This document shows positions 1 through 41,054 of a stretch of 41,054 nt of DNA, piece by piece. The stretch's first letter is position 1; the number at the start of each line of letters is the position of its first letter. The notes under the pieces are model-generated. The model searched no databases. It saw only the letters and a list, made by a program, of their open reading frames with translations, and had not been told where the DNA came from. The translations under genes were made by a program, and so were the position numbers. The stretch is from the sequence record SRR22947727_2720. One strand, given 5' to 3'.

Positions 1-297
1 TTCTGTGGAGATGCTTGCAGAAACGAATTTCACAATACCCAAAACTCACCCTACAATTCACTGGTGAGAAATACCAACAGACGTCTCAAAAAAAATTATC
101 GCATTTTAGCAGAAGTTACTTTAGTTGGTGGAAAAGGAAGAATCACAAAAAGTAATTTAATCCACAAAGGGTTCTTCTTTGACCTTTTTACATCTATTTA
201 TAAAACCCAGAAAGGGAATGACTATTATTTTATCTATGATCTGGGGTATTTAAAAATAGCGCCAGATTTGTTTGTGGTGGTGCAAAAATTTAAATGA
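1..297 (+). CDS. Conserved Flavobacteria hypothetical protein, probable N-terminal Zn-ribbon; 5'-truncated by the window edge
   Basis: Frame 1 is open from base 1 (FCGDACRNEFHN...LVRNTNRRLKKNYRIL), so the GTG at 64 is internal. CxxxC motif at the start. Confidence 0.7.
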   Translation, partial: FCGDACRNEFHNTQNSPYNSLVRNTNRRLKKNYRILAEVTLVGGKGRITKSNLIHKGFFFDLFTSIYKTQKGNDYYFIYDLGYLKIAPDLFVVVQKFK

Positions 298-301
298 AAC
301 A

Positions 302-420
302 CTTGCATCCAAATAGGAATAAGGGGTCTATACCCAATAAGAATACGGGATATATATTCAAATAAAAATGAGGACTATGCATCCAAATAGGAATAAGGAC
401 TATGCATCTAAATAGAATTC
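302..420. repeat. Degenerate tandem repeat, about 5 units of 24-25 bp (consensus about TGCATCCAAATAGGAATAAGGACTA)
   Basis: TGCATCCAAATAGGAATAAGG occurs exactly at 304 and 378. Degenerate units start at 329, 353 and 403. Confidence 0.85.
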
Positions 421-440
421 ATACTATTGTTCAGCAAAAA

Positions 441-911
441 TTATTGTTTTTTCCACTGTTGGCTACTGAGTTTCAGTGCAGCAATAACAATGTCTTTCCT
501 ACTAATTTGGCCTACCAACTTTCCGTCTTTTAAAACAGGGAGTCTTCTCCTGCTGTTGCTATGAAAAATTGTTGCTGCGTCAAAAATTGAAGCAGAAGCA
601 TCTATAGTCTCCACTTCTTTAGACATAAAAGAAGCCACGCTTTTATCTAATATTGGCAGGTTAAAATACCTGCTTTCAGAAATCTGTTTCATACAATCTG
701 CCTCGGAGACAATGCCCACCAATTCCTTTTTGTCGTTGAGCACAGGACCTCCAGAGATTGGGTATTTGGCAAAACATTCCATAACCTCTAAAATAGACTG
801 AGTAGGTGAAAATGTAATGAGTGAGGTGGTCATATAATCAGATACTAAAATAGCCTCTTTTACACCTTCCTTTTGAACTTGTCTAACGCCTTGAAAACTT
901 TTAATACCCAT
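441..911 (-). CDS. CBS domain pair protein
   Basis: VSDYMT...GGPVLN...LVGIVSEAD and VASFMS...RLPVL..GKLVGQISRKDI tandem CBS motifs. Confidence 0.92.
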   Translation of the reverse strand: MGIKSFQGVRQVQKEGVKEAILVSDYMTTSLITFSPTQSILEVMECFAKYPISGGPVLNDKKELVGIVSEADCMKQISESRYFNLPILDKSVASFMSKEVETIDASASIFDAATIFHSNSRRRLPVLKDGKLVGQISRKDIVIAALKLSSQQWKKQ

Positions 912-1088
912 AATGCAACCCTTTAATAATCAGTTTAATATAGTTAAAAAATAATTCCTTCGCAATTTTATTTAAGCAATTCATCTAAAGGTCGGGGCCA
1001 AAAAAACAAAATCACTTCTGCCTTAAACCAATAGAATAAGTGGTATTTTTAAAAAATATTTAAAACTCATTTCTTAAAAATACCTGGT

Positions 1089-1898
1089 ATGAATACCTCA
1101 AAAGAGACACGAAAGGTATTGGGAATTATTGGTTGCGGGTGGCTGGGAAGTGCCGTAGCACAGTATTTTATTCAGCACAACTGGTTGGTTAAGGGCACCC
1201 GAAGGTCATTAGAAAAAATGGGTGGTTTAGAAACACTGGGTATTAAGCCTTTTAAATTTGAACTAGGCGCAGCAGCTTTGTCACACGATTTTACTAAAAA
1301 CCTAGACCTGCTTCTAATCAGTGTTCCGCCACAACTCAGGACAGGTGAAAATGACGCCTTCATAGACCATATGAAATCCCTGTCTAAAGACCTTTTAAAA
1401 GTACTGCCCAAAAATTGCCAAGTCATTTACACCTCATCTACAGGAGTTTATCCCAATAGCGGAGGTCCTTATTCTGAGCTAAGTCAGTGGACCGCAGACA
1501 CAGATCGGGCACAAAAACTTTTAGCCGCAGAAAAAATTATAGCTACACTACCCCACAAAAAAACCACCATCAGGCTCGCTGGCCTAGTAGGGGCAGACAG
1601 AGAGCCCACAAGGTCTTTAAGTGGCAGAACCGCTATTTCAGGAGGAAATAAAGCAGCCAACCTAATTCACCAACAAGACGCGGTAAAATTAATTTGGTTC
1701 CTATCTCAAGTAGCAGATCCTCCTACTTTGGTCAATGGGGTATTTCCGCAAAAAATCAAAAAAGCAGATTTCTACAACAATAAAGCGCTACAATTAAATA
1801 TACCACCACCCATTTTTATGGAAGCAGCGCAGCCTATAGACCGCTTAATTCAATCAAAAGTTTTTTTAGGATTTACTTATGACAAAGCCCTATTATAA
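1089..1898 (+). CDS. NAD(P)-dependent epimerase/dehydratase, atypical SDR (YeeZ-like)
   Basis: IIGCGWLG Rossmann motif, YTSSTGVY, RLAGLVG, NLIHQQD. Confidence 0.85.
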   Translation: MNTSKETRKVLGIIGCGWLGSAVAQYFIQHNWLVKGTRRSLEKMGGLETLGIKPFKFELGAAALSHDFTKNLDLLLISVPPQLRTGENDAFIDHMKSLSKDLLKVLPKNCQVIYTSSTGVYPNSGGPYSELSQWTADTDRAQKLLAAEKIIATLPHKKTTIRLAGLVGADREPTRSLSGRTAISGGNKAANLIHQQDAVKLIWFLSQVADPPTLVNGVFPQKIKKADFYNNKALQLNIPPPIFMEAAQPIDRLIQSKVFLGFTYDKALL

Positions 1899-1960
1899 AT
1901 TGAAAAAAAATAGTTAGTTTTAGTCCCTAATCCTATTAGAAACAACCTAACAACAATTTC

Positions 1961-2662
1961 ATGAAAAATTTACTAGTCCTTCTTTTGATCCTTTCTGGAG
2001 TCTCTTTAAAAGCCCAGGAAAAATCTGCATTGGAAAATCACTACAAAGCATTTTATAAACAAATGCGCACCCAAGGAGATATTAACGGAATTATTCAAGC
2101 CTTAACGCACTTAAATGTAATAGCGCCAAATACCGCTAGAAGAGACACCTTAGCCTATATATACAGTAGCAACAACCAACACATGCAAGCTTTAAATTTA
2201 TTGGGTATTGAACGCTTGGGGGAAGACTCAGATTTAGCCGTCCAAGTAAAAGCCATCTCTTTAAAAGCCATTGAGCAACCCAAAAGAGCCCTTGAGCATT
2301 TTGAAGAATTGGCCAAAAGAAACCCCAGTGCTTATTTGTTATATGAGTTATCTGACTTAAAAATAGTCACAGGAGATAACAGTGGTGCAATGGTTACGAT
2401 AAAGGAAGGACAAGCCATGACAAAGGCAGACATGAAATACGCTTTTTACGAAAGGCAACAGCCCTATGAGGTAGCCTTAAAATCTGCTTTTTTCCACTTA
2501 GAGGCACTGGTGATTTACAACACAGATAAAGAGAGAATTAAAGAAGCCATAGCTTTAATAGATAGGGCCTTAGTGTTATCTCCAAACTTTAATTTAGCCA
2601 GTCTGAGCAAGCAAGCCCTTGAATCTAGATTGGTTGTTCCAGAAGAAACGCCTAAAGACTAA
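1961..2662 (+). CDS. Secreted helical/TPR-like hypothetical protein
   Basis: Signal peptide ending LKA-Q and TPR-like helices (AIALIDRALVLSPNF). Confidence 0.7.
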   Translation: MKNLLVLLLILSGVSLKAQEKSALENHYKAFYKQMRTQGDINGIIQALTHLNVIAPNTARRDTLAYIYSSNNQHMQALNLLGIERLGEDSDLAVQVKAISLKAIEQPKRALEHFEELAKRNPSAYLLYELSDLKIVTGDNSGAMVTIKEGQAMTKADMKYAFYERQQPYEVALKSAFFHLEALVIYNTDKERIKEAIALIDRALVLSPNFNLASLSKQALESRLVVPEETPKD

Positions 2663-2711
2663 GCTAAGTACCGTCATAAGGAACGAATTAAAAGACATGG
2701 TTTAAACCAAC

Positions 2712-2773
2712 ACAAGAGATTAAAACCGCTCTTAAATTTAAGACAAGAGACAAAGACCTCTCTTAAATTCTAA
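2712..2773. repeat. Two tandem 31-bp units, each an AAGAG...CTCTT hairpin; possible bidirectional terminator
   Basis: ACAAGAGATTAAAACCGCTCTTAAATT at 2712 and ACAAGAGACAAAGACCTCTCTTAAATT at 2743, between convergent genes. Confidence 0.6.
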
Positions 2774-2784
2774 CCCAAAATTAT

Positions 2785-3318
2785 TTACTGCTTTAAGCCC
2801 TTGAGACGCATGATTGAAATGCTATCTTGGGCTTTTTTTAATTCCAATAACTTGGAAACCTGGTCATTAGGCACTGCGATAGACAACACATAATGGGCTA
2901 TTTTCCACTGACCGTCTTCAAGTTCCAACACCCCAGATCCCCTACAAATTCCCATTTGAGTGTCCAGTAATTCGTCAAACCAAACGGCGCTGTCATTGTG
3001 ATAAATATGCCGTTCTAAGGAAGTAAAAGACCAGGCCTTGCCCGCATTAAAATAGGGCTTTGAAAAGGACTTAAACGCCTTATTCTCCCAATGTTCACCA
3101 GCATCTGTACCCACAAAAACACCTTCTTTGGTCATGAGGGAAAAGTACTGATCAAAATCTGCATCGGCGGCAGCCAAATGCCAAGCGTCTATTACTTTAG
3201 AAGCCGTTTGAACCACTGTAGGCGCTGAAGTTAATGTTGCAGTTCCTTGGGCAGAAACCCCTATGGAAAGGCAAAAAATAGCCATGGTCAAATAAGTTGG
3301 AAAGCTACAATTATTCAT
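2785..3318 (-). CDS. Secreted SnoaL-like/NTF2-family protein
   Basis: IDAWHLAAADADFDQYF, FVGTDAGEHW, VWFDELLDTQMGICRGSGVL, WKIAHYVLS. Start 3318 chosen because ATGAATAA overlaps the upstream stop; the track gives 3330. Confidence 0.85.
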   Translation of the reverse strand: MNNCSFPTYLTMAIFCLSIGVSAQGTATLTSAPTVVQTASKVIDAWHLAAADADFDQYFSLMTKEGVFVGTDAGEHWENKAFKSFSKPYFNAGKAWSFTSLERHIYHNDSAVWFDELLDTQMGICRGSGVLELEDGQWKIAHYVLSIAVPNDQVSKLLELKKAQDSISIMRLKGLKQ

Positions 3319-3802
3319 CTTTAAAATCATTTAAATTCACTGGCGCAACAGTATGTCTGTTGAGTTGTTCTTTTAAGGCATTATATGCAGCAATAGTTTC
3401 AAGGGTGGCTGCCTTAGGGTCTTGTGATTGGTTTATTAACGCTTGGGTCTTTAGCAAATAAGTGCGTAGCAACCGCTGCCTGCTTTTCACCTCTGGAGTA
3501 TTAAAATCTTCCGGGTAACCATCTTTGAGAATAGCGCCCTCTTTTTCAATTAATTCAGCAACCAACATTTTTAAATCAGGCAATGAAATCACTGATTTTA
3601 AAGCGCCCATTCTCTGGTCAAGGGCGTCAAAAGAAGGCCATTCATTTACAATAGAGTCAGACGTAACAGACAAAGGACTAAATTCCGGCAAATCTGAATA
3701 ATCTAAGGACAAATTGGTCCCCATTTCTTCTTGTTTGTCTACTTGCTTTTCACCGCAGGAAAACAGCCCCATTAAGGCTAAAAAAATGACTGTTTTTTTC
3801 AT
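3311..3802 (-). CDS. Hypothetical lipoprotein
   Basis: Lipobox LFSC after MKK and a hydrophobic stretch. Confidence 0.75.
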   Translation of the reverse strand: MKKTVIFLALMGLFSCGEKQVDKQEEMGTNLSLDYSDLPEFSPLSVTSDSIVNEWPSFDALDQRMGALKSVISLPDLKMLVAELIEKEGAILKDGYPEDFNTPEVKSRQRLLRTYLLKTQALINQSQDPKAATLETIAAYNALKEQLNRHTVAPVNLNDFKDE

Positions 3803-3806
3803 CTGT

Positions 3807-3840
3807 GAAAGATACGCAAATTAATAAAAGGGTATCTTTA
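3807..3840. promoter_or_regulatory. Back-to-back divergent Bacteroidota -7 promoter boxes
   Basis: TATCTTTC on minus (3814-3807) and TATCTTTA on plus (3833-3840), each one mismatch from TAnnTTTG. Confidence 0.5.
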
Positions 3841-3862
3841 CTCCGCTTTAAAATAATACAAT

Positions 3863-4804
3863 ATGCACCATAAAATACTTATTCTAGGGGCCTGCGGGCA
3901 AATTGGTACAGAACTCACCATAGCATTAAGAGAACAACATGGAGTAGATAATGTAGTGGCCAGTGACATTAGGGCTACCGATGACGCTGTGATGAATGCT
4001 GGGCCCTTTGAAATTTTAGATGCAACGGACTTAAAAGCCTTAGAAGACGTGATCATGCACTATGAAATTGAGACTGTTTATTTAATGGCCGCCATGTTAA
4101 GTGGCACTGCAGAGAAATTCCCTATGAAAGCTTGGTCCCTCAATATGGATACCTTGTTTCATGTATTAAATTTGGCAAAAGACAAAAAAATATCAAAAAT
4201 ATTCTGGCCTTCAAGTATTGCCGTCTTTGGGCCAGATACACCCAAAGAAAACACCCCACAGCAGTGTATTATGGCACCCAGTAGCGTATATGGAATGAGC
4301 AAATTAGCAGGAGAAGGTTGGTGCCAATACTACCACCTTAAATATGGAGTAGACGTCAGGTCTCTGAGGTATCCGGGACTGATTAGTTGGAAAACTCAGC
4401 CTGGAGGTGGGACCACAGATTATGCCGTAGATATTTTTCACAAAGCCATAGAAGACGGTGCCTATGAAAGTTTTTTATCTCCAGAAACTACGCTGCCAAT
4501 GATGTATATGGAAGACGCCATTCGCGCCACATTATCTATCATGGAAAGTGAATCTAGTACCCTAAAAAAAGGCATGGCTTACAATGTGAGCGCTATGAGT
4601 TTTAACCCTCAAGAATTGGCTCATGCCATTAGAAAACAGCGGCCTGAATTTCAAATCAGTTACGCGCCAGACTTTAGACAATCCATTGCAGACAGCTGGC
4701 CAGACAGCGTCTCAGATATAGAGGCCCAAAAAGATTGGCAATGGAAACCTCAATTTTACTTGGAAGACATGGTAAAAGACATGTTGCTGCACTTGAACCG
4801 TTAA
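3863..4804 (+). CDS. L-threonine 3-dehydrogenase (SDR/epimerase family)
   Basis: ILILGACGQIG, FWPSSIAVFG, YGMSK (YxxxK), PGGGTTDYAV, LPMMYMED, RQSIADSWP: signatures of SDR-type threonine dehydrogenase. Confidence 0.88.
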   Translation: MHHKILILGACGQIGTELTIALREQHGVDNVVASDIRATDDAVMNAGPFEILDATDLKALEDVIMHYEIETVYLMAAMLSGTAEKFPMKAWSLNMDTLFHVLNLAKDKKISKIFWPSSIAVFGPDTPKENTPQQCIMAPSSVYGMSKLAGEGWCQYYHLKYGVDVRSLRYPGLISWKTQPGGGTTDYAVDIFHKAIEDGAYESFLSPETTLPMMYMEDAIRATLSIMESESSTLKKGMAYNVSAMSFNPQELAHAIRKQRPEFQISYAPDFRQSIADSWPDSVSDIEAQKDWQWKPQFYLEDMVKDMLLHLNR

Positions 4805-4917
4805 AACGCTTAAAAATCACCACAATAAATGGGTTTTAAGCCCGGGTTAGATCAGTGTATTAAAGCTTAGAAAGACAACTTACAATTAAAGTGCTCAAAG
4901 TCAGTTCCATAAACCCA

Positions 4918-6300
4918 CTACATAGCAAACGCAGACTTAAACTTAAGCTTCTTTTCAATGGCCGTGATTAAGGTATTGGCAATGTCTTTCCCCGTAGCGT
5001 TTTCAATGCCTTCTAAACCAGGGGAGGAATTCACCTCCAACAACAAAGGCCCTTTATTGGAGCGAATAATATCTACCCCAGCAACTGCCAAGTTGAGTAC
5101 TTTACTCGCCTTAATGGCTAGTTTTTTCTCTTCTGGGGTAATTTTTACAATAGAAGCCTTTCCACCTTGGTGAATATTGGCCCTAAATTCTCCTTTTTCT
5201 GCCTGTCTTTGAATAGAAGCCACTACCCTGCCATCTACCACAAAACAACGAATGTCTTGGCCATTGGCTTCTTTAATAAATTCTTGAACCAGTATGTTGG
5301 TTTGTACACTTTTAAAAGCATTAATAACACTTTCTGCCGCCTTATTGGTCTCTGCCAAAACAACCCCTTTTCCTTGGGTACTCTCTAAAAGCTTAATGAT
5401 TAAAGGAGCCCCATTAACCATTCTAATAAGGTCTTTGGTGTCTAGAGGAGACTTGGCAAAACCAGTGATGGGAATGTGAATGTCAAACTTGGCAAACAAT
5501 TGAGAGGCAAACAATTTGTCCCTAGATTGTGTAATGGCCTCAGCTGTATTTAAACAGAACACCCCTAAGTTGTCAAACTGTCTAATTAGGGCGCATCCAT
5601 AAAAAGTCACCGCAGGCTTTATTCTAGGAATAATAGCGTCAAATTCATTGAGAATATTCCCGCCCCTATATCTAATTTCAGGAGAGTTGGCGTCTAACTT
5701 CATATAAGAGTGTTCCACATTTAGAAACACCATTTCGTGTCCTCTAGCCTCACCAGCCTCCATAATTCGCTTGTTGGAATACAGGTTTGGATTACTGGCT
5801 AAAAGGGCTATTTTTAGGCCTGTTTTAGCCTTCACATAAGGGGCGTACTTGGCACTCACCTCTTCTTCTGAAAACTCTTTTTGCAAAAAGGAATCTGCAG
5901 GATTTACCATATAACGGCCATTTAAAGCCTCTCTTCCCAGCAGCATTCTAAACTCCATGGTATCTCTATTGGCTAAGGTCAACTCAATATCAAAAGTGTC
6001 TGCGCCAATAGTTACAGGTGTTTTAATCACAAAACGTTCCTCTGCTATTCCTGAAGAACTTCTGACCGTTCTCCTGTCTACTAGTTTAGCTTCGCATTGT
6101 ATGTTAATACTCCTGTTGTCTTGAATGGGGTTAATTTCAAATTTCACATACTCTTGTCCCCCACGACCAACTACTTTGGCGTTGGCTGCCTGAATGGAAG
6201 ATGTTTTAGCGCCAGAGTCTACCCTAGCTTTGATGGCTGGAATACCCAAGGTTCCAAATACACACCACTCTTCACTTCCAATTACATTTAAATCTTGCAT
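4918..6300 (-). CDS. rimK: RimK alpha-L-glutamate ligase fused to an N-terminal retropepsin-like (RimB-type) protease domain
   Basis: N-terminus [26 protein letters not shown]-terminal ATP-grasp: [49 protein letters not shown]. Confidence 0.92.
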
Positions 6301-6348
6301 TTTTTTGTTTTTTTTTGGCCTCCGGCCGATGCCTTAATTCTAAAGCAG

Positions 6349-7137
6349 CTAGAATAATTTTAATAGTCTAATCACAAAAAGATCCACCACCTCTACCAGG
6401 ATTAGAAGGATAATAATCCATTCTAATTTACTGCTCTCTCGGTGCTCCATAATATCTTTAAAGAGCTCCAAGTCTTCTTTAATAATGGCCGTTCTTTCAT
6501 TAATATACCTGTAGCGGTCTTTTAAATCAAAAGTCTGCTTTAAGGCTATATTTAAAGTATTTAAAGATTCATTTTCCCAAGTAATGTCCGGAGAATCAAA
6601 AATATAGAGGTTCTCAGAAATCTGATTCTTAATATTTAATACTTTACCAATAAAGCGTTTCAATTTAATTCCTGAAATATCTAATTTCCCTTTTAATTCA
6701 AGAGATTTAGTGTACTTATTGGTCTCTGCAAGCAACTGATCTGTAATTTCTAAATACTGGTCTAGCGCCACAGACTGGGATGTATTTAACATGACCAATC
6801 TAATGGCTTCTGGATCAAAGTGAGCGAGAGTGACCCGGTCAAAGGCAACTTTTTGCGCTCCTTCTGCCACAAAAACCCGAATGGTTTCCTTTAAATCCTG
6901 CTCCTGCCATGGGGTAGCTTCGGGATTAAGCTGCTCTATAATTGTGTTAATTTCTTGGGTGCTGTGGTTAAAAAAGGCCATTACCCCATATTGAAAAACA
7001 TAGACAAATTTTTCTGTGCCGTTAGACATGAAAAGTTCGTCAGAATCTGTAAATAATATGGGCAATGCGAGTTTTTGCTTGCATTGCCTAATATTAAAAC
7101 TAGGGGCTATTTGAAGGGCTATAACAGAGTACATCAT
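6349..7137 (-). CDS. RMD1/DUF155 (YagE-like) family protein
   Basis: YVFQYGVMAFFN, SQSVALDQY, LYIFDSPDITWE, C-terminal LEWIIILLILVE transmembrane segment. Confidence 0.88.
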   Translation of the reverse strand: MMYSVIALQIAPSFNIRQCKQKLALPILFTDSDELFMSNGTEKFVYVFQYGVMAFFNHSTQEINTIIEQLNPEATPWQEQDLKETIRVFVAEGAQKVAFDRVTLAHFDPEAIRLVMLNTSQSVALDQYLEITDQLLAETNKYTKSLELKGKLDISGIKLKRFIGKVLNIKNQISENLYIFDSPDITWENESLNTLNIALKQTFDLKDRYRYINERTAIIKEDLELFKDIMEHRESSKLEWIIILLILVEVVDLFVIRLLKLF

Positions 7138-7442
7138 TAGTCTTCTGAGGCTTCTTCTAAATCAATATCTGGAATAGCATCTGGATCATTGTCGTCAAAA
7201 TCTTCATAATCATCTTCGTCATAATTAGCCATGGTCTTTTCCAACTTGGCGCTAATCTTCACCAGGTATTTAGTGTCTTCTGTAGACACTTCTACCGCCT
7301 GAATATTTTCTCCTGAAGCATTTTTGAAGCTAATAATATTAAGGTCATCATACCCATCAGGATACTTCTCTACCAAAAGCTTTAATACTTCTGGAGTGAG
7401 TTTTTTAAAATCTACAATGACACGTTTCAATGGCTGTTGCAT
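7137..7442 (-). CDS. Small conserved Bacteroidota hypothetical protein with Asp/Glu-rich C-terminal tail
   Basis: KRVIVDFKKLT...LVEKYPDGY...AVEV.TEDTKYLVKIS followed by YDEDDYEDFDDNDPD...LEEASED. Translationally coupled on both sides. Confidence 0.8.
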   Translation of the reverse strand: MQQPLKRVIVDFKKLTPEVLKLLVEKYPDGYDDLNIISFKNASGENIQAVEVSTEDTKYLVKISAKLEKTMANYDEDDYEDFDDNDPDAIPDIDLEEASED

Positions 7443-7444
7443 GG

Positions 7445-8416
7445 CTATAAATCTAAAAGGTAAGCAAAGATTAATGGAGCTACAATGGTAGCGTCACTCT
7501 CTATAATATACTTAGGGGTGTCTATATCTAATTTACCCCATGTAATTTTCTCGTTGGGTACCGCACCAGAATAAGACCCATAACTTGTGGTAGAATCACT
7601 GATCTGACAAAAATAACTCCAAAATGGCGTGTCTGTTCTTTCCATATCTTGGTAGAGCATAGGCACCACACAAATAGGGAAATCTCCTGCAATCCCTCCA
7701 CCAATTTGGAAGAATCCAATACCGTTTTCAGAATTATCTGTGTACCAATCTGCTAAAAAAGTCATGTATTCAATACCAGATTTTACGGTGCTGGCTTTTA
7801 ATTCGCCTTTGAGCACATAGGAGGCAAAGATATTCCCCATGGTACTGTCTTCCCAACCAGGACAAACAATAGGCAAATTCTTTTCTGCTGCTGCATACAT
7901 CCAAGAGTCTTTTAGATCAATTTCATAGTATTCCTCTAAGACCCCTGAAAGGAGCATTTTATACATAAATTCATGTGGAAAATAACGTTCTCCAGCAGCT
8001 TCTGCATCTTTCCATATTTTGTAAATATGCTTTTGTAGCCTCCTAAAAGCCTCCTCTTCTGGGATACAAGTATCAGTAACCCTATTGAGGCCTTTTTCGA
8101 GTAAATCCCATTCTTGCTGTGGGGTTAAATCCCTGTAATTGGGCACACGCTCATAATGGGAATGGGCCACTAAATTCATAATATCTTCTTCTAAATTGGC
8201 GCCAGTACAAGAAACAATTTGCACTTTATCCTGGCGGATCATTTCAGAAAAAATCTTTCCAATTTCCGCGGTACTCATGGCACCTGCAAGAGACACCAAC
8301 ATCTTAGAACCACCGGCCAATTGGGCTTCGTATCCTTTTGCAGCGTCTACTAATGCCGCTGCATTAAAATGCAAATAATATTTTTCTATAAAATTTGAAA
8401 TAGCTCCTTTACTCAT
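7445..8416 (-). CDS. Deoxyhypusine synthase-like protein, probable homospermidine synthase (SpeY-type)
   Basis: SCTGANLEED, LNRVTD, IGGGIAGDF, SGAVPNEKITWGK (conserved catalytic Lys), ESDATIVAP. Lies downstream of speA/speB. Confidence 0.92.
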   Translation of the reverse strand: MSKGAISNFIEKYYLHFNAAALVDAAKGYEAQLAGGSKMLVSLAGAMSTAEIGKIFSEMIRQDKVQIVSCTGANLEEDIMNLVAHSHYERVPNYRDLTPQQEWDLLEKGLNRVTDTCIPEEEAFRRLQKHIYKIWKDAEAAGERYFPHEFMYKMLLSGVLEEYYEIDLKDSWMYAAAEKNLPIVCPGWEDSTMGNIFASYVLKGELKASTVKSGIEYMTFLADWYTDNSENGIGFFQIGGGIAGDFPICVVPMLYQDMERTDTPFWSYFCQISDSTTSYGSYSGAVPNEKITWGKLDIDTPKYIIESDATIVAPLIFAYLLDL

Positions 8417-9347
8417 CGCTGTCTTGAAATTTAGTGAGGGTATTTTTTTTAACCTGTTCTAGATCGAAAGTATTGTCATATGGATCACTCGCCAAGACCT
8501 GCATGAATTTATAACTTAACATTTTATAATACAACTTTGCCGCTAAAAATTCCGATGGCTTGCTGTTACTATTTGGGCAAAGCTCAACAATGTCAAAACC
8601 CACTACATTTTTTTCTGTAAATACTTCTTTTAAAAATGCTAGGGTTTCATACCACAACAATCCTCCTGGCTCTGGGGTTCCAGTGGCTGGTAGGATAGAA
8701 GGATCAAAAGCATCTAAGTCTAAAGTGATAAATACGTTGTCTGTCATAAGTTCTAAAGCCTTGTCGGACCAATACTCATCCTGAACCATATCATGGGCAA
8801 AAAATGTTTTCTCAGGGTCCATAAAAGATTGCTCTATCTGATCCATTGAACGAATCCCCACCTGAATTAAATTGGTGGTTTGGCTTGCTTCATGAACCGC
8901 ACAAGCGTGGTTACAGCTAGTCCCCTCATAAGAAGCCCTTAAATCTGCATGCGCGTCTATATGAAGCACTGTTAAATTTTCAAAGCTCTCGTTAAAAGCC
9001 CTTATAGTACCTATTGAAATAGAGTGCTCTCCCCCGAAAAGGGTTACGAATTTGTTCTTTTTTATATATGACTTTGTGGCTTTATGAACGGCGTCTACCA
9101 TAGCTTCAGGCGTACTTTTCTCCAATACCGGATCTGCTAAATACACCCCTTGTTGGTACACCTCTGTAGCGGTTTCAATGTCGTATAATTCCATATTTTC
9201 AGAAGCTGCCAAAAAAGCTTCTGGTCCTTTATCTGCTCCTTTTCCCCAAGTACTCGTTCCGTCATAAGGGACTGGAATTAATACTACTTTCGCTGTTTCT
9301 AACTGGGCAAACTCATCTGGAATGCCAGCGTAATTACTCTTGCTCAT
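8409..9347 (-). CDS. speB: Agmatinase / ureohydrolase
   Basis: GGEHS, HIDAHADLR, DLDAFDP, TGTPEPGG, FDIVEL. Confidence 0.95.
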   Translation of the reverse strand: MSKSNYAGIPDEFAQLETAKVVLIPVPYDGTSTWGKGADKGPEAFLAASENMELYDIETATEVYQQGVYLADPVLEKSTPEAMVDAVHKATKSYIKKNKFVTLFGGEHSISIGTIRAFNESFENLTVLHIDAHADLRASYEGTSCNHACAVHEASQTTNLIQVGIRSMDQIEQSFMDPEKTFFAHDMVQDEYWSDKALELMTDNVFITLDLDAFDPSILPATGTPEPGGLLWYETLAFLKEVFTEKNVVGFDIVELCPNSNSKPSEFLAAKLYYKMLSYKFMQVLASDPYDNTFDLEQVKKNTLTKFQDSDE

Positions 9348-10734
9348 ACCCTAAAATTTTAAGCATCTGAGATGCTTCTTGTTGTTGTGAAAATAATGAA
9401 GTGGTTAAATTCCCCTGAGCGTCTTTCTGAATTAAAACGTGTTTGGGGGTTGGAATTAGACAGTGTTGTAAGCCTCCAAAGCCTCCTATGGATTCTTGGT
9501 ATGCACCTGTGTTAAAAAAACCAATATAAAGGGGCTTTTCTTTTTTAAATACAGGCAGGTAAATGGCGTTCATATTCTGCTCTGAATTGTAATAATCGTC
9601 GCTGTCACAGGTAAGACCACCTAAAAGTACCCGCTCGTATTCGTCTTGCCACCTGTTAATAGGTAGCATTATGAATCGCTTATTTATGGCCCAAGTATCT
9701 GGGAGGGTTGTAATAAATGAAGAGTCTATCATATTCCATTTCTCCCTATCATTCTGCTGTTTCTGATACAACACCTGATAAATTGCGCCACCACTCTCAC
9801 CCACTGTAAAGCTTCCAAATTCAGTGAAAATGTGCGGCACAGGGACGTCTGCCTCTGCACAAATGGCATTGATCTGGTTTAAGATTTCCTCTATCATATA
9901 GGCGTAGTCATATTCAAAAGCCAAAGAGTTTTTAATAGGAAAACCACCACCAATATTGAGACTGTCTAGACTTGGGCATATTTTTTTAAGGCGTACATAC
10001 ACCTTTAAACACTTGCTTAACTCATTCCAATAATAGGCATTGTCCCCAATACCTGTATTAATAAAAAAGTGTAGCATTTTTAATTCCACTTTATCATTGC
10101 CTATTATTTGGTCTTCGTAAAAAGGAACAATATTTCGGTAACCAATGCCTAATCGAGAAGTATAAAACTCAAACTTTGGTTCTTCTTCAGAAGCAATTCG
10201 AATCCCTATTTTATAGTCTCCATCTATTTTCTCTGACAAGAGAGAAATCTCTTCGTAATTGTCAATGATAGGAATACAATTCTCGTGGCCGGAATTAATG
10301 AGTCTGGCAATATTATCTACATATTGTGCCCTTTTAAATCCGTTGCAAATCACAAAAGTATCTGGCTTTATTTTACCCGCTTCTTTGAGCGATTCCACTA
10401 TATTGATGTCAAAAGCAGAAGAAGTTTCAATGTGAATATCATTGCTGAGGGCTTCTTCTAAAACATGTTTAAAATGAGCACTTTTGGTGCAGTAACAATA
10501 ATAGTACTTCCCTTTATAATCATTTTTTTTAATCGCATTGTCGAACCATCCTTTAGCACGCTGGATGTTTTCAGAAATTTTGGGTAAATAAGTAAATTTT
10601 AATGGGGTGCCGTATTGGGCCACCAATTTTTCTAATTCAATGCCATGAAAACGCAGGTTTTCGTCTTCTAGGGTGAATTCTTCTTGTGGAAAATAATAAC
10701 TCTGGTGTATTAGATCTATGTATTTAATATTCAT
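9334..10734 (-). CDS. speA: Arginine decarboxylase (fold-type III PLP enzyme, short Bacteroidota form)
   Basis: YCYCTKS (PLP Lys), ICNGFK, LNIGGGFP, FTEFGSFTV, SFITTLPDTW, GLTCDSDD, FFNTGAYQE. Adjacent to agmatinase. Confidence 0.92.
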   Translation of the reverse strand: MNIKYIDLIHQSYYFPQEEFTLEDENLRFHGIELEKLVAQYGTPLKFTYLPKISENIQRAKGWFDNAIKKNDYKGKYYYCYCTKSAHFKHVLEEALSNDIHIETSSAFDINIVESLKEAGKIKPDTFVICNGFKRAQYVDNIARLINSGHENCIPIIDNYEEISLLSEKIDGDYKIGIRIASEEEPKFEFYTSRLGIGYRNIVPFYEDQIIGNDKVELKMLHFFINTGIGDNAYYWNELSKCLKVYVRLKKICPSLDSLNIGGGFPIKNSLAFEYDYAYMIEEILNQINAICAEADVPVPHIFTEFGSFTVGESGGAIYQVLYQKQQNDREKWNMIDSSFITTLPDTWAINKRFIMLPINRWQDEYERVLLGGLTCDSDDYYNSEQNMNAIYLPVFKKEKPLYIGFFNTGAYQESIGGFGGLQHCLIPTPKHVLIQKDAQGNLTTSLFSQQQEASQMLKILGYEQE

Positions 10735-10745
10735 TATAGCAAATT

Positions 10746-10782
10746 AAAAATTAAAGAAAGGCCAAGAATTCGTATTCCTGAC
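10746..10782 (-). terminator. Terminator/attenuator-like hairpin in the speA leader
   Basis: Minus strand GUCAGGAAU-ACGA-AUUCUUGGC (9 bp including two G-U pairs), followed by CUUUCUUUAAUUUUU. The stem ends 26 nt before the speA ATG. Confidence 0.45.
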
Positions 10783-10813
10783 GCTAAAAAAAAAATGAAT
10801 TGCAATAAGGGTA

Positions 10814-10981
10814 TTAGATATTGATCTGACGCGCAGTGGTGGGTACAAAAAAGTACTCGTGCTGGCTTTGCACGATAGCGGATAAGGAAGTTCGCTTTAA
10901 ATTTTGGTTGCCTATCTGATAAGCAGCGTCTAGAAAACACTTCGGATTTTCTAATTGCCCCAACATAGAAACACTTTTCAT
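10814..10981 (-). CDS. Putative 55-aa leader peptide (uORF) of the speA operon: MKSVSMLGQLENPKCFLDAAYQIGNQNLKRTSLSAIVQSQHEYFFVPTTARQINI
   Basis: Hand-translated: ATG at 10981, TAA at 10816-10814, 79 nt before speA. Shorter than any ORF in the track. A -7-like TTCATTTG lies about 25 nt upstream. Confidence 0.65.
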   Translation of the reverse strand: MKSVSMLGQLENPKCFLDAAYQIGNQNLKRTSLSAIVQSQHEYFFVPTTARQINI

Positions 10982-11240
10982 GATGTTCAGCTAAATGCCA
11001 CAACAAATGAAAACAAAAAATCTGAAAAAAAAGCGGCTTTTAAAAAGATTTAGAAAAAAAAGGGCATCGCCCAATTTTATTGGGCTAAAAGGAAAAAAAT
11101 TGCGCTTTAGACCCTATTTTAATAAAAAAAGGACGCAATAACAGGAAAAAAAGTCGAGTAAAGTGCGGCATTTCACAAAAAAAATCAACATCTGCTCTTT
11201 TTTAAGTCGTGCCCTGTAACTATCTTTAAAAGAAAAAACC

Positions 11241-11729
11241 ATGAAAAACAGAAGAGAATTTCTAAAAACCACCTGCCCTACTGTGGCATTTGCTTTCTTT
11301 GGCGTGTCGCTTATCCAAGCCTGTTCCTCCTCAGAAGATCCTATGCCCACTGTTCCTACAAACAATGGACAAACCAATACGGATACGGCCGGTGTCACCC
11401 AAAATGGCAATACCATTACCATTGATCTAAACGCATCTAATTTTTCTGGATTGGCCTCCGTTGGCAGCTGGATGAATCTCACCTCCGCAGGTGTACTACT
11501 TTTAAGGGTAAGCACTGACACCATTAGGGCTTTTGACAATTGCTGTCCGCATCAAGGCACCAGAACCCAGTGGAGCTATGGAAACAACACCTTTAACTGT
11601 GCAAACCACGGCAATAGCTTTGGTACGGGAGACAACACTGCTGCTTGTAATTCAGACGCTAGCAGCGGAGATTTGGTCAGTTACACTTCAAGTATCTCGG
11701 GCAATACATTGACTATTAATAAAGCTTAA
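11241..11729 (+). CDS. Tat-exported Rieske [2Fe-2S] lipoprotein
   Basis: RREFLK Tat motif, LIQAC lipobox, CPHQG and CANHG ligand boxes. TATCTTTA -7-like box at 11221. Confidence 0.88.
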   Translation: MKNRREFLKTTCPTVAFAFFGVSLIQACSSSEDPMPTVPTNNGQTNTDTAGVTQNGNTITIDLNASNFSGLASVGSWMNLTSAGVLLLRVSTDTIRAFDNCCPHQGTRTQWSYGNNTFNCANHGNSFGTGDNTAACNSDASSGDLVSYTSSISGNTLTINKA

Positions 11730-11753
11730 TTTATTCTCGAACAATTCGTTGTA

Positions 11754-13034
11754 TTAATCAATTTCAAAATTAACGCCAAGGGCAGTTTGATCAAATTGCA
11801 AGCCGTTGCTTCTGTTGTAATGAATGTAGCGTAGCTCAATAGATTTTAAGCCAATTTTCCACAGGGAGAATTGGCTCAATAGGTCTTTATAGCGTACCCC
11901 AAAACCCCACTGTTGGCTGGTAAAAGAGGCAAGATCAAAGTCTGAAGTGTAATATTGTGCGCTGCTCGTAGCCATTTCTTTGGGATAGAAATAATCTGCT
12001 GCGCTTTGGCTGTAATGTCTAAAACTGGGAAAAAGCGCCCAATTTAATCCCAAACTAATGGGTAATTCTATCTCTGCGGTAAGTCCAGATACTCCCCAAG
12101 AATCGTTGTAGTACCTTGCGTAAGACCTCAGTATAATGGCATCTGAAATATAGTAGTTTAGTCTTGCGCCTACAGGGTATTTGTAACGGTAAAATGGGAG
12201 GCGTTCTACATTGTCTGCCAATTGAAAATCATCTATGAAAAAATCAGGTTTGTCTGCAAAATAAACCCTTTGCAAAGGGGAAGACAATAGGCCTTCTTGC
12301 ATTACGGCGTCTATAAATAATGACGCTTGCATTTTTGCGGTTAAGATTTGGGCTACATTAAAACTCAGGGCATAGGTGTTGCGCTTGGCTTGGCTAAATG
12401 CGGCAAAATCATTGGTGTAAGTGCCTTCTCCTCTAATATTTCCATTAAAAAACCCAGTCCTCAATTCTATAGGGTACTGCGGATCATGCTGGTCTAAATA
12501 CACCTGCACATTGAGCCCTACTTCTGTATTTTTCTCATTGTATAATTTGCTTACACCAGCGCCAAACCCAAAAGATTGATAGTCATATTCTTTGGATACG
12601 GCCAGTGAGGCGTTATAAATGGTATTCCTGTCTGCGCTAAAATGGGCATAGGAGGGGTTAAAGTGTGCCAAAACGTCTGATCTTGATGGACCTGAAGAGG
12701 CTACCCAAGGGCTGGCAGGTTCATTTCCGTCCAGGGGGTTTACATTGCTGGAAGAGGCAGAAGTATACGCAGATAGGCCGGTGTCTACTGTTAAAATCCC
12801 GTCCGATCCTATAGGCATTTGCACCACTATAGTTGGGGCGGCGTCTGTGAGGGCCTCTGTGCCCTCACCGCCAGTTACTGCGGCATTATTCCCATCTTGG
12901 GTGTAATAGCTAAATAAAGTTTGCACCGCCACTTTTTCCAGCACTTTCTTTGTGTAACTGGCCGGCTGTTCTTGGCTCCACAGGATTTGGATGCCAATGG
13001 CTAAAAATAAAATGGGGCTTAAAATTTGCTTCAT
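11754..13034 (-). CDS. DUF3570-like outer-membrane protein, probable ApbE flavinylation substrate
   Basis: Signal peptide, SYYTQDGNNAAVTGGEGTE, SAYTSASS, EYDYQSFGFG, GLLSSPLQRVYF, ERLP, beta-strand C-terminus. Downstream of apbE. Confidence 0.85.
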   Translation of the reverse strand: MKQILSPILFLAIGIQILWSQEQPASYTKKVLEKVAVQTLFSYYTQDGNNAAVTGGEGTEALTDAAPTIVVQMPIGSDGILTVDTGLSAYTSASSSNVNPLDGNEPASPWVASSGPSRSDVLAHFNPSYAHFSADRNTIYNASLAVSKEYDYQSFGFGAGVSKLYNEKNTEVGLNVQVYLDQHDPQYPIELRTGFFNGNIRGEGTYTNDFAAFSQAKRNTYALSFNVAQILTAKMQASLFIDAVMQEGLLSSPLQRVYFADKPDFFIDDFQLADNVERLPFYRYKYPVGARLNYYISDAIILRSYARYYNDSWGVSGLTAEIELPISLGLNWALFPSFRHYSQSAADYFYPKEMATSSAQYYTSDFDLASFTSQQWGFGVRYKDLLSQFSLWKIGLKSIELRYIHYNRSNGLQFDQTALGVNFEID

Positions 13035-13037
13035 GTT

Positions 13038-13244
13038 TTAATTACAGCCGCAGCCGCCTCCCATTTTACCTCCGTTTGCACCCGCTGCACCTTCCCTGTA
13101 AATATGGCTGCTAATGTCTGCCTTACAGATTCCCCTAGCACTCAAGGCCATGTCTTCTGCGTTTATGTATACTTTTTCGTACTCTTTTACAGCCACACAT
13201 GAGGAAAACATTAGAAGGACTGCAACAATGAATAGGTATTTCAT
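13038..13244 (-). CDS. DUF4266-like small lipoprotein
   Basis: FSSC lipobox, VKEYEK, YREGAAGANGGKMGGGCGCN C-terminus. Start at MKYLF (13244) preferred. Confidence 0.88.
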   Translation of the reverse strand: MKYLFIVAVLLMFSSCVAVKEYEKVYINAEDMALSARGICKADISSHIYREGAAGANGGKMGGGCGCN

Positions 13245-13249
13245 AGGGT

Positions 13250-14242
13250 TTACTTTTTTGTATTTGCCCACTGAATATTTGGGCTGTGGTGTATGTTATT
13301 TTCTGCATCTACAATAATACAGGACATGCCTGGCAACTGGGAAATAGTGTCTATTCCTGTGTCTATACCCATAATAAAAACTGCAGTGGCAAAGGCGTCG
13401 GCTAATTCTGCTTTTGGCGCAAATACCGTTACAGATTTTATTCCTGAAACCGGTATGCCCGTTCTGGGGTCCATTATATGGCTGTACCGCTTGCCCTCTA
13501 AAGTTACGTATTTTTCATAATTTCCAGATGTAGCTACTGCAGCGTCCCTTACGGGAAACCAAGAAAATACTTTTGCAGGGTTTTCAGGATTGCTTATACC
13601 TACTTGCCAATCCGTTCCATCTGGCTTTTTTCCCCAGCTGGTAAGGTCTCCAGAGGCATTAATTATACCTGAAGACACCCCTAAAGATTTCATGAGTTTT
13701 TTTGTAGCGTCTGCAGCATAGCCTTTTCCTATAGCCCCAAACCCAATTTTCATGCCTTTTTTTGGCAAGTAAACAGTCTGTTCTTTGGCATTTAAGACCA
13801 AATCTTTAAAACCTATGTTTTGGACAGATTTTAAGCGTTCGGACTCACTTGGAACCGCTTTCATTCGCCCGTCAAAAAACCAAACTGGGTCTAAGGCGGC
13901 GTAGCTAATGTCAAAGGCTCCCTGGGTAATTTTAGATATTTCTATACTTCTAGCGATAAGGTCGTAGAGTTCTTTGGCTACCTTAACAGGCGTTATGCCT
14001 GCCTGTCTGTTAATTTCTGCTGTTTGAGAATTAGCGTCCCAAGAGGAAATGAGCCGCTCTATTCTTTCAATTTCACCTTGGGCAGCATTTAAATACTGGT
14101 TGGCTGCTTCTTGGGTACTCACCAGTGTAATTTCAAAACGAGTACCCATTAGTTTTGCGGTACGGGAGACAATCTGCTCTTGTGAAAAACAAAGGCAGGG
14201 AATGGCAATGAATAGCAGTAGCTTTAAATGTCTTTTACTCAT
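13250..14242 (-). CDS. apbE: FAD:protein FMN transferase
   Basis: LMGTRF, TQGAFDIS, IGFGAIGKGYAAD, NASGDL, AVATSGNYE, YSHIMDPRTG, ADAFATA. Confidence 0.95.
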   Translation of the reverse strand: MSKRHLKLLLFIAIPCLCFSQEQIVSRTAKLMGTRFEITLVSTQEAANQYLNAAQGEIERIERLISSWDANSQTAEINRQAGITPVKVAKELYDLIARSIEISKITQGAFDISYAALDPVWFFDGRMKAVPSESERLKSVQNIGFKDLVLNAKEQTVYLPKKGMKIGFGAIGKGYAADATKKLMKSLGVSSGIINASGDLTSWGKKPDGTDWQVGISNPENPAKVFSWFPVRDAAVATSGNYEKYVTLEGKRYSHIMDPRTGIPVSGIKSVTVFAPKAELADAFATAVFIMGIDTGIDTISQLPGMSCIIVDAENNIHHSPNIQWANTKK

Positions 14243-14675
14243 TGGCTACCATGGCTTTGAGCTTATTTGTATATGCCTCTGGAGAGATATTTAAATATGC
14301 GGTCTGTCCTAAAACTTCTTTTTTAGCAGACAGCATCACCACTAAAGGAAAATACCCCTTAGCATTGAACTGTGCTGCCAATTGCTTATTTTGGGTGGCA
14401 AGGGGCTCAGGAAGTTGGTTGGCTTTACGCCTTGGAAAATCTGCTTTGTACAGCACTAAATGATCTTTAGCAAAGGCTTGAAAGACTTGGGTGCTCCATA
14501 TATCTCTGTCTAATTTAATACATGGGGCACACCAATCAGAGCCGGAAAAAACCAATAATATGGGTTTGTTTGTGGTTTCTGAAGTTTTAGTGGCTACTTC
14601 CCAACTGGGTTGCCAATCTTGAGCCATTAGCGTTGTGCCACAAAACACTAAAAATAATAAAACTGCTTTTTTCAT
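14235..14675 (-). CDS. Exported thioredoxin-like protein
   Basis: Signal peptide, FSGSDWCAPC, ADFP, GYFP. Confidence 0.9.
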   Translation of the reverse strand: MKKAVLLFLVFCGTTLMAQDWQPSWEVATKTSETTNKPILLVFSGSDWCAPCIKLDRDIWSTQVFQAFAKDHLVLYKADFPRRKANQLPEPLATQNKQLAAQFNAKGYFPLVVMLSAKKEVLGQTAYLNISPEAYTNKLKAMVANE

Positions 14676-14679
14676 AGGT

Positions 14680-15114
14680 TTATGGGGCTAATATGGACAG
14701 CATTTGATCTTGTAATTGTGTGGGGTAAATAAGCAAGCCTTTAGAGGCATCTGAATTTAACCCAACTCCTTGCTGGGTAAACCTTGCACCATGCTCTTTA
14801 CAATAAAATTCGTCGTTTCTAAAAATCACTTGCTTAAGGGTTTTGTGGCTACACACCTGAGTGGCTGCAACGTATTTCCCTTGTTGATTGACCGCAATGA
14901 CCACGGTGTTTTTAATAATATAATCTCCTGGACTTTTTAAGGTTTGACCCTCTGAATTGTTTAAATCAATAGAGAAAAGGACTCCGTTGGCATCTGGTAT
15001 TAGGGCCTGATCTGCCATCCCGTTTTCTGCTTCTAAACAACCACTTAAACAACTAAAAGTGAGTGTTAAAGCAGCGCCTTGTCCAATAGATTTCATGAAT
15101 TCTTTACGCTCCAT
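14680..15114 (-). CDS. Tat-type Rieske [2Fe-2S] lipoprotein
   Basis: ERKEFMK (RK variant Tat motif), LSGC lipobox, CSH and CKEHGARF boxes. Confidence 0.85.
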   Translation of the reverse strand: MERKEFMKSIGQGAALTLTFSCLSGCLEAENGMADQALIPDANGVLFSIDLNNSEGQTLKSPGDYIIKNTVVIAVNQQGKYVAATQVCSHKTLKQVIFRNDEFYCKEHGARFTQQGVGLNSDASKGLLIYPTQLQDQMLSILAP

Positions 15115-15337
15115 CTAAGTAATTTTTATATAAAAGTAAGGCAAACAGTTCTTCTAACCCACTAACAGTGTGTTAAATAACACTATTTATAATGACGCTT
15201 ATAAACATTTTAAACACCATTGGTCTAAACAAAATATCCTTTAAACCTTACTATGAAACACCCAAACAGAACTTATTAAAATTTAAATCGGTATTTGAAA
15301 ATTTAAAAGCTTGATTTTCATATATTTATATTCCAAA

Positions 15338-15586
15338 ATGATCAAGAAGAAACAAATACAAGCGGGGCAAGACCCCATAAAAAATGCCCTCAAAGGGATT
15401 GATCTTCTTCAATTAGTTTTTTTTTACCGACAGTTAAGCAAACTAAAATCCAATAGGGAATCTTACCACATTGAATTTGTACTTAAATCATGTTACTCTG
15501 AATTGGCTCCATTTGAAATGGAAGAAATTGAAAAATTTGTTGCTGAATTCATCTCACAAAGTGCAAGCAAAACATCGGAACTTTAG
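15338..15586 (+). CDS. Small hypothetical protein
   Basis: ORF with A-rich ATG at 15338 (track uses TTG at 15311). No recognised motif. Confidence 0.45.
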   Translation: MIKKKQIQAGQDPIKNALKGIDLLQLVFFYRQLSKLKSNRESYHIEFVLKSCYSELAPFEMEEIEKFVAEFISQSASKTSEL

Positions 15587-15627
15587 AATTAAATACCTAA
15601 TTTAGGCCTGCCTTAAAGCAATCAATA

Positions 15628-15699
15628 GGCCTCATAGTTCAACGGATAGAATAGAAGTTTCCTAAACTTTAGATCCAGGTTCGATTCCTGGTGAGGTCA
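15628..15699 (+). tRNA. tRNA-Arg (anticodon CCT), CCA not encoded
   Basis: Acceptor stem GGCCTCA/TGAGGTC, D-arm GTTC...GAAT, anticodon arm GAAGT-TTCCTAA-ACTTT, T-arm CCAGG-TTCGATT-CCTGG. Confidence 0.97.
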
Positions 15700-15717
15700 C
15701 GCAATTTAAAGTAGTCT

Positions 15718-16311
15718 ATGGAAGTCTTACATACCCTATCCCAAACTTTTTCATTTTTTGAATTATTAGAACGCTTTGTTTTAAACTTCGTTTTCACCGC
15801 AGTAATTATTCGCTTTATCTATTATAAATACGCCCAAAACAAGGCTTATATGTTTACTTATTTTATGATAAGTACGGTGGTTTTCCTACTGTGCTATTCA
15901 CTAAAGAGAAATGAACTGGACATTGGCCTAGCCTTGGGTCTCTTTGCTGTTTTTGGAATTATTCGCTATAGAACGGACACCATTGACATTAAAGAAATGA
16001 CCTACCTCTTTGTAATTATTGGTGTGGCTGTAATTAATGCCCTTTCTTCAGATGCTGTTGGCTTGGGAGAAATATTATTTGGTAATGTTGCGGTAGTTTT
16101 AATGCTCCTCATTTTAGAGAGGGTCATGAAAGCACCACTTTTACTTCAACAACAGGAAATTATTATTCCCTATTCTGAATTGGTAAAACCCGATCATAGA
16201 AGTGCTTTAATTACCTCTTTGGGGGCAGAAACCGGCCTAGATATTAAAAAAGTGCAGATTGGAAAAATTGACCTACTCACCCAAAGTGTTAAAGTAACAC
16301 TCTTCTATTAA
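15718..16311 (+). CDS. DUF4956-like membrane protein
   Basis: LDIGLALGLFAVFGIIRYRTDTIDIKEMTYLF signature, several transmembrane segments. Confidence 0.88.
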   Translation: MEVLHTLSQTFSFFELLERFVLNFVFTAVIIRFIYYKYAQNKAYMFTYFMISTVVFLLCYSLKRNELDIGLALGLFAVFGIIRYRTDTIDIKEMTYLFVIIGVAVINALSSDAVGLGEILFGNVAVVLMLLILERVMKAPLLLQQQEIIIPYSELVKPDHRSALITSLGAETGLDIKKVQIGKIDLLTQSVKVTLFY

Positions 16312-16330
16312 CATCCTGACTGTATAACTT

Positions 16331-16996
16331 ATGAGGTTTCAACTATTTCTATTTTTAATGGTCCTAATGACCAAAGCTGGTTTTGCTCAAAATAAGGAGC
16401 TCGCCATCTGGACTGCTGCCAGCAGTTCTTTTGAGCTCTCTGATCGCATTAATGTAGACGGAGCACTAGCCTTTAGAAGCAATGCTGGATTGGGTGCTAT
16501 TTCCAGATATTTTGGAGAGGCGCGTATGGGCTACAAATTGTCTAGATCATTTAATGGAAGTGCCGGTATTCGTTACGGAACCCTTTTAGATCGCAGTGGT
16601 GGTTTGCAAGGAGATTTTACTTTCTACAGGTTTTTTGGAGACCTCAAACACAAGGCCTCATGGCGCCAATTAAGGTTTAAACAACGACTGCGTTTCCAAC
16701 AAGACACAGAGAAGAAACAAGGAACGCGAATAGAAAATCACTTGAGGTATAAAACGGCTGTTGAATTTAAAATTCCCAACTGGAAAGCAGATCCACAGCT
16801 GTCCGTTGAATTTTTTAAACCCTTAGGAAGCAATAACATAAGTGGATTTGACCGCATGCGTTACAAAATTCAAACAGATCTAACAGTAGTAGGAAACGCT
16901 CTAACACTCGCTTATTTTATAGACAGAGACACCCCTCTAAACACAGCAGCTATAAATAGTCATATGTTGGGACTATTTTATGATTTGGATTTCTAG
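16331..16996 (+). CDS. DUF2490-like outer-membrane beta-barrel protein
   Basis: Signal peptide, FKQRLRFQ, HLRYK, FDRMRY, C-terminal YDLDF. Confidence 0.75.
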   Translation: MRFQLFLFLMVLMTKAGFAQNKELAIWTAASSSFELSDRINVDGALAFRSNAGLGAISRYFGEARMGYKLSRSFNGSAGIRYGTLLDRSGGLQGDFTFYRFFGDLKHKASWRQLRFKQRLRFQQDTEKKQGTRIENHLRYKTAVEFKIPNWKADPQLSVEFFKPLGSNNISGFDRMRYKIQTDLTVVGNALTLAYFIDRDTPLNTAAINSHMLGLFYDLDF

Positions 16997-17065
16997 TACT
17001 TTATTTTTCGGAACTATACACATAATCCGCCTGCTTGTATTTTTAGGCTAGAAAAACCAAACATC

Positions 17066-18190
17066 ATGACAAAGATCTTAAAAATCAGTTTTGCATCCCT
17101 GTGGATGCTATTTGCCTTAGTGGCTCAAGGGCAGGAACACAGCCATGCGGGTGCAACGGCTATAGAATATCCTAATATACCAGGATATTTAAGCCTAAAA
17201 ACAGATTTTCATATACACTCTGTGTTTTCAGATGGCACCGTATGGCCCAGTATTCGGGTACAAGAAGCCTTGAGAGAAAACCTAGATGCTATTTCACTTA
17301 CGGAACACTTGGAATACCAGCCCCACAAATCAGATATTCCCCATCCAGACAGAAATAGGGCCCACGAAATTGCTCTGAAAGAAGCCGCAGACCACGGTTT
17401 ATTAATTATTCGAGGCTCTGAAATCACCAGGGCGTTGCCAGTAGGGCATAACAATGCCATATTTATTCAAGATGCCAACCCTATTTTACAAGAGGCTGCT
17501 GAAGACGCCTTTAAGGAGGCAAAAAAACAAGGGGCTTTTGTGTTTTGGAACCATCCCGCTTGGTATGTTCAACAACCTAACGGAACGCCTGCGCTGAGTG
17601 ATTTTCAGAAAGAACGCATTAAAAATGATGAGTTACACGGCATAGAAGTGATTAATACAGGAGACTATTCGGAAGAAGCCCTACAAATTGCGCTAGACAA
17701 CGGGCTGACCATTATGGGGACTTCAGATGTGCATGACCTCATTGATTGGGATTATACAGAAAAAGCACAACACAGGCCTATTACATTGGTTTTTGCCAAA
17801 GAAAAAACTGCCGCTAGTTTATTAGAGGCTTTAAAAAATGGAAGAACTGTGGCTGTATTTAATGATTTATTGGTGGGGAAATCTGAGTTTTTAAATCCTT
17901 TAATCAAAGCATCTGTCACTGCTACAGACCTAAAATATATTGGCAAAACACAGGTTTTGTCTGTTACACTTCACAACCATTCAAGCAGTGATTTGCTCTT
18001 TGAAAATCAGATGCCTTTTAGTCTTTACAGGCATTCTCCAGTATTTACCATTCCTGCGGGAGAAAGTATTACACTTCAAATTAAAACCTTAGAAAGAAAA
18101 GATAGCATTGTACTGACCTTAAAAGCATTGGGCGCTTTTACAGCCCCAAAAGTGCAGCCAATCATTGAATGGGAACTCAAGATAGACTAA
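17066..18190 (+). CDS. Secreted PHP-domain phosphoesterase (Sb-PDE-like)
   Basis: DFHIHSVFSDG, DAISLTEHLEY, GSEIT, GHNNAIF, WNHP, GIEVIN, GTSDVH. Confidence 0.88.
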   Translation: MTKILKISFASLWMLFALVAQGQEHSHAGATAIEYPNIPGYLSLKTDFHIHSVFSDGTVWPSIRVQEALRENLDAISLTEHLEYQPHKSDIPHPDRNRAHEIALKEAADHGLLIIRGSEITRALPVGHNNAIFIQDANPILQEAAEDAFKEAKKQGAFVFWNHPAWYVQQPNGTPALSDFQKERIKNDELHGIEVINTGDYSEEALQIALDNGLTIMGTSDVHDLIDWDYTEKAQHRPITLVFAKEKTAASLLEALKNGRTVAVFNDLLVGKSEFLNPLIKASVTATDLKYIGKTQVLSVTLHNHSSSDLLFENQMPFSLYRHSPVFTIPAGESITLQIKTLERKDSIVLTLKALGAFTAPKVQPIIEWELKID

Positions 18191-18233
18191 GAACTCTGTC
18201 AATTTTATTACCTTAGGTCTATCTTTTAGACCC

Positions 18234-19427
18234 ATGCAAAATCCTTTTAAAAAAATGGGGCCTGCCACGCTAGTGGCAGCTGCCTTTATAGGTCCTGGGA
18301 CCGTAACCGCTTGCATGAAAGCAGGGGCAGGCTTTGGAATGTCCCTACTTTGGGCTTTATTGCTCTCTGGTGGTATGACTATTTTATTACAAGAGACCGC
18401 CGCTAGAATTGGCCTCATTACCCAAGAGGGACTTGCAAGTGTCATGCGCAACGCAATTGAAAAAAAGTGGCTCAAAATACTGTTGTCTTGGGGTATATTA
18501 GCCGCTATTTTGGGCGGGAATACCGCCTATGAGGCTGGAAATATAAACGGTGCTATTTTAGGCCTGGAAGCCTTATTTGGTCCAGATTCACTTGTTATTT
18601 ACCCCTTTGTAATTGGAGGCTTAGCAGCGATTCTACTGGGATTTGGCTCCTATAAAACACTGGAAAAATTACTCATTGGACTGGTGGTGTTACTCAGTGG
18701 CTCCTTTTTAATTACAGCTATACTTGTGGGTCCCTCCATGGTGGCGCTGATCAAGGGAGTTGTTTTGGTTCAATTTCCAAAAGACAGTTTATTTACCATC
18801 ATGGCCTTAATAGGCACCACGGTAGTGCCGTATAATTTATTTCTTCACGCTGCACTGGTCAAAGAAAAATGGCAGCAGCCCTCGGATTTAAGTGCCCTAA
18901 GAACAGACACGAAAATTGCGGTAAGTATAGGAGTCTTAGTCTCTATGGCTATTGTGATCACTGCTACCGCCTTGCCAAAGGACAGTTTAAAATCTGTTCT
19001 CGATTTGGCAGAAGGACTGGCGCCACTCTATGGAAGCTTCGCTAAAATTGCTATAGGAATAGGCCTGCTTTCTGCAGGAATTACCTCAGCAGTGACCGCT
19101 CCATTAGCCGCCGCTTATGTAGTAAATAATTGCTTTGACCTTGGTTTAAAGGCCACCCATTGGGGATTTAAAGTCATTAGCTTAGTGATATTGGCATTAG
19201 GCATGTGCTCCCTATTACTAAACTATACCCCCATCAGTGTAATTGTTTTTGCTCAAATTGCAAATGGAATTATCCTCCCAGTACTGGTAGGGCTTTTGTT
19301 TTGGCTTGGAAACAACCAAAAAATGTTAGGAAAACACACCAACAGTAAAACTAAAAATATACTTTTCGGTATTATTTTTATAATTTCAGTGGGTCTCAGT
19401 ATAAAAACCCTTGTGAGTGTATTTTAA
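18234..19427 (+). CDS. NRAMP-family transporter (YcsG-like), probable 5-oxoproline-related uptake
   Basis: GPATLVAAAFIGPGTV, LQETAAR, EAGNINGA, GTTVVPYNLFLH. Directly upstream of pxpABC. Confidence 0.85.
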   Translation: MQNPFKKMGPATLVAAAFIGPGTVTACMKAGAGFGMSLLWALLLSGGMTILLQETAARIGLITQEGLASVMRNAIEKKWLKILLSWGILAAILGGNTAYEAGNINGAILGLEALFGPDSLVIYPFVIGGLAAILLGFGSYKTLEKLLIGLVVLLSGSFLITAILVGPSMVALIKGVVLVQFPKDSLFTIMALIGTTVVPYNLFLHAALVKEKWQQPSDLSALRTDTKIAVSIGVLVSMAIVITATALPKDSLKSVLDLAEGLAPLYGSFAKIAIGIGLLSAGITSAVTAPLAAAYVVNNCFDLGLKATHWGFKVISLVILALGMCSLLLNYTPISVIVFAQIANGIILPVLVGLLFWLGNNQKMLGKHTNSKTKNILFGIIFIISVGLSIKTLVSVF

Positions 19428-19437
19428 AACCAACACT

Positions 19438-20163
19438 ATGACCATAGATTTTAATGCAGATTTGGGAGAAGGTTATGGAGTAGATAAAGAACTCATGCCT
19501 TATTTAGATAGTTGTAGTATTGCCTGCGGCGGCCACTATGGAAATGCCCTCACCATAGCAACTGCAGTGCAATTGGCCCTAAACGAAAAGCTAAAAGTAG
19601 GGGCACATCCTTCTTATCCAGACACCCTCAATTTTGGCAGGCAGTCTATGAAAATGCCTCTAAAAGAATTTCAAGCAGCCATTGAAAAACAATTGGACCT
19701 CTTTTTTAATACTTTGGAAAAGCAGTCAATTCAATGCCACCATATAAAAGCCCATGGCGCTTTGTATTCAGACCTATACCATAGTCCAGAGCTCGCTGGG
19801 GCATATTTAGAAACCCTATCTAACTATCCTTGTACCCTTTTGTACGCCATGCCCCATAAAGCATTTACTGTGGCGGCTGAAGCCCAATATTTTAAGCTCT
19901 ATTCAGAGGGCTTTCTAGACAGGAGGTATAATGAACAAGGTTATTTAATCTCTAGACAATCTAACAACGCTCAGATAGAAAACACTTCGGAAATAGTAGC
20001 ACAATTGCATGATCTTGTGCTAGAAAAGCACATTCCATACCAGAACAGTCAAGGTAAAATAGCCTATTTAGCCACTCAAATAGACACCGTTTGCTTACAT
20101 TCAGACCATCCAAAAGCAATAGAGAGGGCGCAGGCCATTAGAAAAGCCATTTCAAAAATTTAA
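19438..20163 (+). CDS. pxpA: 5-oxoprolinase subunit A (LamB/YcsF family)
   Basis: IDFNADLGEG, IACGGH, GAHPSYPD..NFGR, HIKAHGALY, EGFLDRRY, TVCLHSD. ATG at 19438 preferred. Confidence 0.92.
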   Translation: MTIDFNADLGEGYGVDKELMPYLDSCSIACGGHYGNALTIATAVQLALNEKLKVGAHPSYPDTLNFGRQSMKMPLKEFQAAIEKQLDLFFNTLEKQSIQCHHIKAHGALYSDLYHSPELAGAYLETLSNYPCTLLYAMPHKAFTVAAEAQYFKLYSEGFLDRRYNEQGYLISRQSNNAQIENTSEIVAQLHDLVLEKHIPYQNSQGKIAYLATQIDTVCLHSDHPKAIERAQAIRKAISKI

Positions 20164-20173
20164 TCCTTAAGCT

Positions 20174-21010
20174 ATGTTAGACGCAAAAGAACCGAAGCCT
20201 CCTTATATCTTAGTATACCACCCATACAGTGAATACGCGCTACTCATTCAGTGGCCCCAAATAGTCTCTGAAAATATTTTAGAGGACCTATCTGCTTTTA
20301 AAAAGGTGTTGCAAAATAATTATCCAGACGCTATTTTAACAGCAGCTTATGCCTCTATATTAGCGGTATTCCCTGAGCGAATTACTTCCTTTCCCTTCTT
20401 AAAAGCACAAATAAAAAAAGACTATGAGCTGTTTAGTGAAGAAAAAATTAAAGAGCATCTAGACCCAAAGGACCAGAGCAAAAAGATTAAAAACACCATA
20501 AAGAAGGCCAAAAACACTATAAAAACGATACCAGCACAAAAAATACTGTATAAAATCCCGGTATGCTACGAGGCCTCTTTTGCCCCCGACCTTGAGGCGG
20601 TGTGCACTCAATTAAAACTTTCTCCAGAGGTGCTCATTTCCAAACACAGCAAGGCTACTTACACGGTCTACGGTATTGGCTTCCTTCCAGGATTTATGTA
20701 TTTGGGCGGTCTGGATTCAAAACTTGAGATCCCTAGAAAATCAAGCCCCAGGATGAAAGTTCCTTCCGGTTCTGTTGGGCTTGCCGCCAAGCAAACGGGT
20801 ATATATCCCTGTGAGAGTCCCGGTGGCTGGCAGCTCATTGGCCAAACACCCATACCCTTATTTAACCCCCTACAAGACCCACCTTTTTTTGCGCAGGTGG
20901 GAGACAAAATACAATTTACACCCATCTCAAAAGACGCTTATAAGCTATTACAAATTCAAGTAGCAGCAGGGATTTACAAAATAGAAAAAACGATTTATAC
21001 TAAGCCATGA
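20174..21010 (+). CDS. pxpB: 5-oxoprolinase subunit B (KipI family)
   Basis: IPVCYE...DL, YGIGFLPGFMYLGG, PR.KVPSGSVG, TGIYP.ESPGGWQLIGQTP. Confidence 0.92.
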   Translation: MLDAKEPKPPYILVYHPYSEYALLIQWPQIVSENILEDLSAFKKVLQNNYPDAILTAAYASILAVFPERITSFPFLKAQIKKDYELFSEEKIKEHLDPKDQSKKIKNTIKKAKNTIKTIPAQKILYKIPVCYEASFAPDLEAVCTQLKLSPEVLISKHSKATYTVYGIGFLPGFMYLGGLDSKLEIPRKSSPRMKVPSGSVGLAAKQTGIYPCESPGGWQLIGQTPIPLFNPLQDPPFFAQVGDKIQFTPISKDAYKLLQIQVAAGIYKIEKTIYTKP

Positions 21011-21023
21011 AACCAAAAGCCGC

Positions 21024-21872
21024 ATGATTAAAGTCATTAAAGCTGGTTTATACACCAGTATTCAAGATTTAGGCAGGAGCCCACTGCAACCTATAGGGGT
21101 GCCAATGGGTGGGGCCATGGACCGTGAAAGTGCTCAAAATGCCAACGCCCTTTTAGAGAATGAACCCAATGCCGCAGTGCTGGAAATAACCATGACAGGA
21201 CCTGTATTGACTTTCACAGAAAATGCTTGGGTGGCTTTTAGCGGTGCTATTTTTCCAATTTATATAGATCAAAACATAGCCAGCACCAATACCCCTATTT
21301 GGGTAAAAGCGGGCCAAGAACTGCGTTTTGGTACCCTGGAAAAAGGCGTGAGACTTTATATGGCCATTAAAGGCGGTTTTCTAAATGAGCCCCTATTGGG
21401 AAGTAGGTCCATGCAAGCCCATTTAAGTCCAATCATAAAACTAGAAAAAGGAATGGAACTCCAACACAGATCAGGGGAAAAAGATCAGGCGATAATTCTT
21501 GAAAAAAAGAGCAATACTCCTTTAGGCGCCAAAAAAATCCTCGCCTTTCAAGGGCCGGAATTTAAATACTTAAACCCAGAGCAACAGGAGGGTCTTAACC
21601 AACAAACCTTTAAAGTGAGTAATCTCAACAACAGAATGGCCTACCAGCTACTTCCTTCATTAAGTGCTTTTGAAAAAAACCAAATTACAGGACCTGTATT
21701 ACCAGGCACTGTTCAAATAACCCCTTCGGGAAATGTAATGGTACTCATGAGGGAAGCCCAAACTACGGGGGGCTATCCCAGGATTTTACAACTTACCCAA
21801 GAGAGTATTAATGCTTTGGCGCAATTAAAAACTGGCGACAGTTTTCGAATTAAGATATTGCCTTTAAACTAA
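21024..21872 (+). CDS. pxpC: 5-oxoprolinase subunit C (KipA family)
   Basis: GLYTSIQDLGR, GGAMD, LEITMTGP, LLGSRS, NRMAYQL, PGTVQITPSG, AQTTGGYPRI. Confidence 0.92.
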   Translation: MIKVIKAGLYTSIQDLGRSPLQPIGVPMGGAMDRESAQNANALLENEPNAAVLEITMTGPVLTFTENAWVAFSGAIFPIYIDQNIASTNTPIWVKAGQELRFGTLEKGVRLYMAIKGGFLNEPLLGSRSMQAHLSPIIKLEKGMELQHRSGEKDQAIILEKKSNTPLGAKKILAFQGPEFKYLNPEQQEGLNQQTFKVSNLNNRMAYQLLPSLSAFEKNQITGPVLPGTVQITPSGNVMVLMREAQTTGGYPRILQLTQESINALAQLKTGDSFRIKILPLN

Positions 21873-21933
21873 TGTCCAACACCTCAGCCTCTAAGTAATA
21901 GCTTGCCATTATTGGCTTTCACTAGAATCAATT

Positions 21934-24285
21934 TTAATCTTTTATCACAACCAAGCCATAAGCACCGTGGGCAGCTACCAAAGGGTTGGAAGATTTACTG
22001 AATTTTTTAAAGCGGTCTTTCAAGACCTCTAATTGTGCTATGACCATGCCTTTTACCTCTGCATCCGTATCTTCATTGCCTTTTAAGTCTATTAAAATAT
22101 GGAGGTAGGCCTTTTGTAATTTCCTGTCTAGTACTGACTGTGGCGCTTTATCTAAAACAATATCTGAACTCAGTCTGTTGAGGAGCTCCGGTAATGCCAG
22201 GCCGTTTCCTTCTAAGGTATAATGCGCAGAGAGCATGGCGGTTAATTTTTTAGGTGCTAGCAGACTTTTCAATAAGTCCATTTGCATCTTAGACAGGGCG
22301 TCTAAAGCCCCGTCTGAACTAAAACGAGACACCAAATCTTTAGGAATAAGCCAAGTAGGTGCGTTCCAAACCTCAGCACTCAAAAAATCCAAAGCCTCTA
22401 ACTGGGTTCCCGCAGGCACATTTACATAGGACGTGCCCGCTTGGTTGTTGTTTAATCGTGTTTCGTTTACCCCTCCTACAAGCTTGGCCACATGATAGAC
22501 ATACCTTCTGAACACCCCTAAAAACTCTCCGTGTAATTCAGCCAAATCATCATAAGTGCTATTGGGAAACTGGGCCCATTCATTTAAATTTTTACCGACA
22601 ATTCTCAAGTTAGACAAGCCATAAGTGCTTGCTTTAACAGGATTGTCTCCAATATTTTCTGTTTGTGAATTTGGGTCACTCCCACCAGATCCAAACATAT
22701 AAATTGGGTCTGTACTGCGAGCGTCTACCCACTGGCGCAAACTTTCTTTAACTGCCAATGGATCTTGTCCTTGAAAATAACGATACCCCCATTCAATGGC
22801 ATAGTTGTCATAAGGCCCTAATTGGCGCACAAAACGAATGTTTTTGTCTCCTGGTTGGGCTATATAATTATAACGGGCGTAGTCCATAATGGTCGTGGCA
22901 ATCCCCATTTTCTGGGTAAAAGTACCAGATCTTAAAGAGTCTACCGGATAGGCACTTGAGGCTTTCATATTGTGCGGCAAACCAAGGGCATGCCCTATTT
23001 CATGAGAAATAACGCGGCGCATCATCTCCCCAATTTCTTCCTCAGGGGTGTCTAGGGTTCTGGCTTTCGGATTGGCTGCAGCGGTTTCTAATAAATACCT
23101 GTTTCTGTAAGAACGCAAATGGTTGTGGTACCAAATAATATCGCTCTCAATAATTTCTCCTGTTCTGGGATCAGAAACACTTGGTCCAGTAGCATTTCTG
23201 GTGGTAGACGCCACATAGCGCACCATAGAATAACGGGCGTCTTCCGGACTAAAGTCTGGATCTTCTTCTGGAGTAGGCGCATCTTTGGCTACTATGGCAT
23301 TTTTAAATCCTGCCTTTTCAAAAGCGCTGTTCCAATCTTCTATTCCTTTTCTAAAATAAGGGCGCCATTTTAAGGGAGTAGCGGGATCCAAATAGTACAC
23401 AATTTGCTTCTTTGGCACCACTAATTCTCCGCGCGAGTAGGCCGCTTCATCTGAAGGCTCGAGCCTCCAACGGCGCACTATGCTATAGGCATCGGCCTTT
23501 AAGGCCTCAGAAGAATAATCTATCTTATCCATAGAGAACCAGCCTACCCTACGGTCTTCATAACGCACTGGCATGGGGTCTTCTGGAAGTAAAATAAGGG
23601 AGTGGTTCACTACAAAACTGAGGGTTTCTGTGTTGTTGCCTCTAGGCGCCTTACGCGCGCTATAGGTGAGGGTGTGGGTCACTTCTGTGTTAATGGGAAA
23701 GGAGCGCACGCGGTCTATACTCGAGCGCTTTTTATCTACACCACCCATTTTATAGGCTTCTTTCTGGCGGCTTCCCACTATATTAAAGCCTGGTGAGTCG
23801 TCCGAAAAATAATCTGTTACCTCTATTAAATACTGCCCTTCTTCCTGAGCTTCTATCTCAAATGCTGCCAAAATTGGGTGGTTGTTGTTTTGCACCACAC
23901 TAAGGCTAATGGGATCAGATTCTTGTGCCAAAGCATTATAAGACACTTGGGTCAATATAATTTTTTGTCCTCTTTTTTCAAAATGAACCAGTTGTTCTGA
24001 GGTCTTTGAACCCGCATTGCTGTAGGCAGAATAATTGGCGGGAATGCGCACAATTCTAGTCACCATAAGCAGGTCTTTATTCAAGACATCTTCTGAAATT
24101 CCAAAGAATAATTTACCTCCCACTTCAAAGTAACTGTCTATAAGACCCGCTTCTTTTTGAAGGTCTTCCGTAATTTCTAATAGGGTTTTAGGGGCTTTTT
24201 TATCGGCGCTTTTTTGTGCCTGAAGGCCCATGAAACAAACTAAAAACAATAAAAAAGTAATTTTTGACAATCGAGATAAGGTCAT
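21934..24285 (-). CDS. Secreted zinc-dependent metalloprotease (metzincin; DUF5117/DUF4953-type architecture)
   Basis: Signal peptide, HEIGHALGLPH (HExxHxxGxxH), Met-turn TTIMDY, DPRTGEIIES. Confidence 0.9.
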   Translation of the reverse strand: MTLSRLSKITFLLFLVCFMGLQAQKSADKKAPKTLLEITEDLQKEAGLIDSYFEVGGKLFFGISEDVLNKDLLMVTRIVRIPANYSAYSNAGSKTSEQLVHFEKRGQKIILTQVSYNALAQESDPISLSVVQNNNHPILAAFEIEAQEEGQYLIEVTDYFSDDSPGFNIVGSRQKEAYKMGGVDKKRSSIDRVRSFPINTEVTHTLTYSARKAPRGNNTETLSFVVNHSLILLPEDPMPVRYEDRRVGWFSMDKIDYSSEALKADAYSIVRRWRLEPSDEAAYSRGELVVPKKQIVYYLDPATPLKWRPYFRKGIEDWNSAFEKAGFKNAIVAKDAPTPEEDPDFSPEDARYSMVRYVASTTRNATGPSVSDPRTGEIIESDIIWYHNHLRSYRNRYLLETAAANPKARTLDTPEEEIGEMMRRVISHEIGHALGLPHNMKASSAYPVDSLRSGTFTQKMGIATTIMDYARYNYIAQPGDKNIRFVRQLGPYDNYAIEWGYRYFQGQDPLAVKESLRQWVDARSTDPIYMFGSGGSDPNSQTENIGDNPVKASTYGLSNLRIVGKNLNEWAQFPNSTYDDLAELHGEFLGVFRRYVYHVAKLVGGVNETRLNNNQAGTSYVNVPAGTQLEALDFLSAEVWNAPTWLIPKDLVSRFSSDGALDALSKMQMDLLKSLLAPKKLTAMLSAHYTLEGNGLALPELLNRLSSDIVLDKAPQSVLDRKLQKAYLHILIDLKGNEDTDAEVKGMVIAQLEVLKDRFKKFSKSSNPLVAAHGAYGLVVIKD

Positions 24286-24352
24286 AAGAAGGGGTTTTTA
24301 CACCCCTAATATCGGAAAAAATATCAATAGGTAATATACAGCCATCCAGATC

Positions 24353-24718
24353 TTGCGGCAGAGCCGTCATTTAATTGCACTATGTAATAATAGGGTCCTG
24401 CAGGAAGGGGTTTTTTGCTTTTTTGCATCAGACAGCTCTTATTTAAACCCAAATTTTAAAATGGCACATCTTGTGACAGCTATGAATGTGCCTCAACACC
24501 ATATTAGTTACTGCCTGAGTCATTATATAAATAAATCACTACACCAATTAAAATTAGAATCTAGAATGCAATGGGCTGCTGCAGCATTATTGGACCCAAA
24601 ATTCAATGCCAATACAATAGACGCCATAGGCAATATGGCTGGTTACCAATCCAAGTCTGCCTTCTACAAGGCCTTTAAAGAGCACCATGGCAACACCATA
24701 GGAGTACCAGCAAAATAA
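24353..24718 (+). pseudogene. Remnant of an AraC-family regulator (HTH domain only)
   Basis: YLNPNFKM...VPQHHISYCL...TIDAIGNMAGYQSKSAFYKAFK. In-frame stop at 24332 just upstream, TTG start, no sensor domain, aberrant C-terminus. Confidence 0.65.
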
Positions 24719-24726
24719 TAAATAAC

Positions 24727-27700
24727 CTACTCTACAGCACCTATTCCAGCCTGCCATAACTGCTTATTTACCAAAGGGATCCTTTCATTTCTAAGCTGTT
24801 CACCTTGGGTTTTAAGCAGAGACCATTCTTTGTTAAGTACAGCCATTCGCGTTATAGCACCCTGGTTTAACACCGGCAAACTACTCACTGTTTGATTCAA
24901 TACGTAAAGATAAGATGCCGTGAATTTATTGGGATAATTTTCTACGTCGTCATAAGCTTTTGAAAGCCTTTGGATCATCTCTTGGTCCCAATCTTTTAGG
25001 TCCAGAAGTAAGGCATTCATGCCCAGGCTGAGTTCGGGATTTGACGCTACTTTATTGTTTTTTAACAACTGCGCCAAACTGCTTTGCACAGGGTAAAGTT
25101 CATTCACTAAATGGGCCATTTCTCGGTAATTGGCCTCGCCAATAGTCATAAAATTGTCCCAAGCTACTAGGGCCTCTTGAGTAGCTATTTCAAAGGGGTT
25201 GGGCAAAATTTTCAGGGATACGGTCTTTTGGGTATTGGCCACAGTCAAAATAGCCGTATAATTACCTGCAAGTACTTTATGACCGCTGTAACTGGTCTCA
25301 ATATAGGCCTTTGGAATACCAGGCAAAGACTCGTGTTTCATATCCCAAACAAATCTATTGAGCCCAGTTTTTAAAGACAAAACAGGATTGGGATCGGGTG
25401 CCCCTTCGTAAGGGCTGTAAGAAGGATCTTTAAGCCCGCTAAAACGTCTAATCACATGGTCCTTTGCATCCCTAATCTCCAAAGCAATGTCTTTGTCGGA
25501 AATTCCTTCTGGTAAATGGTAATAGAAAACCACTCCGTTCACAGGATTCACTCCTGTAAAATCTTGGGTCGCTTTAGGTGCCATTGCGGCATTCATTCCA
25601 CTGTACCAATTCCCTAAGACAGCCGGTTCAGGGGTAAAAAACTGAAGCCCATTTAAAGCCATTGGTTTGGCTTGTCTAATGAGGGCTAAGTCATCTAACA
25701 CCCAAAAAGATCGGCCCTGGGTGGCTACTATAAGATCATTGTGTTTAATCAGCAAGTCTGTAACAGGAACATTAGGCAGGTTTAACTGTAATGTTTCCCA
25801 ATTTTTTCCGCCATTTAAGGAGTAATATACCCCCTTTTCTGTACCTGCAAAAAGCAAATCTTTCACCACAGGGTCCTCGCGAACTACCCTAGTAAAGGAC
25901 CCCTCTGGAATTCCAGCCGATATTTCTTCCCATCGCGCCCCATAATTTACACTTTTGTAGAGTCCAGGCATTTTGTCGTTAAATTTATAGCGGGTGGTAG
26001 CTATATAAACCGTGGCCGGATCATGAGGCGACACCTCAATGGCGTTTATGATGGTTTCTGGCAAACCCCGGGGGGTCACATTTTTCCAAGTATTACCACC
26101 ATCTTTGGTCAAATGCACCAGACCGTCATCTGAGCCGGTGTATAGAACTCCTTTTTCATGGGGAGATTCCACCACATAAGCGAGTGTGCCATAATTTTCT
26201 GCCCCAACTGCTTCAATAGTGTAAGGACCACCACCGTGCACCTGCTTGGACTTGTCGTTCATGGTCAAATCAGGGGAAATCACAGCCCAACTCTGGCCTA
26301 CATCTGTGGTTTTGAGTAGGTACTGCGCACCATGAAAATAAGTGTTCTCCTCATGAACAGACCTAATAATAGGGGCGTTCCAATTAAAACGATACTTCAT
26401 TTCGCTGGCCGCCATACCCAAATACTGAATGGGGTCTATCATGATATTGGTACTGGACTTACGCTCGGGGTAATAAGCGTCAATAGTCCCCAAATAACTC
26501 CCTCCCAAGACCACATCTGGCTGGTCTGGGTCAAAGGCTAAAAAGGCACTTTCGCCTCCGGCCGATGCCTCCCAACTCTCTTCCCCAATACCCCCACTTC
26601 CCAGCGCAAGACTCGCAATCCGAACACTGGTGTTGTCCTGTTGTCCGCCATAGATATTATAAGGATATAAATGGTCTGCGTTTACCCTGTAAAACTGAGC
26701 GGTTGGCATGTTGTTTTGAGAGGACCAACTGTCTCCACCATTAAAACTAATGGCCGCACCGCCGTCGTCTGCCAAGACCATTTGCTTGTTATTGGTTGGG
26801 TGTATCCATAAATCGTGATAATCTCCGTGGGCCCCATTCATTTCTTCCCAATTTTTACCTCCGTCAATAGATTTATAAGCAGTAGCACTCATGACATAAA
26901 TGGTGTCTGCGTCTAAAGGATCTAAAAACACCTCAGTATAGTACCAGGCACGCTGAATGAGTCTATGGTCTGCAGAAATCCTGGTCCAATTTTCTCCTGA
27001 GTCTTCAGAAACAAATAAGCCCCCTTTTTCTTGCTTAGAGTCGCTTTCAATGAGCGCCACCACTTTAGAGGGATTGGCCCTAGATACTGTAATGGCCATT
27101 TTTCCTTTCTCTGCTGGCAAACCTTCTTTTAGTTCGGTCCAATGGGCGCCGCCGTCTGTTGTTTTGTACAGACCACTACCAGGACCCCCACTCACCACCT
27201 GCCAAGGCAATCTTTGGTGTTCCCACATGGCGGCATACAGCACTTCTGGATTTTGCATATCCATAGACAATTCTGCAGCACCACTAAGGTCATTTACAAA
27301 CAATTGACGCACCCAACTTTTTCCGCCGTCTGTGGTTTTATAAATACCCCGTTCTGGATTGGGTCCATGCAAGGCCCCTTGAGCAGCTACGTAAACAATA
27401 TCCGGATTGCTGGGGTGAATTCTAATTCTTGAAATATGCTGTGTGGCATCTAAACCCAAATGTTGCCAGGTCTTACCGCCGTCTAATGATTTATAAACCC
27501 CGTCTCCATAAGTGGTCATAACCCCCCTTGGTGCGTGCTCTCCCATACCCACATAAATAATATTGGGATGGCTTTCAGACACCGCCACCGCTCCAACAGA
27601 GCCCGTATTAAAAAACCCATCAGACACATTGTTCCAATGTTGGCCCGCGTCTGCTGTTTTCCACAATCCACCCCCCGTCGTACCCATATAATAGGTCAAT

Positions 27701-27855
27701 GGATCTTGAACCACCCCAGAAGCCGCTACCGACCTGCCGCCTCTAAAAGGGCCAATATTTCTGTATTTCACCATGGAGGAAAAGGCCTCTTCTACCTGTC
27801 CTAAAACAGTATTAGCTGAGGCAATAGCCACTAAAAGGAAAAAATATTTTTTCAT
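24727..27855 (-). CDS. Secreted BNR/Asp-box (VPS10/sortilin-like) beta-propeller protein, often annotated as a glycosyl hydrolase
   Basis: [12 protein letters not shown] start and about ten Asp-boxes ([45 protein letters not shown]). Confidence 0.9.
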
Positions 27856-27874
27856 GATTTTTTATTTAAACAGT

Positions 27875-28498
27875 TTACAAAATGTGAGCACTCAAACTTA
27901 AAAGCACAAATTGTCCCTGTGAATTTATATATTGGTTTTTGTTTTCAATGGGTTCTGGCAAAAAATTAACCTCGTGGTCCTGTCCGCTTAGAGAATACCT
28001 CACATCTATTTCAAATCTTTTGTACTCGTAACCCAAACCCAATTGAGTACCTACAAACCTGGCGCGCTCTAATGCATTAATGGAGTTGTCTTCAAAGACT
28101 GCTGCCTGATTTAAAGTCCATCTGGGACCTGCAAAAACCCTTAAAGCTCGAGTGAGGTTATATCCAAAAAGCAAAGGAACGTCCCATTGGGTCACATCAA
28201 AATCTGTTATGATGCGCTTGGTGTCCGTAAGTACAATAGGTATCTTATAAGAATGGTTTCTTCTCAGAGAAAGCGCTTCTACCCTCAGAAACCAATTTTG
28301 GTAGTTGTATTTTAAAAAACCGCCAAAATGGTTCCCAGAACGGCCTACATATATGTTGATATTTTTATCTAATGCCGCAACCTCTGCATCTATATTATTG
28401 ACGGTATCAAAATCTATACCCGCCACAACTCCAAAAGAAAATTGGGCTGAGGCTAATGTGGTGACCATAAAAAATAAGAACAACTTTAATTTTTTCAA
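27875..28498 (-). CDS. Outer-membrane beta-barrel protein (8-stranded porin/PorT-like family)
   Basis: Signal peptide ASA-Q, DVPLLFGY, RVFAGP, GLGYE, IDVRY. TTG start. Confidence 0.75.
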   Translation of the reverse strand: MKKLKLFLFFMVTTLASAQFSFGVVAGIDFDTVNNIDAEVAALDKNINIYVGRSGNHFGGFLKYNYQNWFLRVEALSLRRNHSYKIPIVLTDTKRIITDFDVTQWDVPLLFGYNLTRALRVFAGPRWTLNQAAVFEDNSINALERARFVGTQLGLGYEYKRFEIDVRYSLSGQDHEVNFLPEPIENKNQYINSQGQFVLLSLSAHIL

Positions 28499-28548
28499 GA
28501 AGAATTCGCGCTTAGTTAATTTTACCTGCGTTAAGATATAAAATTAAC

Positions 28549-29298
28549 TCAATCCCTGTACACCTCAATAGCCCTATTCTCTATGGCAGAAAGCCACTCC
28601 AAATTTTGTTGCTCCCATAAAATGGCGAGGCTATCTAAAGGGCTGGGATGTTGTTTGGGTTTGTAGTTGTCAAAATCCTGAAAAAGAAGGCCCTTGACTT
28701 GCTGTTTGTTTTTCCCTACCCTAAAACGGGTACCTCCCCCATTGGTATGGTAAGAATAGGCCATATAATCTATTTCAAAACGCAGGCTGTGTATCCAATA
28801 GTAAAATTGGTCTTGAAAATCTTCACCACCCCCTTCTTGTTTAAAAGTAATGGCCAACTGGTGGTAGCTTTGATTGTTTAACTGAGTTAAACCCTTGTAT
28901 TCTGCCATCACAGCCTGGTCCTGAAGTCCCAAGGGCAACTGCGCAAAATAAAGCACCGAATTTAAAGAATTGGCATAGAGCGTTTGTAGTGAATCTGAAA
29001 GTACTACAACTTGGCCATTTCGGGTCCTTTCAAAAGTGCTGAAATTGGTCCAAATGTCTTTGGTAAGTCCCAAACTGTCTTGTTTTTCTCTGGAATAACG
29101 GACACCAGAAGCGTCCCTGTTCACCTCGTAGTGGTAATCCCTAAAATTAAAAGCTATTTCAGTGAGTTTTCCTAGGTTCCATCCGTGGGCTGCAACCGTC
29201 TTTTGAATGAGGCTATCTGCATCCATTTCAGGCGTTAACCCGCAAGAAAACAACAATCCCAACAATAAACCCAATATTACTTTAGCCATAAATACCAT
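28549..29298 (-). CDS. DUF6503-like lipoprotein
   Basis: LFSC lipobox, FNFRDYHY, NSVLYFAQLP..LQD.AV, F.QEGGGEDFQD, YMAYSYHTNGGGTRFR. True start is 29298 or 29289, not 29382. Confidence 0.75.
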   Translation of the reverse strand: MVFMAKVILGLLLGLLFSCGLTPEMDADSLIQKTVAAHGWNLGKLTEIAFNFRDYHYEVNRDASGVRYSREKQDSLGLTKDIWTNFSTFERTRNGQVVVLSDSLQTLYANSLNSVLYFAQLPLGLQDQAVMAEYKGLTQLNNQSYHQLAITFKQEGGGEDFQDQFYYWIHSLRFEIDYMAYSYHTNGGGTRFRVGKNKQQVKGLLFQDFDNYKPKQHPSPLDSLAILWEQQNLEWLSAIENRAIEVYRD

Positions 29299-29299
29299 A

Positions 29300-29494
29300 T
29301 TAATTTTCAAAGGTAAAGATACCCTCAATTGGGGTCTTAAACAAATGGGCCAATTTAAAAGCCAATGGCAGCGAAGGGTCAAATTTACCTTTTTCTATGG
29401 CGTTAATGGTCTGGCGAGACACCCCTACTTCATGGGCCAAATCTTCCTGGGTAAAGGCGTCTCTAGCCCGGAGTTCTTTAATGCTATTTTTCAT
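29300..29494 (-). CDS. XRE-family (Cro/HTH_3) transcriptional regulator
   Basis: MKNSIKELR...TQEDLA..VGVSRQTINAIEKGKFDPSLPLAFKLA. Confidence 0.95.
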   Translation of the reverse strand: MKNSIKELRARDAFTQEDLAHEVGVSRQTINAIEKGKFDPSLPLAFKLAHLFKTPIEGIFTFEN

Positions 29495-29898
29495 TTGAAA
29501 CGTCTGGTGTTAATGGCTAATCCCGCCAAATAAGTCAAACTAATCACAATAGTCATAAAGGCAAAATCCATTTTAAAACCCAGTAAATCTTGCTGCTCCA
29601 AAATGGACAATCCCAAGCCCAAAACCACTGCTACACCCAAACTAATGGCCATGGCCTCTAAATGCAAGCGTTGTTGCAACTCGTCCAGGTTTAAAATGTG
29701 TTTTCTATTGGCCAAAATCATAGCCGCGCCAGTGATTAAAAACAAACCTACGCCTGCGTAAGTGAAAAGGGAATTTTCCCATATAAATTCAGGGCCAAAG
29801 GTGGCTAAGGCGGTACTGAGTACCCAAATCATGGTCCAAAGTGCCAATCTCTTGGTGCTTTTGTGCTGTAATTCTTTAAAAGATGTGGTATTTTTCAT
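29491..29898 (-). CDS. 4-TM membrane protein coupled to the XRE regulator
   Basis: Four hydrophobic segments, LDELQQRLHLEAMA motif, ATGA overlap with the XRE gene. Confidence 0.8.
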   Translation of the reverse strand: MKNTTSFKELQHKSTKRLALWTMIWVLSTALATFGPEFIWENSLFTYAGVGLFLITGAAMILANRKHILNLDELQQRLHLEAMAISLGVAVVLGLGLSILEQQDLLGFKMDFAFMTIVISLTYLAGLAINTRRFK

Positions 29899-29931
29899 AA
29901 GGTGTAATTGTAAATGTTATTGGCTATTAAA

Positions 29932-30010
29932 TGTAAAACTTACTTGATATTTTGTAAAGTTTATTTGACAAATATACACATTTATTTAAAAATGTAAAGT
30001 AAAGTTGACA
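29932..30010. promoter_or_regulatory. Three 18-bp pseudo-palindromic operators TGTAAA-N6-TTGA(C/T)A overlapping a minus-strand -7 box
   Basis: Sites at 29932-29949, 29953-29970 and 29993-30010. Perfect TATATTTG on minus at 29976-29969. Confidence 0.8.
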
Positions 30011-30131
30011 TTTAATGTGAGTTGTTTTATAAAAACAGCCTCATATTCCGTACAAGTGAAACACTTTGTAACGTTTTAAAATACCGTTCGTCTTTAATGG
30101 GACTAATCACCGCTTTGCAAGCCTATTACTT

Positions 30132-32336
30132 ATGAAACATTGCTTAAATATTTTTATCCCTTTTTTAAGTGCGCTCTTTATGGCATCGGCCCTGTGGGGC
30201 CAAGAAACCGCTCAGAAAATAGACAGGTTTCAGGTGCCCGAATTTGACGGGGTGGTTGGGGAACAGGAGTGGGCCAATACACAGAAATTCCTGATCAATT
30301 ACGAGATAGATCCCGGAAATAATACGCCCTCTGAAAACCTCACCGAAGTATTTGTGAGCTATTCTGAAACCCACTTATACGTGGGATTTATTGCCTATAC
30401 AGACATGAAAACCCTGAGGTCTTCTATTAGAAACAGGGATGAAGCGTGGAATGACGACCTTGTGATGTTTGGGATAGACACCTATGGAGACGGCAGGTAT
30501 TTGATTAATTTTGGTGCCAATGCAGAAGGCAATCAGGTAGATATGAAATTCACCGCAGACGGAAATGACGACGAATCCTACGATATAAATTTTGAATCCA
30601 AGGCCAGCAAACAAGAAAACGCTTACCATGTAGAACTCAAAATTCCTTTTAATGTCCTTCAGTTTAAAAAAGCCCTTAAATATGATTGGAACATCCTTTT
30701 ATACCGCTCAACTTACACAGGGGAAAACAGGAGCCAAAACCTAAATATTGCCATAGATAGAAACAACAATTGCCTTCCCTGTCAGGCGGTGAGCACCATT
30801 CATCTAGAAGGGATTAAATCTGAAAACAGGCTGCTTTTTACCCCTAATATGGTGGGAAGTTGGTCCGGTGAAAAAGTAGCGGGTGCTTTGTCATATGGGG
30901 CCTTAGACGCTGGCGTGGGGCTTAGCGGACTCATAGACCTCAACAATACGGCCTCTTTGGAATACACCATTAATCCAGACTTTTCTCAGGTAGAAGCAGA
31001 CGTTTCTCAGGTCACAGTGAACAATACTTTTGCAGTGGAATTTCCGGAGCGTCGTCCTTATTTTAACGAGGGAAATGACATGATTGCTTCTGAACTTAAT
31101 ACGGTGTACACCAGGGCTATTAATCAACCGCTTTTTTCTTCAAAACTCATCTCTCAGGGGGAGAAAAATAGGGTGTATTGGCTCACTGCCTACGACGAAT
31201 CTTCTCCGTATTTAGTGGCAGGAGAAAACGAGTCCGTACTAGAGCAAGGGGGAGCGTCTTATGCAAATATATTAAGGTACCAGCGCACTTTTAAAGGGGG
31301 TTCAAATGTGGGCTTTTTAACCACCAACCGATTTTTTACAGATGGAGGCTCAGGAAATACCTTTGGACTCAACGCCCTGTATAGGATGAAGGAAAAATAT
31401 GCTTTTACGGCAGAATTCAGTAAGAGTGTTATTAAAGAACCTGAGGCAGATTGGATAGACAACAACGGGCTCATTAAAAATAAGAGTATTGCTTTAGACG
31501 GTGAATCCCTCAAAGGAGATGCCTTGGCCTTAAAGGTGACTAGAAATACCAAGCATTGGAATTCAGAAGCCTTTTATGAACATTATAGTCCCCATTATCA
31601 GACGCCTTTAGGATTTATTACCCGAAACAGTATTAAAAGGGTGTTTTTAGGTCATGGGTATCAGCAGTTTTTTGAAAAGGAGAATGCGGTACGGCAATTG
31701 AATCTTTTTGTGGGTAGTGAGGCCATTCACAATTACGACGGTTTAAAAAAATACAGTACCCTGGGCGGGGAACTCTCCTTGCAATTGGCGGGAAATATTA
31801 ATATAGAATTCAGTAAATGGTGGGTCCTCAATGAGGAGTTTGAGGGCTTTAACGCCACCAATATGCCAGAAAACAATTTTTTTATTCGCTTCAGTCCATC
31901 GGAAAAAATAAATATGAGAATATTCACCTCTTGGGGAGAGAATATTTTTTACGGAGACGCTCCTGAGGTGGGGAAAAACTTTTTTCTAGGGAGTTTTAAC
32001 AACTTCCAATTTAGTCCCAAATGGTCTGTAGCCCCAAGTATTCGGTACTCCAGATTGGGTCATTTAGACGGGAAAAATACTTTTTACGAGGGTTTCATTG
32101 TCAGGGGAAACACCAATTATCAATTCAATCAAAACCTCTCCTTAAGACTGGTGTCTGAGTTGAACTCTTTTGGATCAGGCGCTTTTGTGCAGACCTTACT
32201 CAAATGGAACCCCAATCCATTCACCATATTTTACATTGGGGGCACCAATGGGTATTCCTACGCAGAACATATTGGAGACCTGCGCGTAGATGGGGTAAAC
32301 CTCTACTTTAAATTTCAGTACCAATTTGGTTTGTAG
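30132..32336 (+). CDS. Outer-membrane protein with CBM9-like N-terminal domain and DUF5916-like barrel
   Basis: PEFDGVVGEQEW, HLYVGF, VELKIPF, TINPDFSQVEAD, FPERRPYFNEG, C-terminal FKFQYQF. Confidence 0.82.
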   Translation: MKHCLNIFIPFLSALFMASALWGQETAQKIDRFQVPEFDGVVGEQEWANTQKFLINYEIDPGNNTPSENLTEVFVSYSETHLYVGFIAYTDMKTLRSSIRNRDEAWNDDLVMFGIDTYGDGRYLINFGANAEGNQVDMKFTADGNDDESYDINFESKASKQENAYHVELKIPFNVLQFKKALKYDWNILLYRSTYTGENRSQNLNIAIDRNNNCLPCQAVSTIHLEGIKSENRLLFTPNMVGSWSGEKVAGALSYGALDAGVGLSGLIDLNNTASLEYTINPDFSQVEADVSQVTVNNTFAVEFPERRPYFNEGNDMIASELNTVYTRAINQPLFSSKLISQGEKNRVYWLTAYDESSPYLVAGENESVLEQGGASYANILRYQRTFKGGSNVGFLTTNRFFTDGGSGNTFGLNALYRMKEKYAFTAEFSKSVIKEPEADWIDNNGLIKNKSIALDGESLKGDALALKVTRNTKHWNSEAFYEHYSPHYQTPLGFITRNSIKRVFLGHGYQQFFEKENAVRQLNLFVGSEAIHNYDGLKKYSTLGGELSLQLAGNINIEFSKWWVLNEEFEGFNATNMPENNFFIRFSPSEKINMRIFTSWGENIFYGDAPEVGKNFFLGSFNNFQFSPKWSVAPSIRYSRLGHLDGKNTFYEGFIVRGNTNYQFNQNLSLRLVSELNSFGSGAFVQTLLKWNPNPFTIFYIGGTNGYSYAEHIGDLRVDGVNLYFKFQYQFGL

Positions 32337-32370
32337 ACATGCGGAATTTACCTACTTTGCAGCCGTAATT

Positions 32371-32398
32371 TTAACCTTAAGGTAACCTTTATTTGACC
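32371..32398 (+). promoter_or_regulatory. Three direct repeats with 11-bp period (TTAACC / GTAACC / TTGACC), candidate PhoB/OmpR-type box
   Basis: Hexamers at 32371, 32382 and 32393, followed by TATTTTTA at 32409 and the phosphate-transporter ATG at 32436. Confidence 0.55.
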
Positions 32399-32435
32399 CT
32401 TAAAAGGTTATTTTTACGCCTTGTAAACAAACACT

Positions 32436-34745
32436 ATGGACAACTTGTACTTGTTAATGCTAGTGGCATTAGCGGCTTTAGCCATTGCGGATCTTATTGT
32501 AGGGGTCAGTAATGATGCTGTGAATTTCCTCAATTCAGCAGTGGGCTCCAAAGCCCTTTCCTTTAAAACCATTATGATTGTGGCTTCTATAGGAATTGCA
32601 TTGGGTGCAATTTTCTCCAGCGGAATGATGGAGGTAGCCAGAAAAGGTATCTTCAATCCCAGTGAGTTTTACTTTAATGAAATCATGTTCATTTTCATTG
32701 CCGTAATGATTACAGACATACTGTTGTTAGATTTTTTTAATACCATTGGTCTACCCACTTCTACTACGGTATCTATTGTTTTTGAATTGCTCGGTGCCTC
32801 TGTGGCCATGGCATTGATTAAAATCTACAAGAATGGTGGTGATTTTGCAGAAGTAGTGAACTACATAAATACTTCTAAAGCCTCAGAAATTGTTGTGGGA
32901 ATATTGCTCTCTGTCGCTATAGCTTTTACTGTTGGGGCACTGGTACAATGGAGCACTAGGGTACTACTCTCCTTTAATTTTGACCAAAAGCCAAGTTGGA
33001 TGTCTGCGTTATTTGGTGGAATTGCCACCTCTTCTATTACCTATTTCATCTTAATGAAAGGTATTAAAGGAACCGCATTTGCTAGTAGGGCTTTAGAGAT
33101 TGCAGATGGGCTCACCATAGGAGCTTATATTGAGAGTAATGTAGGTTTGATCATTTTGATTAACCTTCTCGTTTGGTCTGCTATTTCTTATGTGCTTATT
33201 GAAATTTTCCGCGTAAACATATTCAAATTTATCATCTTAATTGGAACCTTTGCGTTGGCTTTAGCCTTTGCCGGAAATGACCTGGTAAACTTTATTGGAG
33301 TGCCCATTGCTGCGCTTCAATCCTATGAAGCGTGGACCCTTTCTGGAGTGCCTGCAACAGAATTCAGCATGCAAATGCTTTCCAATAAGGTTCCAACACC
33401 CACCTTATTATTATTTATATCTGGCGGTGTTATGGTGGCCACGCTTTGGCTTTCAAAAAAATCTAGATACGTAGCAGAAACTGAGATTAACTTAGCCAGA
33501 GAAGGAGAATCCAAAGAACGTTTTAATCCGAATGGATTTTCGAGGATTATTGTAAGACTGGCCATTAATATTGGGGCATTTTTAAGAGCAATCACCCCGA
33601 ACCAACTTCAAGAAAAAATAGATATACAATTTATAAAGGCACCCAAAAAAATAGCCAAAGGAAGCAAAGAAGATGGCGCTGCATTTGACATGGTTCGTGC
33701 AGCAGTAAACTTAGTCGTTGCAGGAATTTTAATTTCCGTGGCTACCTCTTACAAACTGCCGCTTTCTACTACCTATGTCACTTTTATGGTAGCCATGGGA
33801 ACTTCTCTTGCAGACAGGGCCTGGGGTGCAGAAAGCGCAGTATATAGGGTAGCCGGTGTTCTAAATGTCATTGGCGGCTGGTTTGGTACTGCACTAATTG
33901 CTTTCACTGCTGCTTCTTTAATATTGGGTATTTTATTTTTTGGACAGGGTTATGCCGTAATTGCACTACTTGTTGCTGCAGTAGTTATTTTAATGAGAAA
34001 TTATATTTCTTACAATAAAAAAAACAAAGAAATTAAAGCAGAAGACAGCCTAAGAAAAGCAGAGAGTAGTTCCATTCAAGGCGTGATTGAGGAGAGTGCT
34101 AACAATATTTCTAATGTGATTAGACGGTCTAAGATTATTTTCTCTAATGCAGTAGACGGCTTAGCCAAACAAGATTTAGAATTATTAAAAAAGAACAAGA
34201 AGCAAGGGGCCAAACTGGCCGATGAAATTGACGACCTACGCAACCATATTTTTTACTTTATCAAAAACCTGGACGAGTCCAGTGTTCGTGCGAGTGATTT
34301 TTACATCTCTACTTTAAAAGACCTAACAGATGCCGCCCAGTCTTTAGACTATATTTCTAAGGTGAGTCACAAGCATGTAAACAACAACCATAAAAAACTA
34401 AAATACAATCAATTAAAGGAACTTAAAGAAATTGAAATGCTCTTTGAAACGGCCCTTTTTGACAAGACCAAGAGTATTTTTGAAAAGAGAAACTTCAACG
34501 ACATTATTCATGTACTCAATGCAAAAGAAGACATGTTACGTTCTATCTCAGATAAAATTGAGACCCAAGTATCCAGAATTCGTTCAGAAGAAACAAGTCC
34601 AAAAAATACCACACTTTATTTCTCTATACTCACAGAAACAAGGGACTTGCTTAACGCCATCATGAATCTCTTAGAAATGTACTACAGGTCTTATGACGCA
34701 GACATTACCCCTGCGAGTATTGAAGAGGAAAAGAAGAAAGGATAG
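32436..34745 (+). CDS. Inorganic phosphate transporter (PiT/PHO4 family) with C-terminal helical PhoU-like domain
   Basis: GVSNDAVNFLNSAVGS, GLPTSTT, AGNDLVN, KLPLSTTYV, soluble helical C-terminal region. Confidence 0.9.
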   Translation: MDNLYLLMLVALAALAIADLIVGVSNDAVNFLNSAVGSKALSFKTIMIVASIGIALGAIFSSGMMEVARKGIFNPSEFYFNEIMFIFIAVMITDILLLDFFNTIGLPTSTTVSIVFELLGASVAMALIKIYKNGGDFAEVVNYINTSKASEIVVGILLSVAIAFTVGALVQWSTRVLLSFNFDQKPSWMSALFGGIATSSITYFILMKGIKGTAFASRALEIADGLTIGAYIESNVGLIILINLLVWSAISYVLIEIFRVNIFKFIILIGTFALALAFAGNDLVNFIGVPIAALQSYEAWTLSGVPATEFSMQMLSNKVPTPTLLLFISGGVMVATLWLSKKSRYVAETEINLAREGESKERFNPNGFSRIIVRLAINIGAFLRAITPNQLQEKIDIQFIKAPKKIAKGSKEDGAAFDMVRAAVNLVVAGILISVATSYKLPLSTTYVTFMVAMGTSLADRAWGAESAVYRVAGVLNVIGGWFGTALIAFTAASLILGILFFGQGYAVIALLVAAVVILMRNYISYNKKNKEIKAEDSLRKAESSSIQGVIEESANNISNVIRRSKIIFSNAVDGLAKQDLELLKKNKKQGAKLADEIDDLRNHIFYFIKNLDESSVRASDFYISTLKDLTDAAQSLDYISKVSHKHVNNNHKKLKYNQLKELKEIEMLFETALFDKTKSIFEKRNFNDIIHVLNAKEDMLRSISDKIETQVSRIRSEETSPKNTTLYFSILTETRDLLNAIMNLLEMYYRSYDADITPASIEEEKKKG

Positions 34746-34798
34746 ATCTAATCCGTTTTGTTTTTATACCTTTAAAATCACACTTTAAGTGGTCTTAA

Positions 34799-35395
34799 AT
34801 GTATCGTACCCTTTATGTCTTTTTAAAATTAGTGCTCCTTGGTTTTTGTAGCCTTTTTAGTTCTCTTACGCTTTGGGCACAAAACAGCAGTGCTGCCTTA
34901 TTTGAGGGTCCTACATACGCAGACGTACACCGTACCATCAATGAAAGACACAAATTCTTAGGCCCTTATGAATTTCAAGAGGGCAGTATTTATTTTGACG
35001 GTATTTGGCAGGAAGGCATAGAGATTAAATACGATTCTTACCAAGATTTACTGTTATTAAAACACCCCACTGCTCCAGGAGCACCTACGGTTATTGTCAA
35101 TTCAAATAGGGCCAGCCAGTTTAAACTAGGGATGAGATCATTTCATTTTATTCATGAAGAAGGCCTTAAAGGTGCCCAAGGTTATTTTGAGTTATTGGCA
35201 GCGAATAGCCATAGTGCGCTATTAAAAAAGCAGCGTACAAGAATTCAAAGAAAACAAGCCAGTGGGTTAGCTTATTACGAGTTTAAACAGGCTCCATATT
35301 ACCTGTATTACGAAAAAGGGGTCTATAGTGTGATAAAGAAAATGTCTTCAGAATTAGAGGCCATTTACCTTACAAAAATCTCTAGAGAAGAATGA
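34799..35395 (+). CDS. Secreted hypothetical protein, first gene of the TBDR cluster
   Basis: Signal peptide, GSIYFDG...IKYDSYQDLLLL, GYFELL. ATGA overlap with the TBDR gene. Confidence 0.7.
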   Translation: MYRTLYVFLKLVLLGFCSLFSSLTLWAQNSSAALFEGPTYADVHRTINERHKFLGPYEFQEGSIYFDGIWQEGIEIKYDSYQDLLLLKHPTAPGAPTVIVNSNRASQFKLGMRSFHFIHEEGLKGAQGYFELLAANSHSALLKKQRTRIQRKQASGLAYYEFKQAPYYLYYEKGVYSVIKKMSSELEAIYLTKISREE

Positions 35396-38184
35396 AAAAA
35401 TCACTCACTTTATGGGTCTTTTGTATTGTAGTATTGGGCGCTTTAAAAGCCTTGGCTCAAGGCCCTACAAACACTATTGTATTTAAAGAAGTTCCTTTAA
35501 AAAAGGCTTTGGATTCAGTGGCACTGCATACGGGTGCCAAAATTTATTACGCACAAGATTGGGTCAAGGACCTAGTGGTCAATGGTTCCTATGCTGGAAA
35601 TACGCCAAAAATCCTTTTAGAAGCCCTTCTCAGTGGCACCAACCTCAATGTATTTGAATGGGAAAGGCAGTATATCATTACACAAAACACCTTAATATAC
35701 CCAGATATTGTGGCCTCATTTTACAGGGGCGAATTTCAAAAAGCAAACAGTTCTGATGCTGATTCTAATGAATTTTCTTCAAAGCTTCCTTTGGAAATTA
35801 ATTTTAACAACAAGACAAACCCTAAAGACAATCCCTTAAAAAGAACAACTATAACAATTGGAAAGCAAACAAATTATATTGCTGTAAACGGGTATACTAT
35901 TACTGGAAAAATCACTGAGGCAGACGGAATTACTCCCATTCCAAACGCCACAATAATTTTAAACAATCAAGAAGACTATACCTCTACCGACGGATCAGGA
36001 GACTTTGCTTTTGAGGGAATTTCTTATGGATCACAGCTGCTTAAAGTCTCTATTGTGGGCTATCAAAATGTGGAACAACCCATTAAAGTATTCAACAACG
36101 GTAGCCTGAATCTAAGCCTTCAAGAATCATTTGAAGCCCTAGAAGAAGTGGTGGTTAAAGCTGGGGCAAAAAAAGCGGTAGAAGAAGTGGGTAGTGGCGG
36201 AAGCTCTTTTACTCCAGAAGAGACCAAAAACATCCCTTTGGTTTTAGGAGAACGGGACCTTTTTAAAGTAGCCACCACATTACCTGGTGTGAGTTCTGCG
36301 GGAGAGGGTGCCTCTGGATTTAATGTGAGGGGCGGTAAAACAGACCAAAACTTAATTTTATTAGACAGGGCCGTGGTGTACAATCCCACCCATTTTTTTG
36401 GTTTATTCCCTGCCTTAAACCCTTTTGCAGTGGCCGCATTAAATGTGTATAAAGGCTCTATCCCTGCCCAATACGGTGGTAGACTTTCTGCTGTTTTTGA
36501 TATGGAAACCAAAGCACCAAGCAATCAGACGTTGAAAGGAGAGGCTTCTTTAGGTCCCATAACGGCCAACCTGATGTTAGAAATTCCCATCCAAAAGGAC
36601 AGTGCTTCCTTATTAATTGGAGGTCGTTCTGCGCATGCCAACTGGGTGCTGGGTGCATTAAAAGAAGAGAGTTTGGCCAAAAGTACTGCCTTATTTTATG
36701 ACGGTATTATAAAGTATCAGCAACAGCTCAATAAAAAAAACACCCTAAAAACTACCCTCTATCATTCTAAAGATGCCTTTAGTATTACGTCAGATTCTAT
36801 TTATGGCTATACCAATACTGCGCTATCCATTCAATGGCAGAGGCAACTGGCCAATAAACAATTTTTAAATACTGCAGTAACCCACAGTCGCTATGGTTTT
36901 ACCATTGATTATGAAGGCAGCGGGAACAATGGTTTTAAACAAGGCTACGAACTCACAGACTCACAACTCCTCATAGATACTAAAACTGAACTACACCCCA
37001 AGCACACCCTTGCCTACGGGATCATGATAAAAAACTATCAGATGCAGCCTGGGTTTAACAAGCCTTATAGCGCTAACGACCTTACAACTGTAGTAAATTT
37101 AGAGGCAGAACAGGCCTTAGAAATGGCTGTTTTCGCTTCTGATCTCATCAATATCTCAGATAAAACCGCAGTAGAATTGGGCCTTAGATATAATGTATAT
37201 GCACAACTTGGCGCCCTTACTCAACGCACATATGAACCCAACAGTCCTTTTAACAACGGCAGTTTAAATGCAGAGGAGTTCATAGGCAAAGGACAAATTG
37301 TGGCTACTTATACTGGGCTAGCCCCTAGAATTTCTTTTAGGTATTTACTCAATGAGAATAATTCCATAAAAGCGAGTTACAACAAAGCATTTCAGTTTAT
37401 TCATACCCTTTCAAACGCCACCACTCCAGCGCCCAACGATTCCTGGAAATTGTCTGACAACAATATTAAGCCCCAAGCTTCTGAACAGGTATCGCTTGGG
37501 ATTTATCACAACAGCAGCAACCAAAAATATACCGCCAGCGCAGAGGGATTTTTTAAAAGGCAAGAAAACCTATTGGATTTTAAGACTGGAGCCTCTTTGG
37601 TGTTAAACCCTAGGGTAGAGCAAGAAGTCATTCAAGGTTTAGGTAAATCTTATGGTGTAGAATTGTTTCTTCAAAAAAACATCGGAAAATTAAACGGATG
37701 GCTTTCCTATACATTTTCAAGATCACTGTTGCAGTTGGCGAGTGATTTCAGAAATTTAGAGATTAACAATGGGGCCTATTTTCCAAGTAATTTTGACAAA
37801 CCACATGATTTTAGTGGGGTGTTTAATTATCAGTTTTCCAAAAGATGGAGTTTTTCTGCCAACCTGATTTACCAAACTGGAAGGCCCATTACTTTTCCTA
37901 TAGGAAACTATCAATTTAATGGATCTGAATACGTGCTTTACAGCGACAGAAACAGCTATAGAATTCCAGACTATTACCGTTTGGATTTGGGTATTAATCT
38001 AGAAGGAAACCACAGAAAAAATAAACCCTTTAATGGATTTTGGAGCCTCTCCGTTTACAATGCCTTGGGGAGAAACAATCCCTATTCCGTATTTTTCGTG
38101 AATGAGTCCGGGTCAATTAAAGCCTTACAGAGCAGTATTTTTGCGGTGGCAGTACCATCACTTACTTACACCATTAATTTTTAA
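35392..38184 (+). CDS. TonB-dependent receptor with N-terminal extension and carboxypeptidase-regulatory-like domain
   Basis: LEEVVV, LPGVSS.GEG.SGFNVRGG.TDQNLILLD, YGGRLSAV, GWLSYTFSRS, PDYYRLD, YNALGRNN, C-terminal YTINF. Confidence 0.93.
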   Translation: MKKSLTLWVFCIVVLGALKALAQGPTNTIVFKEVPLKKALDSVALHTGAKIYYAQDWVKDLVVNGSYAGNTPKILLEALLSGTNLNVFEWERQYIITQNTLIYPDIVASFYRGEFQKANSSDADSNEFSSKLPLEINFNNKTNPKDNPLKRTTITIGKQTNYIAVNGYTITGKITEADGITPIPNATIILNNQEDYTSTDGSGDFAFEGISYGSQLLKVSIVGYQNVEQPIKVFNNGSLNLSLQESFEALEEVVVKAGAKKAVEEVGSGGSSFTPEETKNIPLVLGERDLFKVATTLPGVSSAGEGASGFNVRGGKTDQNLILLDRAVVYNPTHFFGLFPALNPFAVAALNVYKGSIPAQYGGRLSAVFDMETKAPSNQTLKGEASLGPITANLMLEIPIQKDSASLLIGGRSAHANWVLGALKEESLAKSTALFYDGIIKYQQQLNKKNTLKTTLYHSKDAFSITSDSIYGYTNTALSIQWQRQLANKQFLNTAVTHSRYGFTIDYEGSGNNGFKQGYELTDSQLLIDTKTELHPKHTLAYGIMIKNYQMQPGFNKPYSANDLTTVVNLEAEQALEMAVFASDLINISDKTAVELGLRYNVYAQLGALTQRTYEPNSPFNNGSLNAEEFIGKGQIVATYTGLAPRISFRYLLNENNSIKASYNKAFQFIHTLSNATTPAPNDSWKLSDNNIKPQASEQVSLGIYHNSSNQKYTASAEGFFKRQENLLDFKTGASLVLNPRVEQEVIQGLGKSYGVELFLQKNIGKLNGWLSYTFSRSLLQLASDFRNLEINNGAYFPSNFDKPHDFSGVFNYQFSKRWSFSANLIYQTGRPITFPIGNYQFNGSEYVLYSDRNSYRIPDYYRLDLGINLEGNHRKNKPFNGFWSLSVYNALGRNNPYSVFFVNESGSIKALQSSIFAVAVPSLTYTINF

Positions 38185-38187
38185 AAC

Positions 38188-39402
38188 ATGAACCAGTACA
38201 AGATCATACCATACTTGAGCAAAGGCTTCTTAGGCTTGTTTCTGCTTGCGCTCCAATCTTGTATTACAGATTATCAAGGAACTATTGGGGGTTCTTCTGA
38301 GGTATTGGTGGTGAATGGCCTCTTGACAGACGAGTACAAAAAACAAGTGGTGCAACTCTCGAGATCTTATACCTTTGAGAATGCGGGACCAAGGTATGAA
38401 ACAGACGCCGCTGTAACTGTAAGTGGATCAGATGGATCCCTGCATGCCTTTTACGAAACCCCAAATGGTGTGTATAAATCCGTATCGCCATTTGCCGCGC
38501 AAGCGGGCGTGTCCTACCAATTGGAAATTACTTCTGTGACCGGGGAGGCATATGCCTCTAGCCCTATGGGCTTGCCGGCTCCCACAGAAATTCAAGCACT
38601 TAAAGCGGTAGCGACCACCAATGCCCAAGGGAAACCAGGAATTTCTATTCAGTTAGACGGGAGCGGCCCGGTCACCGCCTCGAGATTTAGATACGATTTT
38701 ACAGAACACTGGAAAATAGTCGCGCCTTATTGGAGCCCTCTAGACATTGTGGTCCTATCAGAGGGGCAATCTACCTTTAACCTCGCCATTATAGAGCGGG
38801 AAACAGAAGAACAGGTTTGCTATGGAACTGCAAGACCTAAAGAGGTGTTACTCACCTCCACCGCTGCCTTGAGCAGCAATGAAGTAAAAAATTTTCCCAT
38901 AAGATTTATCTCTAAAGAAGACTATATTTTACAACATCGTTACAGCATTGGGGTAAAACAATTTGGGGTGAGCGAACAAACCTACAGCTATTACGAAACT
39001 CTAAAGAGTCTTTCAGTTTCTGCAGAGAATGTTTTTTCAGAAGACCAACCGGGATTTTTACAGGGAAATATGTACGCCTTGGAAGATCCAGATGAAAAAG
39101 TAGCTGGTTTTTTTGAGGTCTCTACCGTAAGCGAAAAAAGAATCTTTATAAACTTTGACGATTATTTTCCTGGAGAAGAGCTACCAGACTACCTAGTCAA
39201 TTGCATTCCCTCTGCCCCCACTACAGACGGCCCATTGGGTAGCAGAGAATTGCTCAATGTTATATACAACAACTCCGTGCGCTATTTTGGCATAAACATA
39301 GATCGTATTGCGCCAGGGGGTACCTTCTTAGTAGTGTCAGCCAACTGTGGAGACTGCACTACCCTTGGTTCCAATATAAAACCTGATTTTTGGATAGATT
39401 AA
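38188..39402 (+). CDS. DUF4249-like lipoprotein
   Basis: LQSC lipobox, LVVNGLLTD, VQLSRS, RYSIGVKQ, QPGFLQGN, VAGFFEVS, CGDCT..GSNIKPDFW. Confidence 0.85.
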   Translation: MNQYKIIPYLSKGFLGLFLLALQSCITDYQGTIGGSSEVLVVNGLLTDEYKKQVVQLSRSYTFENAGPRYETDAAVTVSGSDGSLHAFYETPNGVYKSVSPFAAQAGVSYQLEITSVTGEAYASSPMGLPAPTEIQALKAVATTNAQGKPGISIQLDGSGPVTASRFRYDFTEHWKIVAPYWSPLDIVVLSEGQSTFNLAIIERETEEQVCYGTARPKEVLLTSTAALSSNEVKNFPIRFISKEDYILQHRYSIGVKQFGVSEQTYSYYETLKSLSVSAENVFSEDQPGFLQGNMYALEDPDEKVAGFFEVSTVSEKRIFINFDDYFPGEELPDYLVNCIPSAPTTDGPLGSRELLNVIYNNSVRYFGINIDRIAPGGTFLVVSANCGDCTTLGSNIKPDFWID

Positions 39403-39403
39403 T

Positions 39404-41054
39404 ATGAAAAACACTTTATTCATCCTACTCTTTAGCTATTGCTTCTCTTTAATCGGACAAGAATCTAATCTTGTTACTCAGAAAGACATGCTGAATATTT
39501 CGGGCACAGAAACCATTGCCGTACATCTCAACACACAAACTATTTTACCCGGAGAATACCTGTATTTTAGTGTCACTTTAAAGTCAAAAGAAGGCCTTTT
39601 AAAACAAAAATTAAGTAAGGTAGCCTACATTGCCCTAGTAAACCCAATGGGAGAAAAAGTGCTCTTGGCACAAATGCTATTGAAACAAATATCTAACAAT
39701 GGCTACGAACCAGAGGGTTTTTTAAAACCACTGCTTAAAGACCAGACGCATCTAAATAGTGTACGAGGTCAGGGAGACCTTTTTATTCCAGTGAGTTTAG
39801 CCACAGGCGCCTATACATTAGTGGGTTATACCCAACAAATGTTGCAGCAGGACCCAGAAGATTTATTTATACGTCCATTGGCTGTTATAAATCCCTACAC
39901 CAATGCACGCGTTGGCACAGTCAATGAAATAGAGGCAAAAAACACCCTTGATTTTACCCCTGAAACGACTGTCTCAAATACAGTCCTTGAACCAACTATC
40001 AAAAACAGGGATACCATTACAGACGCCAAATTAATGCCTGTTTTTGGTCCTTTAGAAAAAATAAGCCTACAAGATCTCAGCCTTAAAGAAATACTCGAAA
40101 ACGGGGCTGGTTTAAGCCTTAAAGAAATTCTAGGTAGCAAAACTATAGCAACCCTTTCGATTAGAAAAAAAGAAAGCCTTCAGTCTTTCGCTTATTTTAA
40201 CATAGCCCCTCTAGAGAAAAAAGGAGCTCAATCTACGCCAGCCGGAGCCGGAAATTTCTCTCAAGAAAAACCTCAAATTGAACTTCAAAGAGAGCGTCAA
40301 GGAGAATTTCAAGGCGCTTCTATCAGCGGGCGTATTGTGGCAAACGATAAGAAAAGTACCCAACTAAAAATAAATGAAGTCAGTATAGCCTTGAGCTTTC
40401 TAGGAGAGAACATGCCTTTTAAGCTCACCAATCCAGCAGCAGATGGGACATTTAGTTTCCCTATCAACAGCCCTATAAACAACAATAACGCTGTGCTAGA
40501 AATAATGGGTAATGCTAAAAATGACTACCACTTAGTGGTAAACCCGCTACCACTCCCTCACTTAGCATCTCTCCCAAAAGGAACACTACAACTGTATTCA
40601 AAAGACTTGGAAACACTGACCCAACGCAGTGTATACAACCAAATAGAAAATGCTTTCAACCGCTTTAAACCAGATTCCATTGCTTTAGAGAACCGTCCAA
40701 TATCTGACTTTAGTCATTTAGAATCCAGTGAATACATTCTAGAAGAATACACATTATTTCCCACTTTTGAAGAAACCGTTTTTGAGATCATCAGTGAATT
40801 GAGTTACCAAAAAACAACAGATGGAGGCTTAGTGCTTTATTGTAAAGGAGTGAGTAGAAATACCCCAATTGCTGCCCCTCCCCTATTGTTTATAGATGGC
40901 ATTCCGGTAAAAGATCAAGAACAGTTTAGGGGGTATTCCACCCAAAATATAGCCCGTATTAAAGTGGTTCAAAAACAGCTGGTCGTTGGAAATAAAATTT
41001 GGAATGGGTTGGTCCAAATTAGCACTAAAAATGGCTACCCACTGGAGTATATTA
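39404..41054 (+). CDS. Secreted protein with macroglobulin (MG2)-like N-terminus and TonB plug-like domain; 3'-truncated by the window edge
   Basis: Hand-translated and not in the track: MKNTLFILLF...ETIAVHLN...PGEYLYF...LSKVAYIALV...GQGDLFIP.SLATGAYTLVGYT. The same frame at the window end reads PLLFIDGIPV...IARIKVV...NGLVQISTK. Confidence 0.8.
   Translation, partial: MKNTLFILLFSYCFSLIGQESNLVTQKDMLNISGTETIAVHLNTQTILPGEYLYFSVTLKSKEGLLKQKLSKVAYIALVNPMGEKVLLAQMLLKQISNNGYEPEGFLKPLLKDQTHLNSVRGQGDLFIPVSLATGAYTLVGYTQQMLQQDPEDLFIRPLAVINPYTNARVGTVNEIEAKNTLDFTPETTVSNTVLEPTIKNRDTITDAKLMPVFGPLEKISLQDLSLKEILENGAGLSLKEILGSKTIATLSIRKKESLQSFAYFNIAPLEKKGAQSTPAGAGNFSQEKPQIELQRERQGEFQGASISGRIVANDKKSTQLKINEVSIALSFLGENMPFKLTNPAADGTFSFPINSPINNNNAVLEIMGNAKNDYHLVVNPLPLPHLASLPKGTLQLYSKDLETLTQRSVYNQIENAFNRFKPDSIALENRPISDFSHLESSEYILEEYTLFPTFEETVFEIISELSYQKTTDGGLVLYCKGVSRNTPIAAPPLLFIDGIPVKDQEQFRGYSTQNIARIKVVQKQLVVGNKIWNGLVQISTKNGYPLEYI

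What the first reader, a model, noticed from the sequence alone, without database searches (positions are those of the whole stretch)
10814..10981. Unannotated 55-aa uORF heading the speA-speB-DHS polyamine operon: candidate metabolite-sensing leader/arrest peptide
Seen: the roughly 270-nt region upstream of speA contains a clean ATG...TAA ORF (MKSVSMLGQLENPKCFLDAAYQIGNQNLKRTSLSAIVQSQHEYFFVPTTARQINI). It is more GC-balanced than the flanking A/T runs, has a -7-like box about 25 nt upstream, and ends 79 nt before speA. Most neighbouring genes have much shorter upstream gaps. Known: polyamine genes are often controlled by nascent peptides, for example SpeFL for the ornithine decarboxylase speF in gamma-proteobacteria and the AdoMetDC and antizyme-inhibitor uORFs in eukaryotes. 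Inference: this peptide stalls ribosomes in response to arginine, agmatine or homospermidine and controls read-through into speA. The aromatic, Pro-containing end HEYFFVPTTAR loosely recalls the SpeFL end HFFNAR, which may be coincidental. I know of no described leader peptide for this Bacteroidota pathway.
Basis: partly seen in the sequence, partly recalled or inferred. Interest (0 to 1): 0.85.

Follow-up and report, generated by a model that had tools for sequence, protein, structure and literature searches.

The report
Pseudoknotted RNA and uORF before speA
In front of the polyamine-synthesis operon of many marine Flavobacteriaceae lies a conserved folded RNA overlapped by a small translated reading frame, a composite control element I could not find described, which probably senses a metabolite of the polyamine pathway.

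Summary
The 55-codon ORF exists as described, on the minus strand (10981..10814), 79 nt before speA. Alone it is not beyond chance: 375 of 2000 shuffles give one. Comparison makes it real. A peptide profile found it in 122 of 251 genomes of the family, and 104 of 110 fetched places lie just upstream of speA.

There are two layers of constraint. Codons 1-34 are conserved as nucleotides and fold into a three-way junction with a pseudoknot: 92.1% of cells paired against 84.0% in shuffles, and 226 against 57.7 double-sided changes. The last 17 codons are conserved as peptide: pN/pS is 0.36 in frame and 1.3-1.6 out of frame.

The start is always NTG and never CTG. The stop is TGA in 91 of 113 leaders, against 14 of 160 long ORFs nearby.

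The RNA also precedes other polyamine-linked operons. It matches no Rfam family.

The ligand and the mechanism are untested. The closest published analogue is the odc1 RNA/uORF motif of alpha-proteobacteria.

The parts
11004..11011 (-). -7 promoter-like box TTCATTTG (consensus TAnnTTTG, one mismatch). The predicted transcription start is about 10995-10999.
   Evidence: a box with its final G at -24..-20 from the uORF start is exact in 20 of 110 leaders and has one mismatch in 55 of 110. Upstream of speA itself there is 1 exact match in 110. The consensus is recalled; the start site is inferred.
10878..10997 (-). Whole conserved RNA domain (match to covariance model R1).
   Evidence: 108.9 bits, E 4e-22, the only hit in the 41-kb window. 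Alignment A2. No Rfam match.
10984..10995 (-). Nearly invariant 5' leader UUUAGCUGAACA, conserved whatever the frame (non-coding). Its GAACA (10988-10984) can pair with UGUUU (10973-10969) to form P1, with the start codon in the loop.
   Evidence: conserved in both registers. P1 is 95.6% paired but has little covariation, so it is plausible and not shown.
10979..10981 (-). uORF start codon (ATG here).
   Evidence: the aligned codon is TTG in 70, ATG in 33 and GTG in 8 of 113 leaders, never CTG; its T and G are invariant in 110 of 110.
10903..10963 (-). P2 (10963-10959 with 10907-10903). It encloses P3 (window register 10954-10947 with 10937-10930) and P4 (10924-10919 with 10915-10910).
   Evidence: P2 95.5%, P3 91.9% and P4 86.5% of cells paired; 4 of 5, 8 of 8 and 6 of 6 pairs have double-sided changes. 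In the window P2 has one mismatch or a one-base register shift (read). P3 and P4 appear in the MFE and centroid folds.
10887..10943 (-). Pseudoknot: the P3 loop GAAGU (10943-10939) pairs with ACUUC (10891-10887).
   Evidence: helix 3: 95.2% paired. The first pair is GC in 82, AU in 12 and UA in 1; 4 of 6 pairs have double-sided changes. The window forms 5 of the 6 pairs.
10814..10981 (-). uORF of 55 codons plus TAA.
   Evidence: Lengths in relatives are 48-68 codons, with 55 in 68 of 110.
10817..10867 (-). C-terminal 17 codons (SQHEYFFVPTTARQINI), under selection as peptide.
   Evidence: Pro, Thr, Thr, Ile and Ile/Val columns have entropy 0-0.85 at codon positions 1-2 and 1.25-1.86 at position 3; pN/pS 0.36 in frame against 1.60 and 1.31 out of frame; the last residue is I or V in 106 of 112.
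10814..10816 (-). uORF stop codon (TAA in the window's genus, TGA in most relatives).
   Evidence: TGA 91, TAA 14, TAG 8 of 113. Long ORFs of the same loci: TAA 121, TAG 25, TGA 14.
10846..10875 (-). Terminator-like hairpin plus U6 inside the uORF (codons 36-45). It is found only in the subgroup with IVQSQH.YFF.
   Evidence: By eye it is present in the window's closest relatives and in L009, and absent in the YGF/YAF groups.
10761..10782 (-). Hairpin followed by a U-rich tract, between the uORF stop and speA.
   Evidence: A permissive scan finds such a hairpin in only 51 of 111 leaders, so it is not a family-wide feature.
9334..10734 (-). speA-like PLP decarboxylase, the first long gene of the operon. 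It is followed by speB (8409-9347), the DHS-like gene (7445-8416), an acidic 101-aa protein (7137-7442), DUF155 (6349-7137) and a RimB-RimK fusion (4918-6300).

Best explanation
This is a composite cis-regulatory leader of the polyamine (speA-speB-DHS) operon.

Inferred: the transcript starts about 15 nt before the uORF start codon.

Shown by covariation: its first roughly 115 nt fold into a conserved domain made of P2, P3 and P4 around a three-way junction, plus a pseudoknot between the P3 loop and the 3' tail. A possible P1 would hold the start codon in its loop.

Shown by comparative signatures: a uORF of about 55 codons starts inside this domain, is read through it and ends 60-90 nt before speA. 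Its C-terminal peptide and its stop codon are under selection.

Inferred mechanism:
- The RNA fold is the sensor, for a polyamine-pathway metabolite such as agmatine, putrescine or homospermidine, or for a protein.
- The fold competes with translation of the uORF. Initiation needs P1 open, and elongation must unwind P2 and the pseudoknot from codon 7 on.
- The uORF is the expression platform. A ribosome that reaches its end pauses at the UGA because of the nascent C-terminus [I/F/L]-[Q/R]-[I/V].
- That pause decides whether speA is expressed, by shielding the RNA from Rho or a terminator or by promoting downstream initiation.
For: (1) Conservation and linkage. The profile hit 122 of 251 genomes of the family. 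speA lies on the same strand downstream in 104 of 110 fetched places, with a median gap of 75 nt. Of the 122 motif genomes, 118 have speA.

(2) RNA structure. 92.1% of cells are paired against 84.0% in shuffles (0 of 500 reach it). Double-sided changes number 226 against 57.7. Slid controls give 32-56% paired. Many unpaired positions are nearly invariant. Codons 2-34 show no coding signal: GTT in 103 of 111, and pN/pS 0.77 against 1.01 and 0.72 out of frame.

(3) Translation. The start is NTG in all and never CTG. A nucleotide box sought without regard to frame lies in frame in 69 of 71 leaders, although linker lengths differ: 135, 138, 141 and 144 nt. The C-terminus shows third-position variation. 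The stop is TGA in 91 of 113 leaders against 14 of 160 long ORFs.

(4) Promoter box at a fixed distance before the uORF in 75 of 110 leaders, and hardly any before speA.

(5) Regulon. Model R1 finds copies that were not in its training set, at 117-126 bits, before an acidic small-protein operon. Two genomes carry two copies, before speA and before operons with Glyoxalase/TerB or ATP-grasp/AstE-like genes.

(6) No RNA-only expression platform was found. This fits the ribosome being the platform.
Against: - No experiment and no usable expression data. The RNA-library contigs that hold the leader are long and show neither ends nor strand.
- The window's own RNA is not unusually stable (z = +0.87), and its P2 and pseudoknot each lose one pair.
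- TTG starts (70 of 113) are, as I recall, uncommon in Bacteroidota, although speA itself starts with TTG in 14 of 110 of these genomes.
- The pN/pS test used 66 sequences picked by their C-terminal motif, which biases pN downward. Searches do not share that bias.
- In the non-speA contexts the C-terminal motif is mostly not kept, so the peptide part may matter only for speA.
- Related genomes are not independent observations.
- Ligand binding, stalling and the sign of regulation are pure inference.
Confidence: 0.55

Rival explanations
1. The nascent peptide alone is the sensor: an arrest peptide of SpeFL or TnaC type that responds to arginine, agmatine or a polyamine. The RNA fold is only accessory, tuning initiation at a weak start, pausing or mRNA stability.
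For: The C-terminus is selected as peptide. The last three residues and the TGA stop are constrained. The uORF sits at a fixed distance before speA.
Against: The most conserved part of the leader is RNA, with many invariant unpaired bases and a pseudoknot. That is more than an accessory hairpin needs. The RNA recurs before other operons without the conserved C-terminus. Two or more different C-terminal classes exist on the same RNA.
Confidence: 0.2
2. The RNA domain is a riboswitch or a protein-binding leader, and the ORF has no function of its own. It stays open only because the conserved RNA happens to lack stops in that frame.
For: Codons 2-34 carry no coding signal. In a single sequence the ORF is not beyond chance. 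Gene finders seldom call it: only 4 clusters in 5.8 billion proteins.
Against: The frame stays open 14 to 34 codons beyond the RNA domain in all 110 leaders, in AT-rich DNA. Indels are in frame in 69 of 71. Third-position variation and pN/pS of 0.36 appear only in this frame. The start is NTG and never CTG. TGA is enriched about ninefold.
Confidence: 0.08
3. The ORF encodes a free small basic protein that acts in trans, for example as an antizyme-like inhibitor of SpeA. The RNA fold controls how much of it is made.
For: The peptide is conserved in length (55 codons in 68 of 110). Its N-terminal half is basic and it is encoded next to speA. Antizyme synthesis in eukaryotes is also gated by an RNA pseudoknot and polyamines (recalled).
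Against: The N-terminal half shows no selection at the amino-acid level beyond the RNA. The C-terminal classes differ strongly between clades while SpeA stays 75-83% identical. The peptide matches no protein family.
Confidence: 0.08
4. A classical attenuator that senses charged tRNA, of trpL or hisL type. Ribosome speed over regulatory Arg codons chooses between terminator and antiterminator hairpins.
For: Conserved Arg codons AGG, AGA and CGA lie in the uORF. Terminator-like hairpins exist in the window.
Against: There is no run of Arg codons. Those codons sit in conserved helices or junctions of the RNA, which explains their identity. Terminator-like hairpins occur in only 51 of 111 leaders. 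There is no conserved alternative pairing.
Confidence: 0.05

Closest known systems
odc1 motif (uORF-25-1) of alpha-proteobacteria (Brewer et al. 2021, PMC8632094; section 19 read in full)
   Same: A conserved structured RNA with a pseudoknot, combined with a conserved uORF that uses UUG starts, in front of the decarboxylase that commits to polyamine synthesis. The authors propose it as a possible riboswitch that steers translation initiation.
   Different: odc1 comes from another phylum and precedes another enzyme (ornithine decarboxylase). It is one hairpin plus a pseudoknot lying mostly upstream of the uORF. Its uORF is always 11 codons and starts two bases before the main start. Here there is a three-way junction plus a pseudoknot, the uORF has 48-68 codons and is read through the fold, it ends 60-90 nt before speA, and it has a conserved C-terminus and a TGA stop. 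No sequence comparison was possible, as I had no odc1 sequences.
SpeFL leader of speF in gamma-proteobacteria (recalled, not read here)
   Same: A short ORF before a polyamine-pathway decarboxylase, whose C-terminal residues act in the ribosome at the stop codon.
   Different: SpeFL has no conserved aptamer-like RNA that I know of. It senses ornithine through the nascent chain and acts through Rho. Here no family match was found, the leader is dominated by RNA structure, and stalling is untested.
TnaC leader of the tryptophanase operon (recalled)
   Same: An aromatic residue and a Pro near the C-terminus and a UGA stop. Termination arrest there controls downstream transcription.
   Different: The resemblance is in logic only. 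There is no homology, no RNA domain in tnaC, and the ligand here is unknown.
mgtA leader of Salmonella: Mg2+-sensing RNA plus the mgtL uORF (recalled)
   Same: A sensing RNA and a translated uORF share one leader, and translation of the uORF shifts the RNA conformation and Rho-dependent termination.
   Different: The structures are unrelated. mgtL is short and proline-rich, and its peptide sequence is not a conserved C-terminal module ending at a preferred stop codon.
Eukaryotic polyamine-responsive elements: the AdoMetDC uORF (MAGDIS) and the antizyme frameshift pseudoknot (recalled)
   Same: Polyamine-pathway genes are controlled through termination pausing on a uORF with Ile near its end, or through an RNA pseudoknot read by the ribosome.
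   Different: These are eukaryotic and unrelated in sequence.

Membership tests
Riboswitch (metabolite-binding cis-regulatory RNA) | Conserved secondary structure supported by covariation | tested here: met
   25 pairs in 4 helices, 92.1% paired, and 22 pairs with double-sided changes against 14.7 expected (0 of 500 shuffles reach it). Slid controls give 32-56% paired.
Riboswitch (metabolite-binding cis-regulatory RNA) | Lies in the 5' leader, on the coding strand, of functionally related genes in more than one operon type | tested here: met
   it precedes the speA operon, an acidic small-protein operon, and operons with Glyoxalase/TerB, GNAT-CN_hydrolase, or ATP-grasp/AstE-like genes. Two genomes carry two copies.
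Riboswitch (metabolite-binding cis-regulatory RNA) | Highly conserved unpaired nucleotides in junctions and loops | tested here: met
   36 nearly invariant positions and 4 invariant columns, many of them in the junction AUUUUAAAGCU, the P3 loop and the 5' leader.
Riboswitch (metabolite-binding cis-regulatory RNA) | Direct and selective binding of a small molecule | not testable with these tools
   Needs in-line probing, ITC or a structure.
Riboswitch (metabolite-binding cis-regulatory RNA) | Recognisable expression platform (terminator/antiterminator or sequestered start) | tested here: inconclusive
   Terminator-like hairpins in 51 of 111 leaders. No excess complementarity to the downstream leader. 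No consensus fold in the gap. P1 may hold the uORF start codon (little covariation).
Any Rfam 15 family | Match to a curated covariance model | tested here: not met
   no match within 10814-10997 at E<=10; 0 matches at E<=1 in 5 loci close to the consensus.
Regulatory arrest or leader peptide (SpeFL/TnaC kind) | Short ORF translated on the same transcript just upstream of the regulated gene | tested here: inconclusive
   Position, coding signatures and the promoter box support it. Translation and co-transcription were not observed directly (one search is uninformative).
Regulatory arrest or leader peptide (SpeFL/TnaC kind) | C-terminal residues conserved as amino acids, with a constrained stop context | tested here: met
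Regulatory arrest or leader peptide (SpeFL/TnaC kind) | Ligand-dependent ribosome stalling | not testable with these tools
   Needs toeprinting, Ribo-seq or cryo-EM.
SpeFL family proper | Sequence homology to SpeFL | tested here: inconclusive
   The peptide matches no Pfam or NCBIfam model. I do not know whether those libraries hold a SpeFL model, and I had no SpeFL sequence to compare.
odc1 motif (uORF-25-1) | 11-codon uORF of fixed length starting two bases before the main start; single extended hairpin plus pseudoknot; alpha-proteobacteria | tested here: not met
   Compared with the description in PMC8632094 section 19. Here the uORF has 48-68 codons, the gap to speA has a median of 75 nt, and there is a three-way junction. 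It was found only in one family of Bacteroidota.
Amino-acid attenuator (trpL/hisL kind) | Run of codons for the sensed amino acid, plus mutually exclusive terminator and antiterminator | tested here: not met
   No run of Arg codons. No conserved terminator or alternative pairing.

The most novel reading that the evidence does not exclude
The RNA domain is a natural riboswitch for a polyamine or agmatine, a class long looked for and, as far as I recall, never validated. Its expression platform is a translated uORF ending in an arrest-type peptide rather than an RNA hairpin. One leader would then combine an RNA sensor and a nascent-peptide module, perhaps reading product and substrate at once, to set homospermidine synthesis in marine Flavobacteriaceae.
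Probability: 0.25. Interest if true: 0.92.

Novelty: new variant of a known kind. Interest (0 to 1): 0.8.

Why it matters
Polyamines are made by nearly all cells, yet how bacteria outside the enterics sense them is largely unknown.

This element is widespread. It was found in 122 of 251 sampled genomes of the Flavobacteriaceae. Many are cultured type strains of Algibacter, Tamlana, Winogradskyella, Olleya, Lacinutrix and Formosa.

It has a clear covariation-supported fold and matches no Rfam family. It marks a regulon that links speA-speB-DHS with uncharacterised genes: an acidic small protein, RimK-like and other ATP-grasp ligases, and GNAT-CN_hydrolase, VOC and AstE-like enzymes.

It offers a directly testable candidate for a polyamine-pathway riboswitch. 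It is also a rare case in which a ribosome must read through the sensing fold. In addition it gives a handle for annotating those unknown genes as polyamine-related.

Tried and rejected
- Complex prediction of SpeA with the peptide gave no verdict. It is not evidence either way.
- RNA runs: 12 runs on record as RNA hold the stretch. The four I laid gave contigs, two of them long enough to span the whole stretch, across both divergent genes. They show no ends and no strand, so they tell nothing about transcription start or attenuation. One contig break at 11128-11145 in one run is not interpretable.
- Intrinsic terminator between the uORF and speA: found in only 51 of 111 leaders with a permissive scan.
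- Pairing of aptamer segments with the downstream leader: energies equal those of shuffles, -11.6 against -11.8 and -8.7 against -8.5 kcal/mol. An earlier version of this script timed out.
- Consensus fold of the gap: none.
- Three further helices involving the 5' leader are 86-96% paired but too conserved to show covariation, so they are left open: CUGAAC/GUUCGG, GAACA/UGUUU and UAGCU/AGCUA.
- +1 frameshift from the uORF stop into speA: rejected, because the gaps (for example 76, 77, 80, 72 nt) differ modulo 3.
- Thermodynamic stability of the window's copy is not unusual (z = +0.87).
- DNA matches L016-L024 and L026-L030 were short AT-rich hits without speA or the uORF and were dropped.
- L015 has speA but no uORF or motif.
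- Earlier findings of this scan: nothing on record.
- Literature searches found no description of this leader. In PMC6847099 'speA' only matched 'Spearman'. PMC9870897 and PMC11109978 (0 occurrences) are irrelevant. Supplements were not seen, and motif lists in them could hold it.

Full report
OBSERVATION

The ORF lies on the minus strand, with ATG at 10981-10979 and TAA at 10816-10814. It ends 79 nt before a 466-aa PLP decarboxylase (PF02784). An arginase-family gene (PF00491) and a deoxyhypusine-synthase-family gene (PF01916) follow on the same strand. These fit speA, speB and a homospermidine-synthase-like DHS. NCBIfam hits point the same way but stay below their cut-offs.

The full intergenic space up to a divergent Rieske gene (11241) is 506 nt, not about 270. 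Taken alone, the ORF is unremarkable: an ATG ORF of 55 aa or more arises in 375 of 2000 shuffles of that region.

CONSERVATION

A DNA search of 61 related genomes gave matches in 24. The 15 best places (L001-L014, L025) all lie directly upstream of a speA orthologue. All 15 have an open frame of 55-57 codons in the same place. The other 15 loci were dropped: 14 were short AT-rich matches without speA, and L015 has speA but no uORF.

A profile of 13 peptides, searched in six frames, hit 122 of 251 genomes of the family at E<=0.01. That sample has almost one genome per genus. About 55 hits were below 1e-20, and the strong ones had no internal stops.

I fetched the 110 best places. In 104 of them speA follows on the same strand. 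The gap has a median of 75 nt and lies between 57 and 130 nt in 98.

Cross-tabulating with a speA search of the same 251 genomes gives: motif and speA 118, motif only 4, speA only 57, neither 72. Named records show that the carriers are Flavobacteriaceae, including Algibacter, Tamlana, Winogradskyella, Olleya, Lacinutrix, Formosa and Flaviramulus. Related genomes are not independent, so these counts describe spread, not statistics.

TWO LAYERS OF CONSTRAINT

In an alignment of 112 peptides, the first 34 residues align without indels. A variable linker follows, and then one of several C-terminal classes:
- SQH.Y.F.PTT..QI.I, the window's class;
- R.AYWLNPIRI;
- KKVWALLPIIV;
- F.PSTVFIFRI.

Column entropies over all 111 distinct sequences show no third-position relaxation in codons 1-34. 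GTT occurs in 103 of 111, AAG in 103, TTA in 100 and CGA in 85, and one codon is NNT. The C-terminal columns behave differently. For Pro, Thr, Thr, Ile and the final Ile/Val, entropy is 0-0.85 at positions 1 and 2 of Pro, Thr and Thr, about 1.1 at position 1 and at most 0.18 at position 2 of the two Ile columns, and 1.25-1.86 at position 3.

For 66 class-I sequences, pN/pS over the last 17 codons is 0.36 in frame and 1.60 and 1.31 in the shifted frames. For codons 2-34 the values are 0.77, 1.01 and 0.72. The class was picked by its peptide motif, which biases pN downward. The entropy test and the next test do not share this bias.

A nucleotide box CCN-A[CA]N-A[CT]N was sought in any frame. It occurs in 71 of 110 leaders and is in frame with the start in 69 of 71, at distances of 135, 138, 141 and 144 nt among others. 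Linker indels therefore come in threes.

RNA STRUCTURE

The nucleotide-conserved part folds. On 110 distinct leaders (alignment A2) I tested this structure: P2 enclosing hairpins P3 and P4, plus a pseudoknot between the P3 loop (GGAAGU) and ACUUCC downstream of P2. The results:
- 92.1% of 2750 cells are paired, against 84.0% in shuffles (0 of 500 reach it).
- Cells with changes on both sides number 226, against 57.7.
- 22 of 25 pairs show such changes.
- Partners slid by 1-3 columns give 32-56% paired.

P4 switches between CUUAU/AUAAG, CUCGCC/GGCGGG and UUUGCC/GGCAAA, which can be read off.

Three further helices involving the invariant 5' leader UUAGCUGAACA are compatible but too conserved to judge. 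One of them, P1, would place the start codon in a 10-nt loop.

The window's copy keeps P3, P4, five of six pseudoknot pairs and four P2 pairs. Its predicted stability is ordinary (z = +0.87). No Rfam 15 family matches, either in the window (E<=10) or in five loci close to the consensus (E<=1).

START, PROMOTER AND STOP

The aligned start codon is TTG in 70, ATG in 33 and GTG in 8 of 113 leaders, never CTG. One further leader is cut by a contig end, and one has its ATG a codon upstream. Its T and G are invariant in 110 of 110. speA itself starts with TTG in 14 of 110 of these genomes.

A -7 box TAnnTTTG (consensus recalled) with its last G at -24..-20 is exact in 20 and one mismatch off in 55 of 110 leaders. 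Before speA there is a single exact match in 110. I infer that transcription starts at the 5' edge of the conserved RNA and that speA is co-transcribed.

The uORF stop is TGA in 91, TAA in 14 and TAG in 8 of 113. Long ORFs of the same loci have TAA 121, TAG 25 and TGA 14. The last residue is I or V in 106 of 112, and residue -3 is I, F or L in 107 of 112.

SPREAD AND REGULON

A covariance model (R1) found nothing in 136 genomes of 17 other families of the order. It also found nothing in 147 genomes outside the family at class level. These searches used strict filters, so the result is 'not found in those searched'.

Within the family the RNA also heads other units:
- In four genomes without this speA, it precedes a gene for an acidic protein of about 100 aa plus a second small gene. 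These copies score 117-126 bits and were not in the training set. The acidic protein is homologous to window 7137-7442.
- In one of those genomes, GNAT-CN_hydrolase, Glyoxalase-family and RimK-like genes follow.
- One genome has tandem copies, one before Glyoxalase/TerB genes and one before speA.
- Another genome has divergent copies, one before speA and one before a small protein, an unknown 475-aa protein, a GSH-S-type ATP-grasp and an AstE/AspA-like gene.

In these contexts the frame stays open 18 or more codons past the RNA, but the conserved C-terminus is mostly missing.

HOW IT PROBABLY WORKS

Shown:
- a conserved pseudoknotted RNA at the 5' end of the leader;
- comparative signatures that a ribosome reads a uORF through it;
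- selection on the uORF's C-terminal peptide and on its stop codon;
- linkage to polyamine genes in several operon types.

Inferred:
- The fold is the sensor, of a pathway metabolite or a protein. It competes with uORF translation, because P1 must open for initiation and P2 and the pseudoknot start 18 nt after the start codon.
- The uORF is the expression platform.
- A pause at the UGA, imposed by the nascent C-terminus, sets downstream expression.

I found no RNA-only platform. The ligand, the sign of regulation and any role of Rho remain open.

COMPARISON AND VERDICT

The closest published case is the odc1 motif of alpha-proteobacteria. It combines a pseudoknotted RNA with an 11-codon UUG uORF before ornithine decarboxylase (PMC8632094, section 19 read in full). 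The logic is the same, but the fold, the uORF length and geometry, the enzyme and the phylum all differ.

SpeFL, TnaC, the mgtA/mgtL leader and the eukaryotic AdoMetDC and antizyme elements are functional analogies recalled from memory. They are not relatives.

Six literature searches found no description of this element. Supplements could not be read.

The element is best filed as a new variant of composite RNA/uORF leaders and deserves experimental follow-up.

Noticed in passing
window 11055-11251 (-): Upstream of the leader's promoter, on the same strand, lies a GC hairpin GGGCGAUGCCC followed by U7 (about 11083-11060). Rfam gives weak sub-threshold hits there: rimP leader at 31.7 bits and a FopS sRNA at 23.1 bits, the latter overlapping the start of the divergent Rieske gene. 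This may be a small RNA or a bidirectional terminator.
   Followed up: no
window 7137-7442 (-) and 4918-6300 (-): The operon encodes an acidic 101-aa protein with no Pfam or NCBIfam family. Its tail is rich in Asp and Glu. In other genomes this gene is the first one under the same RNA motif. The operon ends with a RimB-RimK fusion that scores above the cut-off for the S6--glutamate ligase model. The acidic protein might be its substrate or might bind polyamines.
   Followed up: partly
L145 4743-4862 and 6044-6163 (-); L146 5334-5453 (-) and 5685-5803 (+): Two genomes carry two copies of the RNA motif. In one they are in tandem, before Glyoxalase/TerB genes and before speA. In the other they are divergent, before speA and before an ATP-grasp/AstE-like operon.
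   Followed up: yes
L141 800-1301 (+): In one genome the uORF is fused in frame to the downstream acidic-protein gene, giving one ORF of 166-169 aa. In L143 the uORF stop lies only 4 nt before that gene's ATG. This hints at translational coupling in the non-speA contexts.
   Followed up: partly
window 10786 (T run between the uORF and speA): In all four laid runs, and in the nearest genome (L001), the T run is two bases shorter than in the window. This is a population length variant in the gap.
   Followed up: no
speA start codons in related loci: The speA orthologue starts with TTG at the aligned start in 14 of 110 leaders, always together with a TTG uORF start.
   Followed up: no
window 10846-10875 (-): An intrinsic-terminator-like hairpin with a U6 run sits inside the uORF, right after the RNA domain. 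It occurs only in the subgroup whose peptide reads IVQSQH.YFF. It could give a short RNA of about 145 nt, or an extra attenuation point, in that clade.
   Followed up: partly
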